Assembly: GCA_907165135.1 (NCBI GenBank)
Contig: OU015568.1
Coordinates: 14,767,208 to 14,831,207 of the forward strand
DNA from: Oikopleura dioica
Taxonomy: Eukaryota; Animalia; Chordata
Direction of reading: 5' to 3'
DNA length: 64,000 nucleotides
Shown here in pieces: positions 1-64,000 of the stretch; position 1 is the stretch's first letter, and the number at the start of each line of letters is the position of its first letter. The position numbers were made by a program, and so were the translations under genes. The notes under the pieces are model-generated. The model searched no databases. It was not told where the DNA came from and saw only the letters and a list, made by a program, of their open reading frames with translations.

Positions 1-1027
1 TTCCCGCAACAATTTTTCACCACTGGTTCTTTGGCGCCAACCGCTGGTCGAGGAGACGTTTCCTTTTGACCGGCACGAATGAGGTCCATTGCATCTGGGT
101 GAGAATCTTCGTGATGAGGAGCACATTGAGTTGATCGATCAAACCCTCCTCGCTGCGTGTATTCTTCATTCCAGGTATCCTCGACTTCTGCGATTTCCTT
201 GGCAAAGTCGGTGTCACACTCGCAAAGATCTCGGCCGCATCCGGTGTCGTTTTCGGCTAGAAATCAATGCTGTCTTAGAAGAGCAAAATATATCTTACAG
301 CAAGCTCCGTGGAGACTGTATGGGCTCTGGGATGGGCAATCATGGTACGTCTTGTGGATGCATTTGTAGCAGTTGATTAGTTTTTGGCAAACTCTATCAA
401 TGGCATCGACTGGCTTTCCTTTGCCGATTGTATCGTGCCACTGGAAATCTTTGTGGTACAACTCACTAGCGAAAAAATACCTTAAATGGCCGTGTCACTT
501 TCTTTCTTACCTTGGAAGACAGTAGCATCCGTAGTATTTCAGCTTCCCACTATCCTGAAAACCAGCTTGCTCGATCATCGCATTGAGCGCAAGAGATTTT
601 CCGACAGCTTTGTATTTGACTTTCAGATCATGGTCCTAAATTCAATCAGATTTCCGCTGCCGATATATTTGCTTACCGCTGATGGATGCTCGAAATACCC
701 AGTCTGCTTTTGCCAATCGCCGATTTGGTTGAAAAGACTGAGGCCGATTCTTTCATCAGAGAGCTTGAACAAGTTCTTTGAAAGGATCGCGACGTTGGTC
801 TTTGGATTAGAAAAGGTCGATTGAGGAGCGTTGGAGTCGATTTGCACCACGTGATTTCGATACGCTGCTTTTAGCTCGACGGTTTCTGGAGCAGTTGTAG
901 TGTCATTTCGGTCTGGAGCAGCTGTTGATTCGTCAGCTCTGCAAAAAGCTAGAAAAAAAGGTTGATTAATTCTCTGTTGGAATCTCTTTTTGGGCAATTT
1001 ACCGAAAACAAACGGAAGCACGCGCAT
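1..1027 (-). CDS. Secreted phospholipase A2-fold, Cys-rich protein, probably non-catalytic; multi-exon, 3' end outside the window
   Basis: ATG at 1027; a GT-AG intron at 1002-949 gives the signal-like N-terminus MRVLPFVFAFCRA. Spliced downstream exons give KYYGCYCLP..GKGKPVDAIDRVCQKLINCYKC..CGRDLCECDTDFAKEIA..GFDRSTQC..NCCG, matching the sPLA2 pattern YGCxC..GxGxPVDxxDxCC..CY..LCxCD. The catalytic HD is replaced by LI. Confidence 0.75.
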
Positions 1028-1489
1028 TTTATTGTTCTAAAAAGCCTAAAAATTGAAAACCCTTCTTTTGCGGAATTATCATTATTTCTGTCCTTTTATT
1101 GCGCTATTGGTCTTATCTGACAATGTAAAACATAGTCCACGTTCTTGAGATGTAGCTTTTCGTTTTAGCGGATCACGTTCAATCGATATCATCAATTGAC
1201 ATCCTTTTTTTAGGCGATATACTTTCGCCCAAATTATCAATTTAGAACGGCATTTTTTTGATTTAGTAAATATTTTTCAAGCTTTTCGATTTCAAGAGCT
1301 TAAGGGTGTCGCCATAAAGATTCAAAACTTAAGCATTTGTAAATAACATCAAACAATCACGCCTCCCAGTTCTGAGCGTTGTCTCCAGCTTTAATATTAA
1401 CTTGGCATCTACTTAATATTTTGCGCAGAAGAACAAACTATTCTGACCTTTTCAGCGCATTACGCTTGCCCAGAACAATTTTCGTAAAA

Positions 1490-4282
1490 ATGCGAAAATG
1501 CGTGGAATATATTTTGATACTTTTTGGAGCATGTTCGATTTCGGTGGGAATCAGCATGGGTGTTTTGTACGGAGCATATGATGATGCGCTGCCAGAGAAA
1601 GTTTATGACATAATTGACGGCTTCACAACTCCTACTTCCCAACCAAGCTCTTCAACTTCTCAACCAGAAATAGAGTATTACGAAGTTGATTTTGGAGCGC
1701 TAGGAACGATCCGTGGTTACTTGAATCCAGACTATCCGGATGTTGTCGTTATGCGCGGTATCCCTTTTATGAAGCCTCCTGTCGGCGACCTCCGCTGGAA
1801 AGCCCCTGTCATCGAGCGCAGCCTTGAGGGATATCCAAGGTCGGAAATCATCGACGACGAATGGACCGGAGTTTACATTGCTGAAGAAGCTACTCCGAGC
1901 TGTCCGAATGCATTCAATGTCAATCCTTCAATAACGGAAGACTGCACGTACTTGGATATTTTCGTCCCTCGGAGAGCAATTGAGAACAAAGAAAAATTGA
2001 AAATCTTTCTTTACTTCCATGGCGGCGCGTTTTTGGGAGGCACCAACAAAGTCATTTCTCCAAATAAGGGGTCGATTATTGCTCTGGAGCAGAACATCGT
2101 CGTCATGTCAGCAAATTATCGACTTGGCGCTTTCGGGTTTTTGTTTTCCGAGTTGCTCGATGACCGAATTGACAAAGAACACGGTCTTGAGTATTACGAC
2201 GATAAAATTACTTCTGGAAATCAAGGATTAATGGACCAGCAGATGGCGATGATCTGGACTGGCGAATATTCGAAGGTAGGTTGTCATATCGGTTTTTGAT
2301 AATTCAATATTTCTAGTACTTTGGTGGCGATAAAGACGATATCACCATCGGCGGAATGAGCGCAGGCGGGCAAAGTGTACATGCTCATTTAGTTATGCCG
2401 AGCAGGTAATGACCAGCAGTAGTAAAAATTTGCGTACGCTCTTTAAATCAAACGACATATTTGCATATTCCAACTAAATCTGTCATTTCAGCGAAAAATT
2501 GTTTCATAAAGCAATCGCCTTCTCCGGACCAAATGGCATTCCGTATTATAATGATACTGAAGGTGAACAAATCCTGCAAGGAATAGCGGAATTGACGGAT
2601 TGCTGCGAAGGACCTGAGGATGTTGAAGGCATCGAAGGACTTATTCCCACCTGTGATGGGCCAACAACTCCCGAAATAATCTCCTGTATGATGGGTAAGA
2701 CAACGCTGCAGATAAACCGAGCTGCCTGGACTTTGAGCCAAGCTGCTCCAATCGGAAATTTTGAGCGATTAACGATGATTGCTGAGCCCTACGCGCCAAT
2801 TATCAACACTGGAACGCTCCAAGACATGCCGTACTTTCACTTTCAACGAGGAGAGCTTCATGACAAGCCAACCATCATCGATGTCGCAGACAATGAAGGC
2901 TACGGTTTCGTAGAACCAGTTTTCAACGGATTTTTGTGTCCAAATGAAACGTATCCATCTTCTCAAAAAGTATGCGAAGAAAACTGGGACGCATTCTTGG
3001 CTGCACTTTTGTCCCCTTCAGATTTTATAAAGATCATAAACGCTGGCTTTTATAACTGTCCTGAGGATGGCTCTGAATGTCTGCATAAAGTCGATGAATT
3101 TTTAACAGACTTTACTTGGTACTGCAATGCAAGACGTTGTCTCGAAGACGGTTACCCTACTCAAGGAGCCGGAAGAACTCGGTGAGATTTGACTCTTTAA
3201 TTATATTTATCGATTTATTAAAGATTCGGCCGAAGCGACCGTAAAACGGGCCTCTACATCGCACGTGTGAGCCAACGACTTCCATGGGACAAAATTGAAG
3301 AGGGAGTTCGACATGGAGTCGGCGAACACTGGTACTTCCACGATGCGCTTCGCAATGATCCACGATACGCTGATGATAAACCCTTCCAGTACAGCTATGT
3401 TCAATACTTGTCGAATTTTATTCGAACTGGCGATCCAAACAGTAAGACAAATTTTAAAGCGTGGCGTTATCAAAATTCTAGGGTGCGCGTCGTTTGCTAC
3501 GGTTTGGGGGGTTTGCGTATATAATATACGGTATATTTCTACGATGCGTATATTTCTACGGTGCGTATATTTCTACGGTCAAAAATGAGTCATAGGGACC
3601 GTAGCAATTGACGCACAGTTTAGGGTGGGCAAAAAGCCGGGTCGGTTTTGTCGGTTATTAATAATATTAAAAGAATTTAAAGCTATCTAAGTCGGTCGGA
3701 ACGAGTGTCTTGTCAGTTTTCCCTTACAAAAAGATAAATAAGTATCATACTTTGACAATGCTTATTGAACCAAGGCTTAAAATTATTTTCCTACATATTG
3801 TTTTCATTTTTGTAAGCGGAAACCGACCACACTATCGTTCCGACCGACTAAGATAGCTTTAAATTATTTTAATTTTATTAATAACTGACAAAACCGACCC
3901 GGCTTTTTCCCCACCCTAAACTTTGCGTCAATTGCTACGGTCCCTATGACTCATTTTTGACCGTAGAAATATACGCACCGTAGAAATATACGCATCGTAG
4001 AAATATACGCAAACCCCCCAAACCGTAGCAAACGACGCGCACCCAAAATTCTAGACTACCTTGGGAACCCTGTCGAAAATGAACACAAAGATCAGGCTGA
4101 TTGGGAAGAGTGGTCAGTCGGTAACAAGTTGCTCGATGTCGGAGCAGAAGGTAGTGACAGATAAAGATAGTAAATGGTGAAAATAAATTTCAGCAACACG
4201 TGGTTTCCAGATGCAAACATCCGATCCCCGCGAAGCTCGCTGCGATTTTATAGACTCTCTCGATCTGTACATGACTATTTAA
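1490..4282 (+). CDS. Type-B carboxylesterase / cholinesterase-fold hydrolase, copy 1 (6 exons)
   Basis: Exons ~1490-2275, 2317-2405, 2492-3181, 3224-3441, 4055-4150, 4194-4282, joined in frame by GT-AG introns. Motifs: RGIPFMKPPVGDLRW, EDCTYLDIF, FHGGAF, NYRLGAFGF, GNQGLMDQ, GGMSAGG (nucleophile), DNEG (acid), RHG (His), NFIRTGDPN. Hydrophobic N-terminal segment. Confidence 0.92.
3481..4044. mobile_element. 564-bp foldback MITE with ~220-bp inverted arms and a 9-bp TSD (Mutator/foldback-like), in an intron of esterase copy 1
   Basis: Begins GGGTGCGCGTCGTTTGCTACGG and ends CCGTAGCAAACGACGCGCACCC. AAAATTCTA is directly repeated at 3472-3480 and 4045-4053. Each arm has three ~18-bp subrepeats. 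Confidence 0.93.
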
Positions 4283-4383
4283 CATTCTGATAAAAGTTCG
4301 CAATTAAACTTTTCCAAAACTTTTCAATTCCGATCACGCCCATAATTCTGGAACGCCTTCTTGCATTCCTGAGATTCCACAAG

Positions 4384-6565
4384 ATGAAAAAGTGGCTTGA
4401 ATATTTGTTGATTATATTTTTTTCATGTTTGATTTCGGTTGGGATCATCACGGGGGTTTTGTATGGCGCATACGATAAAGATGTCGAAGAGAAAATCTAC
4501 AGTATTGTTTCCGACTCTTTTGACAAGACAACAACGACGGAGCATTCCTCAGTAACTGCAACAACCCAATCGAGTACAAGCTCAACACAAAGACCAACAA
4601 CATCGACGATTTCTTCAACAACGACAACGAAGACAACTCAAGCTACTCAAACAAGCTCTTCACAAACCACATTGTCTACAGAGGCTCCTGATGAAACAAA
4701 TTGGTACACTGTTGATTTCGGCCCTCTCGGAAAGATACAGGTTTGTTAACATCAAGTGATATACAAAACAATTATGAGTTAGGGCTATCGACATGAAATC
4801 AACGAGGAAGTCGTCGTTCTTCGGGGTGTTCCTTACGCAAAACCTCCAGTAGGGGAACGTCGTTGGATGGCGCCAGAAATCGAAAGGGATTTGAAAAACT
4901 ATGAGCGGTTTGATTCAGTTGAAGGGGTTTATAAAGCGAAGGAAGCATCGCAAAGATGCATTCAAGGTTTTACGTCTGGCGAGAGGCTGACTGAAGACTG
5001 TCTCTATCTCGATATTCATGCTCCTATTGAGGCGATCGAAAGTGGTAGAAAACTCAGTGTTCTGATTTATTTTCATGGCGGGGCATTTTTCTTTGGCAGC
5101 AATACTATTGCAGTCACGCCTGAAAAGGGGGCTTTTATTGCGGCTACTCAAGATGTCATCGTTATCTCCGTTAATTATCGACTTGGCGCCTTTGGTTTCA
5201 TGTTTTCAGAAGCTCTTCAGAAAAAACTAGCCGACGAACATGGAGTGCAATACAGCGATAAACCAGTTTCTGGAAACCAAGGACTGATGGATCAACAAAT
5301 GGCGATGATATGGGTTGCAGAAAACGCCAAATACTTTGGTGGAAATGAAAATGATATCACAATCGGCGGGATGAGCGCTGGAGGACAAAGTGTTCATGCA
5401 CATATGGTGATGGAATCGAGTAAGAATTTCTTCCACAAGGCTATTGCTTTCTCTGGCCCTCAGGGGCTACCGTATTATAATGCTGATGAGGGAGAATTGA
5501 TCACGGAAGGGATCGCGAATCTTGTCGAATGCTGCGATGATCCTTTGGCACCTAGCATTTCCCCTAGGTGTAGAAACAAAATTGACGAAGACACTGTCGC
5601 TTGCATGAAAAACAAGACAGCAGAAGAGATCAACAAAGCAGCCTGGACGCTTCAACAGTTTCTACCGATCGGGAACTTTGACCGACTAACGATGATTGCA
5701 GAGCCTTACTCGCCGATAATCAACACAGGAATGCTCGAGGAAATGCCCTTTTACTCATTCTCAAAGGGAGAAATCCACGACAAGCCTCTGATCATCGATG
5801 TTTCCAACAACGAAGGAGCATTTTTCATCAATTTGATGATGTGGGGAGTTCAATGCGAAGAACCTGGAATTACTGTCTGTGAGACAAATTGGAATTGGCT
5901 GCTTGACCATTTGCTCGAAGAGGATGATTTGAAGAAAGTAAAGGATGCTGGTTTTTACAACTGCCCCGACGATCCAAAAGAAGAGTGTCTTCCTCAAGCA
6001 GATAAATTTTTAACTGATTTCACATGGTACTGCAATATGAACAGATGCATGACAGATGGATTCCCTGGTATAGAATAAGCGCTAAAAATAAGAAAATATT
6101 ATTTTAGCTTCGGAGAGAAAATTCAAACGAAGAAATAGCGAGATATTCCTTTCTCTGACTACTCAAGTTTTGCCCTGGCAGCAAGTTGTTCATCATGGTT
6201 CAGCAGAATACTGGTTTTTCTCAAGAATAACGGAAACTGATGATAGCGACGAAGATGATCAAGATTTTCAGAAAGCCTATCAAAATTATATCGGCAACTT
6301 TATTAGAACGGGAAGTCCGAATGGTAAGCTCAATCTTCTGATTTATTTAAATTTTTGTTTCCACAGATGGAACCGAAGCAGTTCAATGGGAAAGCTGGCT
6401 GAAAAATAACGAGTGGTTTGACTCAGGCGATAAAAGTAAGACTTGATCAAATTCAAATTAAAAATGAAAATTTCAGATTCCTACAAATTCGCCATGCAAG
6501 AAAATGATCCACGTGATCCCCGCTGCGACCTCCTTGACGAGCTCAATCTGTACATGACCATTTGA
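4384..6565 (+). CDS. Type-B carboxylesterase / cholinesterase-fold hydrolase, copy 2 (5 exons), with a Thr/Ser-rich stalk
   Basis: Exons ~4384-4740, 4783-6067, 6108-6323, 6367-6436, 6477-6565. Motifs: RGVPYAKPPVGERRW, EDCLYLDI, FHGGAF, NYRLGAFGF, GGMSAGG, NNEG, HHG, NFIRTGSPN. The C-terminus LYMTI* is shared with copy 1. Confidence 0.92.
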
Positions 6566-6696
6566 AAAATTGTAAATAAATCAGAAAACATTTTGCCTAG
6601 TGTGAATTTACGAATTTCGAGAACACCATTATTTTGATGTACGATGTCACCGTAATTACTTCAGTTGCTTGTTTTCGCGTAAAAAAGGGAACAAAA

Positions 6697-9600
6697 ATGA
6701 GTTGTGGCAGAATTGTCGCAGGTTTCGTTTGCCTTCTCGTCGTTGTCGCTGTTGTTATCATTACAATACTTTTTCTCGGCGATAAACCAAGAATCCAAAA
6801 GAAAATCTCTCAAATATTTTTTGATTAGAATTAGTTGTGACATAAATTGAGAACATTGAAAAGCCTTACACAAACATTTGCCAGGAAGGTTCCACTGCTC
6901 AGCAACCTGTTTACTTCTTTGTTGGTGGAGAAGAATGGAATACCACAACATATCCTGATGCAGAAGATAATACGTTCCTCATCGCGTAAGTAAATATTGT
7001 AGCCCTGAGGTCGTAGATTTTTTATAAGCTCGCCGAATCTGTTCAACGAAGAAGGAGAAGTTCTGAATGACGAAGAAATGGCCGCGGAAATGTCTGGTGA
7101 TCCAAAGATTCCCGTAAGCGACTGCTACCTCAAATTGATTCCTGAGGGTGATCAGAAGATCATTGTTGCTTCAACGAATTTTGTCTTCAATCCAAATAGC
7201 AATGAATTCACAGGAATGGGCTCAATATTATTAAATAGCATCTTCCAAATAGTTAGGCTTACCGCGGTGTTTTCTATTTTTCAGGCTCTTTTGAAAAATC
7301 TCCCCATACTTTCAGAACATATGCATCAAGACAAGCCTTGAAAAACTGCACTTGCAGAATTTTCGATATGAGTCATCTTACCCCCTTTTTTGGGGGATTT
7401 TTAGCAAGAAAAAAAGCACTAGTTTGATTAGAAGCGGCTTTTGAGTGCGTGCTAGATCGATTTTGATAATTTGATGCCTACCATGTGAAAGATAAGCGCA
7501 AGATGCATCGATACATATGAAATTTATTATTGCGGAGTACTTCCTTCATATGATTCTAGAGCTCCAAAGTTGACGCAAGCAGCCAGATACGATAATCCAA
7601 TATTATCAACTTCTGATATAAGCATGGTATGATGATGTTTTATAGCTCAAATTGAAGCTTATAAATTACTGAACAAAATGGAGTGGTATTTTTTTGACCA
7701 GCCGGTTGTGCTTCCGGTTCGTCGCGGTTCATACCCGGAAATAGGTCAAAATGTAGAAATATGTATATCAAATGAATTAATTTTCAACAGCGAATCTTTT
7801 GAACATATTCAGAAGTTCAACCGCCCGGTTATTATTGCGGTTCATGGTGGTTCATGGTGGTTCAAGCGCAGAAATGAACAAAATAGCAGCAATATGTATA
7901 TCAAATTGAAACATAAATTAAGAACATTCATAAAATCATTTAATAAGCCCGAAGCAACCGGTTGTTCTCCCGGTAAATGGCGGTTCCAAACGGTTCAAGC
8001 CGGTTCAAGCTAAAAACATGCTCAAAGTGGTTCAATATGGTTATCAAATGTATTCATTTACAATAGCGAAGCTTTCTAGCATATTAAGAAATTCAACCGC
8101 CCGGTTATTCTTGCGGTTCATGGTGGTTAATCGTGGTTCAAGCCCAGACATGAACAAAATAGCATCAATATGCATATCAAATTGAATCTTGTATTAAGTA
8201 CATTCGTCGAATCATTGAATAAGCCCAAACTACCCGTTAACTCTCGTGGAAAAAGGCGGTTTCTGACGGTTCAAGCCGGTTAAAGCCGAATATATGCTCA
8301 AAATGGTTCAATATGTATATCAAATGAAAAATTATTCAAAAGAACGTCTTTTGAAACTTTAACGAGATCCGGACGCGTGATAAAACACTGAATATGCGCA
8401 AACCGCCCGGTTTTAATCGATTTTGATCGAGGCCAGGCCCGTTTATTCAATTCAGTCTGAGACGGGGCCAAGCCGACCCGAAGGAGAGGCCAGGCCCGTT
8501 TATTCAATTCAGTCTGCGACGGGGCCAAGCCGACCCGGAGGAAAGGCCAGGCCCGTTCAAACAATTCAGTCTGAGACGGGGCCAAGCCGACCCGAAGAGG
8601 TGGCCAGGCCCGTTTATACATTCAGTCTGAGACGGGGCAAAGCCGACCCGAATGGGAGGCCAGGCCCGTTCAAACAATTCAGTCTGAGACGGGGCCAAGC
8701 CGACCCGAAGGGAGGCCAGGCCCGTTTATTCAATTCAGTCTGAGACGGGGCCAAGCCGACCCGAAGGGGAGGCCAGGCCCGTTTATGCAATTCAGTCTGA
8801 GACGGGGCAAAGCCAACCCGAAGGGAAGGCCAGGCGCGTTCATACAATTCAGTCTGCGACGAGGCCAAGCCGACCCGAAGGGGAGGCCAGGCCCGTTTAA
8901 ACAATTCAGTCTGCGACGGGGCCAAGCCGACCCGAAGGGGAGGCCAGGCCCGTTTATACCATTCAATCTGCGACGGGGCCAAGCCGACCCGAAGAGGAGG
9001 CCAGGCCCGTTGAAACGATTCAGTCTGCGACGAGCCGAAGCCGACCCGAAGGAAAGACCAGGCCCGTTTATTTAATTCAGTTTGCGACGGGGCCAAGCCG
9101 ACCCGAAGAGGAGGCAAGGCCCGTTTATTCAATTCAGTCTGCCACGGATGAATTGTATGATCGCGCCTGGCCTCCCCTTCGGGTCGGCTTGGTTCCGTCG
9201 CAGACTGAATTGAATAAACGGGCCTGGTCTCCCCTTCGGGTCGGCTTGGCCCCGTCTCAGACTGAATTGAATAAACGGGCTTTGCCTCCCCTTCGGGTCG
9301 GCTTGGCCCCGTCTCAGACTGAATTGTTTGAACGGGCCTGGCCTCCCCTTCGGGTCGGCTTGGCCCCGTCTCAGACTGAATTGTTTAAACGGGCCTGGCC
9401 TCCCTTCGGGTCGGCTTGGCCTCGTCGCAGACTGAATTGTATGAACGCGCCTGGCCTTCCCTTCGGCTTGGCTTTGCCCCGTCTCAGACTGAATGTATAA
9501 ACGCGCCTGGCCTCCCTTCGGGTCGGCTTGGCCCCGTCTCAGACTGAATTCTTTGAACGAGCCTGGCCTCCCCTTCGGGTCGGCTTGGCCCCGTCTCAGA

Positions 9601-11125
9601 CTGAATTGAATAAACGGGCCTTGCCTCCCCTTCGGGTCGGCTTGGCCCCGTCTCAGACTGAATTGAATAATTGGGCCTGGCCTCCCCTTATTTTCGCCCG
9701 TTTAAAGAGACAAAATCGATTAAAACCGGGCGGTTTGCGCATATTCAGTGTTTTATCACGCGTCCGGATCTCGTTAAAGTTTCAAAAGACGTGCTTTTGA
9801 ATAATTCTTCATTTGATATACATATTGAACCATTTTGAGCATATATTCGGCTTTAACCGGCTTGAACCGTCAGAAACCGCCTTTTTCCACGAGAGTTACC
9901 GGGTGGTTTGGGCTTATTCAATGATTCGACGAATGTACTTAATACAAGATTCAATTTGATATGCATATTGATGCTATTTTGTTCATGTCTGGGCTTGAAC
10001 CACGATTAACCACCATGAACCGCAAGAATAACCGGGCGGTTGAATTTCTTAATATGCTAGAAAGCTTCGCTATTGTAAATGAATACATTTGATAACCATA
10101 TTGAACCACTTTGAGCATGTTTTTAGCTTGAACCGGCTTGAACCGTTTGGAACCGCCATTTACCGGGAGAACAACCGGTTGCTTCGGGCTTATTAAATGA
10201 TTTTATGAATGTTCTTAATTTATGTTTCAATTTGATATACATATTGCTGCTATTTTGTTCATTTCTGCGCTTGAACCACCATGAACCACCATGAACCGCA
10301 ATAATAACCGGGCGGTTGAACTTCTGAATATGTTCAAAAGATTCGCTGTTGAAAATTAATTCATTTGATATACATATTTCTACATTTTGACCTATTTCCG
10401 GGTATGAACCGCGACGAACCGGAAGCACAACCGGCTGGTCAAAAAAATACCACTCCATTTTGTTCAGTAATTTATAAGCTTCAATTTGAGCTATAAAACA
10501 TCATCATACCATGCTTATATCAGAAGTTGATAATATTGGATTATCGTATCTGGCTGCTTGCGTCAACTTTGGAGCTCTAGAATCATATGAAGGAAGTACT
10601 CCGCAATAATAAATTTCATATGTATCGATGCATCTTGCGCTTATCTTTCACATGGTAGGCATCAAATTATCAAAATCGATCTAGCACGCACTCAAAAGCC
10701 GCTTCTAATCAAACTAGTGCTTTTTTTCTTGCTAAAAATCCCCCAAAAAAGGGGGTAAGATGACTCATATCGAAAATTCTGCAAGTGCAGTTTTTCAAGG
10801 CTTGTCTTGATGCATATGTTCTGAAAGTATGGGGAGATTTTTCAAAAGAGCCTGAAAAATCGAAAAACACCGCGGTAAGCCTACAAATAGTACAACAAAA
10901 AACCCTAAATAAGATCTAACCACTGATATGACCTCCTGTGGAAATCAATATTTGGCGATCAATGGCAACGAAAAATGCGGCGGAATAAATATGGAGGATC
11001 CGGATTTTTCCATGACCGATTTCGCAAACGTTGAGCTTGGTGACGCTGGCGAACCGGTTCTTTTGCATCTTAAAAATGACAGCCCTTCTGATGGATATTT
11101 CATTTTCATGTTCACAACCGAATAA
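6697..11125 (+). CDS. Membrane-anchored (type II) or secreted protein with a divergent CUB-like domain; last intron contains the 3.6-kb palindrome
   Basis: N-terminal TM segment GRIVAGFVCLLVVVAVVIITILFL. Exons near 6850-6986, 7029-~7213 and 10914-11125 read IASPNLF..DCYLKLIPEGDQKIIV..NFVF..CGNQYLAINGNEKCG..LLHLKNDSPSDGYFIFMF, resembling the CUB pattern (ISPNYP..CxWxI..F.L..CxxDYLxI..CG..LxFxSD..GF). The first splice junction is uncertain. Confidence 0.6.
8431..9141 (+). repeat. 57-bp GC-rich tandem repeat, ~12.5 copies (left half of the palindrome core)
   Basis: Unit GGCCAGGCCCGTTTATTCAATTCAGTCTGAGACGGGGCCAAGCCGACCCGAAGG(G/A)GA, read directly from the sequence. Confidence 0.95.
9153..9690 (-). 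repeat. Same 57-bp repeat in inverted orientation, ~9.5 copies (right half of the palindrome core)
   Basis: Unit CAGACTGAATTGAATAAACGGGCCTGGCCTCCCCTTCGGGTCGGCTTGGCCCCGTCT; orientation flips at ~9142-9152. Confidence 0.95.
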
Positions 11126-11207
11126 TAACGAGTTATTAATTAAGTAAAATCTTCGATTTTTCGTTTATCGTATTTTTTTTCGTTTTATTAGGGTTACACA
11201 GTGCAAC

Positions 11208-13638
11208 TTACACTATAATTGTCACAGAAAAAGCCTTAGGAAGTAGATACCATTCGTTCTTTTTTTGATCAGTTTCATAGGAAAAAGTCGGTCTGTTTGT
11301 GGGGATCTGAATCGTTTCACTCCAGTTCTTGAGAACGTACTCATTGTTTTCGATACTGTCAAGAACCATTTGATGAAATCTGGTGGCGCCTGATTCTGGT
11401 GAAGATGCAGCAGTTACAGTTAGAGGTCGAGTAAATAGAAAAGATGAGTCAAAGACAACTGAAAAAAATTTGAATGGGTTTTTGTTATAATTAAAATTTA
11501 CCTCTTTCGAACGAAAATTTTGACTTTGGAAGTTTAAGACAGCTCCTGAGGATTTCCCACCCACTAGCATTCACGTACGTTGGATATTTGAGTCTTCTGA
11601 GAAATTTTTCTATTTCTCTTTCTTGACTGTCAGGGTGGAGATTGAATCGAGCCAAACTTCGGGGGTAAATAATCATCGTCAGAATGGAAAATACTTTGAA
11701 GAAGATGGAATCATCAGTTTTATATTCAAGGTCGTTTTTGAGAGCATCACAGATTAAGGTTGCGACGGAAATTGGCACACAAAGATGTCCATTAGGATGA
11801 TCAAGATGACTTCTGAAGATACTCTCTTTCATGACTGACATTTCTCGCAACTTTGTCAATTTCGGGTCATCGAAGTATGCTTCACCCGAGGTAGAAATAC
11901 AGGCGATTCCAGTAGCTTCCTGCAACTTTGCCTTGAACGGAAATGTTTTTGTATGATTGATAATACCGCAGCCTTTTCCCTCTTTGTCGAATTTTACCAA
12001 GTTACATTCCTAAATAAATCAGCAATCAATTCAGCACAGTATTTCAACCTCTAAAATCTCGTCGAGCAGAGCCTTCTCATCTTCGTCAATAGGATCAAAT
12101 AAAAGACTCCAGGCAGTTTTCCATTCACAAAAGATAAAACGGATGATGTTGTCGACCGAGTAACCTTGGTTGCCAATGATTTGCATCGAGTCGGAAAAGC
12201 CAGGAGTTCCAGAATCTAAAGAGGTTCATATGAAAACCCAGGACTTTCTGCTAAAATTGACTTACATAGTGATTGAGCCAGTCTAAACTTCGATCCTCGT
12301 CGTGCGTATCCCATTTTTCTATAACTCAATCGATTGGTTTTGTCGGATATGATTCCAAAATCGGCGATCTTGGCAACTTTTCCGATCAACAGAACATTTT
12401 CTAGTTTCAAGTCGTAGTGGGAAATCCCCACTGCGCCGAGATATTCGACAGCTCGTTTTATTCCGATCGCAATATTTTTTCTTTCTTCAAGATCTATCGT
12501 TCCCAATTCTCTTCTGTTCGAAGGCTACCGTCAGCTTTCTCCATGACAGTCAGCCATCCCAAACAGTCGGATAAATCAGTATCATCTGGGTCGTAAAACT
12601 CAATGTTCGCAAAGTGCTGGATTATGTTTTCGTGAAACGGAATGTATCTACTGTACTCTCTCCCTCTCGACATGAAAATGTCGGTCTTGATTTTTGTTGC
12701 TTGCTTGTAATCTCCTATAATAAAGAATTATCGAAGTATTTCTACCAAAATTCGGACAAAATCAATTCATGGAAGTGCATTTTTGGATTACCAATAAGAT
12801 TGCTGTATTTGGCCTACCGGCCAATCAAAACCCGGATCTTTAAAATCACTTCCATAAATTGGTTTAACCCTAAAATTCCTACCTGAAGAAAAGTTGAAGA
12901 CAAGCTTGACTTCGCCCAAAAAATGATCAGTGAAAAGCGCAGAGTCAAATGCCTGAATTCTCACAGCAAAAGGGCGTTGATTAAAGAATTTCTCGAAGAC
13001 GATTGCTTCCCCTCCTTCCTGGACACATTCAGAGCCCAGCAAAGTCAAGTCCCATTTTCCTTCTTCTTCCTTGATTTCATCTCGATATATTTCTTTGCCA
13101 AGCAAGTGAATGTGTTCTTGGAGTAATTTCTGCTGAAAAACTGTCGATTTCCATTTGTGTGGATTTTCTGGAAGAGGAATGCCATTTGCGAAGAGTTGAC
13201 AAGTATTTTCATCGTGGAAGATGAAACTGGTGAATTTTCTCGCTGTACTGTCTCTTTCAAACTCGTGTCTTTCCATGGATAGAATCAGACGGCACTTGGC
13301 AGTTCTCGTTGTTGTTCTCTTGAGCAGAGGAATTAGATCTTCGGCCCAATATCTGACATCATATCCAGGTAGTCCCGCAGGATAGTGATTTCTCAGCAGA
13401 GTTCTAAATTTGGTTAGCTAGCAGCTCAGCTATTTTTCAAGTAATTTACTTGAAGCTTTAAGCTCTCGTCAAATCTTCAAAATTTAGAACTCTGTCCCTC
13501 AGGGATTCACATTTTTTCTGGTCAACCCCGTTCATCAGTAAAAAGGCTGTAAAACTGCTGAAATTTCGACTTCAAAAAAGCTCAAATTTTCTTATTTGCT
13601 GATGCCAAATAGCGGTTTACTTCTGGCCTACTAGTCAT
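11208..13638 (-). pseudogene. Atypical protein kinase fused to a putative papain-like peptidase domain, paralogue A; apparent frameshift and premature stop
   Basis: Spliced exons give EGGEAIV, FAVRIQ, HENIIQHF, WLTVMEKADGSL, SHYDLKLENVLL, KIADFG, GTPGF, then HLCVPISV and RPLTVT..FHQMVLD..YVLKNWS. A 1-nt frameshift lies at ~12508, and an in-frame TAA at 13458-13460 in an inferred 5' exon. The start at 13638 is tentative. Confidence 0.8.
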
Positions 13639-16600
13639 GCTCCAATAATTTCGGTTCTAGTAAAATCTACCTATTTTGAATGGTCAAATCAAAAGGAAAA
13701 TTCTCCCAACTTTCAATTGAAAAATTCACCTTTTATTCTTTGAAAGATGGCAGCTTTTCTCTCTAAAGTAATATCGTGTCTTTGAAAGGATTTTTATATT
13801 TTGCACAGTAAGAATAGATCGTCGACTGTAGCTCGCCCTGTTTCCCGAGCAAAGTCCTGGTCCGGCGTTGGTTCTATTTAAAATCCACCAGACCAAGATT
13901 CTGCACTCAGGGTCGCAGAGACGAGCCATCAAAGAACCAGTTCTCCACAATCTGCGTTTCCCATTTTTTCCCTCAGAAGAGAGAGAGCGTGTGCCCAAAG
14001 AGAAAGAGCGTGCTCGTTTTATTTTTCCTTTTTCGCTGTCAGTGTCACGTGAAAGTAGAAAATCGTCGCCGCGGGGCAAGCTTGACGCCGCCTCGGGTGC
14101 AAAATACACAGAATAGGGCATTGGAATCTATTATTTATTTTGTCGGCGAAATAGCCTTAGCTTGATCTTTCCAATTTGGAAGAAAAAGCTTCAATATAAA
14201 TTCAATTAAAAACTATACAAAGTAATTATTTCGATAGTTATTTTCTCTATTCTCTATTTTTACAAAAGATTGCGATTGAAAAGTGAAGAATAAAGAACGG
14301 TGAAGTGTGTGGCTAGCTAGTGCGAGGGGACTTTATTGAGCTGAGTGCGAGATTTGCCCGGCGGAGGCGAATCTGGAGGTGGCGACCGGTTTACCAGAGC
14401 AGCTGAAAACCTGCTAAATGGCAGGGACACACGCTTACCCGCTTATTTGCGGTCTTAGTACAGTAACTACAGCTGCTTTAGTAATTCTAGCATGTTACTT
14501 CTTTTTTGGTTGATTATTTTGTAAAATAAAATTGTAAAATAGTATTAATATTATTACTATTTTTAATACGGGTGTCACTAAGTAATCTAAAATAACAATG
14601 GTCCGGCTATTATATCGTGAAAAAAATTTCTTTATTTAATTATCTATATTTTTTTTGAAAGAAATTTTCTCTTTTTTTTTGAAAAAAATAAGATTTGGCT
14701 CTGAAAAAAAGCCGGGTAACCAAAGCATAATTTGCCTTGTTATTTGCGCTGAGTTGAGCTTCTATGTACTTATGTTCTCACGTGACACTCGATAGTTCTT
14801 TTGTTCGCTTGTTAATTAGGTTTTGTGGTTTTTGAAATTTTCTACGAATCGCCTTTTGGGCAATTGGAAAACGCCCCCTGGGTAGTGAGAAAACGCGTGG
14901 GAAGAAAATAAGGGTGTGTTCACACATTTTACACATTTTAATCCTTTTTTACAAAAAAATTCGGAGCGATAAATTGAAGATTTGGATGACAGTTTTAGAA
15001 AATTTTGGGTTGTAAAAAGCGTCTCTGAAAAGCTCTGAATTTTGCGCGGCGGCAAGAAAAGGAAGAGGAAAAAATGAAGTGACTGGTGTGCCAAGACTGA
15101 GGCCCGGTGAGGTCAAGTGCGGCAGGGCGCACGTCCGAGCCGTCGCCTCTCAGCCGTCTTTACTTGCCAAATCTGATTTTGCACTGGACAAAAAAAACGC
15201 CAGTTTTTGGAAACTTTTCTCTTAGTCGCTCTTTCGCGGATTGAAGTGTTCTGACATTCTGATCTGAGGCTCCGAATTTCAAATTGGGTCTTCCCAAGTT
15301 GTCTAGAAACGATGATAAAATTTCAGTCTAGAATTTTTTCTAAAAAAAATAGAAAGTCTGGAAAGTTAAGTTTAAAACTTTGAAAATTCGAAAATTAAGC
15401 GCTTGATGAATTTAAAATCCTGAAGAAAGAAATCTAACCCTGTGAAAAAGGCTTTTTCTCAAGATTAGTCTTCCTTGATTTCAATAGAAGAGAAGTGGGA
15501 ACACTAAAGATTCCTGCATATTGACGTTAACAGAATCTGATTAGATACTTTCCCATCATTTTAATCCTTGTCACAAAGCTAAGGCTTTTTTTAACAAAGA
15601 AATAAACAGGTTACCCATTCCCGAATAGGGTCGATATTTTAGTAATGAAAACTTAAGACTGTAAAAAAACTTTGATCTTAATTCATTTCTGTCCATCAGA
15701 CCTCGTTTTAATTACGAATTAGCAAGAAAAAGGATCAAGTACTAAGCGCTAGAATTTTTACAACACAAACTAACACCGTAAATGATAGTTTCGCGCTAAA
15801 CGGTTAAACAACAGCAAACTTGACCAAGACGCTGGCGATGTTTGACAGGAGAATGAGCGATCAGAGCAAGATGAACGTTGATCTTTTCAAACATCAGCAT
15901 CTTTTATGAATAAAAATATGAGAAAGTCTCAAATAAATTTATTAATTGCTGAATTTCTCTTTTCGCTTGAAAATGAAGTCTAAAAAATTCATCCTTATTG
16001 ATGCTTTTAGAACCTAAGCCTTCCCGTAAAAGATATGGTGAAAGAATTTACGATCGAGAAGACTAGTTATAGCCAGGAATACTCTTTCCAAAACTATATT
16101 ATCTTTGAGTTAATTGCAGAAATAAATGGCACAATAAGTCAGATACATTCAAAAATTGAGCGGTAAATTTGACGCTTATAAAATTATTAAACGAGCGAAT
16201 GAAGCGAAAATTTATTGAACCAAGAGGTGGAATTTTTGATGAAGCAAGGCGAAATAAAATAATAAATAATAATACCAGTTTTATCATGTTTTTATTGCTG
16301 AACAACAGTGTAGCGGAGATACTGTTCTAGTGCATTGTGGGCTCGGCAACCTGAGTCAGGATATCTACACAGGATGACTGAACAATATCTGATAATGAAA
16401 TGATGATGAGGATATCTTTCTAAAAAAAGAGGATCCACTCATGCAAGTCAAACTCCTGTGTATAATTTTCAAATGTTTCTTACGACAGTCACGTCAAAAT
16501 TTCACGAAAGCCCTCGCATGCGCTGCCTCCACGCTGTCTTCTCGTTCTGTCATCCATCAACTTGTCAAATGTCAAGACCGAAGTGGGCATGTTTCTTTTT

Positions 16601-16712
16601 GCGGAAGTTCGATGTTTTTGCTCGAACTTGGTTCTTCTCAGCATCGTTTCTAGAACTTTGGTTGATTTGATGATTCGTGGTTCTTTGATTTAAGTCTTTA
16701 ATGAAAACAGAT

Positions 16713-18294
16713 ATGACAACTCAGGAGAATGAAATAAAACAGAAGAGTCCAATGGACTATGGAATGTACCCGCTGTTTGATTGTGGCATTGAGACTCCTG
16801 TCAGAATCAACAAAGAATACATCACAGACCGCGGACACTACGGCTTTTGTGAAAGATGCGAACGGTAAGTTAAATGGTCTTGTGAAATTTTCATTAAGGG
16901 GGTAGAAACAGCTTTTTCCCGAAAATGGCGATTTTTGACCGGCGCTACAGACAAGAGAATCTTACATTTTCAAATTTTCTCTCCAGATTAAGATAGATAC
17001 ATCTTAGATCTAGGAACATCTCCCTCGAAATTTGTTTTAGTTATCAATTTTTTGAGTAGACGGGCTCAGAAGCAACTCATCTCTCCGAAATTCTCGATTT
17101 TCGCCACTTTTCAAACACGAATATCTCGATTCACCTAATAGTTAAATAAATTTCATTCAAAGTTTTGTAAACCTCTACCCCTTTTCTAAGAACATTTATG
17201 AGGAATTTTCGTTAACATAAATAAATCTTATGTTTTCTTTTATGTAGCTACAGTCCAAAATCGAGAAAGCTGTTTCTACCCCCTTAAGTCAACTATCATT
17301 CTAGTGGGGTTTTAGAAACAACTGATCAACAAGCCATTGACGAATCGGAAGATAGTTCTTTTGAAGAATCGGAAATTGAAAGAATCTGTCGGCATTGCTG
17401 TTCTAACAAGTTTCGCTACCTCTATGACGACGATGAATTTAAATACACACCTTCCGATGCGAAATTTCGATGCCCTGCTTTTAAAAGTGGAAAGGGATGC
17501 AACGCCAAAGATTTGAATTACCAGCAGTTCGTGGTGGGCCTTTGCTGCGACGCTGGAATTGAGTGGACTGCCGAACCAGAAGGTAAAAATACAGGAAGAC
17601 GTGAAAATATATTTTTTAAATTTAGAGCAGAGATACAAGCTTGCCTATCTTCAGCAATGCTTTGAGAAGTCGGAGATTGAGCTCATTCAAGCTGAGAAAA
17701 ATTACTATGGAATGTTCAAAGAGCGAACAGAAAAAGGAGGTAAACTTTATTTGGCAAAGAAAAAGGCAGAAGAGGCGGAAAAAGCGATCGAAACCGCAAA
17801 AGAAAACGCGAAAAAAGCTCAAAATGAAATCAAAAGATGGAAAAAGCGGCCAAAAAAGCTTAAGAAGAATTGAAAAAGGCTCAGGATGAGGAAGATACGA
17901 GCATGGCGAAATTCAAGATCATCTGGGGAAAAGTAGAAGAACAGGAAAAAATTCACAGCCGTACGAGAAAACGATTCAGCTTCTGCAGCTACAAATATTC
18001 GGAAAGATGTCAGTGGGAACCTCCTCGAAAATTCAGAAAAACTCGTGAGCCTTAAAATGCTTACACCTTATTTTCCCTAACAAATATTTTATAGACAGCA
18101 TGAAAAATTTCTGCTCACTTTGCCCACTTCCGTATTACAACGCCGATGGCCACCAAAAAGCGCTTCTTCCATGCGGACATAGCTTTGGCTACACATGCAT
18201 CCAAACAAGACGAACCTGCCCGAAAAATGGTTGCAACAGGCGATTCACTTATAAACAAATCTATGTAGAGGCGGAATCTGACTCCGACGAGTAA
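16713..18294 (+). pseudogene. Cys-rich N-terminus + coiled coil + C-terminal RFWD3-type RING finger gene; disrupted reading frame
   Basis: Exons ~16713-16864, 17305-17582, 17626-18044, 18095-18294. The last exon reads CSLCPLPYYNADGHQKALLPCGHSFGYTCIQTRRTCPKNGC, resembling the RFWD3 RING (C..C..H..L.CGH.FG..CI..C..C). A frameshift at ~17832-17835 and a TAA at 17861-17863 precede the frame that splices correctly into the RING exon. Confidence 0.7.
16898..17283. mobile_element. 386-bp MITE with TTAA TSD and GG termini (Kolobok-like), in intron 1 of the RING gene
   Basis: TTAA|GGGGGTAGAAACAGCTTT ... AAAGCTGTTTCTACCCCC|TTAA. Confidence 0.85.
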
Positions 18295-18821
18295 TTCTTT
18301 GAATTTTATTTTATACACTGCACAACTGTTATAATTCCAATAAAAATACTGTATTTAGCAATTCAAGAGCTTGTTTCGATCGTTTATAAAAGCGTTTCTG
18401 TTCACATATCAACAATTTGGTAGAACCTTAATAGTCTTTAATACGATTATGTCCGCGATAATTGAGAGTCCGGAGTCCGGACTATTTTGACCCATTACAT
18501 CTAAATAGTTTATCAAAAATTGGGTTTCTATTCGCGCGAAAACACAAAACAAACCTCAAAAATGACCTCTTTTACTTGGTAATATTACTCCACATCTTAG
18601 AATCTACCATAATAACTGGCGAAGTCGGTCAATGCCTTGATTTAACCAAAAACACTCGTTGATAATTGACAACAAATTCGATTTTAAGGATCTGCGAAAT
18701 AGAAAAATTCAAGAAAGACGAGTAGAAAGACATCTTTATTTGCAGGAACTTAAAAAAAAAATCTAAAAAAGAAGGAACAAATAAATATGAAATGAAAGGT
18801 TTCTACGCTACGAAATTGAGT

Positions 18822-21777
18822 TTATACGGAATCAAAGAGGTCAGCCATCATGGTGCTTATCGGCAATGGAAACATGTTGTTGAAGAGCATTCGATCCATT
18901 GACTCTTTGTTTACTAAAAATATTCAATGAAAAAGGAGGAAGCAAAACATTCATCAAGCCAGTTACTCAATAATGGTAAGATGGTGCTTTCTGTTCAAAA
19001 TTAGACAGTGCTGACAATCGAATTATTAACTAATATTCTTCAATAAGTCCTCCAGAAAAACAAATGATCCTGCTCCTTTGCTTTGGGCAAACTCAAAGTT
19101 ATCCAAGGAACAAATTTTGGGCAAAACAAATTATGCATGTTTCAATTTAGTATTTTGTTCAACAAGTAGCATACAGGAATAATCAACAATTACACTCGAA
19201 TAACGGATTACTATCACTTCTAATTCAAATGAAAAATTACGTAATTGCTAAGCCAATTACAGTATTAATGGCACTTACCGTCTCGTAATCGAGAGACCAG
19301 GGAATCAGTTGTTACGTCATGAATTCCAGAGCTGTTGAAAAAGTCCGACATGGCTGAAAAGAAACGATGATAAAATGGGATTAGCGAAATCTTCATTTAG
19401 AACGAAATTATTAGAGTCTCTCAGAGAAGTTCCAGAAAATGATAATACCGAAATAGAATTGACGCAAATTAGGCGCGAAAACAATGGGTTCTTACCGTAG
19501 AGAACCAAGAGCCCGCGGGTGGTGATTTTCTCAGTCAAATTAAGCGATTGAACTTCTTCGACCAAGTCCCAAAAGGAAAGTCTGAAAATAGCATTAGAAA
19601 ATGTGGCTAGTTGAAAATGACTTACGATTGCTGCTCGGAAGTAAGTCGAATCTGCGCTTTGATCATCGGAGTCAACCATTCAACCATTTCAAGCATCATA
19701 AACGAGGCCCAGAAATCTTCTAGCATCGCGATCTTAATTTTGATAGAAATAAGGGTGTCAGTCCTTTAACAGCAGGAAGAATTCGATGATCTGGTATTCA
19801 TCACTTCTCTTACCTTATTTTCCTTAGGCACGGCCGACAAGTAGGGTTGATTCTTCACCCAGCGAATGCAATCAAAGAGCGATTTTGACGAAAATTCAGC
19901 AAGCAGCATCCGAAAAGTATGAAGCCCGGCTCTGAGTTGAGCCGCTTGCGGACTCATCTCTGCCGAAGTCGAGTTGTCTTCGTCCTCGCTTTCTTGGGAA
20001 TTGCCCATGTCGACTACCTAGCAAAAAGACAAAATTATGAAACTCTTATTCGTTTTCGAGTAATTACCTCTACATCGTGGTTTGTCGAGGATGTAACAAG
20101 TTCCTCCTCGTTTCCACTTTCCGAGGAAGTGTCCTGGACCTGGCTCGCGGTAGACGAGTTGATATTGCTCGGCAATTCGGGAAGAGTTCTCGGTGGCATC
20201 GCGCTCGGTATAGCTTGAACTGGATTCTGGATTGAAAAAAGCGAGTTACTTGATATATGAATGTTTTTAGTCGTTATTCAGCCGTGAAGCAACTAGCTTT
20301 TACGTGCTTACTAAACGGTTGATTCGAACTTCTAAGGTAGCAAAAATTAATGATGAAAAAAGTAAGTTTTCAATAAAAAAAGATAAGTTATTATTTCGAA
20401 GCGCACATGTTTTATCAAGATTGAATCCTTATTGGAAATCAGCAATAAATAAACAATTTGCGCCGATATACAATCAGTAACTTTCTTTCTCTGATAAACG
20501 ATAAACTAATAACACTTCTTTATCATTATGATTTATCAAGCGTAAAATAAGAATTTCCATTTTTATGGACAAAAACCGAATTGGTATATATTGCAGAATC
20601 CGATCCTGTTTGCGTAGGGGGCAATCTCGTCCGCGCCTGCCCAGGAAACGAAAAGGGCAATCCGACATTACCAAAGCCAAGATTGAGTCCTAGACTCCCA
20701 TGGGGAGACTGGCCAGCGATACTTCCTTGCTGCATCAATCCGGGAAACGAGTGACCGGTTTTGGCCTGCATCGAAGCCAAGTGCTTGCGAATCGTGGACG
20801 TTCGAGGACCACGTTCGTTCTGGACAGCGTCGCGATTCATCCGCACCTGAGTGAGTTAGTCAGTTTGAAAGAGTGACACTATCAGCACTTAAAAAGGCCT
20901 TGTCCCGACATTAGACCGAGTGCTGCTAAAGTCGGGACGTCTTCGGTATTAGCCGTGCGATATGACGAATTATCAACGTCGTATCTTATAAGCTTCTTGA
21001 TCTTTTTCCCGAAACTCAAAATAAAAAAAATAATCAATGAAACTAATTCTTGATTCCGAATTTTCAGATTCATTGTCAACTAGACTCCAACGCAGTTATT
21101 AAGTTGAGAATTGTCAATTTTTCTGCTCTAAAATGTGGTCAATCCAGGAAAATAATTCAGTTAGTCAAATTCCTGACTGTACTGAATTATTTTGCCGGAA
21201 TATGCCCCTTGTTTTCGGCTCGAAATCCTGAGTCAGGGTCCTGAAAGAGACCGTCAATTGACTGAGCCGATCTTTCTGGACCCTGACTCAGGTTTTCTAC
21301 ACAGGGTCCAGCCCTGAGTTCGATTGAAAAGTTCGAGACTTGAACTTGAGAATTCTAGTAGTTCGAGTTCTTGTTTTACTATTTTTCGACTAACCCTCTT
21401 TCTTTCCCGGCTAGATAATCCCAAGCACACATCTAAAATTGCTATTATTATATTAGTTTTACCTTCAAACAGCGTTCTAATCTGCAGGCGCGGCACTGGT
21501 TCCTGTGCGCCTTATCGATTGGACATTGTCCTTGGATTACGCCCTTGCAAATGTAGCTTCGGCACTTCCTGATGGATCTCTAAAGGATCAGATTTCGCGT
21601 TTTTTGATTTATGCGTTCTGGACAAACCTTGAAGAATCCGCTACATCCATCACAAGCATACACACCGTAGTGCTTGCCGGAGCTGTTGTCACCACAAACG
21701 CGACAAGGAACCTCTAATATTCGTCCTGAAATAGCAAAATTAATGTTCCCGCCACTGTCTAAACTTCCCCTTGACAA
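18822..21777 (-). CDS. NR2E1: Nuclear receptor tailless / TLX (NR2E1 orthologue), many small exons; 5' end uncertain
   Basis: DBD exons 21725-21628 ([32 protein letters not shown]) and 21579-21463 ([33 protein letters not shown]). The exon from 20846 reads [21 protein letters not shown], close to [25 protein letters not shown] pieces: [28 protein letters not shown], and a terminal [22 protein letters not shown] ending at TAA 18822-18824. Confidence 0.93.
21220..21314. mobile_element. Short inverted-repeat element of the CCTGAGTCAGG-terminal family (tailless intron)
   Basis: CCTGAGTCAGGGTC..GACCCTGACTCAGGTTTTCTACACAGG; same termini as the copies listed below. Confidence 0.7.
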
Positions 21778-23827
21778 GGGTCCAACAGAGTAGGCTCTTC
21801 CGACCTCATTTTAGAATCAAGTACTTTTCACGATAAATAGGGGTCAGAAACTTTCAGAGAAATAAGGGATATAAAAATATCCTATTCAATAGGGTTAGGC
21901 TTAGGGTTATGATTTGGGCACAAATCAAGAAAAGGAAGTGCATTTTTGGGCGACCAATAAGATTGCTGTATATGGCCTTCCGGCCAATTAAAACCCAGAT
22001 CGAGAAAATGCTTTCTTTTCTTGGTGGTAGTAGGGGGTTATCATTCGAGCTGCCCCTAACCTTTAACCTAACCCAGGGGGCTACGCCCCCCAGGACCTCC
22101 CACCTAAGGTCTTAACTAGGGGGCTTCGCCCCCCGAAACCCCCCTTGAAAGTTCCTAGTCCCTAACCCTAGCCACTAGCCCAGATTCTAAGATATTGTAT
22201 GGCTCGAATCATAGGCGCGAATGATAACCCCTCTCTACGTTCTTGGTTCTGCCCATGATTCGGAAGTCCCAACACTGTTTTTTTTTGCGAATGATAATAT
22301 CTCAAGATCAGAGAAACAATATCCGCTTGTAGATCGATTCTCACTCGCCTAAGGCGGTGCTCTTGAAGTCGCAAAGCGCGCGATTAACTCACCGGAGAGT
22401 GGATTACTTTACTCGAAAGGAAATTCACTTAAAAGGTTGAAGCGAAGTCTTAGCCTTCCGTGCAAATCACTAAGTCCAGATTTACATCTTATCCGCCAAA
22501 AGAGCACTACTACCTTTCAAACAGGTGCGCTGCTTGAAACAATCAAGCCAAGAGGCCACTGCTCTCAGCTACTGTATAAACGACAATTAGGGAGTTCTTC
22601 GTCAAAAGAAAATTCAATTGACACTGTTGTTAATTTTTGGCAAACATGCTTTCTTGCCGTACTAAGGGGCTGTTTTTGTGGGGCGCAGCAGGAGGAGCAG
22701 TTTCTTGTCAAGGAGGGCACTTGTAAAGTGAATGACAGCAGGAAACTGGCGTCACTGCTAGAGCCATACATTCAAGATCGACTGACGGTCGGGCGGATAG
22801 ACTGACTGGAATGTTTGGAACTAGAAAATCTAAGAACAATGTTCTGTCATTTCACATAGAGTAGAAATATGCAGTCTCTAATTTATCATCAGAAGTTTTT
22901 AATTAAAAACTTGAACATCGAATCTTAGCCTCGTAATAAAGATAGAATAAATATGATAACAATGAAATTACAAATCAAACGCTTTATTGCTTCATAAAAA
23001 ATAATTTGCGTCGAAAAAATATGGTGCCTTTCTACATTTTGCTTTTCTGAAGAAGATTTAACATATTTCTTTTGATTTAAAGTTGAGCTTGATTCATAAT
23101 TTCCGATTTTTAAATTGAAGAATATAGTATGATTGTAATCATTGTGGTCAATTATCGAGAAAAAAGAACGAATTTGATGCAAAACATCGTGAAATTGGGG
23201 TTTTTGGATAGATTCAATCGACATTTCAGATCTTTTCTTATGTCAGTTTACGACTTTTCTGTCTGTCAAAGACTTGAAACAGTAAAGCAGACAAATTAAA
23301 ATATGCACTTTACCTCCGATTTTTCGAGTGTCCATAACTTTCGACTTCTTGGTTTTCGTTGACTTTGACTTTTTAAAAGAAAAGTTTAAAGAAGAAGTGC
23401 CAAGTTGCTCTTGCGAAGTCGAAGTTACCCAAATCTAGTCATGGAAAGGAGAAAAGCGCCATCTGTGATGGAAAGTGGCGCCGCTAGTTTTCGAAAATTC
23501 TGGTATTGAGATTGTCCAAGATGGACCAGCATGGTGCCAGGAAGCGATTAACAATCGACCTGCCTCGCCATTCGCGTGGCCTCGTATTGGAAAAACTCGA
23601 TGGAAATCCGCCCGACATCAGGAAGTTAAGCCAGCTTAGAAAAAGGGGATGAAGAAGGCAAGAAGCAGATTTAACGGAAATGAGAGCTTGCTTCCGTTGT
23701 CAAAGCATCTTCTTTTCTACGGTAGGAATTCGCAAGGAACCGGGGTCAATTGAAGAAAATGAGATTTTTCTCGATTAGGGATTAGGGAATAGTGCTACTG
23801 AGGGGTCCCAGGAGGCGAAGCCTTAGC

Positions 23828-23850
23828 TTAGGGTTAGGGTTAGGGTTAGG
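23828..23850 (+). repeat. Short interstitial telomere-like (TTAGGG)n tract
   Basis: TTAGGGTTAGGGTTAGGGTTAGG; related degenerate tracts at ~21891, 22060, 54537, 55143 and 61221. Confidence 0.8.
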
Positions 23851-23921
23851 TGCTGGCCCGACCAATGAACTCCTAGTACTCAATTTTAAAGAAAAGAGTA
23901 GACGTTTTTACCTAATTTTAA

Positions 23922-24377
23922 CGCCGGAACGCATAAAATTTTTTCAAGGTGGAACGCAGATCGTACCAATTAATTGGTACGCCCCTTTTACCCCTTTTTA
24001 ACAATGAAACTGATAAGTCTACTGAATAAATGATACAGATAAATATTTCTCAGACGCTTAGCTTCAATTTCATCCCCATATTATATTCATATCATAACAT
24101 AAATATGAGTAAATATGCGTATTTCCAAATGTGCCGAATTACGACGTAATGGCGATTTATTGTTGAAAGAATATATAAATATCCGAGTTCAAAACTTTGT
24201 TCAATAGCTAAAATCAAAAATTTTCAAAAAAAAATTTTTCTGACACCGGAATCAAATTCCTCGATAAAAAGTAGCTCCATAAGTGGGGGTTCATTTTTTT
24301 CTACCATAAAGTAAAAGTTGAGTTATGGGGCATTAAAGGGCCCTGTACCAATTAATTGGTCGCCCTGCGTTTCGGCG
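23922..24377. mobile_element. 456-bp MITE with TTAA TSD and C-initial termini (piggyBac-like)
   Basis: TTAA|CGCCGGAACGCA ... TGCGTTTCGGCG|TTAA; the subterminal palindrome GTACCAATTAATTGGT occurs near both ends. Confidence 0.75.
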
Positions 24378-27300
24378 TTAATTATCTGCTCAGCTGAGCT
24401 CAAATTTGAATATGAATCATCAGATAATATCATTTTATTGTGATAATTATTGGTATTATTGGCACGTGGTTTTCATCTTATAGATGAAAGCTTTGCTTAT
24501 CTATCGATTGTATATTGAGTCTGGTATTTATTATATAAGAAATACAGTAGCTTCCCTGATACAGTAATGAATAAAGGCTTTAAAATTTTAATCAGATTTG
24601 TTTGAAAGCAATTTTGAGGCTGTAAAAACTGAAGTCACAACAATTTAGCTTGCTTCAAAATCTGAACTATTGAAATCGCTTTTTTGATAATTAAAACACT
24701 TTTTCTTGTTCCGTTTTATTTTGCCGATTGAACAGAAAGACATTTCTATTTCTTACAATTCAAGTTTTCAGCGTAGAAGTGTTGTAAATTGATAACTAGA
24801 AAAATGATTCAGTGAACGTAACAAGCAGTACGGAAGTTTAAGATAAGCCCAGGCTCGTTTTGAAACAGAATACGCGAGTCGCTGGATTTTATGAAACGTT
24901 TTTAAGCCAATTTTCGGCGAAAATCTAGGCAAGCGTAGAAGCGTAGAACTCGTAAATTTTCGATGCGAGATTTATTTTTTGCCCGGAATATCAACCATTG
25001 GTTGATCACTAGAAAATCTAAGCAATTGTGAAACCAATGCTGTTTTGCTTATCAGGAGAATGGCGCTCTCTCAAAATTCGGCGATAAGAAGCTCCTGCTG
25101 CGTTTATCTATTTTTACGCCACGACAGCACACTACCAACAGCCAATTAACAATTAACGAGACAAGCTTGCTACTCGAAAAACAGTCGATTTTCTAAAAGA
25201 CATATTTTTTTTCATTTCAGAAAATTTCCAGTGTAATGTCGAAATATTACACTGAAAGATTTTGAAGAGCGGTAGAGGATGGAGCAGCTCCGCGGTAGTC
25301 TTTGACAGGTAGCATCACTCCACTTGTCACTGGCTGTTAATCCTTTCGTTCAAGCAACGTCATGAGGCCCATTAGAAGTCATACATTTCCATAAATTTTC
25401 GTCTTCAATATCTCTCCTTTGTAAGGGATCCCGCTTCTACCGTCCAAAAGTAGGTTTTTCATACACAAAAAATTTAAATTTTAGACAACCGAAAAAACAT
25501 GCTTTGTAAAAACAATCAATTCTTTTTCTCCCGGAAATAATTTTCCTTTATTTATTAATCATTTCAGCGAACAAACGAGTCTGAAAATTATTTGTTGCCG
25601 CAAGTACCAAAGCTGATTGACCGTTTTTACTGCTCCCGTTTGTTTTGGAATCAGAATAATTCAATTCAATTGTCATTATTCAATTTTCAACGCCCAGTGT
25701 TTTAACAGTTCGGATTTTGACGGGGTTAACATCGTGAAAAAATACATTATCTTCGATGATTAAGGCGGTAGATATCGAGAATCGCCATTTCGCTGCAGCT
25801 TTTTCTCCAGAATTTTACGAAGTGACACCCTTATTTTTCTCCAGCAACTAAAAGTTTAGACCTTTTTCTATTTCCTAAAAAGACAAAATCAAAATTTCGA
25901 AAATTTTTTTCACAAAATGTACCATCAAAAATCCCCAACATTGCTAAAACTCTTATTTTGACGACAATCCAAGGTGACAGATTCGCATTGTAGCACCTTG
26001 AAAACACAAGAAATCGAAATTTTTGGCTTCCATAGAAAATATATTATTGCCTGAAATGTATTTTGAGCAGAAAAAATAAGGGGGTCACTATGATAAAAAT
26101 TCGAAAAAAAATAGTGCAAAGAAATCTGATTCCTGAGATCTACCCCCTTAATTGTTTGGGAAAATTTTCTTCTGAGGATATTTTGATAAGTTTAATTCTA
26201 GCGAAAAAATGTTTTATAAATTTTCTGATTCTTTCCATTGTGCACGTAAACGGTTTATCTAACATTTGGTCGGTTTCAATATTTATTATTGCACACCTTG
26301 GCGCGAGTAAATTTAAATAAACTGGATTGAGAACTGCAGAATTTCGAATTTCGTGAGATATCACGACTGCCAGGTGCGCCACAAAATCGGGGACTCATCT
26401 TTTTCGTGGAAAAAAAACTGCTTTGAAATCGGAGCCAACGCTCATTTGTAAGGTCACAAATCTCATTGCGCACTAGAAACTTACCAGTTTTAGATCTGAA
26501 AGGTCTGCGTTTACCAGCAGAAGATCTGATTTTAGAATTCGGGTTTAGATTAAAGCTCCCAATCAATTCAAAAAGAACACTTCTTTGGTCCAAAAATTAA
26601 TGTTGATGCTGGTACATTAATTTTGCACTTGATAAGGGCGGAAGAAGCATTTCTGATAAGGTTTCTCTTCCTATCCGATTACACCATCGACAGAACTTCT
26701 TCTAGGATTCTAATCTCAAATTCAGATCTATCAAAAAAATGCCGGTTTCGATTTGGATCCCAAGAAAAAACATAATTATTGCGGGCAATTTTCAGATTCA
26801 AAATAAGCGCGCTCATCTTTGATTGGCCATTTTTTATTATTCTTTCCTAACAATTTTGAGCAGAAAAAAAAACAAGAAAAAGACATGAAGATTTTCGCAA
26901 TTGTCTTCAAAGAGTCCAGAAATAAGAAAATTAGGGCACCGGCAAATCGAATTTCGCTGCGAAAAGTTCACGTCAAGATAACACTCTGGACGACTGACCA
27001 TTGTATTCCGACCACGTTGGTCTATTTTTGCCAGAATCAAGTTGCTCAAATTGATGAAAACAATAACGATGCAGCCGAGTATTGCTAGAAAACAGAAATA
27101 ATTAAATTGACTTGATTGGATCTATTTCTCGGAACATGATGAGGGTTAATTGTCAATAATACGAGTATAATTGGTAAATGTGCCTTTTACGATCGATTGA
27201 AAAGTTTTAATGAGGGAAAGTTTTAATCTCAAGTAGCAGCTGTCTAAAGCGTAGGGCAAACCACCTGACCACAAGCTTTTAAGATATGCTCCTCCTCCTC

Positions 27301-27380
27301 CTCATCATCCTAGCCTTTCCTCTTTGCAAGTAGATAATCACGTGATACAGCAACTATTCATCCTACGATCCGAGCTGACT

Positions 27381-27499
27381 TCGGCGACCTGTGTAGAAAA
27401 CCTGAGTCAGGTTCCTGAGTAGCAATTATGAAATCCCGAGCGCCTATACGACTTTCTATTATAGCTTTTTTAGAAACCTGAGTCAGGTTTTCTACACAG
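27381..27499. mobile_element. CCTGAGTCAGG-terminal inverted-repeat element
   Basis: GACCTGTGTAGAAAACCTGAGTCAGG ... CCTGAGTCAGGTTTTCTACACAG. Confidence 0.75.
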
Positions 27500-28094
27500 A
27501 AAACAGATCTCTAGACTTCAGTTAACCTTCTTTTAACCTTAAAATTCATTTGATCTTTGAACAATATAAAATTCATCAGAAGCCTAATCATACGCGTTAT
27601 AAAACGCTTCAAAACACATCGGTATGAAATAAAACTAATTGTGATCCTAGTGACGAATTTACTGCTGAGGCAATAAGGGTATCCCTCCCAAAAAAGCGCC
27701 GCAGATGGAGAAACGGTAATGAAACGATACATAATTCTGTTCGAAAATTTCGACAGAATTTTAATTAAAAAGTATTCCTTGGCCACTTGATCCGCGCGGC
27801 GCTTTAGAAGTTCGCCGCCGCAAGAGTCGCAACGTATTTTACAGGAGCAAATTATGGCGCGTAATTACTCCCGTCTTGCAAGTTGCAGCTTCTGTGGTTC
27901 CAGCACACGGGCTTCTATTTGGCGCGAGAAAAAAGAAGTGGGTTAACGTGTGAGGCGAATTAGAAATTGCTCACTAATTAGCACCAACATCGTCGAGAGC
28001 AACATCAGCTGCCGTCGGACAAACCGCAAATTACTCAACTCCCAGTTTGCGGTGGAAGACATGAAAAAGCAGGCTGTTCCCAGACTTTTCGCTG

Positions 28095-28262
28095 TGACAC
28101 CCTTAATCTATCTCTTACCAAAATAGTGGGTTGGCGTCAGGAACCGACAAAAAATTTCGACAAATTTTGCGTGGGCGACTACTCGGCTACTGATTGGCCG
28201 GTGAGCCAAATCCGGGCTTCTGATTGGCTGAAAATTTCAACGCGAAATTTGTCGAAATTTTG
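28095..28262. repeat. Degenerate palindromic repeat, family of 55962-56120
   Basis: GGAACCGACAAAAAATTTCGACAAATTTTGCG..GATTGG..AATTTGTCGAAATTTT; shared with 54370-54510 and 55962-56120. Confidence 0.7.
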
Positions 28263-29393
28263 GCGGTTCTCTTTGTAGGGATCTGTAAGTCATTATTTAT
28301 CATCGTCAAAAGCATAATTTCCGAACGTCTTTTTCTAAGTTATCTTCATCCGCTAATTCATCAAATGAAACCGCCAACCGTCGAGTTCGGAGTCCGGCTC
28401 AACGCAAATTCTGCCTTTCGCGGATTTTTTCTTATCCATAATCGCCCAGTTCCCGGATTAACACGATTGCAAGAGATAAAATTTAAGCGCTAGAATAAGC
28501 AGGAAATAGACAATGTCAAATAAGTTTCTCTTTAAAAATTTTTAAGTAACCAACTTTGGGAGTCTAAAAAGAAGCATCTAAAAATGAGAAATTTTGACCA
28601 AAACTTTACTGAAAATTTTCGACCAATCAGATGTCGGCATTCGGCCGGTTAGCCAATCAGATTCCAGAAAAAAATGTCGCAAAAAATAAACGATTTTTTG
28701 TCGCGTTTTTCGTCGATTTCTGTCGCAAGCCCTAGATTATTTGAAGAAAATCGACAATTTAGGAAAATAATAGGAAGTTTTTCCGATAATTTAGGGAATT
28801 AACTTTTTCAGAAAATCGCCTCAAAAGGCTTTATCAAATTCAGGCCATTTCCCTGGTACTGTAGTATAAATAATTTTCTTATGAAAAAGTTTGAAGTAAT
28901 TATTTGAAACATCGAAAATAATAGACAATGGAACATTTTAGATAGACATATCGTTGCGCTCGTGCTAAGACTTTTTGTACAGATATCTTGCGGGCTGCAA
29001 AACATGTTCATGGAAATTGGAAAAAAGCGACGAAGAAGAGGGCGGAGAAAGTTGTTACTACTAACCGCCAGCGACTCTCTGGGCTACGTACAGGCGTATG
29101 TGTTGCCATCACAAAAGTTGAGCTGCAGTTTGAGATTTTTGGATAGACATGGATTTATTTTTAGAACGTTTGGCCGAAGCGAAATTTGCGAAGAAAGTTA
29201 GTCACTGAAAATAGAAGAAAGATAGATTCTTATTGGCAATATGTTATTGCATAAAATCATATATCTATCTAATAACTCGAGCATTCAAATTAATACTTTT
29301 TGTTTATTGAAATTCGACTTGCTGCAGTTGTTTTTACGAAATGAAAATTGTTTTACAATCGATAATGAAGCGAAAATTAAATCAGATCAGAAG

Positions 29394-31576
29394 TTATCTT
29401 TGGATATGTATATGCTTCTTTTCACGAACAAAAAAGATTGAATATGCTTGTGGCAAGAGATACCATTTTTCTGTTTTCATGTTGAATTGTTCATTTGTCA
29501 ATTCTAAAAACTCATTATTTGGTCCATAGTAGACGAAATCCTTGTAGCAGTTGTAACAATCTTTCATCATTTCTTCAGAAGCGTAGTACTTGTGAGAAAC
29601 AGGAATTCTAATTTGAGAGCCGGAATGGTCAATGAGAGTGTTTTGAAGAATGAAGTCGGAATTTTCGAGTCGGTCCAGGACCATCTGATGGAAAAATATT
29701 GAGCCGTCGGGATTTAGGTAGGCGCCGGTGACGGTTAGGGGACGGGAAAAGGCGAAGTTGGAATGAAGAAGAACTACAAATACTAGGGTATAATAAAATT
29801 TATCATTGATAGATTATAACTTTGGCTTTTTTTTACCTTTCTCAAAATCGAAGTTTCTATTTGTACTGCTGGCATATGTGAGTATCTCCCATCCACTTTC
29901 ATTCAAATATGTTCTGAATTTCATTCTTTTGAGAAGAAATTCAATTTCATTTTTTTGAAATTCTTGTTCTTCTTTTTTCGGGTTGAGATTGAAGCCAGCC
30001 AAACTGCGCGGATAAATAATCATCGTCAGTTGAGTGAAGATGTATTCGAGAGTTAAACTTTGCAGCATACCCCATCCTCTCCAATCATTTTTGAGTGCCC
30101 ATCTCAAAAGAACTGAAACTGAAATTGGAACACAAAGATCGCTTTCTTTTTGGTTTAAAACATTCTTCGTCACATTTTCGAAGTCGAAATTGATCTGTCT
30201 GGTCAGTTTCTGTTTGAGATTTGCCATTGCTAAAGACTTCGTCAAGTTCGGATCGTCCAAAGAAAAATCAGAAGCCGCGTTTTTTAGAGAAATTATTTTT
30301 GATAATTTTTTGATTTCTTCGGTCGAAGGAGTTTTGTTTGATAGCCACGCAGCACGACCTGCCTAAAAATATTTCTTCATTCGCAGAAAACAAGCTCTTA
30401 CTTTTAGTTTTTTCTCTGATTCTCTCCCTTTCGTCTTTTTCTAGTGGCTTGAAAAGAAGACTCCACGCTGTATTCCAGTCACACAAAATAAAAACGTGTA
30501 GTGGTGATTCAGATCTTCGGAACTCCCCATAAAGTTGATATTCTTTCGAAAAAGCAGCAGATCCAGCATCTAAGAAAAATTAAAATCAAGAACAAATTTT
30601 CTTCATAAACTAACGCAAATACGCTATTGTTCTAAATTTGCTCCCTCTCCTCGCGTAGCCCATTCTTCTGTAGCTTTTTCTTCCAGTTATTTCCCAAATT
30701 GTCCCGAAATCTATCCATTTGCATTCTCTATTTTTTAATAAAATATTCTCCGGTTTCCGATCCTCATGAGAAATTCCAATTTTTCTCAAATACTCTCTCC
30801 CTTCTTCAACTTCAATCGCTATTCTCTTTCTTTCTTCTAAACTCAAATCTTCGTTTTTCAATCTGCTTCTCAAATCTGAGTCGCACTTCTCCATAATCGT
30901 TATCCATCCAAGGCAGTCCTCTCTCTTCTCGTCCTTGATTGAGAAAATTTCGATGTTGCAGAAATTTTTGATCACGTTTGGATGAAGAGGAATTACTTGA
31001 GCGTTGTTTTTTTATTTTGTCCTGAGCCATTTTGAAATCTTAATTGAAAATTTAGAATTTCTAGCAAAAATTTCAATAACCTTCAGAAAGATTAATCTCA
31101 AACTCCAACTCCTTATCCTCTCCCGTAAACAGGGCTGAGTCAAAAGCCTGAACCCGAACCGCAACTTCCAATTCTCCAAAATTTCCTCCCAAAACAATCG
31201 CCTCTCCTCCAGAAGAAATCAATTTTGATTGAAAAAAATCATCAAAAATCCATTCTCCTGTTTCTTCTTTTAGTTCCGAACGTTCAATTTTTCGTCCTTC
31301 TACGAAAGGATTTTTGTCGATGATCATTTTCTGAAATGACGTTATCGCATATTCTTCCAAGTATTTTCCAACAGAGAGTTTTCCTTTTCCATTTTCAAAA
31401 ATAACCGCCTCCCACTCAGCATGAGAATGATATTCAAAATCGCTTCTCTCCACGGACAAAATCAATCTGTCCAAATCGTCTCTACTCGTCGTTCTCTTCA
31501 ACTTCTTTTTAAAATCTTCTAACCATTTCTCAACAGCTTCTCTTGTCAACTCTTTTGGGTGCGTCGTTACTCTCAT
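29394..31576 (-). CDS. Atypical protein kinase fused to a putative papain-like peptidase domain, paralogue B; one apparent frameshift in an A7 run
   Basis: SGGEAIV, VAVRVQAFDSALFT, IPLHPNVIKNF, WITIMEKCDSDL, SHEDRKPENILL, WIDFG, SYRRMGYARRGSKFR, then QKESDLCVPISV, RPLTVTG..FHQMVLD..FILQNT and WYLLPQAY. Colinear with paralogue A, with shared intron positions. The frame breaks at ~31007-31013. Confidence 0.82.
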
Positions 31577-32211
31577 GTTGCCAATCTTCTAACTAGAAGT
31601 TGTCTTTTTCAGTTTTTTGCTCTATTCGCTCATTTCTTGCGTAAGATATACAATTAAATCCATTTTGATATTTACGTTTTGGCGTCAACTTGTTGATTTT
31701 ACTCGTTCTCCTCAATATTTATTCTGAACTTTTACTGACTGTATTTATCAAGAATCCCTAGTAGGAAATTTAATCTTTTCTGAGAAAAAAAATTGACGTG
31801 CGAGTAAACTCGATGCCCTTAAATTTCCTCCAGCGGAAATTTCATTTTTATTTTTATGTCAAAAAAAATCTAGCGATTCTAGCGCGGATGTCATTATCCT
31901 CCAAATTCTATAAAAAGCGACATCCATTTTCTAAAACGCCCAGCTTCCGAATAAATTCAATAAAGAAGTTTTGCATTCAAACAAATCGACACCACTACCG
32001 TTTTCGCTCGACAGAAATACTAACAAACACAACTACTAGTAAAGAGAGAAGCCAAGGCAGTGTGTGAGCAGCAAGTTCAAACGAATTCGTGTGGTTGGTA
32101 CTAACCTCGAGCTGAATCCGAAATTTGATGGACAAACAAAAAAATTGATGCAATTCCAAGCTGATTTTAGATATCCGGGAAAATTTTTCTGAGAAAAAAA
32201 ATATAACTTTT

Positions 32212-32408
32212 CTCTGAGCTCGATAAACTGCGTAGAAAACCTGAGTCAGGGTCTAAAAGATCGATTGAACTTTAAAATAGATTGGAATGCGTTTTTTTGG
32301 GAAGCCGCTTCGCGGCTTCGTTTTTAAAAAAGCCGCTGCGCGGCTTTTCAGTAGAAATCTTTCAAACCCTGACTCAGGTTTTCTACGCAGGTTTTCGAGC
32401 TAAGAGTG
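32212..32408. mobile_element. CCTGAGTCAGG-terminal element with internal AAGCCGC/GCGGCTT hairpins
   Basis: CTGCGTAGAAAACCTGAGTCAGGGT ... ACCCTGACTCAGGTTTTCTACGCAG. Confidence 0.8.
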
Positions 32409-32785
32409 TACCAAGATAAACTCCCTCACTTTTTAGTAATTGGATTTTGCTTCAATCAAATCTGCTCCAAAAAATCGTGAGGAGAGCCTTAAATCCTCTC
32501 TGTCGACCTGAATAAGCACCGAAGAATCACCTGTTAGATTTTCGCGCTTAGCTGACGAAGGTGCCTCTAAAATCAGTTTTGGACACGGTGAGCCTAAATT
32601 GATTCTGTGGAAAGCTCAACCAGACGGCTGGAGAGTGATATTTAGGCGCAAACCGCCACTCATCACCACAAAAAGAAGCCCAAAGTCACAATTATGGCGT
32701 TCTCTCTCAAGTGCTTAGAATATCGAATATACGAAATTTGGAGAATAAAGGTGAACAGAGGGCAGTTATTTTGACCCCCACTATG

Positions 32786-32940
32786 GGCTTGGCTACCTGT
32801 GTAGAAAACCTGAGTCAGGGTCTGAAAGAGCTAAAACGAAAAGCCGCATAGCGGCTTTTAATGAAGCCGCAAAGCTACGCGGCTCTTCAATTCTGCTTTC
32901 TAGGCCCTGACTCAGGTTTTCTACACAGGTTGCTGAGCCC
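32786..32940. mobile_element. CCTGAGTCAGG-terminal element with internal hairpins
   Basis: GGGCTTGGCTACCTGTGTAGAAAACCTGAGTCAGGG ... CCCTGACTCAGGTTTTCTACACAGGTTGCTGAGCCC. Confidence 0.8.
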
Positions 32941-33185
32941 GGCCTCCATTCGAAATTTTTGGGGGAGAATTAAGTGCAGTCTTTTTGGCTTTCAGAAAAA
33001 TCTGAATCTAAGTTTTGAAAGGAACAAGATTTTTCTGGAACTCTTTGTTCAAAGGTCGAGTTTTTGACATCAGACTGTACTATTTTCCGAGGTTTAGGCA
33101 CTTTGCTCATCTGTTTTCAAAGCAAACTACTTCTTATTTGATCAGAGGAGATGATGAGCTTCTTTCCTTTAGAAATATTCATTAA

Positions 33186-33940
33186 GGATATACCCGATTA
33201 AATTGAACTTTCATAGCGTCGAAATGCGACGTAGGATCATTTATATTTCAAAAGCAATTCTAGGTTAAAATGCGCGTAGAACTCAAATTTGGTACTTATT
33301 TATATTTTCTCATTTGAATTTTTCTCTTTAGAGCGATTTCAAATCTTACTCTCTCGATTACTCGAAATTTTTGGACTAAATCGGTCGAGATTTTTCGATA
33401 GATAAGTTCTTTAGACCTTTATCTACAATTTTGATGGTTTACTTTTCGTTAATTCCGAAGGAAACCGATTCTAGAGCCATTTCATTGAGGGCTACTCAGC
33501 GCGTAAAAGCTCTACAAAGCGGCGCGCTGGGAGCTCGCTCACTCGAGTCCTCTTTTCCGAGAGAATGTGCGTGGTTGAGCGCGACGCTCTGATTGGTAGC
33601 ACGCGAAAAAACGCGCAGAGAAGAAAAACAAGGGTATAAAAGAAGAGAACACTAGAATGAAAATTCGATCGAGTTTAAGAATTTAATCCCATCAATTTTG
33701 TAGTTTAGCATCATGGCAATACAGAATACGGTTCAGTTTTAGCGATTTAGTGGAAAAATTTCGAGAAATCGAGAGAGTTTGTTTTCAAATCGCTCTTGAG
33801 AGGAAAATTCTTATGAAAATTTCCAAAAAAATACCAGAATTTAATTTAACGCACAATTTTAAGTAGGATTGCTTTTGAAATAAAAATAATCCGACTTCGT
33901 ATTTAGGCGCTATGAAAGTTCAATTTTATCGGGTATATCC
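33186..33940. mobile_element. 755-bp element with TTAA TSD, GG termini and ~200-bp imperfect TIRs (Kolobok-like MITE)
   Basis: TTAA|GGATATACCCGAT(T)AAATTGAACTTTCATAGCG ... CGCTATGAAAGTTCAATTTTATCGGGTATATCC|TTAA. Confidence 0.85.
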
Positions 33941-34194
33941 TTAACAGAACGAAGTGTTTACTGATCTTCCTGAAAAAAGTATCATTCTTCCGGGTAAAAT
34001 TACCATCCGGTCGGTTCACTTTTGCTCTCCTTCTCATCCTCCTCTTATCATTATCTCACGCTCTGAGCACACGTCTCGTTGAAGAAACGTAAACCGCTTG
34101 AGAAAAATAATAACCACTTACTTACCACTCCTCTCAGAGAAAGAAAAAAAAGAAGACAAGCGCAAAAAATGACAATTGAGAAATGACGGGTTAA

Positions 34195-34780
34195 CCCCTG
34201 CCCGCATATCGACCTACGCGTAGGTAAATTGACTTTTAAACGCGATTATCTCGCGATTGGTAAATGTTTTCTATAAAGCTGACCCCCACATATCGGGCTA
34301 CTTTTTAATGGAGAATCAGGATCTAAGGTCTAAATAACATTTATTCAAAGATTTAAGATTTTAGCAATTGAGCGAAATTTTGATCTCGGGTCAACATGAC
34401 AAAACCCAACTTTGATTCAACTGTTCTCGGCAAGATCTATTTGATCAAATTAATGCTCAGTAGATAATAAAAGTTCGGAATTCTAAATTTTTACTGTATT
34501 TATGACTGCATGAAAATATTTAAATTTATTTTAGACGAGATTTGGAGCGCTGACGACTTATTCTTTTATCAAAAATGAGTACTTTTGAAAAGATGACATT
34601 TGTTGACATTTGACATCTGACATTTGACATTTGATCATGTCCAGGAGAAAGCTCAGCCTTTAATCTTTCCATCCATGTCTTTTGGAAAATTTTATCCCGA
34701 CTAAAAGACCCCAAAAAGGCCCGACCTACGCGTAGGTCGATATGCGGGCAGGGGTGACCAATTTTTCATGCGGGCAGGGG
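34195..34780. mobile_element. 586-bp piggyBac-like MITE (TTAA TSD, CCC termini) with a duplicated right terminus
   Basis: TTAA|CCCCTGCCCGCATATCGACCTACGCGTAGGT ... ACCTACGCGTAGGTCGATATGCGGGCAGGGG (ends ~34754), then ATGCGGGCAGGGG|TTAA. Confidence 0.85.
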
Positions 34781-35515
34781 TTAATGAAAGCAGGGTTGAT
34801 TGCGAAGATTGTCGATTTTATTTGAGAAAAAAGGAAAAAGATCGTCAATTTTTTCTGCTTAGATAATTTGGTCACCTGGCGCAGAATGTTTTGAAAGAGT
34901 AGATGTGTGATAATCGATGTTTGGCGAAATATTCCGCGCCGTTTGGAAATCCCCCGTCGCCCTGTTGCCAAAACTGCGTCTTCGAAAGAGTAGAAGGCGC
35001 TTCCCTTTTCTTTTTCGGAAGAACGGGAGATAAAGAATCGATAGATTAAGAAATTTAATCATTCGTAAGATTGATTTACGATCAACCTGGCATATTTAAA
35101 ACGAAGGAGTTTGTTCTCAAAGTGGCTCATAATCATAAATAATGAGCATCCACTAAATGCCTCTACTAATAAAAGCAGCTGGAAATTCTCAAACAAGATG
35201 TCATTGTATAATCAAGCTGAGCCCTTGGTTATCACAAGTGCGGGAGAACAACATGAAAAAGTAACCCTGTCAATTGGTGGTTGATGCGTTTAGATTGCCA
35301 CTAAAATTCGCATAACTGACCACAGTTATTAGTGAATGTCAGAATATGAAATTCAGAGTCGAAATACTTTCAATTTTGCACGTGCTATTAAATAACTACT
35401 TGTCTCGATTATAACGACTTCTGGGAGGATTCTTCAATTTATAGACATTTACAATTTTCCTCCTTGTTGCGGGTAAAAACAGAACAAGGACAATGGTAGA
35501 GTCTATTCGTTTTAA

Positions 35516-35807
35516 GGAACCCCCCCCCCCGTCAACAATTTTCGAAAAATGTATTTTCGGAATTTCAAAATTTTGACCCCAGAAATAGATTCTACAGGTA
35601 AAAAAACGATTTTATGGCTTCATTTTTTGGGGGTCTATCTCGACTCTAACACCCTCGCGTTTGAAAATATGACTTTTTGGCGAAAAATGACGAAAAAGTC
35701 CCAATTTTGATAAAATTTTAGATTTTTATTGGTCAAAAATTGCTCCGCCAAAATATGGTTGTTTTGAAATTTTGGATTTTTGAGGAAAATTGTTGACGGG
35801 GGGGTCT
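35516..35807. mobile_element. ~290-bp TTAA-flanked MITE
   Basis: TTAA|GGAACCCCCCCCCCCGTCAACAATTTT ... AAAATTGTTGACGGGGGGGTCT|TTAA. Confidence 0.75.
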
Positions 35808-36998
35808 TTAAGCCAAGTTAATTTGCTTTACTGACACGTGATCAAGCTTTTTTGGATGCTCTAATTGGAATTGCTCGAAAATACGAAACAGCAATTTTGA
35901 AATGCCGCGAAATGTTCATACTCATACTCCGGTTTTTTACAGTTGAAGTTGTAATTTGCACCTGTCACGTGGGAAAGTAGAAAAAGAATGTCTTGCGCGA
36001 AAAAAATATCTTGCAAATTTACACTGTTCTAGTTTCGTGAGCACGTGATTGTCTTATCGCTTGTTCATTAATATCAAATGGAAGATGATAAGAAGTAATT
36101 GACGTGTAGGATCTGGGCATAGAAGGTTCATCCCTTTTTAATCACGTTTTTATCTGGGTGAATATCGTGCACTGTTCCGGATTGTGGCAGATTAAAAGGT
36201 TCATTTTGAAACTAAAATTTTTGACAGTAGATTTTTTTTGCGTCCTTACGAGATCTTTAGTCGTTGAATCTTGCGTTCAGGCTGATTTCTATCGTGGAGT
36301 TTTGTTTGAGTGCCCGTATAATGATGGGAATCGAGCAGTGTATCTTTGTAAAGAGTGCGATAATTATAGATACTTTCGAAAGATGCATCTGGGCAAACAA
36401 TCTGTATAATTATATTCAGGAGCTTTGTTATTCCGAACACTCATTTAGATTAGATCCAATCTTCGGTAATCTTCTGTTTAAAAATTTCCATAGTCCGTAT
36501 TCTTTCTTCATTCTAGCGGAAAAATCGAGATAAAGATCGAGATGAAGGTCTGAACTCTTGTTAAAGAAAATGAAATAAGGGAGTCAAAACGTAAAATTTC
36601 GAAGACATATCATCTTAAATATCTCGATTAATGATGCCTACCCCCTTAAAATCGACCCCCGGTCGACGAGAATTTTTTCAGGGGTGATCGTTATTTCGCT
36701 TATACACATAGTCAGGAATCCTGACTCAGGATATGAATCTTATATTTTCATTTGATAAAAATTAGATTTAGGGGTCGAAATGAACAAAATTGTAAAAAAA
36801 TTGACCATTTTTGGTGCATTTTCGCGAAAATGGCCCTACTTTGACGGGATTTTTGACCTATTTTTTCTGGCCAAAATTTTTTCTAGTTTTCGCCGCCTGA
36901 TTTTTACAACCCTTTTCTATCTATCAGTAAAATCAGATTTCGCCTATCTTATCAAGTTTTTCGCATTTTTGGTCACGGAAATTCCGAAGCTCGTCGAC

Positions 36999-38494
36999 TG
37001 GGCTCGGCAAACTGAGCTGTGTAAAAACCTGTAACAGGTCCTGTTTCCTGTTTTTGAGGAACCTGTCTGAGTACCTGTGTAAAATCGGGTAATAATTTGG
37101 GCCTGTCCTGTGTACCTGTGTAAAATTGGGGAAAAAATTTTCTTTAGCTGTCCCTGCTCCTGTTTCTGTCTTAAACAGGCCTGTGTTTCCCGCTCAGGTC
37201 CTGACCATAGACAGGTTCGTGTGTAACAAGGTCAGGAACTGCATAAGTCAGGGAAAATGTATAACCTTAGCCCGCCAAGGTACACCACGACTCTTGAATC
37301 GGTCACATATTCGCTCATTGCGCTCGACGCTAAAATGTTTTTCGAAAACTGAGGAAACGCTGAGACGGCATGATCGATTATCTATCGACCAAGGGCTTTT
37401 AGGCCTGTTTCTGATAGACCTTTGCGTCTGTAGACCCTTAATTTTCCAAAAAGTCCATGCACCATATTTTCCAACGAAGATATTTGGTAAAATATTGAGA
37501 AATTAAATATGGACGCGCTTTTTTTAAGGTTGTGCAAGTTATTTCTCCCACTTTTTCTTTGAAATACCCATAACATCATATATATTTGGAATTAGTGAGA
37601 AATATCAAAAACCGTGACCTTTTTGTTTTTCGAAAATCATTTCCGGTTCCGATTCTAGAGCCGGAAGTTGGCGAAATTAATGAGAATGTTATGCTTGAGA
37701 ACTATCAAATTCAAGCTTAGAACGTTTAAAATCATTTTATCGCGTTCAGATTTGGTTCTCTTTGGTTTAGTGCGCCCTTTTTTCAGTTTGAAATTCGTAA
37801 AAATATGCAAAATATCGATTTTTTTTTCTCGTTTGACCGGTCGTTCTGGCCGCGGTTTGATTTAATTTCTCTTCCAAGAGACTGGAAATGTTCTATGCTC
37901 CAGTTTGATAGGTCACATGCATGCCATTCTCATAAATTTCGCCAACTTCCGGCTCTAGAATCGCAACCGGAAGTGATTTTCTTGAAACAAAAAAGGTCAC
38001 GGTTCTAGATTTTTTCTGCTGATTCCAAATATGTATTGCATGCCAGGTTTCGGAATCAATAAGTGGGTCAAATAACTTGCACAACCTTAAAAAAAGCGCG
38101 TCATGGTGAAGCAATACAATGGAAGATGCACCATATATGGTGTTTTTGGCGGGTACCCCAGAAAATCCACTTTTGGCGGGCTAAGGTTAAGGAAATCAAT
38201 AGCGAAAGACGCAAAAAAGAGTTCAACAGTCAAAATAACCGATAAGTTCGCGTCTTTTTGTTTCTTTGTAATATTTTTTTAGGGCCTGTTTCCTGTTTTC
38301 TGACCTGCTCAGACCTGTTTAGACAGGCCCTGACCTGTGTAACCTGTTTGATAAGCTGTGTAAAAAAACCTGTCTGAGTACCTGTCTAAAATCAGGATAT
38401 TTTTGCTTCCTGACCTGTGTACCTGTGTAAAATATGGTACAGAAATTATTTTTCCTGTTCCTGTGTCTGTTCCTGACACAGTTTGCCGAGCCCA
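36999..38494. mobile_element. 1496-bp non-autonomous TIR element with a 10-bp TSD (Mutator-like)
   Basis: TGGGCTCGGCAAACTG ... CAGTTTGCCGAGCCCA; GCTCGTCGAC at 36989-36998 and 38495-38504; subterminal CCTGT-rich repeats at both ends. Confidence 0.88.
37528..38086. mobile_element. 559-bp MITE with TTAA TSD and GG termini, nested in the 1.5-kb element
   Basis: TTAA|GGTTGTGCAAGTTATTT ... AAATAACTTGCACAACC|TTAA; internal inverted blocks (GTGACCTTTTT..ACTTCCGG / CCGGAAGT..AAAAAGGTCAC). Confidence 0.88.
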
Positions 38495-41159
38495 GCTCGT
38501 CGACCCCCTCCTTAAGGGGATAGCTGATAAAAGACTTCGAATTCTTTTAAATGGGTCAACCCTTTTTTCGCATAAGTAAGCAGTTTTCCTGATTTTATCA
38601 AAAAAATGAGCTTTATTCGGGCGTCGATTCGGGGAGTACCAGGTAGTCGCATTTATCTAACGGTGCCCAGCAGCGTGCGAAACTGGCCATAATCGTTATT
38701 TTGTTATCGTTGGCCGCTGAGCAGGATAACACGCGGACTCCCATTTTTAGCGTGTGCGCGCCGTGGCGGTGGAGCGCGGCGTTGCTCCTCCGCCGCGCCC
38801 TCTCCGCTCCACCTCGCGCGCGCCACCAAGGCGGAGCGGCGTCAACACCAAGCAGCGAACATGGCCGAAAAAATCCAGCGTTAATATTAATTCTACATTT
38901 TATACCACTGGCTTCGTAAAGAGCGTCACTTGAACTTGGAGAAAAATTTTCACCGCGAAGACGAATTTTTGAATTATTGAATAGAGAATTTTAATCCAGC
39001 TGAAATCAAGGAAGAAAAACAGCAATAACTGACGTCAGGTAAGATTCTCAAAAGATAAATCTCAATTCCGGACACGCGTTTTAGTTAATTTTTCGATTCA
39101 AAAATAATTTTTCAAAAATTTTGATAATTAAAATTAGAGAAAAATTCACCCGACTTTTTTGCTCAAAAAAAAAATATTTTTTTCATAAGGGTGTCAACAT
39201 CGATTTTGCCATTTTAAGCATGACGAAATCCTTATATTTTTTTGCCAAAATAAAGTCGGGACCTTTATCTTTCAAATTTTACCGATGAGTACCCCCTTAT
39301 TAATCAATTTTTATATCGCTTGGGGTCTCCTTAATCAAATTAGATGAAAACTTATAGCGTACTTTATGACGAGATTAAACCGCTCTACCGGTCATTTCGA
39401 TCCTCTGATCAGATCTCAAAAGCCACAACATAAAGTCCAATCCGCTTTGGGCTCGATTGCATAAGGCCCCGGTTCGGATGATCTTCGAAAAACCGTAAAT
39501 TGCCCTTTTCACGGTCAGCCCAGCGACCGTTCATTGCGGCGAGCCACTGTTTTTTGGGTTCAGCGCTAGAATCGATCTCTTCTCAGCTCGAGCATTTTTC
39601 GCGCCGCAAAAGGCCGTGAATAAAATTCCGATTCAACCCTTTAATCCAGTTGCCACGTGTGCGCTGCAGAATTCTAGTGGTCGTTTTGATTTTGACTCAA
39701 ATTTAGCAGATTGAATATTCAGAAAAAGAAAACCGCCTTTATTTTTATTCGTGATTTATGTTGATTTGGCCGTGTGTTAATTTGCGATCAGTAACTTTAT
39801 TAGCCGCCTAGCCTGCCAACGTTACGCCCATAAACTTCTTCTACAACCAGATACAGACAGCTTGCATTTTAGAAACAGCTCTGTTTTTTGCAAGGCAAAA
39901 GTTAAAAGTTGCTTTTAGAAGTTTATCCAAATATTCTTTTGGACAAATAAAAGGATGCTTCTTCCAAATTGTCTGCCAGAAATCATCATTAATTTTCGCC
40001 ATAAAATGCCGATAAACCTTCATACTATTTTCCTAAAATGTCGACTCTCAGCAAAACTCTCTCTGATTGCGCAGTTGTTGGTGATTCTAGAAATGGACAA
40101 TCTTTGGGAGTCGTTTTTAAACCTCTATCGACTATCTTGAACCCTGAAATCCGAGTCGAAAAACGGCAAGGCTTGCTAGACCCACTATGTACAGGTCCTT
40201 CTGTCGGTAAATAAGCAGGGCAGTAAGTTCATTAGATCAGTAGCAAGTTCAGAAGCGGATTTTCCATCGCTAAAGCAGCAGGTTCAGTTGAAGCTACTGA
40301 TCGCTATCCATATTTTCGCATCCGATGGCGTACTCACAAAAGCCCCCGCTCCCTAATCAGCTTACGATGTGGTCAAATCTCGAAATCTTCCTCTAGATAA
40401 ATCCTTACGACCCTTGTGCGCACTGCACAGGGGAGCTCTTATCATCAAAATTATTCTCTTCCTCGTACACTTGGCCGCTAAAAGAATCGGCTCTCGCTCT
40501 CGTAACTCGGCAAAACTGCTGTAACAAGCAAAAGTGCCCTTGATCATGCGATGTTTTCATATTAGCGTGTTTGATTAGCCGGAGAACCCTCCTCTTCAAC
40601 AAATCAAACTTCAAGTGGGACTCAAGCGAGTCCGGCCGACCGGGATTTTCAAAATTGCCAGTACCGGTTTTTTCTTTTTCGGCCATGAGAAAACTTTCTT
40701 CTCAGCGGCTTAAAAAAAGTGGCTGACTGAGTCAGAACACTCTTTCTCGCCTTTTTTCTAATCTCGTTTTCTGTCAGAATTGTCTCTCACCTGAGATATT
40801 ACTATTTGGCTGGTTCGTTCTCTCGAGCATGTTAATGAGGTGTTGCTTTATGTAACGGAGGATGGATTACAATGTCGCGCATATCATTATCGCGCGTGTT
40901 AGAGCCGCTGAATCTGTATCGAGTTGATACAGTCTCTCTCTCTTCAGAATGATACTGTTGATTGAGTACAAGTCGTTGTTTTGTTTGATGTCTAACTACC
41001 ACATTTTTCGTGTGTCGAAACGGTATCTAATCCATTACTGTTTTTGGTCCTCGATAAGAAGGAGGAGCGTTCTCCGAAATTTACAACTATCGTCCGTCAA
41101 ATTATTTTGTTGTAAAAACCGGCAAATCGTTGATCCATGAGGTTCTGTCATTTGTAGGA

Positions 41160-41360
41160 AGCCTGATTCAGATTTTGAAAAGTCTTTGATGAAAAGCCGC
41201 GGAGCGGCTTTTTTAGAAACGAAGCCGCGAAGCGGCTTCGCCAGAGTTTAACAATTGATTCTAAAAGTAAATTTGAGAAGCCGCTCTGCGGCTTTAATGA
41301 AAAAAAGCCGCTTCGCGGCTTTTCCTTAAAGATCTTTCAGACCCTGCCTTAGGTTTTATC
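41160..41360. repeat. Degenerate CCTGAGTCAGG-family copy with four AAGCCGC-N3/4-GCGGCTT hairpins
   Basis: Hairpins at ~41194, 41222, 41278 and 41305; right end GATCTTTCAGACCCTGCCTTAGGTTTT. Confidence 0.65.
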
Positions 41361-42672
41361 ATTACGAAAATTTCGTAACGAAAGGTCAAATGTCGTGAAA
41401 TGATTGATCTGATAATGCAAATCCTCTTCCTCAAAACTAGAAGTTCTGATAAGCCAGGTTCATCAAAGAAAAAGTTGCAGATTGCGAGATTTCTTAAAAT
41501 CAGTCGCAACCGCCGTAAGCCCTTTTACCAGGGTGTGTGGCTTGTGCTGGTGTTTTTTTGGAAGACCGGTCAGATAACCATGTCTACATCTAAACAAGCG
41601 GCTTGAACCACGTTCGTTCTTTTTGCACAAGATCGCAGCTCTGATCTCGCCGACTCAGTAGAGCCAAAGTCTTCAAATCATGTCTTGAATATGTACATTA
41701 CCGCCGGTGGCTGCGGCTGGGCAAATATGCGCTCTGGGAAAAATTATAAGGAAATGGTTACGACGTTCAAGTCATCTCCAAATTGGCGACTATTAGTGGC
41801 CAATTTATCATGGACGTGGCGTGTTCAACCAACTCTTTGGATGATTGACATTCGCTACAAAAGCTGCTGATTATAAAAGACAATCCCAATAATCAAGAAA
41901 ATAAAAAAAAATGTTCTCAAGAATTGTTTTGACTCATTTTTCTTCAAATTTCCAAGGGAAAAGCTGTCAATAATCGCAATATTCGAATTGAAATCATTTC
42001 TCGGAAAATTATCATTGTGACACCCTTATTTTGGAGAGTTTAGTCCCCCTTTTCGTCAATTCGTAAAGTTGATTGTCTAAAATTTCTCCGGAAAGATTCG
42101 CTTTTGGGTTCAAAATTCCCGAAAAAATTATGCGAAAATACAGTTGAAAGAATTGAACCACGTCCTTTCCTTCAAGCGACCCCTTGGTTCCTTGGCTCAT
42201 CATTACGACAAACAGAGCTCGTCCTCGAAAAGCGGAAGGACGTAACCCTTGAGATGCATTTCTGAGTAGTTTTATTGTCTTCTTTTGCTTCTCAGGAGTT
42301 GTTTCCGTTTGGTGTATGCACGCGTGTAAACAACTACGTTCGGCCCTTCCCGTCTTAGATCATCAAGGTCAGGGAACCCTCCGGGGTTGGCTGATGTCAT
42401 CCGGGTATTCGTACCGACAAGGGCTTGTTTCTTTTGGTGGAGCAGAGTTAAAGTGCACTTGCGCTCAGATTGTTGAGGCGGATAGGCCCCGGCTTAGCCG
42501 TTTTTTGTTCCGGGAGACAATGACACTTCAGGGTGAAACTTATTCTAGCAGGTTCTTGATTCTCCACAAAGAGAATTTCTTAATGAAGAAAGAACGACTG
42601 TAACTATTACTGTACAGGCGGTACGTACTGAATTTTAAGAAAAGAGGGGGCGGTATTTTGAGTCGAAATTAA

Positions 42673-42723
42673 GGGTGTCAACAACGATTTCGAATAAAAA
42701 TAGCAAAATCGTTGTTGACACCC
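42673..42723. mobile_element. 51-bp mini-MITE (TTAA TSD, GGGTGTCA termini)
   Basis: TTAA|GGGTGTCAACAACGATTT-spacer-AAATCGTTGTTGACACCC|TTAA; the terminus AAGGGTGTCA recurs at about ten other sites. Confidence 0.8.
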
Positions 42724-45210
42724 TTAAAGCGCTAGAAACAAAGAACCGCTCTTAATTCCGACAAAAAAGAAACATCACGAGTTTTTTCTGAAGTTTCTTT
42801 TTGTCTGAGAAAAACAAGTTGTTGAGGTGTCTTTTCCGATAATTTTAGAAAGTGTTGAAGCGTTATGAACGCGGCGCACGCTGTTAAGAACACATTATTT
42901 TATAAAAATTTGTGGGTATGCGGCGTGCACCTGCCGCGAAACGGCGCAGGGTGAAAATTGCTGTGCGCATTTTTTTCTTGCTTTTTGCGAAGGCCAAATC
43001 GACTCTCTAAATGCGACAAAAATCACCTGAGCCGTGACGACTTCAAATGCCTCATTTTCAACTTGGGCCTTCGATATTGGCTAAATTTGGATTTTAGCCA
43101 ATAAGAAGCCCGTATTTGTCGTCTCAGCCAATCAAAAAGCAAGTCTTTAAATCAGGCGCTCGAGTAGAATCAAGCAACCATTATGAAAATTCGCCGAGTT
43201 TTATCAGCTTTAAAGAAGTTCGAACACGTTCGTTATCAGCCTTCTGCCAGTCTTCCTTTTATCAGCTGAGCTGTGTTTTCCCTTTTTCGACGGCCCGGAT
43301 GCGATATCTTTAAGAAAACATTTTTTTGAAAAAATAATTCCAGCAGCGTTTTTCTACTGATTTTCTCGCCAAAAATCCTCTTCCAGGACCAAATAAAATC
43401 CCGGTTTTACGTCATCAAGGAATTAATTTCTAAGCTCCAGCTGAAATAGAGGGGGAAATAAGCGACGTTGCTAGAATTTCTGATCAGCTTTAACTGGGTC
43501 TTCTAAAGATGCGCCATCTAAGGATTCTAAAAGCAAGAATTAAAAGCCGAAAATTGAAACGAAGAAATGGCATACAACTGAAAAGCAAGCCTTTTAAAAT
43601 TGCGCCTCTCTAAAATGTTCAGAACTGTAAAAAATATCATTACTGATCTGAACTTTTAAACAGGAAGAAAAAGCTAGAATCGGCGATTTCTTGGTTTTCT
43701 GTAACGGTTCCTTTTTCTGCCATTTAGACGCCCTTGCTTGTAATTAGCAGAAAAGGTCTTTTTCTTTTCCTTCTTTTTTGGATTCAAATTGAGATTTCCA
43801 GCTTCTCCTCCTTTTTCCACGTGTTTAACATGGCCTTACACGTCGCGCTAGAATTGCTCCTATTCGGGATCAATCATTATCGTGAAACTTCGTTTTCCGG
43901 ATTTAGCCGCGACAAAGAGATTTTTCTCGAAGCTACATCAGATACGTTCCACTGCGCCGGAACTGAACGCTGCTTTTATTTTCCCGATACTCGATTTAGA
44001 ATACTGGGATCGATACTATTTGTTTAGTAGGTATACAAATTGGCTTCTACGCCTGCCGATCCTATCTACAAGAACCGAACGGGCGAGCATCTAAATGAAT
44101 GTGTGTGCTGATAATACTATCCCGAAACACACAATTTTGAATGTCCACTTACGTGAAATTCAAGTCCGCGGAGGAGAAACTCCCCCGCACGAGATCCGGA
44201 TATAATGGCAACGCAATAATCCCGATTAAAAATAGATCAAGTTTAGGCCGGGTTTATCAACTCGAAAATTTCAAGTACGCGATCGTGCAGAAAGTTGCTG
44301 GAATAGCTCTTCATGCAAGAATTGTGACTCTTTTTAAAGAATTACAATGGCAGTTAATTTAATCGACATATTTTTACTTTACCTTCGAAAAATAGCATAT
44401 ACGCAAAATATACAAAGAAAAATTTAAAATATTAATTATGGTCTTATTTTGATCGCTATTGGAAAAAAATCGTTATGTTTAATTCTAAAAAAACTTAAAA
44501 TAGGGTATTTATTCTAGTCAAAATAATAGGGAGGTATATTTATTGCAGATAAAAATTCTACTCAGGTCAAAAGTAACTAGTCATTTTTGATGACAAAAAA
44601 AAACTCAGGCAAGAAAAATGAAAAAGCAATTTACGGTGTCTTATTCTAATACTTATCTTCTACCCTTGAAATTTACCTTCCTTGTCCTACTCCGTCAGAG
44701 CAGTGTTATCTGTTCTCGGAAGCTATCTGTCCTCTGTCGCTAGGCTGCCCGGAATCTCCTTCATCCCGCATGGGAAAAACTTCGAAAACTTTCGAAATAT
44801 TTCAAAATCTGACAATCCTAAAATTTGCCGCTAGAACTTCCGACTAGCTCGAGTTCCTTGAAGCTGATTCTTCATTTTTTTAAAAAGAAGATCGTCGCTT
44901 CCGGAGGCTTTCATAACAATTATCGGCCCGCTTTCAGATTATTTGAACGAGACTGTCTTCTTTTCTAGCGCTGAAATCTCAGAAACGGGAACGAAAAAAG
45001 AGACTTTCGTCCCATTCAAATCGCGTTTGTAGAACGATAATCCGCTTGTCGCACAAATATTACGCTTTTCGGTATTTTCTAAAATAATATTCTCCAGAAA
45101 ACTTCATGTCAATGCAAGAAAAATATACCTCTTGGTATATCTCTAATACCATCGCACCAAAAATTGTTGAAAATATGGACTAAACTAATTTTTGGAAGTG
45201 AATTTCTGGA

Positions 45211-45384
45211 TAACCAATAAGATTGCTGTATTTGGCCTACCAGCCAATCAAAACCCTTTCCATAAATATCTGTTCCAAAAATTGGTTCTACCCGAAAATT
45301 TGGGTAAAACCAATTTACAGAAGTGATTTTATGGATCAGGGTTTTGATTGGTCGGTAGGCCGAATAAACCAATCTTATTGGTTA
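45211..45384. repeat. 174-bp palindromic repeat with CCAAT boxes; half-copies at ~12789-12870 and ~21953-22000
   Basis: TAACCAATAAGATTG..GGCCTACCAGCCAATCAAAACCC ... GGGTTTTGATTGGTCGGTAGGCC..CAATCTTATTGGTTA. Confidence 0.8.
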
Positions 45385-45769
45385 TTGAAAAATGAACTTT
45401 TATTTTTTGGTTTCGTCCAAAAAATGAGATTTTTTGTTTAAGTTTTTCTAATTTTCTTTCAAAAATTCTTTCGAATTTCGCTCAAAAGTGATTTCAAGTT
45501 CGAAGGCGAGGTGCAAAGTGGAGAACTTGACGCTCTGGTTTTCATGAATATTAAAGGAGCTGCAAGAAAATTTTTTTCTAGAGCTCCTCTTGAAAATGCT
45601 GAATTTAGCATTCTTAGTCTTTTCGATTATATTTGTTATGGGATTCATTTTTTCTACGAAGGAAGCCGTAGAGTTTAAACTTTTGTTCAACGAAAAGTTT
45701 ACTGTAAATATTAGCAACCCAAACAAGCCATAGAAAGAACTAGAAATGATAAAAAGTTGCATAACTTGT

Positions 45770-46163
45770 TGTAGTGTTTCTCATTAGTCATCCGCCACTT
45801 GTGTTCACCGCGCCGCGCCGCGCGCAGTTCACGACCCGCGAAGCGCATTTCACCACGCGCAAACGCTCCGCCGCAAACCGCGAAAGCACAGCTCACCACG
45901 GACTAGGATCAACTCACGACTCACGAAAAAGTCACTCACCACGATCTAACAGCTCACCACGGTTTATGAAAACCATATATAAACGATCATATTTCTCACT
46001 GACAAACAGCTCACACAACACACTCAAAACTACTTGCTCAGAGACATCACAATAAAACTTGCTCTTTTAACACAACGTTCGTCGCTCACTATTTGTATTC
46101 CCGCTCGCGAATACGATAAACGCAATTAGTTATCCAACTTATGTACTGTGAGAAACACGTACA
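45770..46163 (+). repeat. 5' LTR (394 bp)
   Basis: Direct repeat of 49684-50078. Confidence 0.95.
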
Positions 46164-46233
46164 TATTTTGGTGACTGAAGAAAACGCTTCGCCCATGTAG
46201 AGATTAACGATCGAAGAGAGCTGCTCATGAAAC

Positions 46234-46921
46234 ATGACTCGATATTTCAAACTTGCCGCTGATCTGAACCGACAAGAACTGCTCACGATCTTTGAAAATT
46301 TGAATCAGTCGTTTCCGCCACAGCATTTAATTACAGATAAGCAATCAATTGTTCTGAACATCCATAAATTGGATGAGGGGGTTTTCGCCAAAAATCGCAA
46401 GTTCGTGTTCCGCGATAATGGTGAAATCATCAATAACTTACCGAATGATGACGCTTTTGTTATTGATCAAAAGTTCGCTTATAAGAATCACCGTCTGGAT
46501 GTTACCAAGATCCTCGCCTCTGCTAGAGCAACGACACTTGCAGAGCTTATGGCCTTGATGAAATTGGAAGATCAAAAAGAACGTGAAAACTTAGAAGAAT
46601 CCCTCTTGGACTCATATTCTCCGGACTGGTGCGAAATTGATAATTATCGACAAAAACAACGATCACATCTGAAGAAGAATAAAAAACACCAAGGACCGAA
46701 CGCGGAACCAGAAGATCAAAGTCCTAAAAGTTCATATTGAGGATCATTCGAAGCCAAATGAAAGAAATCGAAAACAAACCAGAATCGACACATCAAAGAT
46801 CAATAGATTCTGTATAAGCTTCGTGAAATGGAGATCATGCATATACGGCTCGAAATGCAAATTTTTCCACTCAGACTATGCTCCAAGTCACATAAAGCAA
46901 TTGATCAAAAACGAAGATTAA
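46234..46921 (+). pseudogene. gag-position ORF (46234-46740) plus an overlapping +1-frame segment encoding a CCCH zinc finger
   Basis: A 168-aa ORF starts just after the PBS. The +1 frame, open 46673-46921, encodes CISFVKWRSCIYGSKCKFFH (C-x8-C-x5-C-x3-H) at 46811-46870. The gag identity rests on position only. Confidence 0.6.
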
Positions 46922-49065
46922 ACAATTCGCTCAATTTCAAGTTCATCTCGAACCCGTATTCGACTTAAACTGCTCAATATTCTTCGACCTTCGTTCATCG
47001 AAGACGGACAATTTTCCAAATTCGTCACATCACAACAACTGTTAACTACTCGAGATGAAATGGAAAATGCAATAAATATCTACCGTCAATTTTATTAAAA
47101 GCTCAAAGCTCAACTCGCAGCGAATCGCCCATGGAAGCCTTGATAGACTGCCAAGCAATCAATGTGTATTTGGACGACAATCATATGTTCCGTTTCCGCT
47201 CAAAGAAGCTGCCGTCGACACCTCGGAATCGTTCATCAAAAGAATAAATCGATACATGATGACAATTCATCCTGCTCCGCTCAACTTCCAAAATCAACAA
47301 TACCAGAAGCTCCTAAAAAGGGACAAGAAAAATTGCCCAACGCTCGAGATCTGCACATCTGTTCTCTGCTGAAAACCAGATCTGTTCCCTGGAAAGTTAC
47401 CTTTTCAAATGCCCGCTTACACCTAAGACATATCAGCCTGACCCGACCGCTCCAACTGAAACGGCTGAAGATCAAACAAAATTTGTTCTCAATGAAAATG
47501 AGGATCAAGAAGCGGAAGAAGATCAGCTCGATCAAAATCTTGCTCCAGCTCCTGCTCATAATGATACGAAAGGAAGATCAAAGTATCAGAAGCCCTCATA
47601 TAGATCAACATGAGCCTGTTGATAGAGATGATGGACTTTAAGTTCTAGCTCCGAAATGGAAACATCGCCTTCGTTCACGACGATGTTAATCAAGCCATTA
47701 AGCTCCTGCTCCTACTCCTAATCACACTTGATTACGAAGTTCGCTCAACATCTGTTTTTCGAAGTCCTGTTCTTAAGGTATACTTGAAGCTCGTTTATTG
47801 GATCAAAAACTTCGGCAATGTTTATGCACACTGGAATGGCTCACTTCAGAGCTCGAAGTAATCCCCGCTGATGATCAAAGGGAATCCAGTTCCGCTCATT
47901 TGCTGTGAAGAAGTTTAATACAGGCCTCTTTGGACTTGTGTTCTCATGACCCAGCTAATGTGTTTATCAATTGCGCACACGATGGACACCGCTTATCTGA
48001 ACCTTGGCCCACTCCTCTAAAGATGTGAAGCAATGCGTGCAGTTGCTTTGTCACATTCAGATAATTCATAATCAAGTTACTCAAGGATGATTCTGCTCGC
48101 TCGAAGATTCATCTGCTCAAACGATCGAGATCAAGTTGTTCAAATACGTTTCTGCTCGCTCATGGGACCGTCTGCTCAATTCATAATCAAAGACGATTAT
48201 GACGTTCATGGGATCGTCTTCTCTAACAATCAAGCAACAATTAAGCTCACAAACGATTTTTACGCTCATGAAGTCGTCCTCTTAATGAAATAAGCTGATT
48301 CTTATCAAGTTGCTCATAGACGATTTTGATGCTTATTGAATTGTCCTCTCAATCAGCGAAGTTTATTCTTTTAAAGCTGCTCACCGACGATCTTGAAGCT
48401 CATTATGTTCAAGTTACTGGCGCCCTCTACTTGCACCGCTATTCCTAACCTTGCGCCGCACTTCCGCAGATGTTGGCGATTGTGTGCAGTTGCCAATCAC
48501 CTTATTCGAAAATATGTTCTTGCCGCATTCTCCCAGCTCAAATGGAACGATGCGAATCTCCTTGTTCTAAAAGGGGGAAGAAAAGAAATGAAAACTGCTC
48601 GTTTGCTCGCAAATGTTCAATTGCTCACTTGGTTTTTCAAAAAGCTCCTGCTCGAGCTCGCAGTCGAAAATCCAAATCGATGAAAATGGCTGTTCAAACA
48701 GAAAAACATCTCTGCGCGCTGCAACGCTCGTTAATCTCCCGCGCCAGGACAAAAGGGACCCGTCGTTTCATCCCTAACGTCAAATGGAAATGCACCGACT
48801 AAAACAAGCCAAATCGAAAAATGACTTTACAAAAAGAGACAAGAAGCTCAACGGATCAACCACGCTAGTCACAGTTCCTACGATCACACTTATCCGTGTT
48901 TCAAGTGGCAAAAAGAGAAGTCCGGAAGTAATTAAAAGAAAAATTGTTTCTATCATGTTAATTGCTAAGCAGAAGAGAAATGCCGACTTACCTTGAAACA
49001 GTTATTTTCACCTTCAGAGATGCTGCATAAAACGAAGATACCAACGATTCGCGCTGAATTTCGTC

Positions 49066-49662
49066 ATGGGGATTAAAATACCCATTGTGGAAGAATTTAA
49101 TTGTGAGAAAACCTTTGTTATCAGAGAGCTCCTCGAAGAAATCGAAGTATCTATCAAAGAAAAGCCTGATTGGTTCCAAATATTGACTCAAAAATCACTC
49201 AATCTCAGCACGATCGACAGCAATCTGAAGTGTCTTCTTATCTTCTCTTGCAAAGGCCTCATACTCACCGCTCAAGGATCAAATCCTGAAACAAGAAATT
49301 TGATTGTCTCCGAATATGCAAGGAAATGGGCAAAACAAAGGTCCGTTTGGAGAAGATTGGAAAACATCGAAATAACCGATTTACGAATTCTCAAATCAGA
49401 AGTCTGCTTTATAATTCACGAACATCTGAAGCACCTAGGGTTAAAAGACTCATCGACAAACACCATGGCTCGTTCAGAAATACAGTTCATCGAAGAAGTA
49501 AATGATGTTCCGGTCGGCCAAGCTCAACAGCCGCCCGTTGACTCTCCTGTCAACCAAAACGATTCTTTCCAAACAATCACTGCTTATGGACAAAATGCAC
49601 TCGATGAAATTATTGGCTTTAAAACACAGGACATTCCTCTACCAGAAAGACAAACGATCTAA
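49066..49662 (+). CDS. 198-aa ORF of unknown function at the 3' (env-like) position of the LTR element
   Basis: ORF track; it ends just before the PPT. No motif recognised, and it may be a fragment of a decayed longer ORF. Confidence 0.35.
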   Translation: MGIKIPIVEEFNCEKTFVIRELLEEIEVSIKEKPDWFQILTQKSLNLSTIDSNLKCLLIFSCKGLILTAQGSNPETRNLIVSEYARKWAKQRSVWRRLENIEITDLRILKSEVCFIIHEHLKHLGLKDSSTNTMARSEIQFIEEVNDVPVGQAQQPPVDSPVNQNDSFQTITAYGQNALDEIIGFKTQDIPLPERQTI

Positions 49663-49683
49663 AAATAAATGGAGGAGGAATTA

Positions 49684-50078
49684 TGTAGTGTTTCTCATTA
49701 GTCATCCGCCACTTGTGTTCACCGCGCCGCGCCGCGCGCAGTTCACGACCCGCGAAGCGCATTTCACCACGCGCAAACGCTCCGCCGCAAACCGCGAAAG
49801 CACAGCTCACCACGGACTAGGATCAACTCACGACTCACGAAAAAGTCACTCACCACGATCTAACAGCTCACCACGGTTTATGAAAACCATATATAAACGA
49901 TCATATTTCTCACTGACAAACAGCTCACACAACACACTCAAAACTACTTGCTCAGAGACATCACAATAAAACTTGCTCTTTTTAACACAACGTTCGTCGC
50001 TCACTATTTGTATTCCCGCTCGCGAATACGATAAACGCAATTAGTTATCCAACTTATGTACTGTGAGAAACACGTACA
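49684..50078 (+). repeat. 3' LTR (395 bp)
   Basis: Direct repeat of 45770-46163. Confidence 0.95.
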
Positions 50079-50689
50079 TTGTGACTCTTATTTTGGGATC
50101 CTAATTACAAAAGTCTGAAAACAAATACAAATAGATAAAATTCTACCTGCGCAAGAACTGGTAACTCATCAAATTGTCCAAATTCTAGGGCGAATGTTAT
50201 GCATCAGAGGCGCATAACAAATTCCGGACGTTTGAATCTGAATCGATCATTGTCCTTTCTGACGTGCATTTCGCATCAGCACCACGTGTCGATTTTCGAC
50301 AAGATTAATTGCGCTCTTTTTTTTCGTGTTGTTATCTTAGCCCGGCTTTTTTGAGTTCAGGAGCTTCTTCTTTTACGCGCTGATTTTCGAAGAGTTTTTT
50401 TTTGAAAAATCTGAATTTTGGCAAAAAAATCGCCAAAAAATCAACTAATCAAAAAGTCGAAAAAATCAAATTTATCCGGGACATTCGAACAAGCCGGCGA
50501 CAAGGTCAGGTTTGTCCGTAATTGACCGAAGCTCCCCCAATTTCGAAAAACACGTCTTGATTCGTTCCACAAGTCTTGGACAGCAAGGAAATCATAGAAA
50601 GAGCGCCGTGGCTAAATTGCTTCCTCCGGAGGATATAAATAACGAAAGCGACTCGAGACTTATGTTCTTTCGTTATTATGACCTTCGGA

Positions 50690-50942
50690 TTGAGCCGGCT
50701 CGCTGGATCCAAAAAATATGACGACTTACATTGACCTCTAAAAATATCTTTAATAAAAAGCCGCGTAGCGGCTTTTTTAACAACGAAGCCGCTCTGCGGC
50801 TTCGCAAATATTTGATAATAGATCGAAAATTTCGATTCGAAATTGTTGAGTTGCGAAGCGGCTTCGTTTTGAAAAAAGCCGCAACGCGGCTTCAATAAAA
50901 GATCTTTCAGACCCTGACTCAAGTTTCCCATACAGGTTGCCA
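50690..50942. repeat. Degenerate CCTGAGTCAGG-family copy with AAGCCGC/GCGGCTT hairpins
   Basis: Hairpins at ~50757, 50786, 50853 and 50875; right end GATCTTTCAGACCCTGACTCAAGTTTCCCATACAGGTTGCC. Confidence 0.65.
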
Positions 50943-53900
50943 ATTCTGAATTTAAAATCTAAATCTAATTAGAAGTTTATTATGATTATTTCTGTAAGAA
51001 TTGGGTAACACTTTGTCGAGACATTGATTATCCCTTGATTGCGCTGATCCAGACATATTTTGCTGACGAGGCTGTTTTGCCAGTCTCGAGGACTTAGCAT
51101 CTTTAGTAACTGCTTGGATATTTGTTCTGTCAGTGAGCTTACAGCTCTAATGATCTACAGTTGATTATCCAGACGAGACAGAAGGTTTAGAGGAGGTCAA
51201 AAATAAGGGCGAGAGAGGGTAAATGTCTGTTGCAATCAGATTTTTTAAAGAAAATTCGCGCTTTGAATTTTCATGGTTGGCGAAATTTCGCGAAGGGATT
51301 GACCGCGAAATTCACCATCCGGTTCACTTTCTTCGTCATTAATGAAACCACGGCGTGTTCATCTTAAGAATCTGATTCCGTCACAGCGGTCGCTCCTCGC
51401 TCTTTTTCCAGCGACTTGGATATTTAAAATTTGGCAACTTTGAGATCCTTGTTGGGAAGAAAAAGTGGACTGGCGCCGCGGGGAGCCTCTGTAATGATAT
51501 GATTTCTGGATTTGGGATTTCACGTTGGCCAGGAATCGAGCTCAAAACAGCACTGTTTTTGATTTAAGACTTCTACGGAATGTGCTGATTTTAAGACCAT
51601 CCTGAATAATGTGGTTTCGAAATCGTTTGAGAGCATTTTCGAGCTTGAAATATTTCGTGATGAATTTTTGCTAACAAATATCGAGAAAAGGAACCATTTT
51701 CAAGCAGGCTTTACTACCTTATTTTTCATATTGACGACCTTATTTTTTGCCGTCAAAAGTAACCCAGCTTGTTTCGCGAGTATTAACAGGCCTACCAAGT
51801 TATTAGATTTATATTCTAAAATTGATATAATTAATAAAACAGGATTGATAACAGCTCGATTTCTTTCTAATCTGATTATCATCAAAGAAAGCCATTTCCA
51901 TTGCAAAACGCCAGTTTTTGGAAATCTGATAATTAAACTTCAATAATTCAACATCGGCGTCTGAAAAGTGAAACCACTTGCGTCATGTTTAAAAGTTGTG
52001 TTGACAACAAGCAGAGAGCGCGCGCAATGTTCACATTTTGGACTAACCTTTCTAACCCAGCGCCGGGCAACGTTACGATTTGTGTTTATGTTCGATACGC
52101 TTGATGAAAACAAACGCTAAAATTATTGTCACGAACGCGTTTTTTTCAGTGTACTCTAAAACAGAGCCAAGTGACTTTTCGCGAAAATAAGAAATAGAAA
52201 AGCGAGGAATTTATGTTTTCTTGTAATTAGACGTTCCTCGCTTCAATTAGTAGCTCAAGAAAATCGGAGAAAGAAAAAATGAGGAGATTAGAAATCAATG
52301 GTGAAACAAATGGTTATGAAACCTGGCCCGGCCGCGAAACCGCAAATTAATAATGTTTATTTTTGGTCGATCACAAGTGCCAAGTCCAACTCTGACAGAA
52401 GTTGTTCTAACTGAAGTTCCAAGCTAAACCAGCGAAAATTGACTCAACCCAACTAAGAAGAATTTTAAAAACGCTTTCAAACTATCGCTAAGTTTCGCCA
52501 GACTTGGATAAGACTTACTCGAGACCTTGATAACCTCTCGCTAGAATCGCTGACGTTTCCTTTTCACGGACTTAGCTCTACCTTGGTGTTGATAGACTGA
52601 TTAGCTACAGTACTACAGTAGCTGGAAAACAGATGGGGAAGAGGAATGATCTACGGATTGTCGAGGCAGGGAAGAGGAGGTCAGAAAGAGACTCGCTTCC
52701 AGAACTGCTAAGGATGTCTCTTGACATCATTTTCTAGCGCTGCGATAGGGTGAGCAGCTGTTGCGGCAGGTACAGACAGAGTCGAACCCCGACGAACTGG
52801 CTGGTGTGGACAGCTGAAGAGAGCCAGCCCGGCAATGATAGACAGGCTACACTTATCGGGAGCACCATGTGTTTATTGTCTCAGTTAGTAGACGCTAGAA
52901 GTTAGATGAGGTTGATTCTTTTTCGCAATTTGAACCAAGATGATGGGTTTTTCTTGCTGGGTCGTTGTTGTCTTCACTTTTGGGGTCTAATAAGTTCAAA
53001 AAGAGCCTTTTTAAAAAGCTTTTTCTTCAAAATATAGGTTTATTTTTGCTTAAATTGACTAAAAATCCTTATCTTTATTCGCGAATAAATGCGGTACTGA
53101 ATGACATAATCTCTCCAATTTCAATTACGATAAGCCGGATTAGAAGGACATGTATTGTTTCCTTAAATTTTTCTTGGGCCGCTACGAGTTGACTTCCTGC
53201 GGGAGCCGTGCGCCACATTTGTGCGGCCAGATCGGCGGTTAGATAGTTATTCCGACTTATTACGTGGTGCTGCGGTGGAGGGGTGCCCGAGCCTCTCGAC
53301 CTTTTCAGGGCGACTTGCGGCAGGTCCTTGTGCTCTGATAAGCTTCTTCAAGAGGTGGCTTTGCGCGAAAAAAATTCCGGGAAAATAAGTCGACTAAAAA
53401 AGGACTTGGAAATCCAAAATTGCGCAATAATCAGAAAATTCAAAAAAGAAGTCTATTTTCCCTTTTATTTAGTCGTATCAAAAAGTTTTTAAAATAAACT
53501 TTTCAAAAAACAACTAAAATTTAATCAAAATTGATTATTGTCCTGAAAACAGGCGTTCTATTAAATGAAAAATAAAAAAAATCAAGTTTTTAGTAAAAAC
53601 AAAAGTTGGTTACAATTGTTGAATAACTTTTCCATTCTTTGCATCTGCTCATTGCTCACTTGATTACATAAAAAGCAACAAGTTTAGAAAATAAAATCGA
53701 GGATTTAGAGGGGAGAAATCGATCCATGCAATTCTCTTTAGATATTTTGGGTCTTAACAAAGGTCCTTTTTTCTGAGTTTTCATGAAAAAAAAATAATGA
53801 AGGGGAATTACTCTTTTTATTAACAAAATGAGCTGTTATCGAGTCAAAAAAGACGTTTCATCAATAATTCTAGCGTTTTAATCGTATTTATGATCTAGAA

Positions 53901-55067
53901 CGCGTGTCCTTTCTCATGAGCTTATCTTCCTCCTTCTCTTCACTCTTCTTTCTAAATTTTCATTACATCCTTTAACAGATTATTTTAGAAACAGAAGATA
54001 CGCCGCCTGATTCACCGACCTGGTTCACCATTATCTCATTTTAATTTTTATCCGCTCAGGGTCAATTCACATCAAGCTCAAATTCGCTATAAGCTACAAA
54101 TCCGCTAGTTACTTCTAATTCTTGCAAAAACGCAATTTTTACATTTCTTGCAATTTCGTTTTTGATCTTGGTGCGTTTTTTGATCGGAGTTAATTGCGGC
54201 TCGAAAATTTACTGGCTTGTTTTTAGACGTTTTCAATCCCGTACAGTTGTAAAAAGTAAGTTGGGCAATTATTTTTTTATTTTTATCAAAATGAAAGCTC
54301 GTTTATGCTAATTGAAATTAAGGGTTGTCTTTTTTTAATTGTTCTTAATTATCTTGATGATTTTGATGAGCAGGAACCGACAAAAAATTCGACAAATTTT
54401 GCGTTGAAATTTTCAACCAATCAAAAGCCTGGATTCGGCTTACCGGCCAATCAACAGCCGAGTAGCCGCCCACGCAAAATTTTTCGAAAGTTTTTTGTTG
54501 ATTCGTGACACCCCCTTAGGGACCCGTCTTTTTAGCCAACCCTAACCCTAACTTTTTCAGTAGGTAAAATTTTAAGACATCAAAACCTCACTTTTATTTT
54601 TTTACAACTGAACTACTGGTACTTTCGAGTACTGCCAATAATCATAAAAGTAAGCCATTAAAATCCCCCTGAAAGGATGTAACTAATAAATCAGCCGATG
54701 AAGAATGTTGATCTCAATAAAATGATTTACCAGGCTTTAATTCTAAATTTACACCTTGTTTTTGCTTTTTAAGCTATTTCAATATAATAAAAAATCAGCG
54801 AGGAAAAAAGTTGATTCCGTAATTTCTTCATACTCGGCCGTAAAATGGGAATATGCCCGATAAATTAAGATTTTATGGCCGTTTGGGCGGATATAAAGGA
54901 GTTTTACTTATGTGTACTTGAAGTTGAACTCAGTCTTCAAGACGTTTGCTCATTTTTGTCGAGACGTGATGAGCCTCTAGTAATCCTATTATAAAACAGC
55001 ACTTTGTTTTTCAAAGCCTTTTGATGCTGAAAAATGAAGATACATCCGTAGTTTCTACCCTGACTTG

Positions 55068-55140
55068 AGCTCCGGCTACCTGTTGCTAAAACCTGAGTCA
55101 GGCCATTTGAGGACCCTGACTCAGGTTTTCCACATAGGCT
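55068..55140. mobile_element. Minimal CCTGAGTCAGG-family element
   Basis: CTACCTGTTGCTAAAACCTGAGTCAGG-CCATTTGAGGAC-CCTGACTCAGGTTTTCCACATAGG. Confidence 0.7.
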
Positions 55141-55961
55141 TTCCTAACCCTAACCTTTTGATGATTGGCCGAATGTAAAAATGGAGCCGTCTTATTGGCT
55201 AAAATTCTTGCCAAGAATAGAAGAGTTCAATTCTTATACTTGCCGTTGCAAAAAAAGTAAAATAGTCTTACTGCGCTGGCGACCTCACCAATTAGCATAG
55301 AATATTCTGGGTTTTGCGGGTTCTTCGCAAGTTAACCACAGTAAAAACCTGCGCCACATTTCTAAACGAACCTTGTTCGAATATTCATGCCTATCTGAAC
55401 ACGTACTCTAGCCACTGGTCCAAAAAAGGGGCAAGAAAAATTAATACCCAGCGAAATATTAACGACTGTACTTTAGTCTGACGAAAAGATGAGCTCTTGA
55501 CCAGCACTTGGCGATCCGACAAAAAGAAACGAAAAATCGACGACTTCAGTTCTTAAATCCTGAAAATTGAACCCCTTTTATAAATAATTTTTTTTTATAA
55601 AATAACTAAATTTAAAATTTACTAACGCTGTAAATAACCATTTTTCCTGCCCTAAATCTTGCAGCTTATCACCTGGCGAAGAAGATAATAAGGTAAGCTA
55701 GAATCTTCTGAAACTGTTACCCATGCCTGCTTAACCCGGGACTAACCTTTTACGCTCAGAATTGTCATTCAGAAAAAAAAATGATTCAATGATTTTACAT
55801 CTATGACCAAGGCTGCATATCTTTCTTTCTAGAAAATTCAACCCTTTTTTCGAAGTCAAGAGATTTTAAAATTTTGAAGAACAAATCGGTTAGTACTAAT
55901 TATATCTGTTATTTAATTTGATAAGGAGCACCCATCTTAACGGATAAACCCCCTTAAAATG

Positions 55962-56120
55962 GGGGAGGTGTCTGGAACCAACAAAAAAATTTCGACAAAT
56001 TTTGCGTGGAAATTTTCAACCAATCAGAAGCCTTGATTCGGCAAACCGGCCAATCAGCAGCCGAGTAGCCGCCTACGCAAAATTTGTCGAAATTTTTTTG
56101 TCGGTTCCAGACACCTCCCC
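55962..56120. mobile_element. 159-bp palindromic MITE with a ~9-bp near-TSD
   Basis: GGGGAGGTGTCTGGAACC..AAAAAAATTTCGACAAATTTTGCG ... CGCAAAATTTGTCGAAATTTTTTT..GGTTCCAGACACCTCCCC, flanked by (C/G)TTAAAATG. Confidence 0.8.
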
Positions 56121-57656
56121 GTTAAAATGTCCTCATTTTAACAGATTGATGATTCCTCAAAAGGATCGTCATTTTAACCATTAAAATGACGACCTTCTTG
56201 ATGTCTCATAAATCCGCTAAAATGAGGACATTCTGGAGGGGGTCTCCTTATTCATTTTCACAGAATGGAAAGTTAAAGTTTATCACTAAAACTCAATTAT
56301 GTAGTTAATGACTTCCAGACTCGACAACACCATTACTTCCATATTTGCCCCCAAAAAGCGCCAAAATAAAAGTCCCACCTAAAAGCCAAGTCTAGCGGAC
56401 TTCGTCAACACGGTGTCATTCTTTTGGTTGTTTACCTAGACACAGCAAAATAGTATGTATTTAAAATTGTCTTGATTGAAAATTGGCTGAATTCACGAGT
56501 TGTAGCTGAGCACGAAAACAAGAGACGATGCGATTTCCTTTTCTCAGTATTGTCGCCACCTTTCTTTTTGGCAGACGGGGTCAACCCGCGTGCTCGAGTT
56601 TGAGTTTGCCCCGCCCGAATTCACCTCTCGATTGTTGCTTTATTTGATTTACGAATTATTAGTAGAAGCAGCTGATCATCAGACTGAGTAGACTCACTAT
56701 GAGGTCAACTAATCCGTCATTTATGACCTCTTATGAGACTTTTTATAGAGCATAAAAATTAAGGGCTATAACAGCCACTAACTACAGGAACATTATGATT
56801 ATCTATGAAAACCTTAATTAAGATTTGACACCCTTAAGATTAGGCCTTCTTTGATGTTTACTCCCTTAAAATAAGGACCCCTTATTTTATCACAGTGATC
56901 CCCTTATTGTACCTAGCCAAAAATAAGCAACACTTATCCACAAATCGGTTTATCGAAGGCTACTCCCTTAATAATGAACCCTTATTGTACCACCTTGATC
57001 ATGAGTTCGAAACTGGACCCATCGAATAAAATTTGATGGGGTCATTTTATTGATGCCCGCATCACATTTTTATTTAATCTTCTGAGTTGGAAGACAAAGG
57101 TCAGCCGAGTTTGCTCAAGATTCAAAAGGCCTTGCCAATTCTTCTTTTTCGTAATTTATGAAATTCAAATTTTCATTAAAAATTCGATTTGGATTCGATT
57201 TTGCCACTTGATTCATTTTCTTCCTGAATTTTGGGGCGATTTTTTAATTAAAAGAATATTGGATTTTTTTCAATCATTTTTCGAAACGGGCTTTTTGGCG
57301 AAGATTTCGTAAAAAGAAAATAAAAGAAAATGCTAAGCTCTTCTAATGCACGGGTATTAGCTGAAAGTTTTACTAAAATAATAAATTATCAGCGCAAAAG
57401 GCGCTCTTTTTCATCTCGCTCGCGCTCATTTTTACGATAGTCTCTCTCTCTTCTTCTGAGCCCAGTGATTTAGAACATACAAAGCAAACCCACCCCTTGT
57501 CTCAGACTTGGAGTTATTTTTCTCGATCATTTTTAGATGAAGCTTATTTTGGAGAGAAAAATTTAAAAGAAAGAAAAAGGTAAAATAAAGAAATGATGTT
57601 TTTCTTTATCAAATAATAATTAAGGGTTTCACCTTTTTAACAGCTTAATTCTTTAA

Positions 57657-57794
57657 GGGTATCATCATGTTAATGAACTCATTATTCCTCAAAAGGAATA
57701 CCATTTTAACGGACTTTTGACCTTGAGGATTTCAAAATCCGTTAAAATGGCAACCGTTTTGAGAAAGAATAAATCCGTTAAGATGGGGATACCC
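57657..57794. mobile_element. 138-bp MITE with TTAA TSD and GG termini
   Basis: TTAA|GGGTATC ... GATACCC|TTAA, with internal CATTTTAACGG/CCGTTAAAATG repeats. Confidence 0.6.
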
Positions 57795-59257
57795 TTAAAG
57801 AATTCCCTATTTTTCTGTTAAAATAGGGACCATCGAATCCTACTAACTTGAACCGAGGTTAACAGATAAACTCAAGTCAGATAAAATTATATAACATTTA
57901 ATTTATCCCCTTCTGGCTTCATAATTCTCAGCGGGTGACGTATCGTTCTGCTGATAAGGGCGGCGCGGGTGCGGATAAGAACATGTCGAGCGGACCACAT
58001 CGCTCATCTGTCGCTCCGCGCGTACTGATTTCCGTCATAATGGTTATCATTATCTTGCCCAAGCAGTCGGGCTCTATTTCCAGTACTCAACCGCCCATTT
58101 AAAACTTTCAAAAAGAGCTGTCAGAAATGAAACAGCAAATCCAAACAGTCAATAATCTTAATCCTGGGAGCATTACTTTCTTTCGGCGACTTTTTGGAAA
58201 TTACGCAAAATACGGGTAATTATGTTTGGTTTCCCAAGCTCCGGAAAATAGACGAAAGAGGGTCTGGCTAATTCCGGACTACATCATATGTCGAAATCGA
58301 TCAAAACAGCCATTTTAGTCGAGTTTTAGTCAAATTTATGAAAACCAATCAAAAGCTCTAAAAATGACCTGCTCTGATTGGATAAACCGGTGCTTCTCAG
58401 AAAAGGTCAAAAAGGCTTTTGATTGGCCCAAAAAAATTTGACTAAAACTTGGCTAAAATGCTAAATTTTCGAAAGCGTTGTTCAAAAGGGTCAAATTTTA
58501 GTCATTTATTTCCGAAAAATCTTCCTCAAAAAGAAAGGAGTTTCAAAATGCCCACTTTGCATAAAAAATTTTACTACTGCCACAAAAAGAAAACCAACGA
58601 AAAAAACAATAAAACGCAAAACCCGCGGACTTTTTCTGGGCATTATTTATCGAGCAAAGTCTGAGTGCTGTAATTTACGCTTTGCAAATATTAGCGCAGC
58701 TTAGTCTTCCCGAAAAAAAAACGTTACGATTGAATTGAGTATTTTTCTGTGAGTAAGAAAGAAACTGAATCGAGGCGAGTTCTGTTGAGTGCGCGCGCGC
58801 CCCAGGGCAGGACTCGCTCGACTTCGGGCGCCCGAGAGTTAGCGCACGCTGGCATCACGTGAGGCGATAATTTTTATGCGCTAAATTCTTTTTGCGCTAT
58901 ACAGAAAAGCGAAAGAAATCCAAACGAAAATAAGAAAAAGAGATTGAGAGTTTCTAGCTTCTCTTTTTCGTCTCTTCTAGAGAAAATAGGCCCAAATTAA
59001 CAGAAAAAGGATATCAACTGTAAGTGAATAAATGGCGAACCGGAAATGAACCGCCAACAATTCGCTCTTTATTTTTATTAGAGAGGATACTGAGGAAATC
59101 TCTTTATAAATACCTTTTTTCAACAGCTTTGGATAGAGCAGTCGCTTTTGTCGAGAAAGAGATCCGAGGTCAAGAATAGTTTGATCAACCAAAGGTGTGG
59201 CCTTGAGCTGCTCTTACTATTGATAAAAGGAACAAGAGAGAGTAAATCGCGACATTG

Positions 59258-59394
59258 CTGAAAATGTCACGAATGTCACGAATGTACCGAATGTCACGAA
59301 TGTCACGAAAACATGTTTCTTTTTCGTGACAATTTCAGCAAAATCGTGACATTCGTGACTTTCGTGACATTCGTGACATTCGTGACATTTTCAG
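59258..59394. repeat. Mini-foldback built from a 9-bp minisatellite
   Basis: CTGAAAATGTCACG(AATGTCACG)n ... (CGTGACATT)nTTCAG, with ~5 units per arm. Confidence 0.9.
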
Positions 59395-59414
59395 TACTGA
59401 CCGTAAATCGGGCC

Positions 59415-59507
59415 TCAGCAAACTGTGTAGAAAGCCTGAGCCAGGGTCTGAAAGATCTGAAAAAAGGTCTTCAGACCCTGACTCAGGCTTTCTACACAGG
59501 TTGCCGA
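59415..59507. mobile_element. CCTGAGTCAGG-family element upstream of Tob
   Basis: GCAAACTGTGTAGAAAGCCTGAGCCAGGGTCTGAA ... TTCAGACCCTGACTCAGGCTTTCTACACAGGTTGC. Confidence 0.8.
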
Positions 59508-60073
59508 GCCAAAGAGTACACTCATCAAGAGCTTAATTAGTCCATTCAGCATCTTGGCATTGAGTATTTTATTAGTAGTAGCCAGGACTAATTATAGATT
59601 CTCATTCTTGTGGAAAAAGAAACTCGTAAAAACAGATTTTCTTGTGCTAATTTTAACACTTTCACAAAGAAAGTCAAATTGCGGAAATTTGAAATTTTAC
59701 GTCTTTTTTTCACACATTTTTGCAAAAAAAAAGAAAGTGAGTGAAATGATGATTTTTCGTATAAGAGCAAAATTTTTCGAGAATTTTCGTCACCTTTTTG
59801 CAGAAAAATTTTTGAGAAATGAAAATCATTCTTGACTCATTTGAGAGAAAGAAAATTACGAGTCCGGCACTTGATCATAACCTCATTTATAAATCGTCAA
59901 CCCGCGGCCCACTCAACCCTTTTTTCCCAAAAAACGGAGCACTTGAATATCATCTCAATCGTCTCTTTTTAGAAACACGCAACGACTTCGACTTTGAAAG
60001 ACACGAAGACAGCAACAAAACGACAACAGAAACAACGATCTTCGAAGGAAGAAAAAGAATGATCCAAGAAAGC

Positions 60074-63000
60074 ATGAACACTGAAGTTTCCGCTGCGGCG
60101 CGATTCATCACTTCAACCCTTTACGGAAAACTCCCTCGCCGACGAGCCGATCTTTTCGGCGGCGAGTTCGAAATTGCTGTGAAAAAGAAGTTCCAGGTAA
60201 ATAAAAATAACGGAGATAAGGGTGTAAGCTTCAATTTCAGGGCAGAAAATAAGGGTGTCACTACGTTAACTCTGTTAGAAATACGGCCTTAAAAATCGTG
60301 TTAAAAAAGCATAATGATTACCAATCATTACACAATGAAAAAACGGCACAATGGCTAAATTGGCGCCAAGGTCAATGAGTTTCTTGAGTCATTTACGAGC
60401 CACTTAAAAATATTTCTGATTTGTAGGCAGATTAACGTGTCATCTTTTACACGCCATAAAATTTCAACAACCTTTAGTAAATTACGAAATACATCTACCA
60501 TTGTAGCCGTTTTAAATAATGAATATTTTGGAACGAAAGATAGTTCAACTTTCTCTCTCTGGAATCGTTTAAATCAAGGGCCATCTTTGAATAATTGATT
60601 TTGAACAAGTTAAAGGCACGTTTTTCTATGTTTTGCTCAATACAGCCTCGACCCAGATGAGTTAAAATTTGATGAATCTTGTTCTCTGGAGCTCTTTCTA
60701 AAAGACTTAATTCTAGTGGCGAATCAAACATGAAAGCATTCTCCCCTTTAGTCACAAAAATTAAGGGTGTCACAACGCTATTTTTAAGCGCAAAGATTTG
60801 GGTTCTTTTTCTCTTAATTTTGCCCCCTCTTGACCTCTTTTTCTTACAGTAGAACTGGACGTGATTAGAACAAACATTTCGGAGACAGATTGGAACTGAA
60901 AAAACTCAGCGTGTCTTTGAATATGTCAAAGCCATCAAACCGGAAACGCAATAACGAGCAGCGCTGCTGAATCAGCAGCCTCTCTCAATTTGACATTTTT
61001 ATTTTCTGGGAAGCCCAAGAAAGAAGCAAATACAATTTGATAATTACTTAATTTGATCTTCAGGGACATTGGTACCCCGAGGAACCAGCTCGAGGAAGCG
61101 CTCATAGATGCATCAATTTTACGTCGAAAGAAGTCGATCCTGTTTTTCACCAAGCTGCGGAATCTGCTTCCATCGCCTTTTCCGAAATCAAGGTTTGTTT
61201 TTCTTTACAAAATTTACTTGGTTAGGGGTAGGGTTAGGTATTATGCTCGGTTCAAAATAACGATAGGTTTCGGGACGAATATGTGGGTTTTTGGCCTTTT
61301 TGATTGGCTGAAGTCAAGAATGCGAGTTTCTTATTGGCTGTGGTAAAGAATGCTTGTTTTTGATTGGCTCAAAACCCTCTCAAACATCTAAAAATCTACA
61401 TTCGATTTCGAGAAAATTCCGGCTCATTGAGTAAATAGTCGATTCATAAATGAGCTGTCTCACGTGCCTCGGGCAAGCCCACACATTTGTGTGTCAGCAG
61501 TACTTGCCGAAACATTCTTCTTCCGGCTTTAAAAATGTTTGAGCAAATTTCGCGCAGGTGCTTCGCTGAAAGATCAACAACAACTGTTGATATCGAGCTT
61601 ATTTTCAAGTGCTTGTGTTTTCGAATGCAAACACATTTTTGCAATTTCCGATCAACGAGTTCGCCAATTTGGCCATTGACCTTTTCGTGGAAGTTCGGAT
61701 TCGGCAGCATTCGAGCTTCGAATTTTATTTTTGCTACGTAAGGTTTTGAATTTACCGACCAGACGTTGCCCCACGTGGCTAATTGACATCGAGCTCAACG
61801 AAGACGGAACAAAGTAAATTCGATTTGTTCGCCTTTCCCTAGACTGTCATCTTGAATGCCAAGAAACTCACTTTCCCCGAATTCTGCCAATAAGATAACT
61901 GATCACTTTTGACCAATAAGAACCCATAAAAATGCCCAAATCGCTAATCAAATCAGTCCAATCAGAAGCTGCCATTTCGACCCAATTAATAACTTGATTT
62001 TGAGAAAGAAGCCAATCAGATTAAAGCTCTTTTTGACCAATAAGAAACCAAAGATTTTTTTGGAACTTTTGTTAAAATTTATTATAAAATCGTGGTCAAA
62101 ATATGTCCACGTTATCGTTTTTTCGTAATGATTTCTTAAAAAAATCAAAAGAAAAAACGTTCTTTGGTTTGTTTTTGCAGAAAATAGGAATTATCGTAGG
62201 GCCGAGGGACGGAAGTTAGACAACGATGACGGACGAGGCCACGTGGGTGCTCGTGTGATGTTATAAAAAGCGCTTGTCTTGGGCGATAAGGAAGCGTAAT
62301 CAGCTTGTCTTGGCCATGTCCCTTCTCGGGATTCATGCGCTTCCCCAGCTCTAGTAATTATTTATTAATATTACCAGCAGTCAAGAGTTATTCAATCAAA
62401 CTATCATAATCTTGTTCTTCAAAAGGGGGCGAAAAAATTTCGCGAAAATGTGAATCGCCAAGTTCCCAGACACACGCGCACTTACAGACGTTTAAATCCA
62501 CCTCAATCTTGTCAGAGGAGAGTGTCACCTGGCTCAGATTTCTCGAGTATTAATCCAGCGCGTTCATCTCAACCGATTATCCGGAATTCAAGAATTTTCC
62601 TCTCGCGTTTCATTTTCTTTTATTTTTCGCGAAAGCTGACGCTAAGAGCTTGGGCTTGGCGCGTTTGTTTGTTAATCCAGCTTATTAATTATCTCTTTCT
62701 AGGAAAATCTGCCAGCGGAGTTGAGAATCTGGATCGACCCTGACGAGGTCAGCTATCAAATTGGAGAAAAGGGGACGACTTCGATTTTGTACAAGAAAAA
62801 AGGAGCTGAGATCGAATATGGAGCTGATATTACTGCTTCTGTTCAGCCACAGGTACAGTAAAAGAAATGACTCATTTGACCTTTGAACAAACTTTTAAAC
62901 ACGAAATATAGAATTTTCGCGAAAAGCAAATAGGGCCATAAAAATCTTGATTTTGAAAGAAGGGCGGTAGTCGTTGTTGATTGTCCGAAAGACAGGTCGT

Positions 63001-63900
63001 CTACTGGGAAGACAGTCAGCTGCCCCTCGTTATAGTTTGCCCTTGCTCTCTTTCTGTTTGCTTCAAAGGTCAGCTATGCTCAAGGCAAGCAAGTAAAGTC
63101 TCTTTCGAAAATCTTACGCAAAGTTGACTTAGTTCAAGATAAGACCAACATTACATTTACACAGCTTTAGCGTAATAGCTCTCTGTTGCTTTAGGGCTTA
63201 GCCGGGCCATACAGTATTTAGTGGATCAGTTTCTTGAGAAACTTTTTGATACAGCCCTTTCTGATAACTGTTACATGTAGATGTAGACCAGGGCTGGTGA
63301 AAAGGCCTCTCACGTGGGCTCAAGCCGTTGCACTTGAGCTTGAGTAGATAACGTAGATAATGCGAAAATCAAATCCTTAGGCAGCTTTTTCTTTCGCAGC
63401 AGATTTTTAAGTGGCCCTTCAATGGGAGCCTTACCGCCGCGAATTGCCTACCTCTCCAATATCAGGAGAAAATTGTCCTTTCTTGTCTGACCGACACAAT
63501 ATTCATTTTCTAATCTGTTCTTTTCTAGGTTTCCCCAATCCGAGCCCAGCATCAGCGAGTCCAGTACCAGCAGCGTCCATTAATGACTGTTGACGAATTC
63601 ATGAGCACCAAATTCGGTTCGATGAAAAACCGTGGCGCCCGACGAGGCCAGCACAGCTCTACCCACCGGCCACCTGCATACCCCGCTCCAGGATCGCCCA
63701 CCGGCTTCACACCACAACAACAGCAGCTTCATCAGCAGCAGAGCCAAAACATGAATGCGCACAATTTGCAGCAAGCCGCAAATCTCGCCCGAGCTATTCC
63801 CCAAAGTCTCCAGCTGCCGCAACTCAGCGTCCAGCAAATCCAACTCCTCCAGCAACAGCTCCTTCTTCAGCAATTGGCCAACTCACAACAACAACAGCAG
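60074..63900 (+). CDS. TOB: Tob (BTG/Tob antiproliferative family) with a Q-rich C-terminus; likely continues beyond the window
   Basis: Phase-0 exons: 60074-60196 (MNTEVSAAARFITSTLYGKLPRRRADLFGGEFE..KKKFQ), 61064-61192 (GHWYPEEPARGSAHRCI, box A), 62703-62852 (ENLPAELRIWIDPDEVSYQIGEKG, box B) and 63529-63900 (STKFGSMK, as in the Tob motif ATKFGSTKMK). An alternative in-frame ATG lies at 60059. Confidence 0.93.
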
Positions 63901-64000
63901 GTACAGTTGAAAGTAAAATTTTGACCCCGAAATTCAATCGTAAATCATGAATGAATCTGTCGCCCCTTCTTCCATTAACTCAAATTTGCTCTTCTGAAAT

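Follow-up and report, generated by a model that had tools for sequence, protein, structure and literature searches.

Two minus-strand paralogues, lying 18 kb apart in the 64,000-nt stretch of Oikopleura dioica DNA analysed here (the window), quite probably belong to an expanded protein family. In its modelled architecture, a conserved N-terminal region of ~140 aa, an atypical kinase and a conserved flexible linker precede a C-terminal papain-like peptidase domain of clan CA (~225 aa) with a Gln/Cys/His/Asn active site. The paralogues are referred to as copy A (11208-13417) and copy B (29394-31576). The fusion of kinase and peptidase in one reading frame is real: on the Tara Oceans metagenome contig L001, a single 449-aa ORF extends without a break from the kinase DFG up to where the peptidase domain ends, and many independent full-length O. 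dioica gene models join both parts. Both folds are already known, but the peptidase domain forms a sequence family that is matched by no Pfam model or solved structure. The initial annotation, which had read copy A and its paralogue as a papain-type cysteine peptidase fused to a kinase, is supported by the fold, by residue conservation and by the single-frame fusion. However, copy A itself is degenerate, with a frameshift and a Gln-to-His replacement, and the importance of the finding at its coordinates is correspondingly lower.

The family is so far confined to Oikopleura dioica and marine metagenome contigs. An HMMER profile of the two Cys-bearing exons, run against 1.84 billion representative proteins, retrieved no more than 67, every one of this kind, while word-indexed searches returned 67 relatives at first and later 276 clusters (90% identity). 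All named relatives are from O. dioica and are called either 'unnamed protein product' or 'Protein kinase domain-containing protein', the remainder being marine metagenome contigs. No kinase-peptidase fusion was found outside these two sources among 1.8 billion representative proteins or in the AlphaFold DB clusters. When the full-length model was compared with the latter using Foldseek, proteins spanning both domains were retrieved only among O. dioica-type entries (accessions beginning E4), and other matches covered the kinase part only or had a TM of ~0.2. The architecture had been described as unfamiliar from characterised animal families, and these searches agree. Full-text literature searching found no paper on this kinase-papain family. 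A viral fold library contained no convincing relative, leaving a viral origin without support, and an ESM Atlas feature search with the Cys exon gave low scores to unrelated short bacterial clusters only. Family proteins are ~650-700 aa long, with full-length members of up to 720 aa (690-720). An N-terminal hydrophobic segment is absent in most members and in copy B, from which most of the family would appear to lack a signal peptide. This agrees, for the majority, with the proposed absence of such a peptide. Members of one subclade (P0075, P0079, P0087, P0092, P0095 and P0114) start with a hydrophobic stretch of 20 residues.

The fold of the peptidase domain was assessed by modelling the last 303 aa of relative P0087 with AlphaFold2, using a 47-row alignment that included the window exons. 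Mean pLDDT was 76.8, and the core residues 79-303 were mostly above 90. The model has the two-lobed clan CA layout, with the Cys at a helix N-terminus (Cys81 opens helix 81-96), the His on a beta-barrel strand (His214, within strand 211-222) and the Asn after strand 225-229. Foldseek searches against the PDB gave weak E-values; the top named matches were mostly papain-like, including PCAT1 and ComA (C39), Josephin-like clippase, AvrPphB, staphopain and AvrRpt2. In both VIA-align searches, which are independent of Foldseek, each of the 50 best structural matches was a papain-like cysteine peptidase; in the search of 48,161 representative chains these included xylellain, Der f 1, cathepsin B, PCAT1, PeiR, ComA, caricain, staphopain, IdeS, UfSP2, ATG4A and ZUFSP. 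Structure prediction followed by a fold search had been set beforehand as the test of the papain-like reading, and its outcome is in line with that reading. Shape neighbours in the ESM Atlas carried Peptidase_C39_2 or Peptidase_C1, and matches in AlphaFold DB also bore the name Peptidase C58 YopT-type. The public databases already hold a hint of the fold, since a family fragment among the AlphaFold DB clusters (E4XPZ6) carries the automatic UniProt name 'Peptidase C39-like domain-containing protein', which our own Pfam scan did not reproduce. In the structural alignments, model residue 76 corresponds to papain-type residue 20, PCAT1 residue 16 and ComA residue 12. This offset would place model Gln75 and Cys81 on the oxyanion Gln and the catalytic Cys of the known enzymes, which we take to be Gln19 and Cys25 in papain, Cys21 in PCAT1 and Cys17 in ComA. 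The initial annotation had also likened VPISV, next to the Cys, to the PVSV strand of papain. This likeness is coincidental: the catalytic helix of the model begins at VPISV, and PVSV of papain is a beta-strand elsewhere in its sequence.

At the sequence level, the C-terminal ~230 aa had no match in Pfam or among PDB sequences, whether searched as exon pieces or as a 47-sequence profile. Pfam PF00112 (Peptidase_C1) did not match the window pieces or the 47 family members at E <=1, and the profile had no PDB sequence match; neither of the C39 models (PF03412 and PF13529) matched any family member at E <=1. As the sequence-profile test failed for both C1 and C39, the domain is best placed in a separate clan CA family rather than in either of these. 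Compared with the papain family (MEROPS C1; papain, ervatamin, cathepsins B and S and Der p 1), there is no detectable sequence kinship, and identity in structural alignments is 8-17%. In addition, the Oikopleura domain sits behind a kinase, most members have no signal peptide and an I29-type propeptide was not found. Its helical lobe is much larger than that of the 130-aa C39 domains of PCAT1 and ComA. Unlike the C39 ABC exporters, the host is eukaryotic, the partner is a kinase instead of an ABC transporter and there is no known double-glycine substrate.

A Gln six residues before the Cys, together with a His and an Asn, is the peptidase-type arrangement of C1 and C39. In a regular-expression census of the family, the Cys was present in 95 of 98 sequences (the other three had Ser), the Gln at -6 in 94/98, the His in 52/52 and the Asn in 46/52. 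The alignment-based census gave similar proportions (Cys 45/47, Gln 45/48, His 37/40 and Asn 32/39), so that conservation of the four residues across family members is borne out in both. Kept in this way across the family, the pattern is not a product of chance. A few members have Ser for Cys or no Asn. All four residues occur in copy B in the catalytic order Gln-Cys-His-Asn, with the Gln six residues N-terminal of the Cys (QKESDLCVPISV), while copy A has a His in the place of the Gln. The set proposed initially is therefore retained in copy B and in the family, but not in full in copy A. Computed coordinates put the motifs where they had been reported, both for the copy A Cys and for the copy B Gln, and confirm the 16-residue distance from His to Asn in each copy. 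The spacing is 16-22 among relatives, a variation expected for a hairpin loop.

The kinase domain was recognized by Pfam Pkinase (PF00069) with 37.2 bits in copy A and 40.5 bits in copy B (gathering cutoff 31.7), over the central third of the profile only; relatives scored 34.6-44.8 bits. Among solved kinases, DAPK1 is the nearest in sequence (E 5e-7 over 90 residues), and ordinary kinases (IRE1, GSK3, DAPK and MAPKs) were retrieved by Foldseek with the full-length model. The family glycine loop reads GGEAx(V/I). In a 62-row alignment, Arg replaces the beta3 (VAIK) Lys in 39 of 40 sequences, the two window copies among them, while all of 43 sequences retain the HxD Asp, the Lys and Asn of the catalytic loop and the DFG Asp; both copies have the catalytic-loop and DFG residues. 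Mammalian KSR likewise has Arg in place of the beta3 Lys. The likeness to KSR lies in that Arg, with no kinship beyond the kinase fold, and the invariant HxD Asp, catalytic-loop Lys and Asn and DFG set the family apart from KSR-type pseudokinases. The beta3 Lys that pairs with an alpha-C Glu in eukaryotic protein kinases is thus not retained, and the alpha-C helix is almost absent in the full-length model. As modelled, the Lys-to-Arg replacement and the near-absent alpha-C helix argue against normal kinase activity. The full-length two-domain model has a pLDDT of 82.8; its pTM is high (0.82), suggesting joint packing of the kinase and peptidase domains as a single unit. Linker residues 441-473, just before the active-site Gln, are conserved in sequence (DDPNLTKS onward) and have low model confidence.

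For copy A, the likeliest explanation is recent pseudogenization or mis-assembly. Its exons are as follows.

12883-13417, minus strand: exon 1, conserved N-terminal region, GGEA glycine loop and beta3 strand with Arg (12959-12961) for Lys; tblastn match to P0087 residues 39-186
12266-12714, minus strand: exon 2, kinase core with the HYD Asp (12411-12413) and the DFG Asp (12360-12362), a one-base frameshift between 12494 and 12524, and the Pfam Pkinase match
12049-12215, minus strand: exon 3, end of the kinase C-lobe with the CEWKTAW motif
11502-12009, minus strand: exon 4, linker and helical half of the papain-like domain, with His 11797-11799 (Gln in relatives) and Cys 11779-11781
11208-11458, minus strand: exon 5, beta-barrel half of the papain-like domain, with His 11373-11375, Asn 11325-11327 and the stop codon 11208-11210

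The Cys codon of copy A is TGT, within LCVPISV; its His lies in FHQMVLD and its Asn in YVLKN. When spliced at the homologous sites, copy A yields 1910 coding nt, or 2 mod 3. Its 5' frame reaches a stop at 12494-12496, and the 3' frame is open only from 12524, for 394 codons to the stop at 11208-11210; these observations together indicate a frameshift inside the kinase domain. The change of frame occurs within exon 2 without an intron, and the homologous stretch measures 56 nt in copy A and 57 nt in copy B (counted by eye). A 35-nt GT-AG mini-intron in the 12491-12525 region could in theory restore the frame. This was judged unlikely, as it would be shorter than the 39-168 nt introns of the two copies and would delete ~12 residues that align with relatives. 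At its 5' end, the frame is open from 13417, with a sole in-frame ATG at 13276 that falls inside the conserved N-terminal region. Homology to relatives begins at ~13384, upstream of that ATG, and the conserved N-terminus thus has no start codon. The gene had been extended to 13638, which the sequence does not bear out: the ATG there heads an 18-codon ORF without a shown link to the gene. Copy A also lacks ~30 residues of the beta-barrel half that copy B and most relatives possess. The public gene call covers only 11882-13276 (254 aa). Four RNA runs (three poly-A and one single-cell) gave zero reads on copy A, a result that carries no weight for or against its frameshift or splicing. The decay appears recent, because the 394-codon frame is still open downstream of the break.

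Copy B can be read, on the splice model below, as five exons of 648 codons with no internal stop, separated by four GT-AG introns of 85, 45, 43 and 63 nt.

31081-31576, minus strand: exon 1, from the ATG at 31576, with the N-terminal region, the glycine loop and the beta3 strand with Arg 31154-31156
30996-31080, minus strand: intron 1, 85-nt GT-AG, in which a segment that copy A and relatives have as coding sequence survives as a frame-shifted relic (DFKMAQDKIKK)
30615-30995, minus strand: exon 2, kinase core with the HED Asp (30760-30762) and the DFG Asp (30709-30711); Pfam Pkinase E 2.7e-10
30402-30569, minus strand: exon 3, end of the kinase C-lobe with the CDWNTAW motif
29837-30358, minus strand: exon 4, linker (DDPNLTKS) and helical half of the papain-like domain, with Gln 30150-30152 and Cys 30132-30134
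29394-29773, minus strand: exon 5, beta-barrel half of the papain-like domain, with His 29688-29690, Asn 29640-29642 and the stop codon

Because intron 1 holds the relic of a segment that is coding in relatives, copy B would encode the full 648-aa protein only under this predicted splice model, in which the downstream acceptor (30996) is used. The intron positions are common to both copies, whose introns span 39-168 nt. The C-terminal pieces of the two copies are 30-40% identical by tblastn and 41-43% in pairwise alignments, and paralogues of the family are otherwise 30-60% identical. No third copy was found in the 64,000-nt window by tblastn. The window DNA agrees without mismatch over 16,565 nt with record OU015568.1 (GCA_907165135.1) at ~14.77 Mb, and a neighbouring carboxylesterase in the window is 100% identical to OKI2018_I69.PAR.g12638. 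No protein encoded by this window and no OKI2018-named protein occurs among the family matches listed (67 relatives; best 120 of the 276 clusters). With this absence and the 254-aa model of copy A, the Okinawa genome annotation seems to miss or truncate these genes.

Both copies could be pseudogenes of a real family, leaving the locus dead. The frameshift, the loss of the Gln, the missing start codon, the ~30-aa deletion and the 254-aa public model of copy A all point that way, as do the coding relic in intron 1 of copy B and the absence of window-encoded or OKI2018-named proteins among the family matches listed (67 relatives; best 120 of the 276 clusters). Nevertheless, a dead locus is unlikely overall: the 648-codon frame of copy B is complete, its four GT-AG introns are canonical and typical in size, none of the catalytic-type residues is missing from it, and even copy A keeps a 394-codon frame open downstream of its break. 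Far less probable, to the point of being nearly negligible, is that the motifs resemble a peptidase by chance or that two adjacent genes were wrongly merged to give the apparent fusion. In favour of such a reading, the C-terminal part has no Pfam or PDB sequence match, but the structural matches are unanimously papain-like, L001 spans both domains in a single ORF, and the many independent full-length O. dioica models and the pTM of 0.82 also speak for a genuine fusion.

If the family is genuine, the chemistry of the domain could still differ from that of a general endopeptidase. It may act on ubiquitin or ubiquitin-like conjugates, which would make the protein a deubiquitinase or UBL protease linked to a kinase. 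Isopeptidases are numerous among cytosolic clan CA enzymes, most members here lack an N-terminal hydrophobic segment, read as the absence of a signal peptide, and the structural neighbours include UfSP2, ATG4A, ZUFSP/Mug105, Josephin-like clippase and viral tegument-like DUBs. However, the best structural matches are C1 papains and C39 peptidases rather than DUB families, and we consider this specialization a minority prospect. It is improbable that the papain fold here serves a reaction other than proteolysis (acyltransferase, transglutaminase, amidase or phytochelatin-synthase-like) or that the domain is an inactive scaffold. Phytochelatin synthase, the C39-like domain of a Vibrio parahaemolyticus toxin secretion ATP-binding protein and a 'CD lyase' share the fold and were among the matches, although a shared fold does not show function. 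Against this, Gln(-6)/Cys/His/Asn is the arrangement of C1 and C39 peptidases, and the near-invariance of all four residues speaks against a scaffold. We therefore retain the reading of the domain as a thiol hydrolase, either peptidase or isopeptidase. It seems fairly likely to be a working one, given that the four catalytic-type residues survive in dozens of diverged paralogues.

Two known systems offer analogies for how such a hydrolase might be linked to a kinase. In IRE1 and RNase L, a kinase-fold domain is followed by a hydrolytic effector in one polypeptide, which makes them the closest analogy of design, with no claim of membership. IRE1 was the first Foldseek PDB match of the full-length model, but the rmsd exceeded 20 A over the long alignment, and hence only the kinase part is shared. 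The Oikopleura effector differs in being papain-like and in lacking a KEN ribonuclease domain. AvrPphB and YopT (C58) share the papain-like fold, AvrPphB being among the Foldseek matches, and AvrPphB cleaves the kinase PBS1, a precedent for the functional pairing of protease and kinase. In contrast to the family, these are bacterial secreted effectors that act in trans on a host kinase, and they have no sequence similarity to it. It would be pure speculation, drawn from this analogy, that the Oikopleura peptidase domain might cleave its own fused kinase.

The kinase-like domain could possibly bind nucleotide and serve as a regulator or as a dock for substrates instead of working as a standard kinase, a tentative reading suggested by the Lys-to-Arg replacement alongside an intact catalytic loop. 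Conjecturally, it would pack against the peptidase and regulate it by binding nucleotide or by scaffolding, gating it in a manner that resembles the control of the fused hydrolase in IRE1 and RNase L. Again speculatively, a pro-region or a self-cleavage site may be what the conserved linker, lying just ahead of the active site, provides. A role in defence or conflict is a speculative suggestion from the expansion, the divergence and the broken copies of the family. On a broader and rather doubtful view, built on analogy, the protein would be a gated protease invented in the chordate lineage, in which a nucleotide-binding pseudokinase senses a signal such as a ligand, phosphorylation or oligomerisation and switches on the fused protease, much as a nuclease is switched on in RNase L or IRE1, and its hundreds of fast-diverging copies would be innate-immune or genetic-conflict effectors in appendicularians. 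The O. dioica genome is otherwise known for its compaction, and a large share of the usual immune genes is said to be missing from this animal. Should the peptidase prove active and under control of the kinase-like domain, the family would represent a new way to couple a kinase-fold switch to proteolysis, and it would in that case also be a candidate lineage-specific defence or signalling system.

The first intron of copy B, one of the two kinase–peptidase paralogues in the window, holds a frame-shifted remnant, DFKMAQDKIKK, whose counterpart belongs to the coding sequence of copy A (DYKQATKIK) and of relatives:

30996-31080, minus strand: copy B intron 1, with the remnant DFKMAQDKIKK

An A-rich run adjoins the remnant. 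There are two possible readings: splicing to an acceptor site downstream now skips an old frameshift, or this copy, like copy A, is broken.

Members of the family were also found in marine metagenomes, among them a divergent one on a Tara Oceans contig (L001, run ERR1726645):

L001:155-1504: single intron-free ORF of 449 aa

This ORF extends from the kinase DFG to the end of the peptidase; the active-site Cys and His are kept, and Met occupies the expected Asn position. A second marine metagenome contig (L002:14-1231) shares 76% DNA identity with copy B (window 29827-31051), in exons and introns alike, which suggests a close paralogue or the presence in the seawater sample of a related lineage of appendicularians. 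Within the family, six relatives (P0075, P0079, P0087, P0092, P0095 and P0114) form one subclade, in which the N-terminus is a 20-residue hydrophobic segment (Kyte-Doolittle ~2.0). This segment looks like a signal anchor; it is absent in other family members and in copy B.

Other features of the window are as follows:

1556-4282, plus strand: carboxylesterase gene 1 (Pfam COesterase), called as 633 aa
4384-6565, plus strand: carboxylesterase gene 2 (Pfam COesterase), called as 671 aa
59819-60292, plus strand: ORF with a weak BTG-family match (E 1.4e-4, just under the Pfam cutoff)

The two carboxylesterase genes are arranged in tandem. Gene 2 is 100% identical to OKI2018_I69.PAR.g12638 across a 403-aa query ORF and additionally has a weak Mucin-type match. 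Positions 8001-10000 have a G+C content of 52%, compared with ~38% in the surrounding DNA.

A public gene call overlies copy A:

11882-13276, minus strand: gene call of GCA_907165135.1, only 254 aa

Since this model ends within the Cys-bearing exon, in a different frame, the annotated protein lacks the peptidase domain. None of the family matches listed (67 relatives, then the best 120 of 276 clusters) was a protein encoded in the window or carrying an OKI2018 name, and the Okinawa annotation may therefore under-call the kinase–peptidase family.
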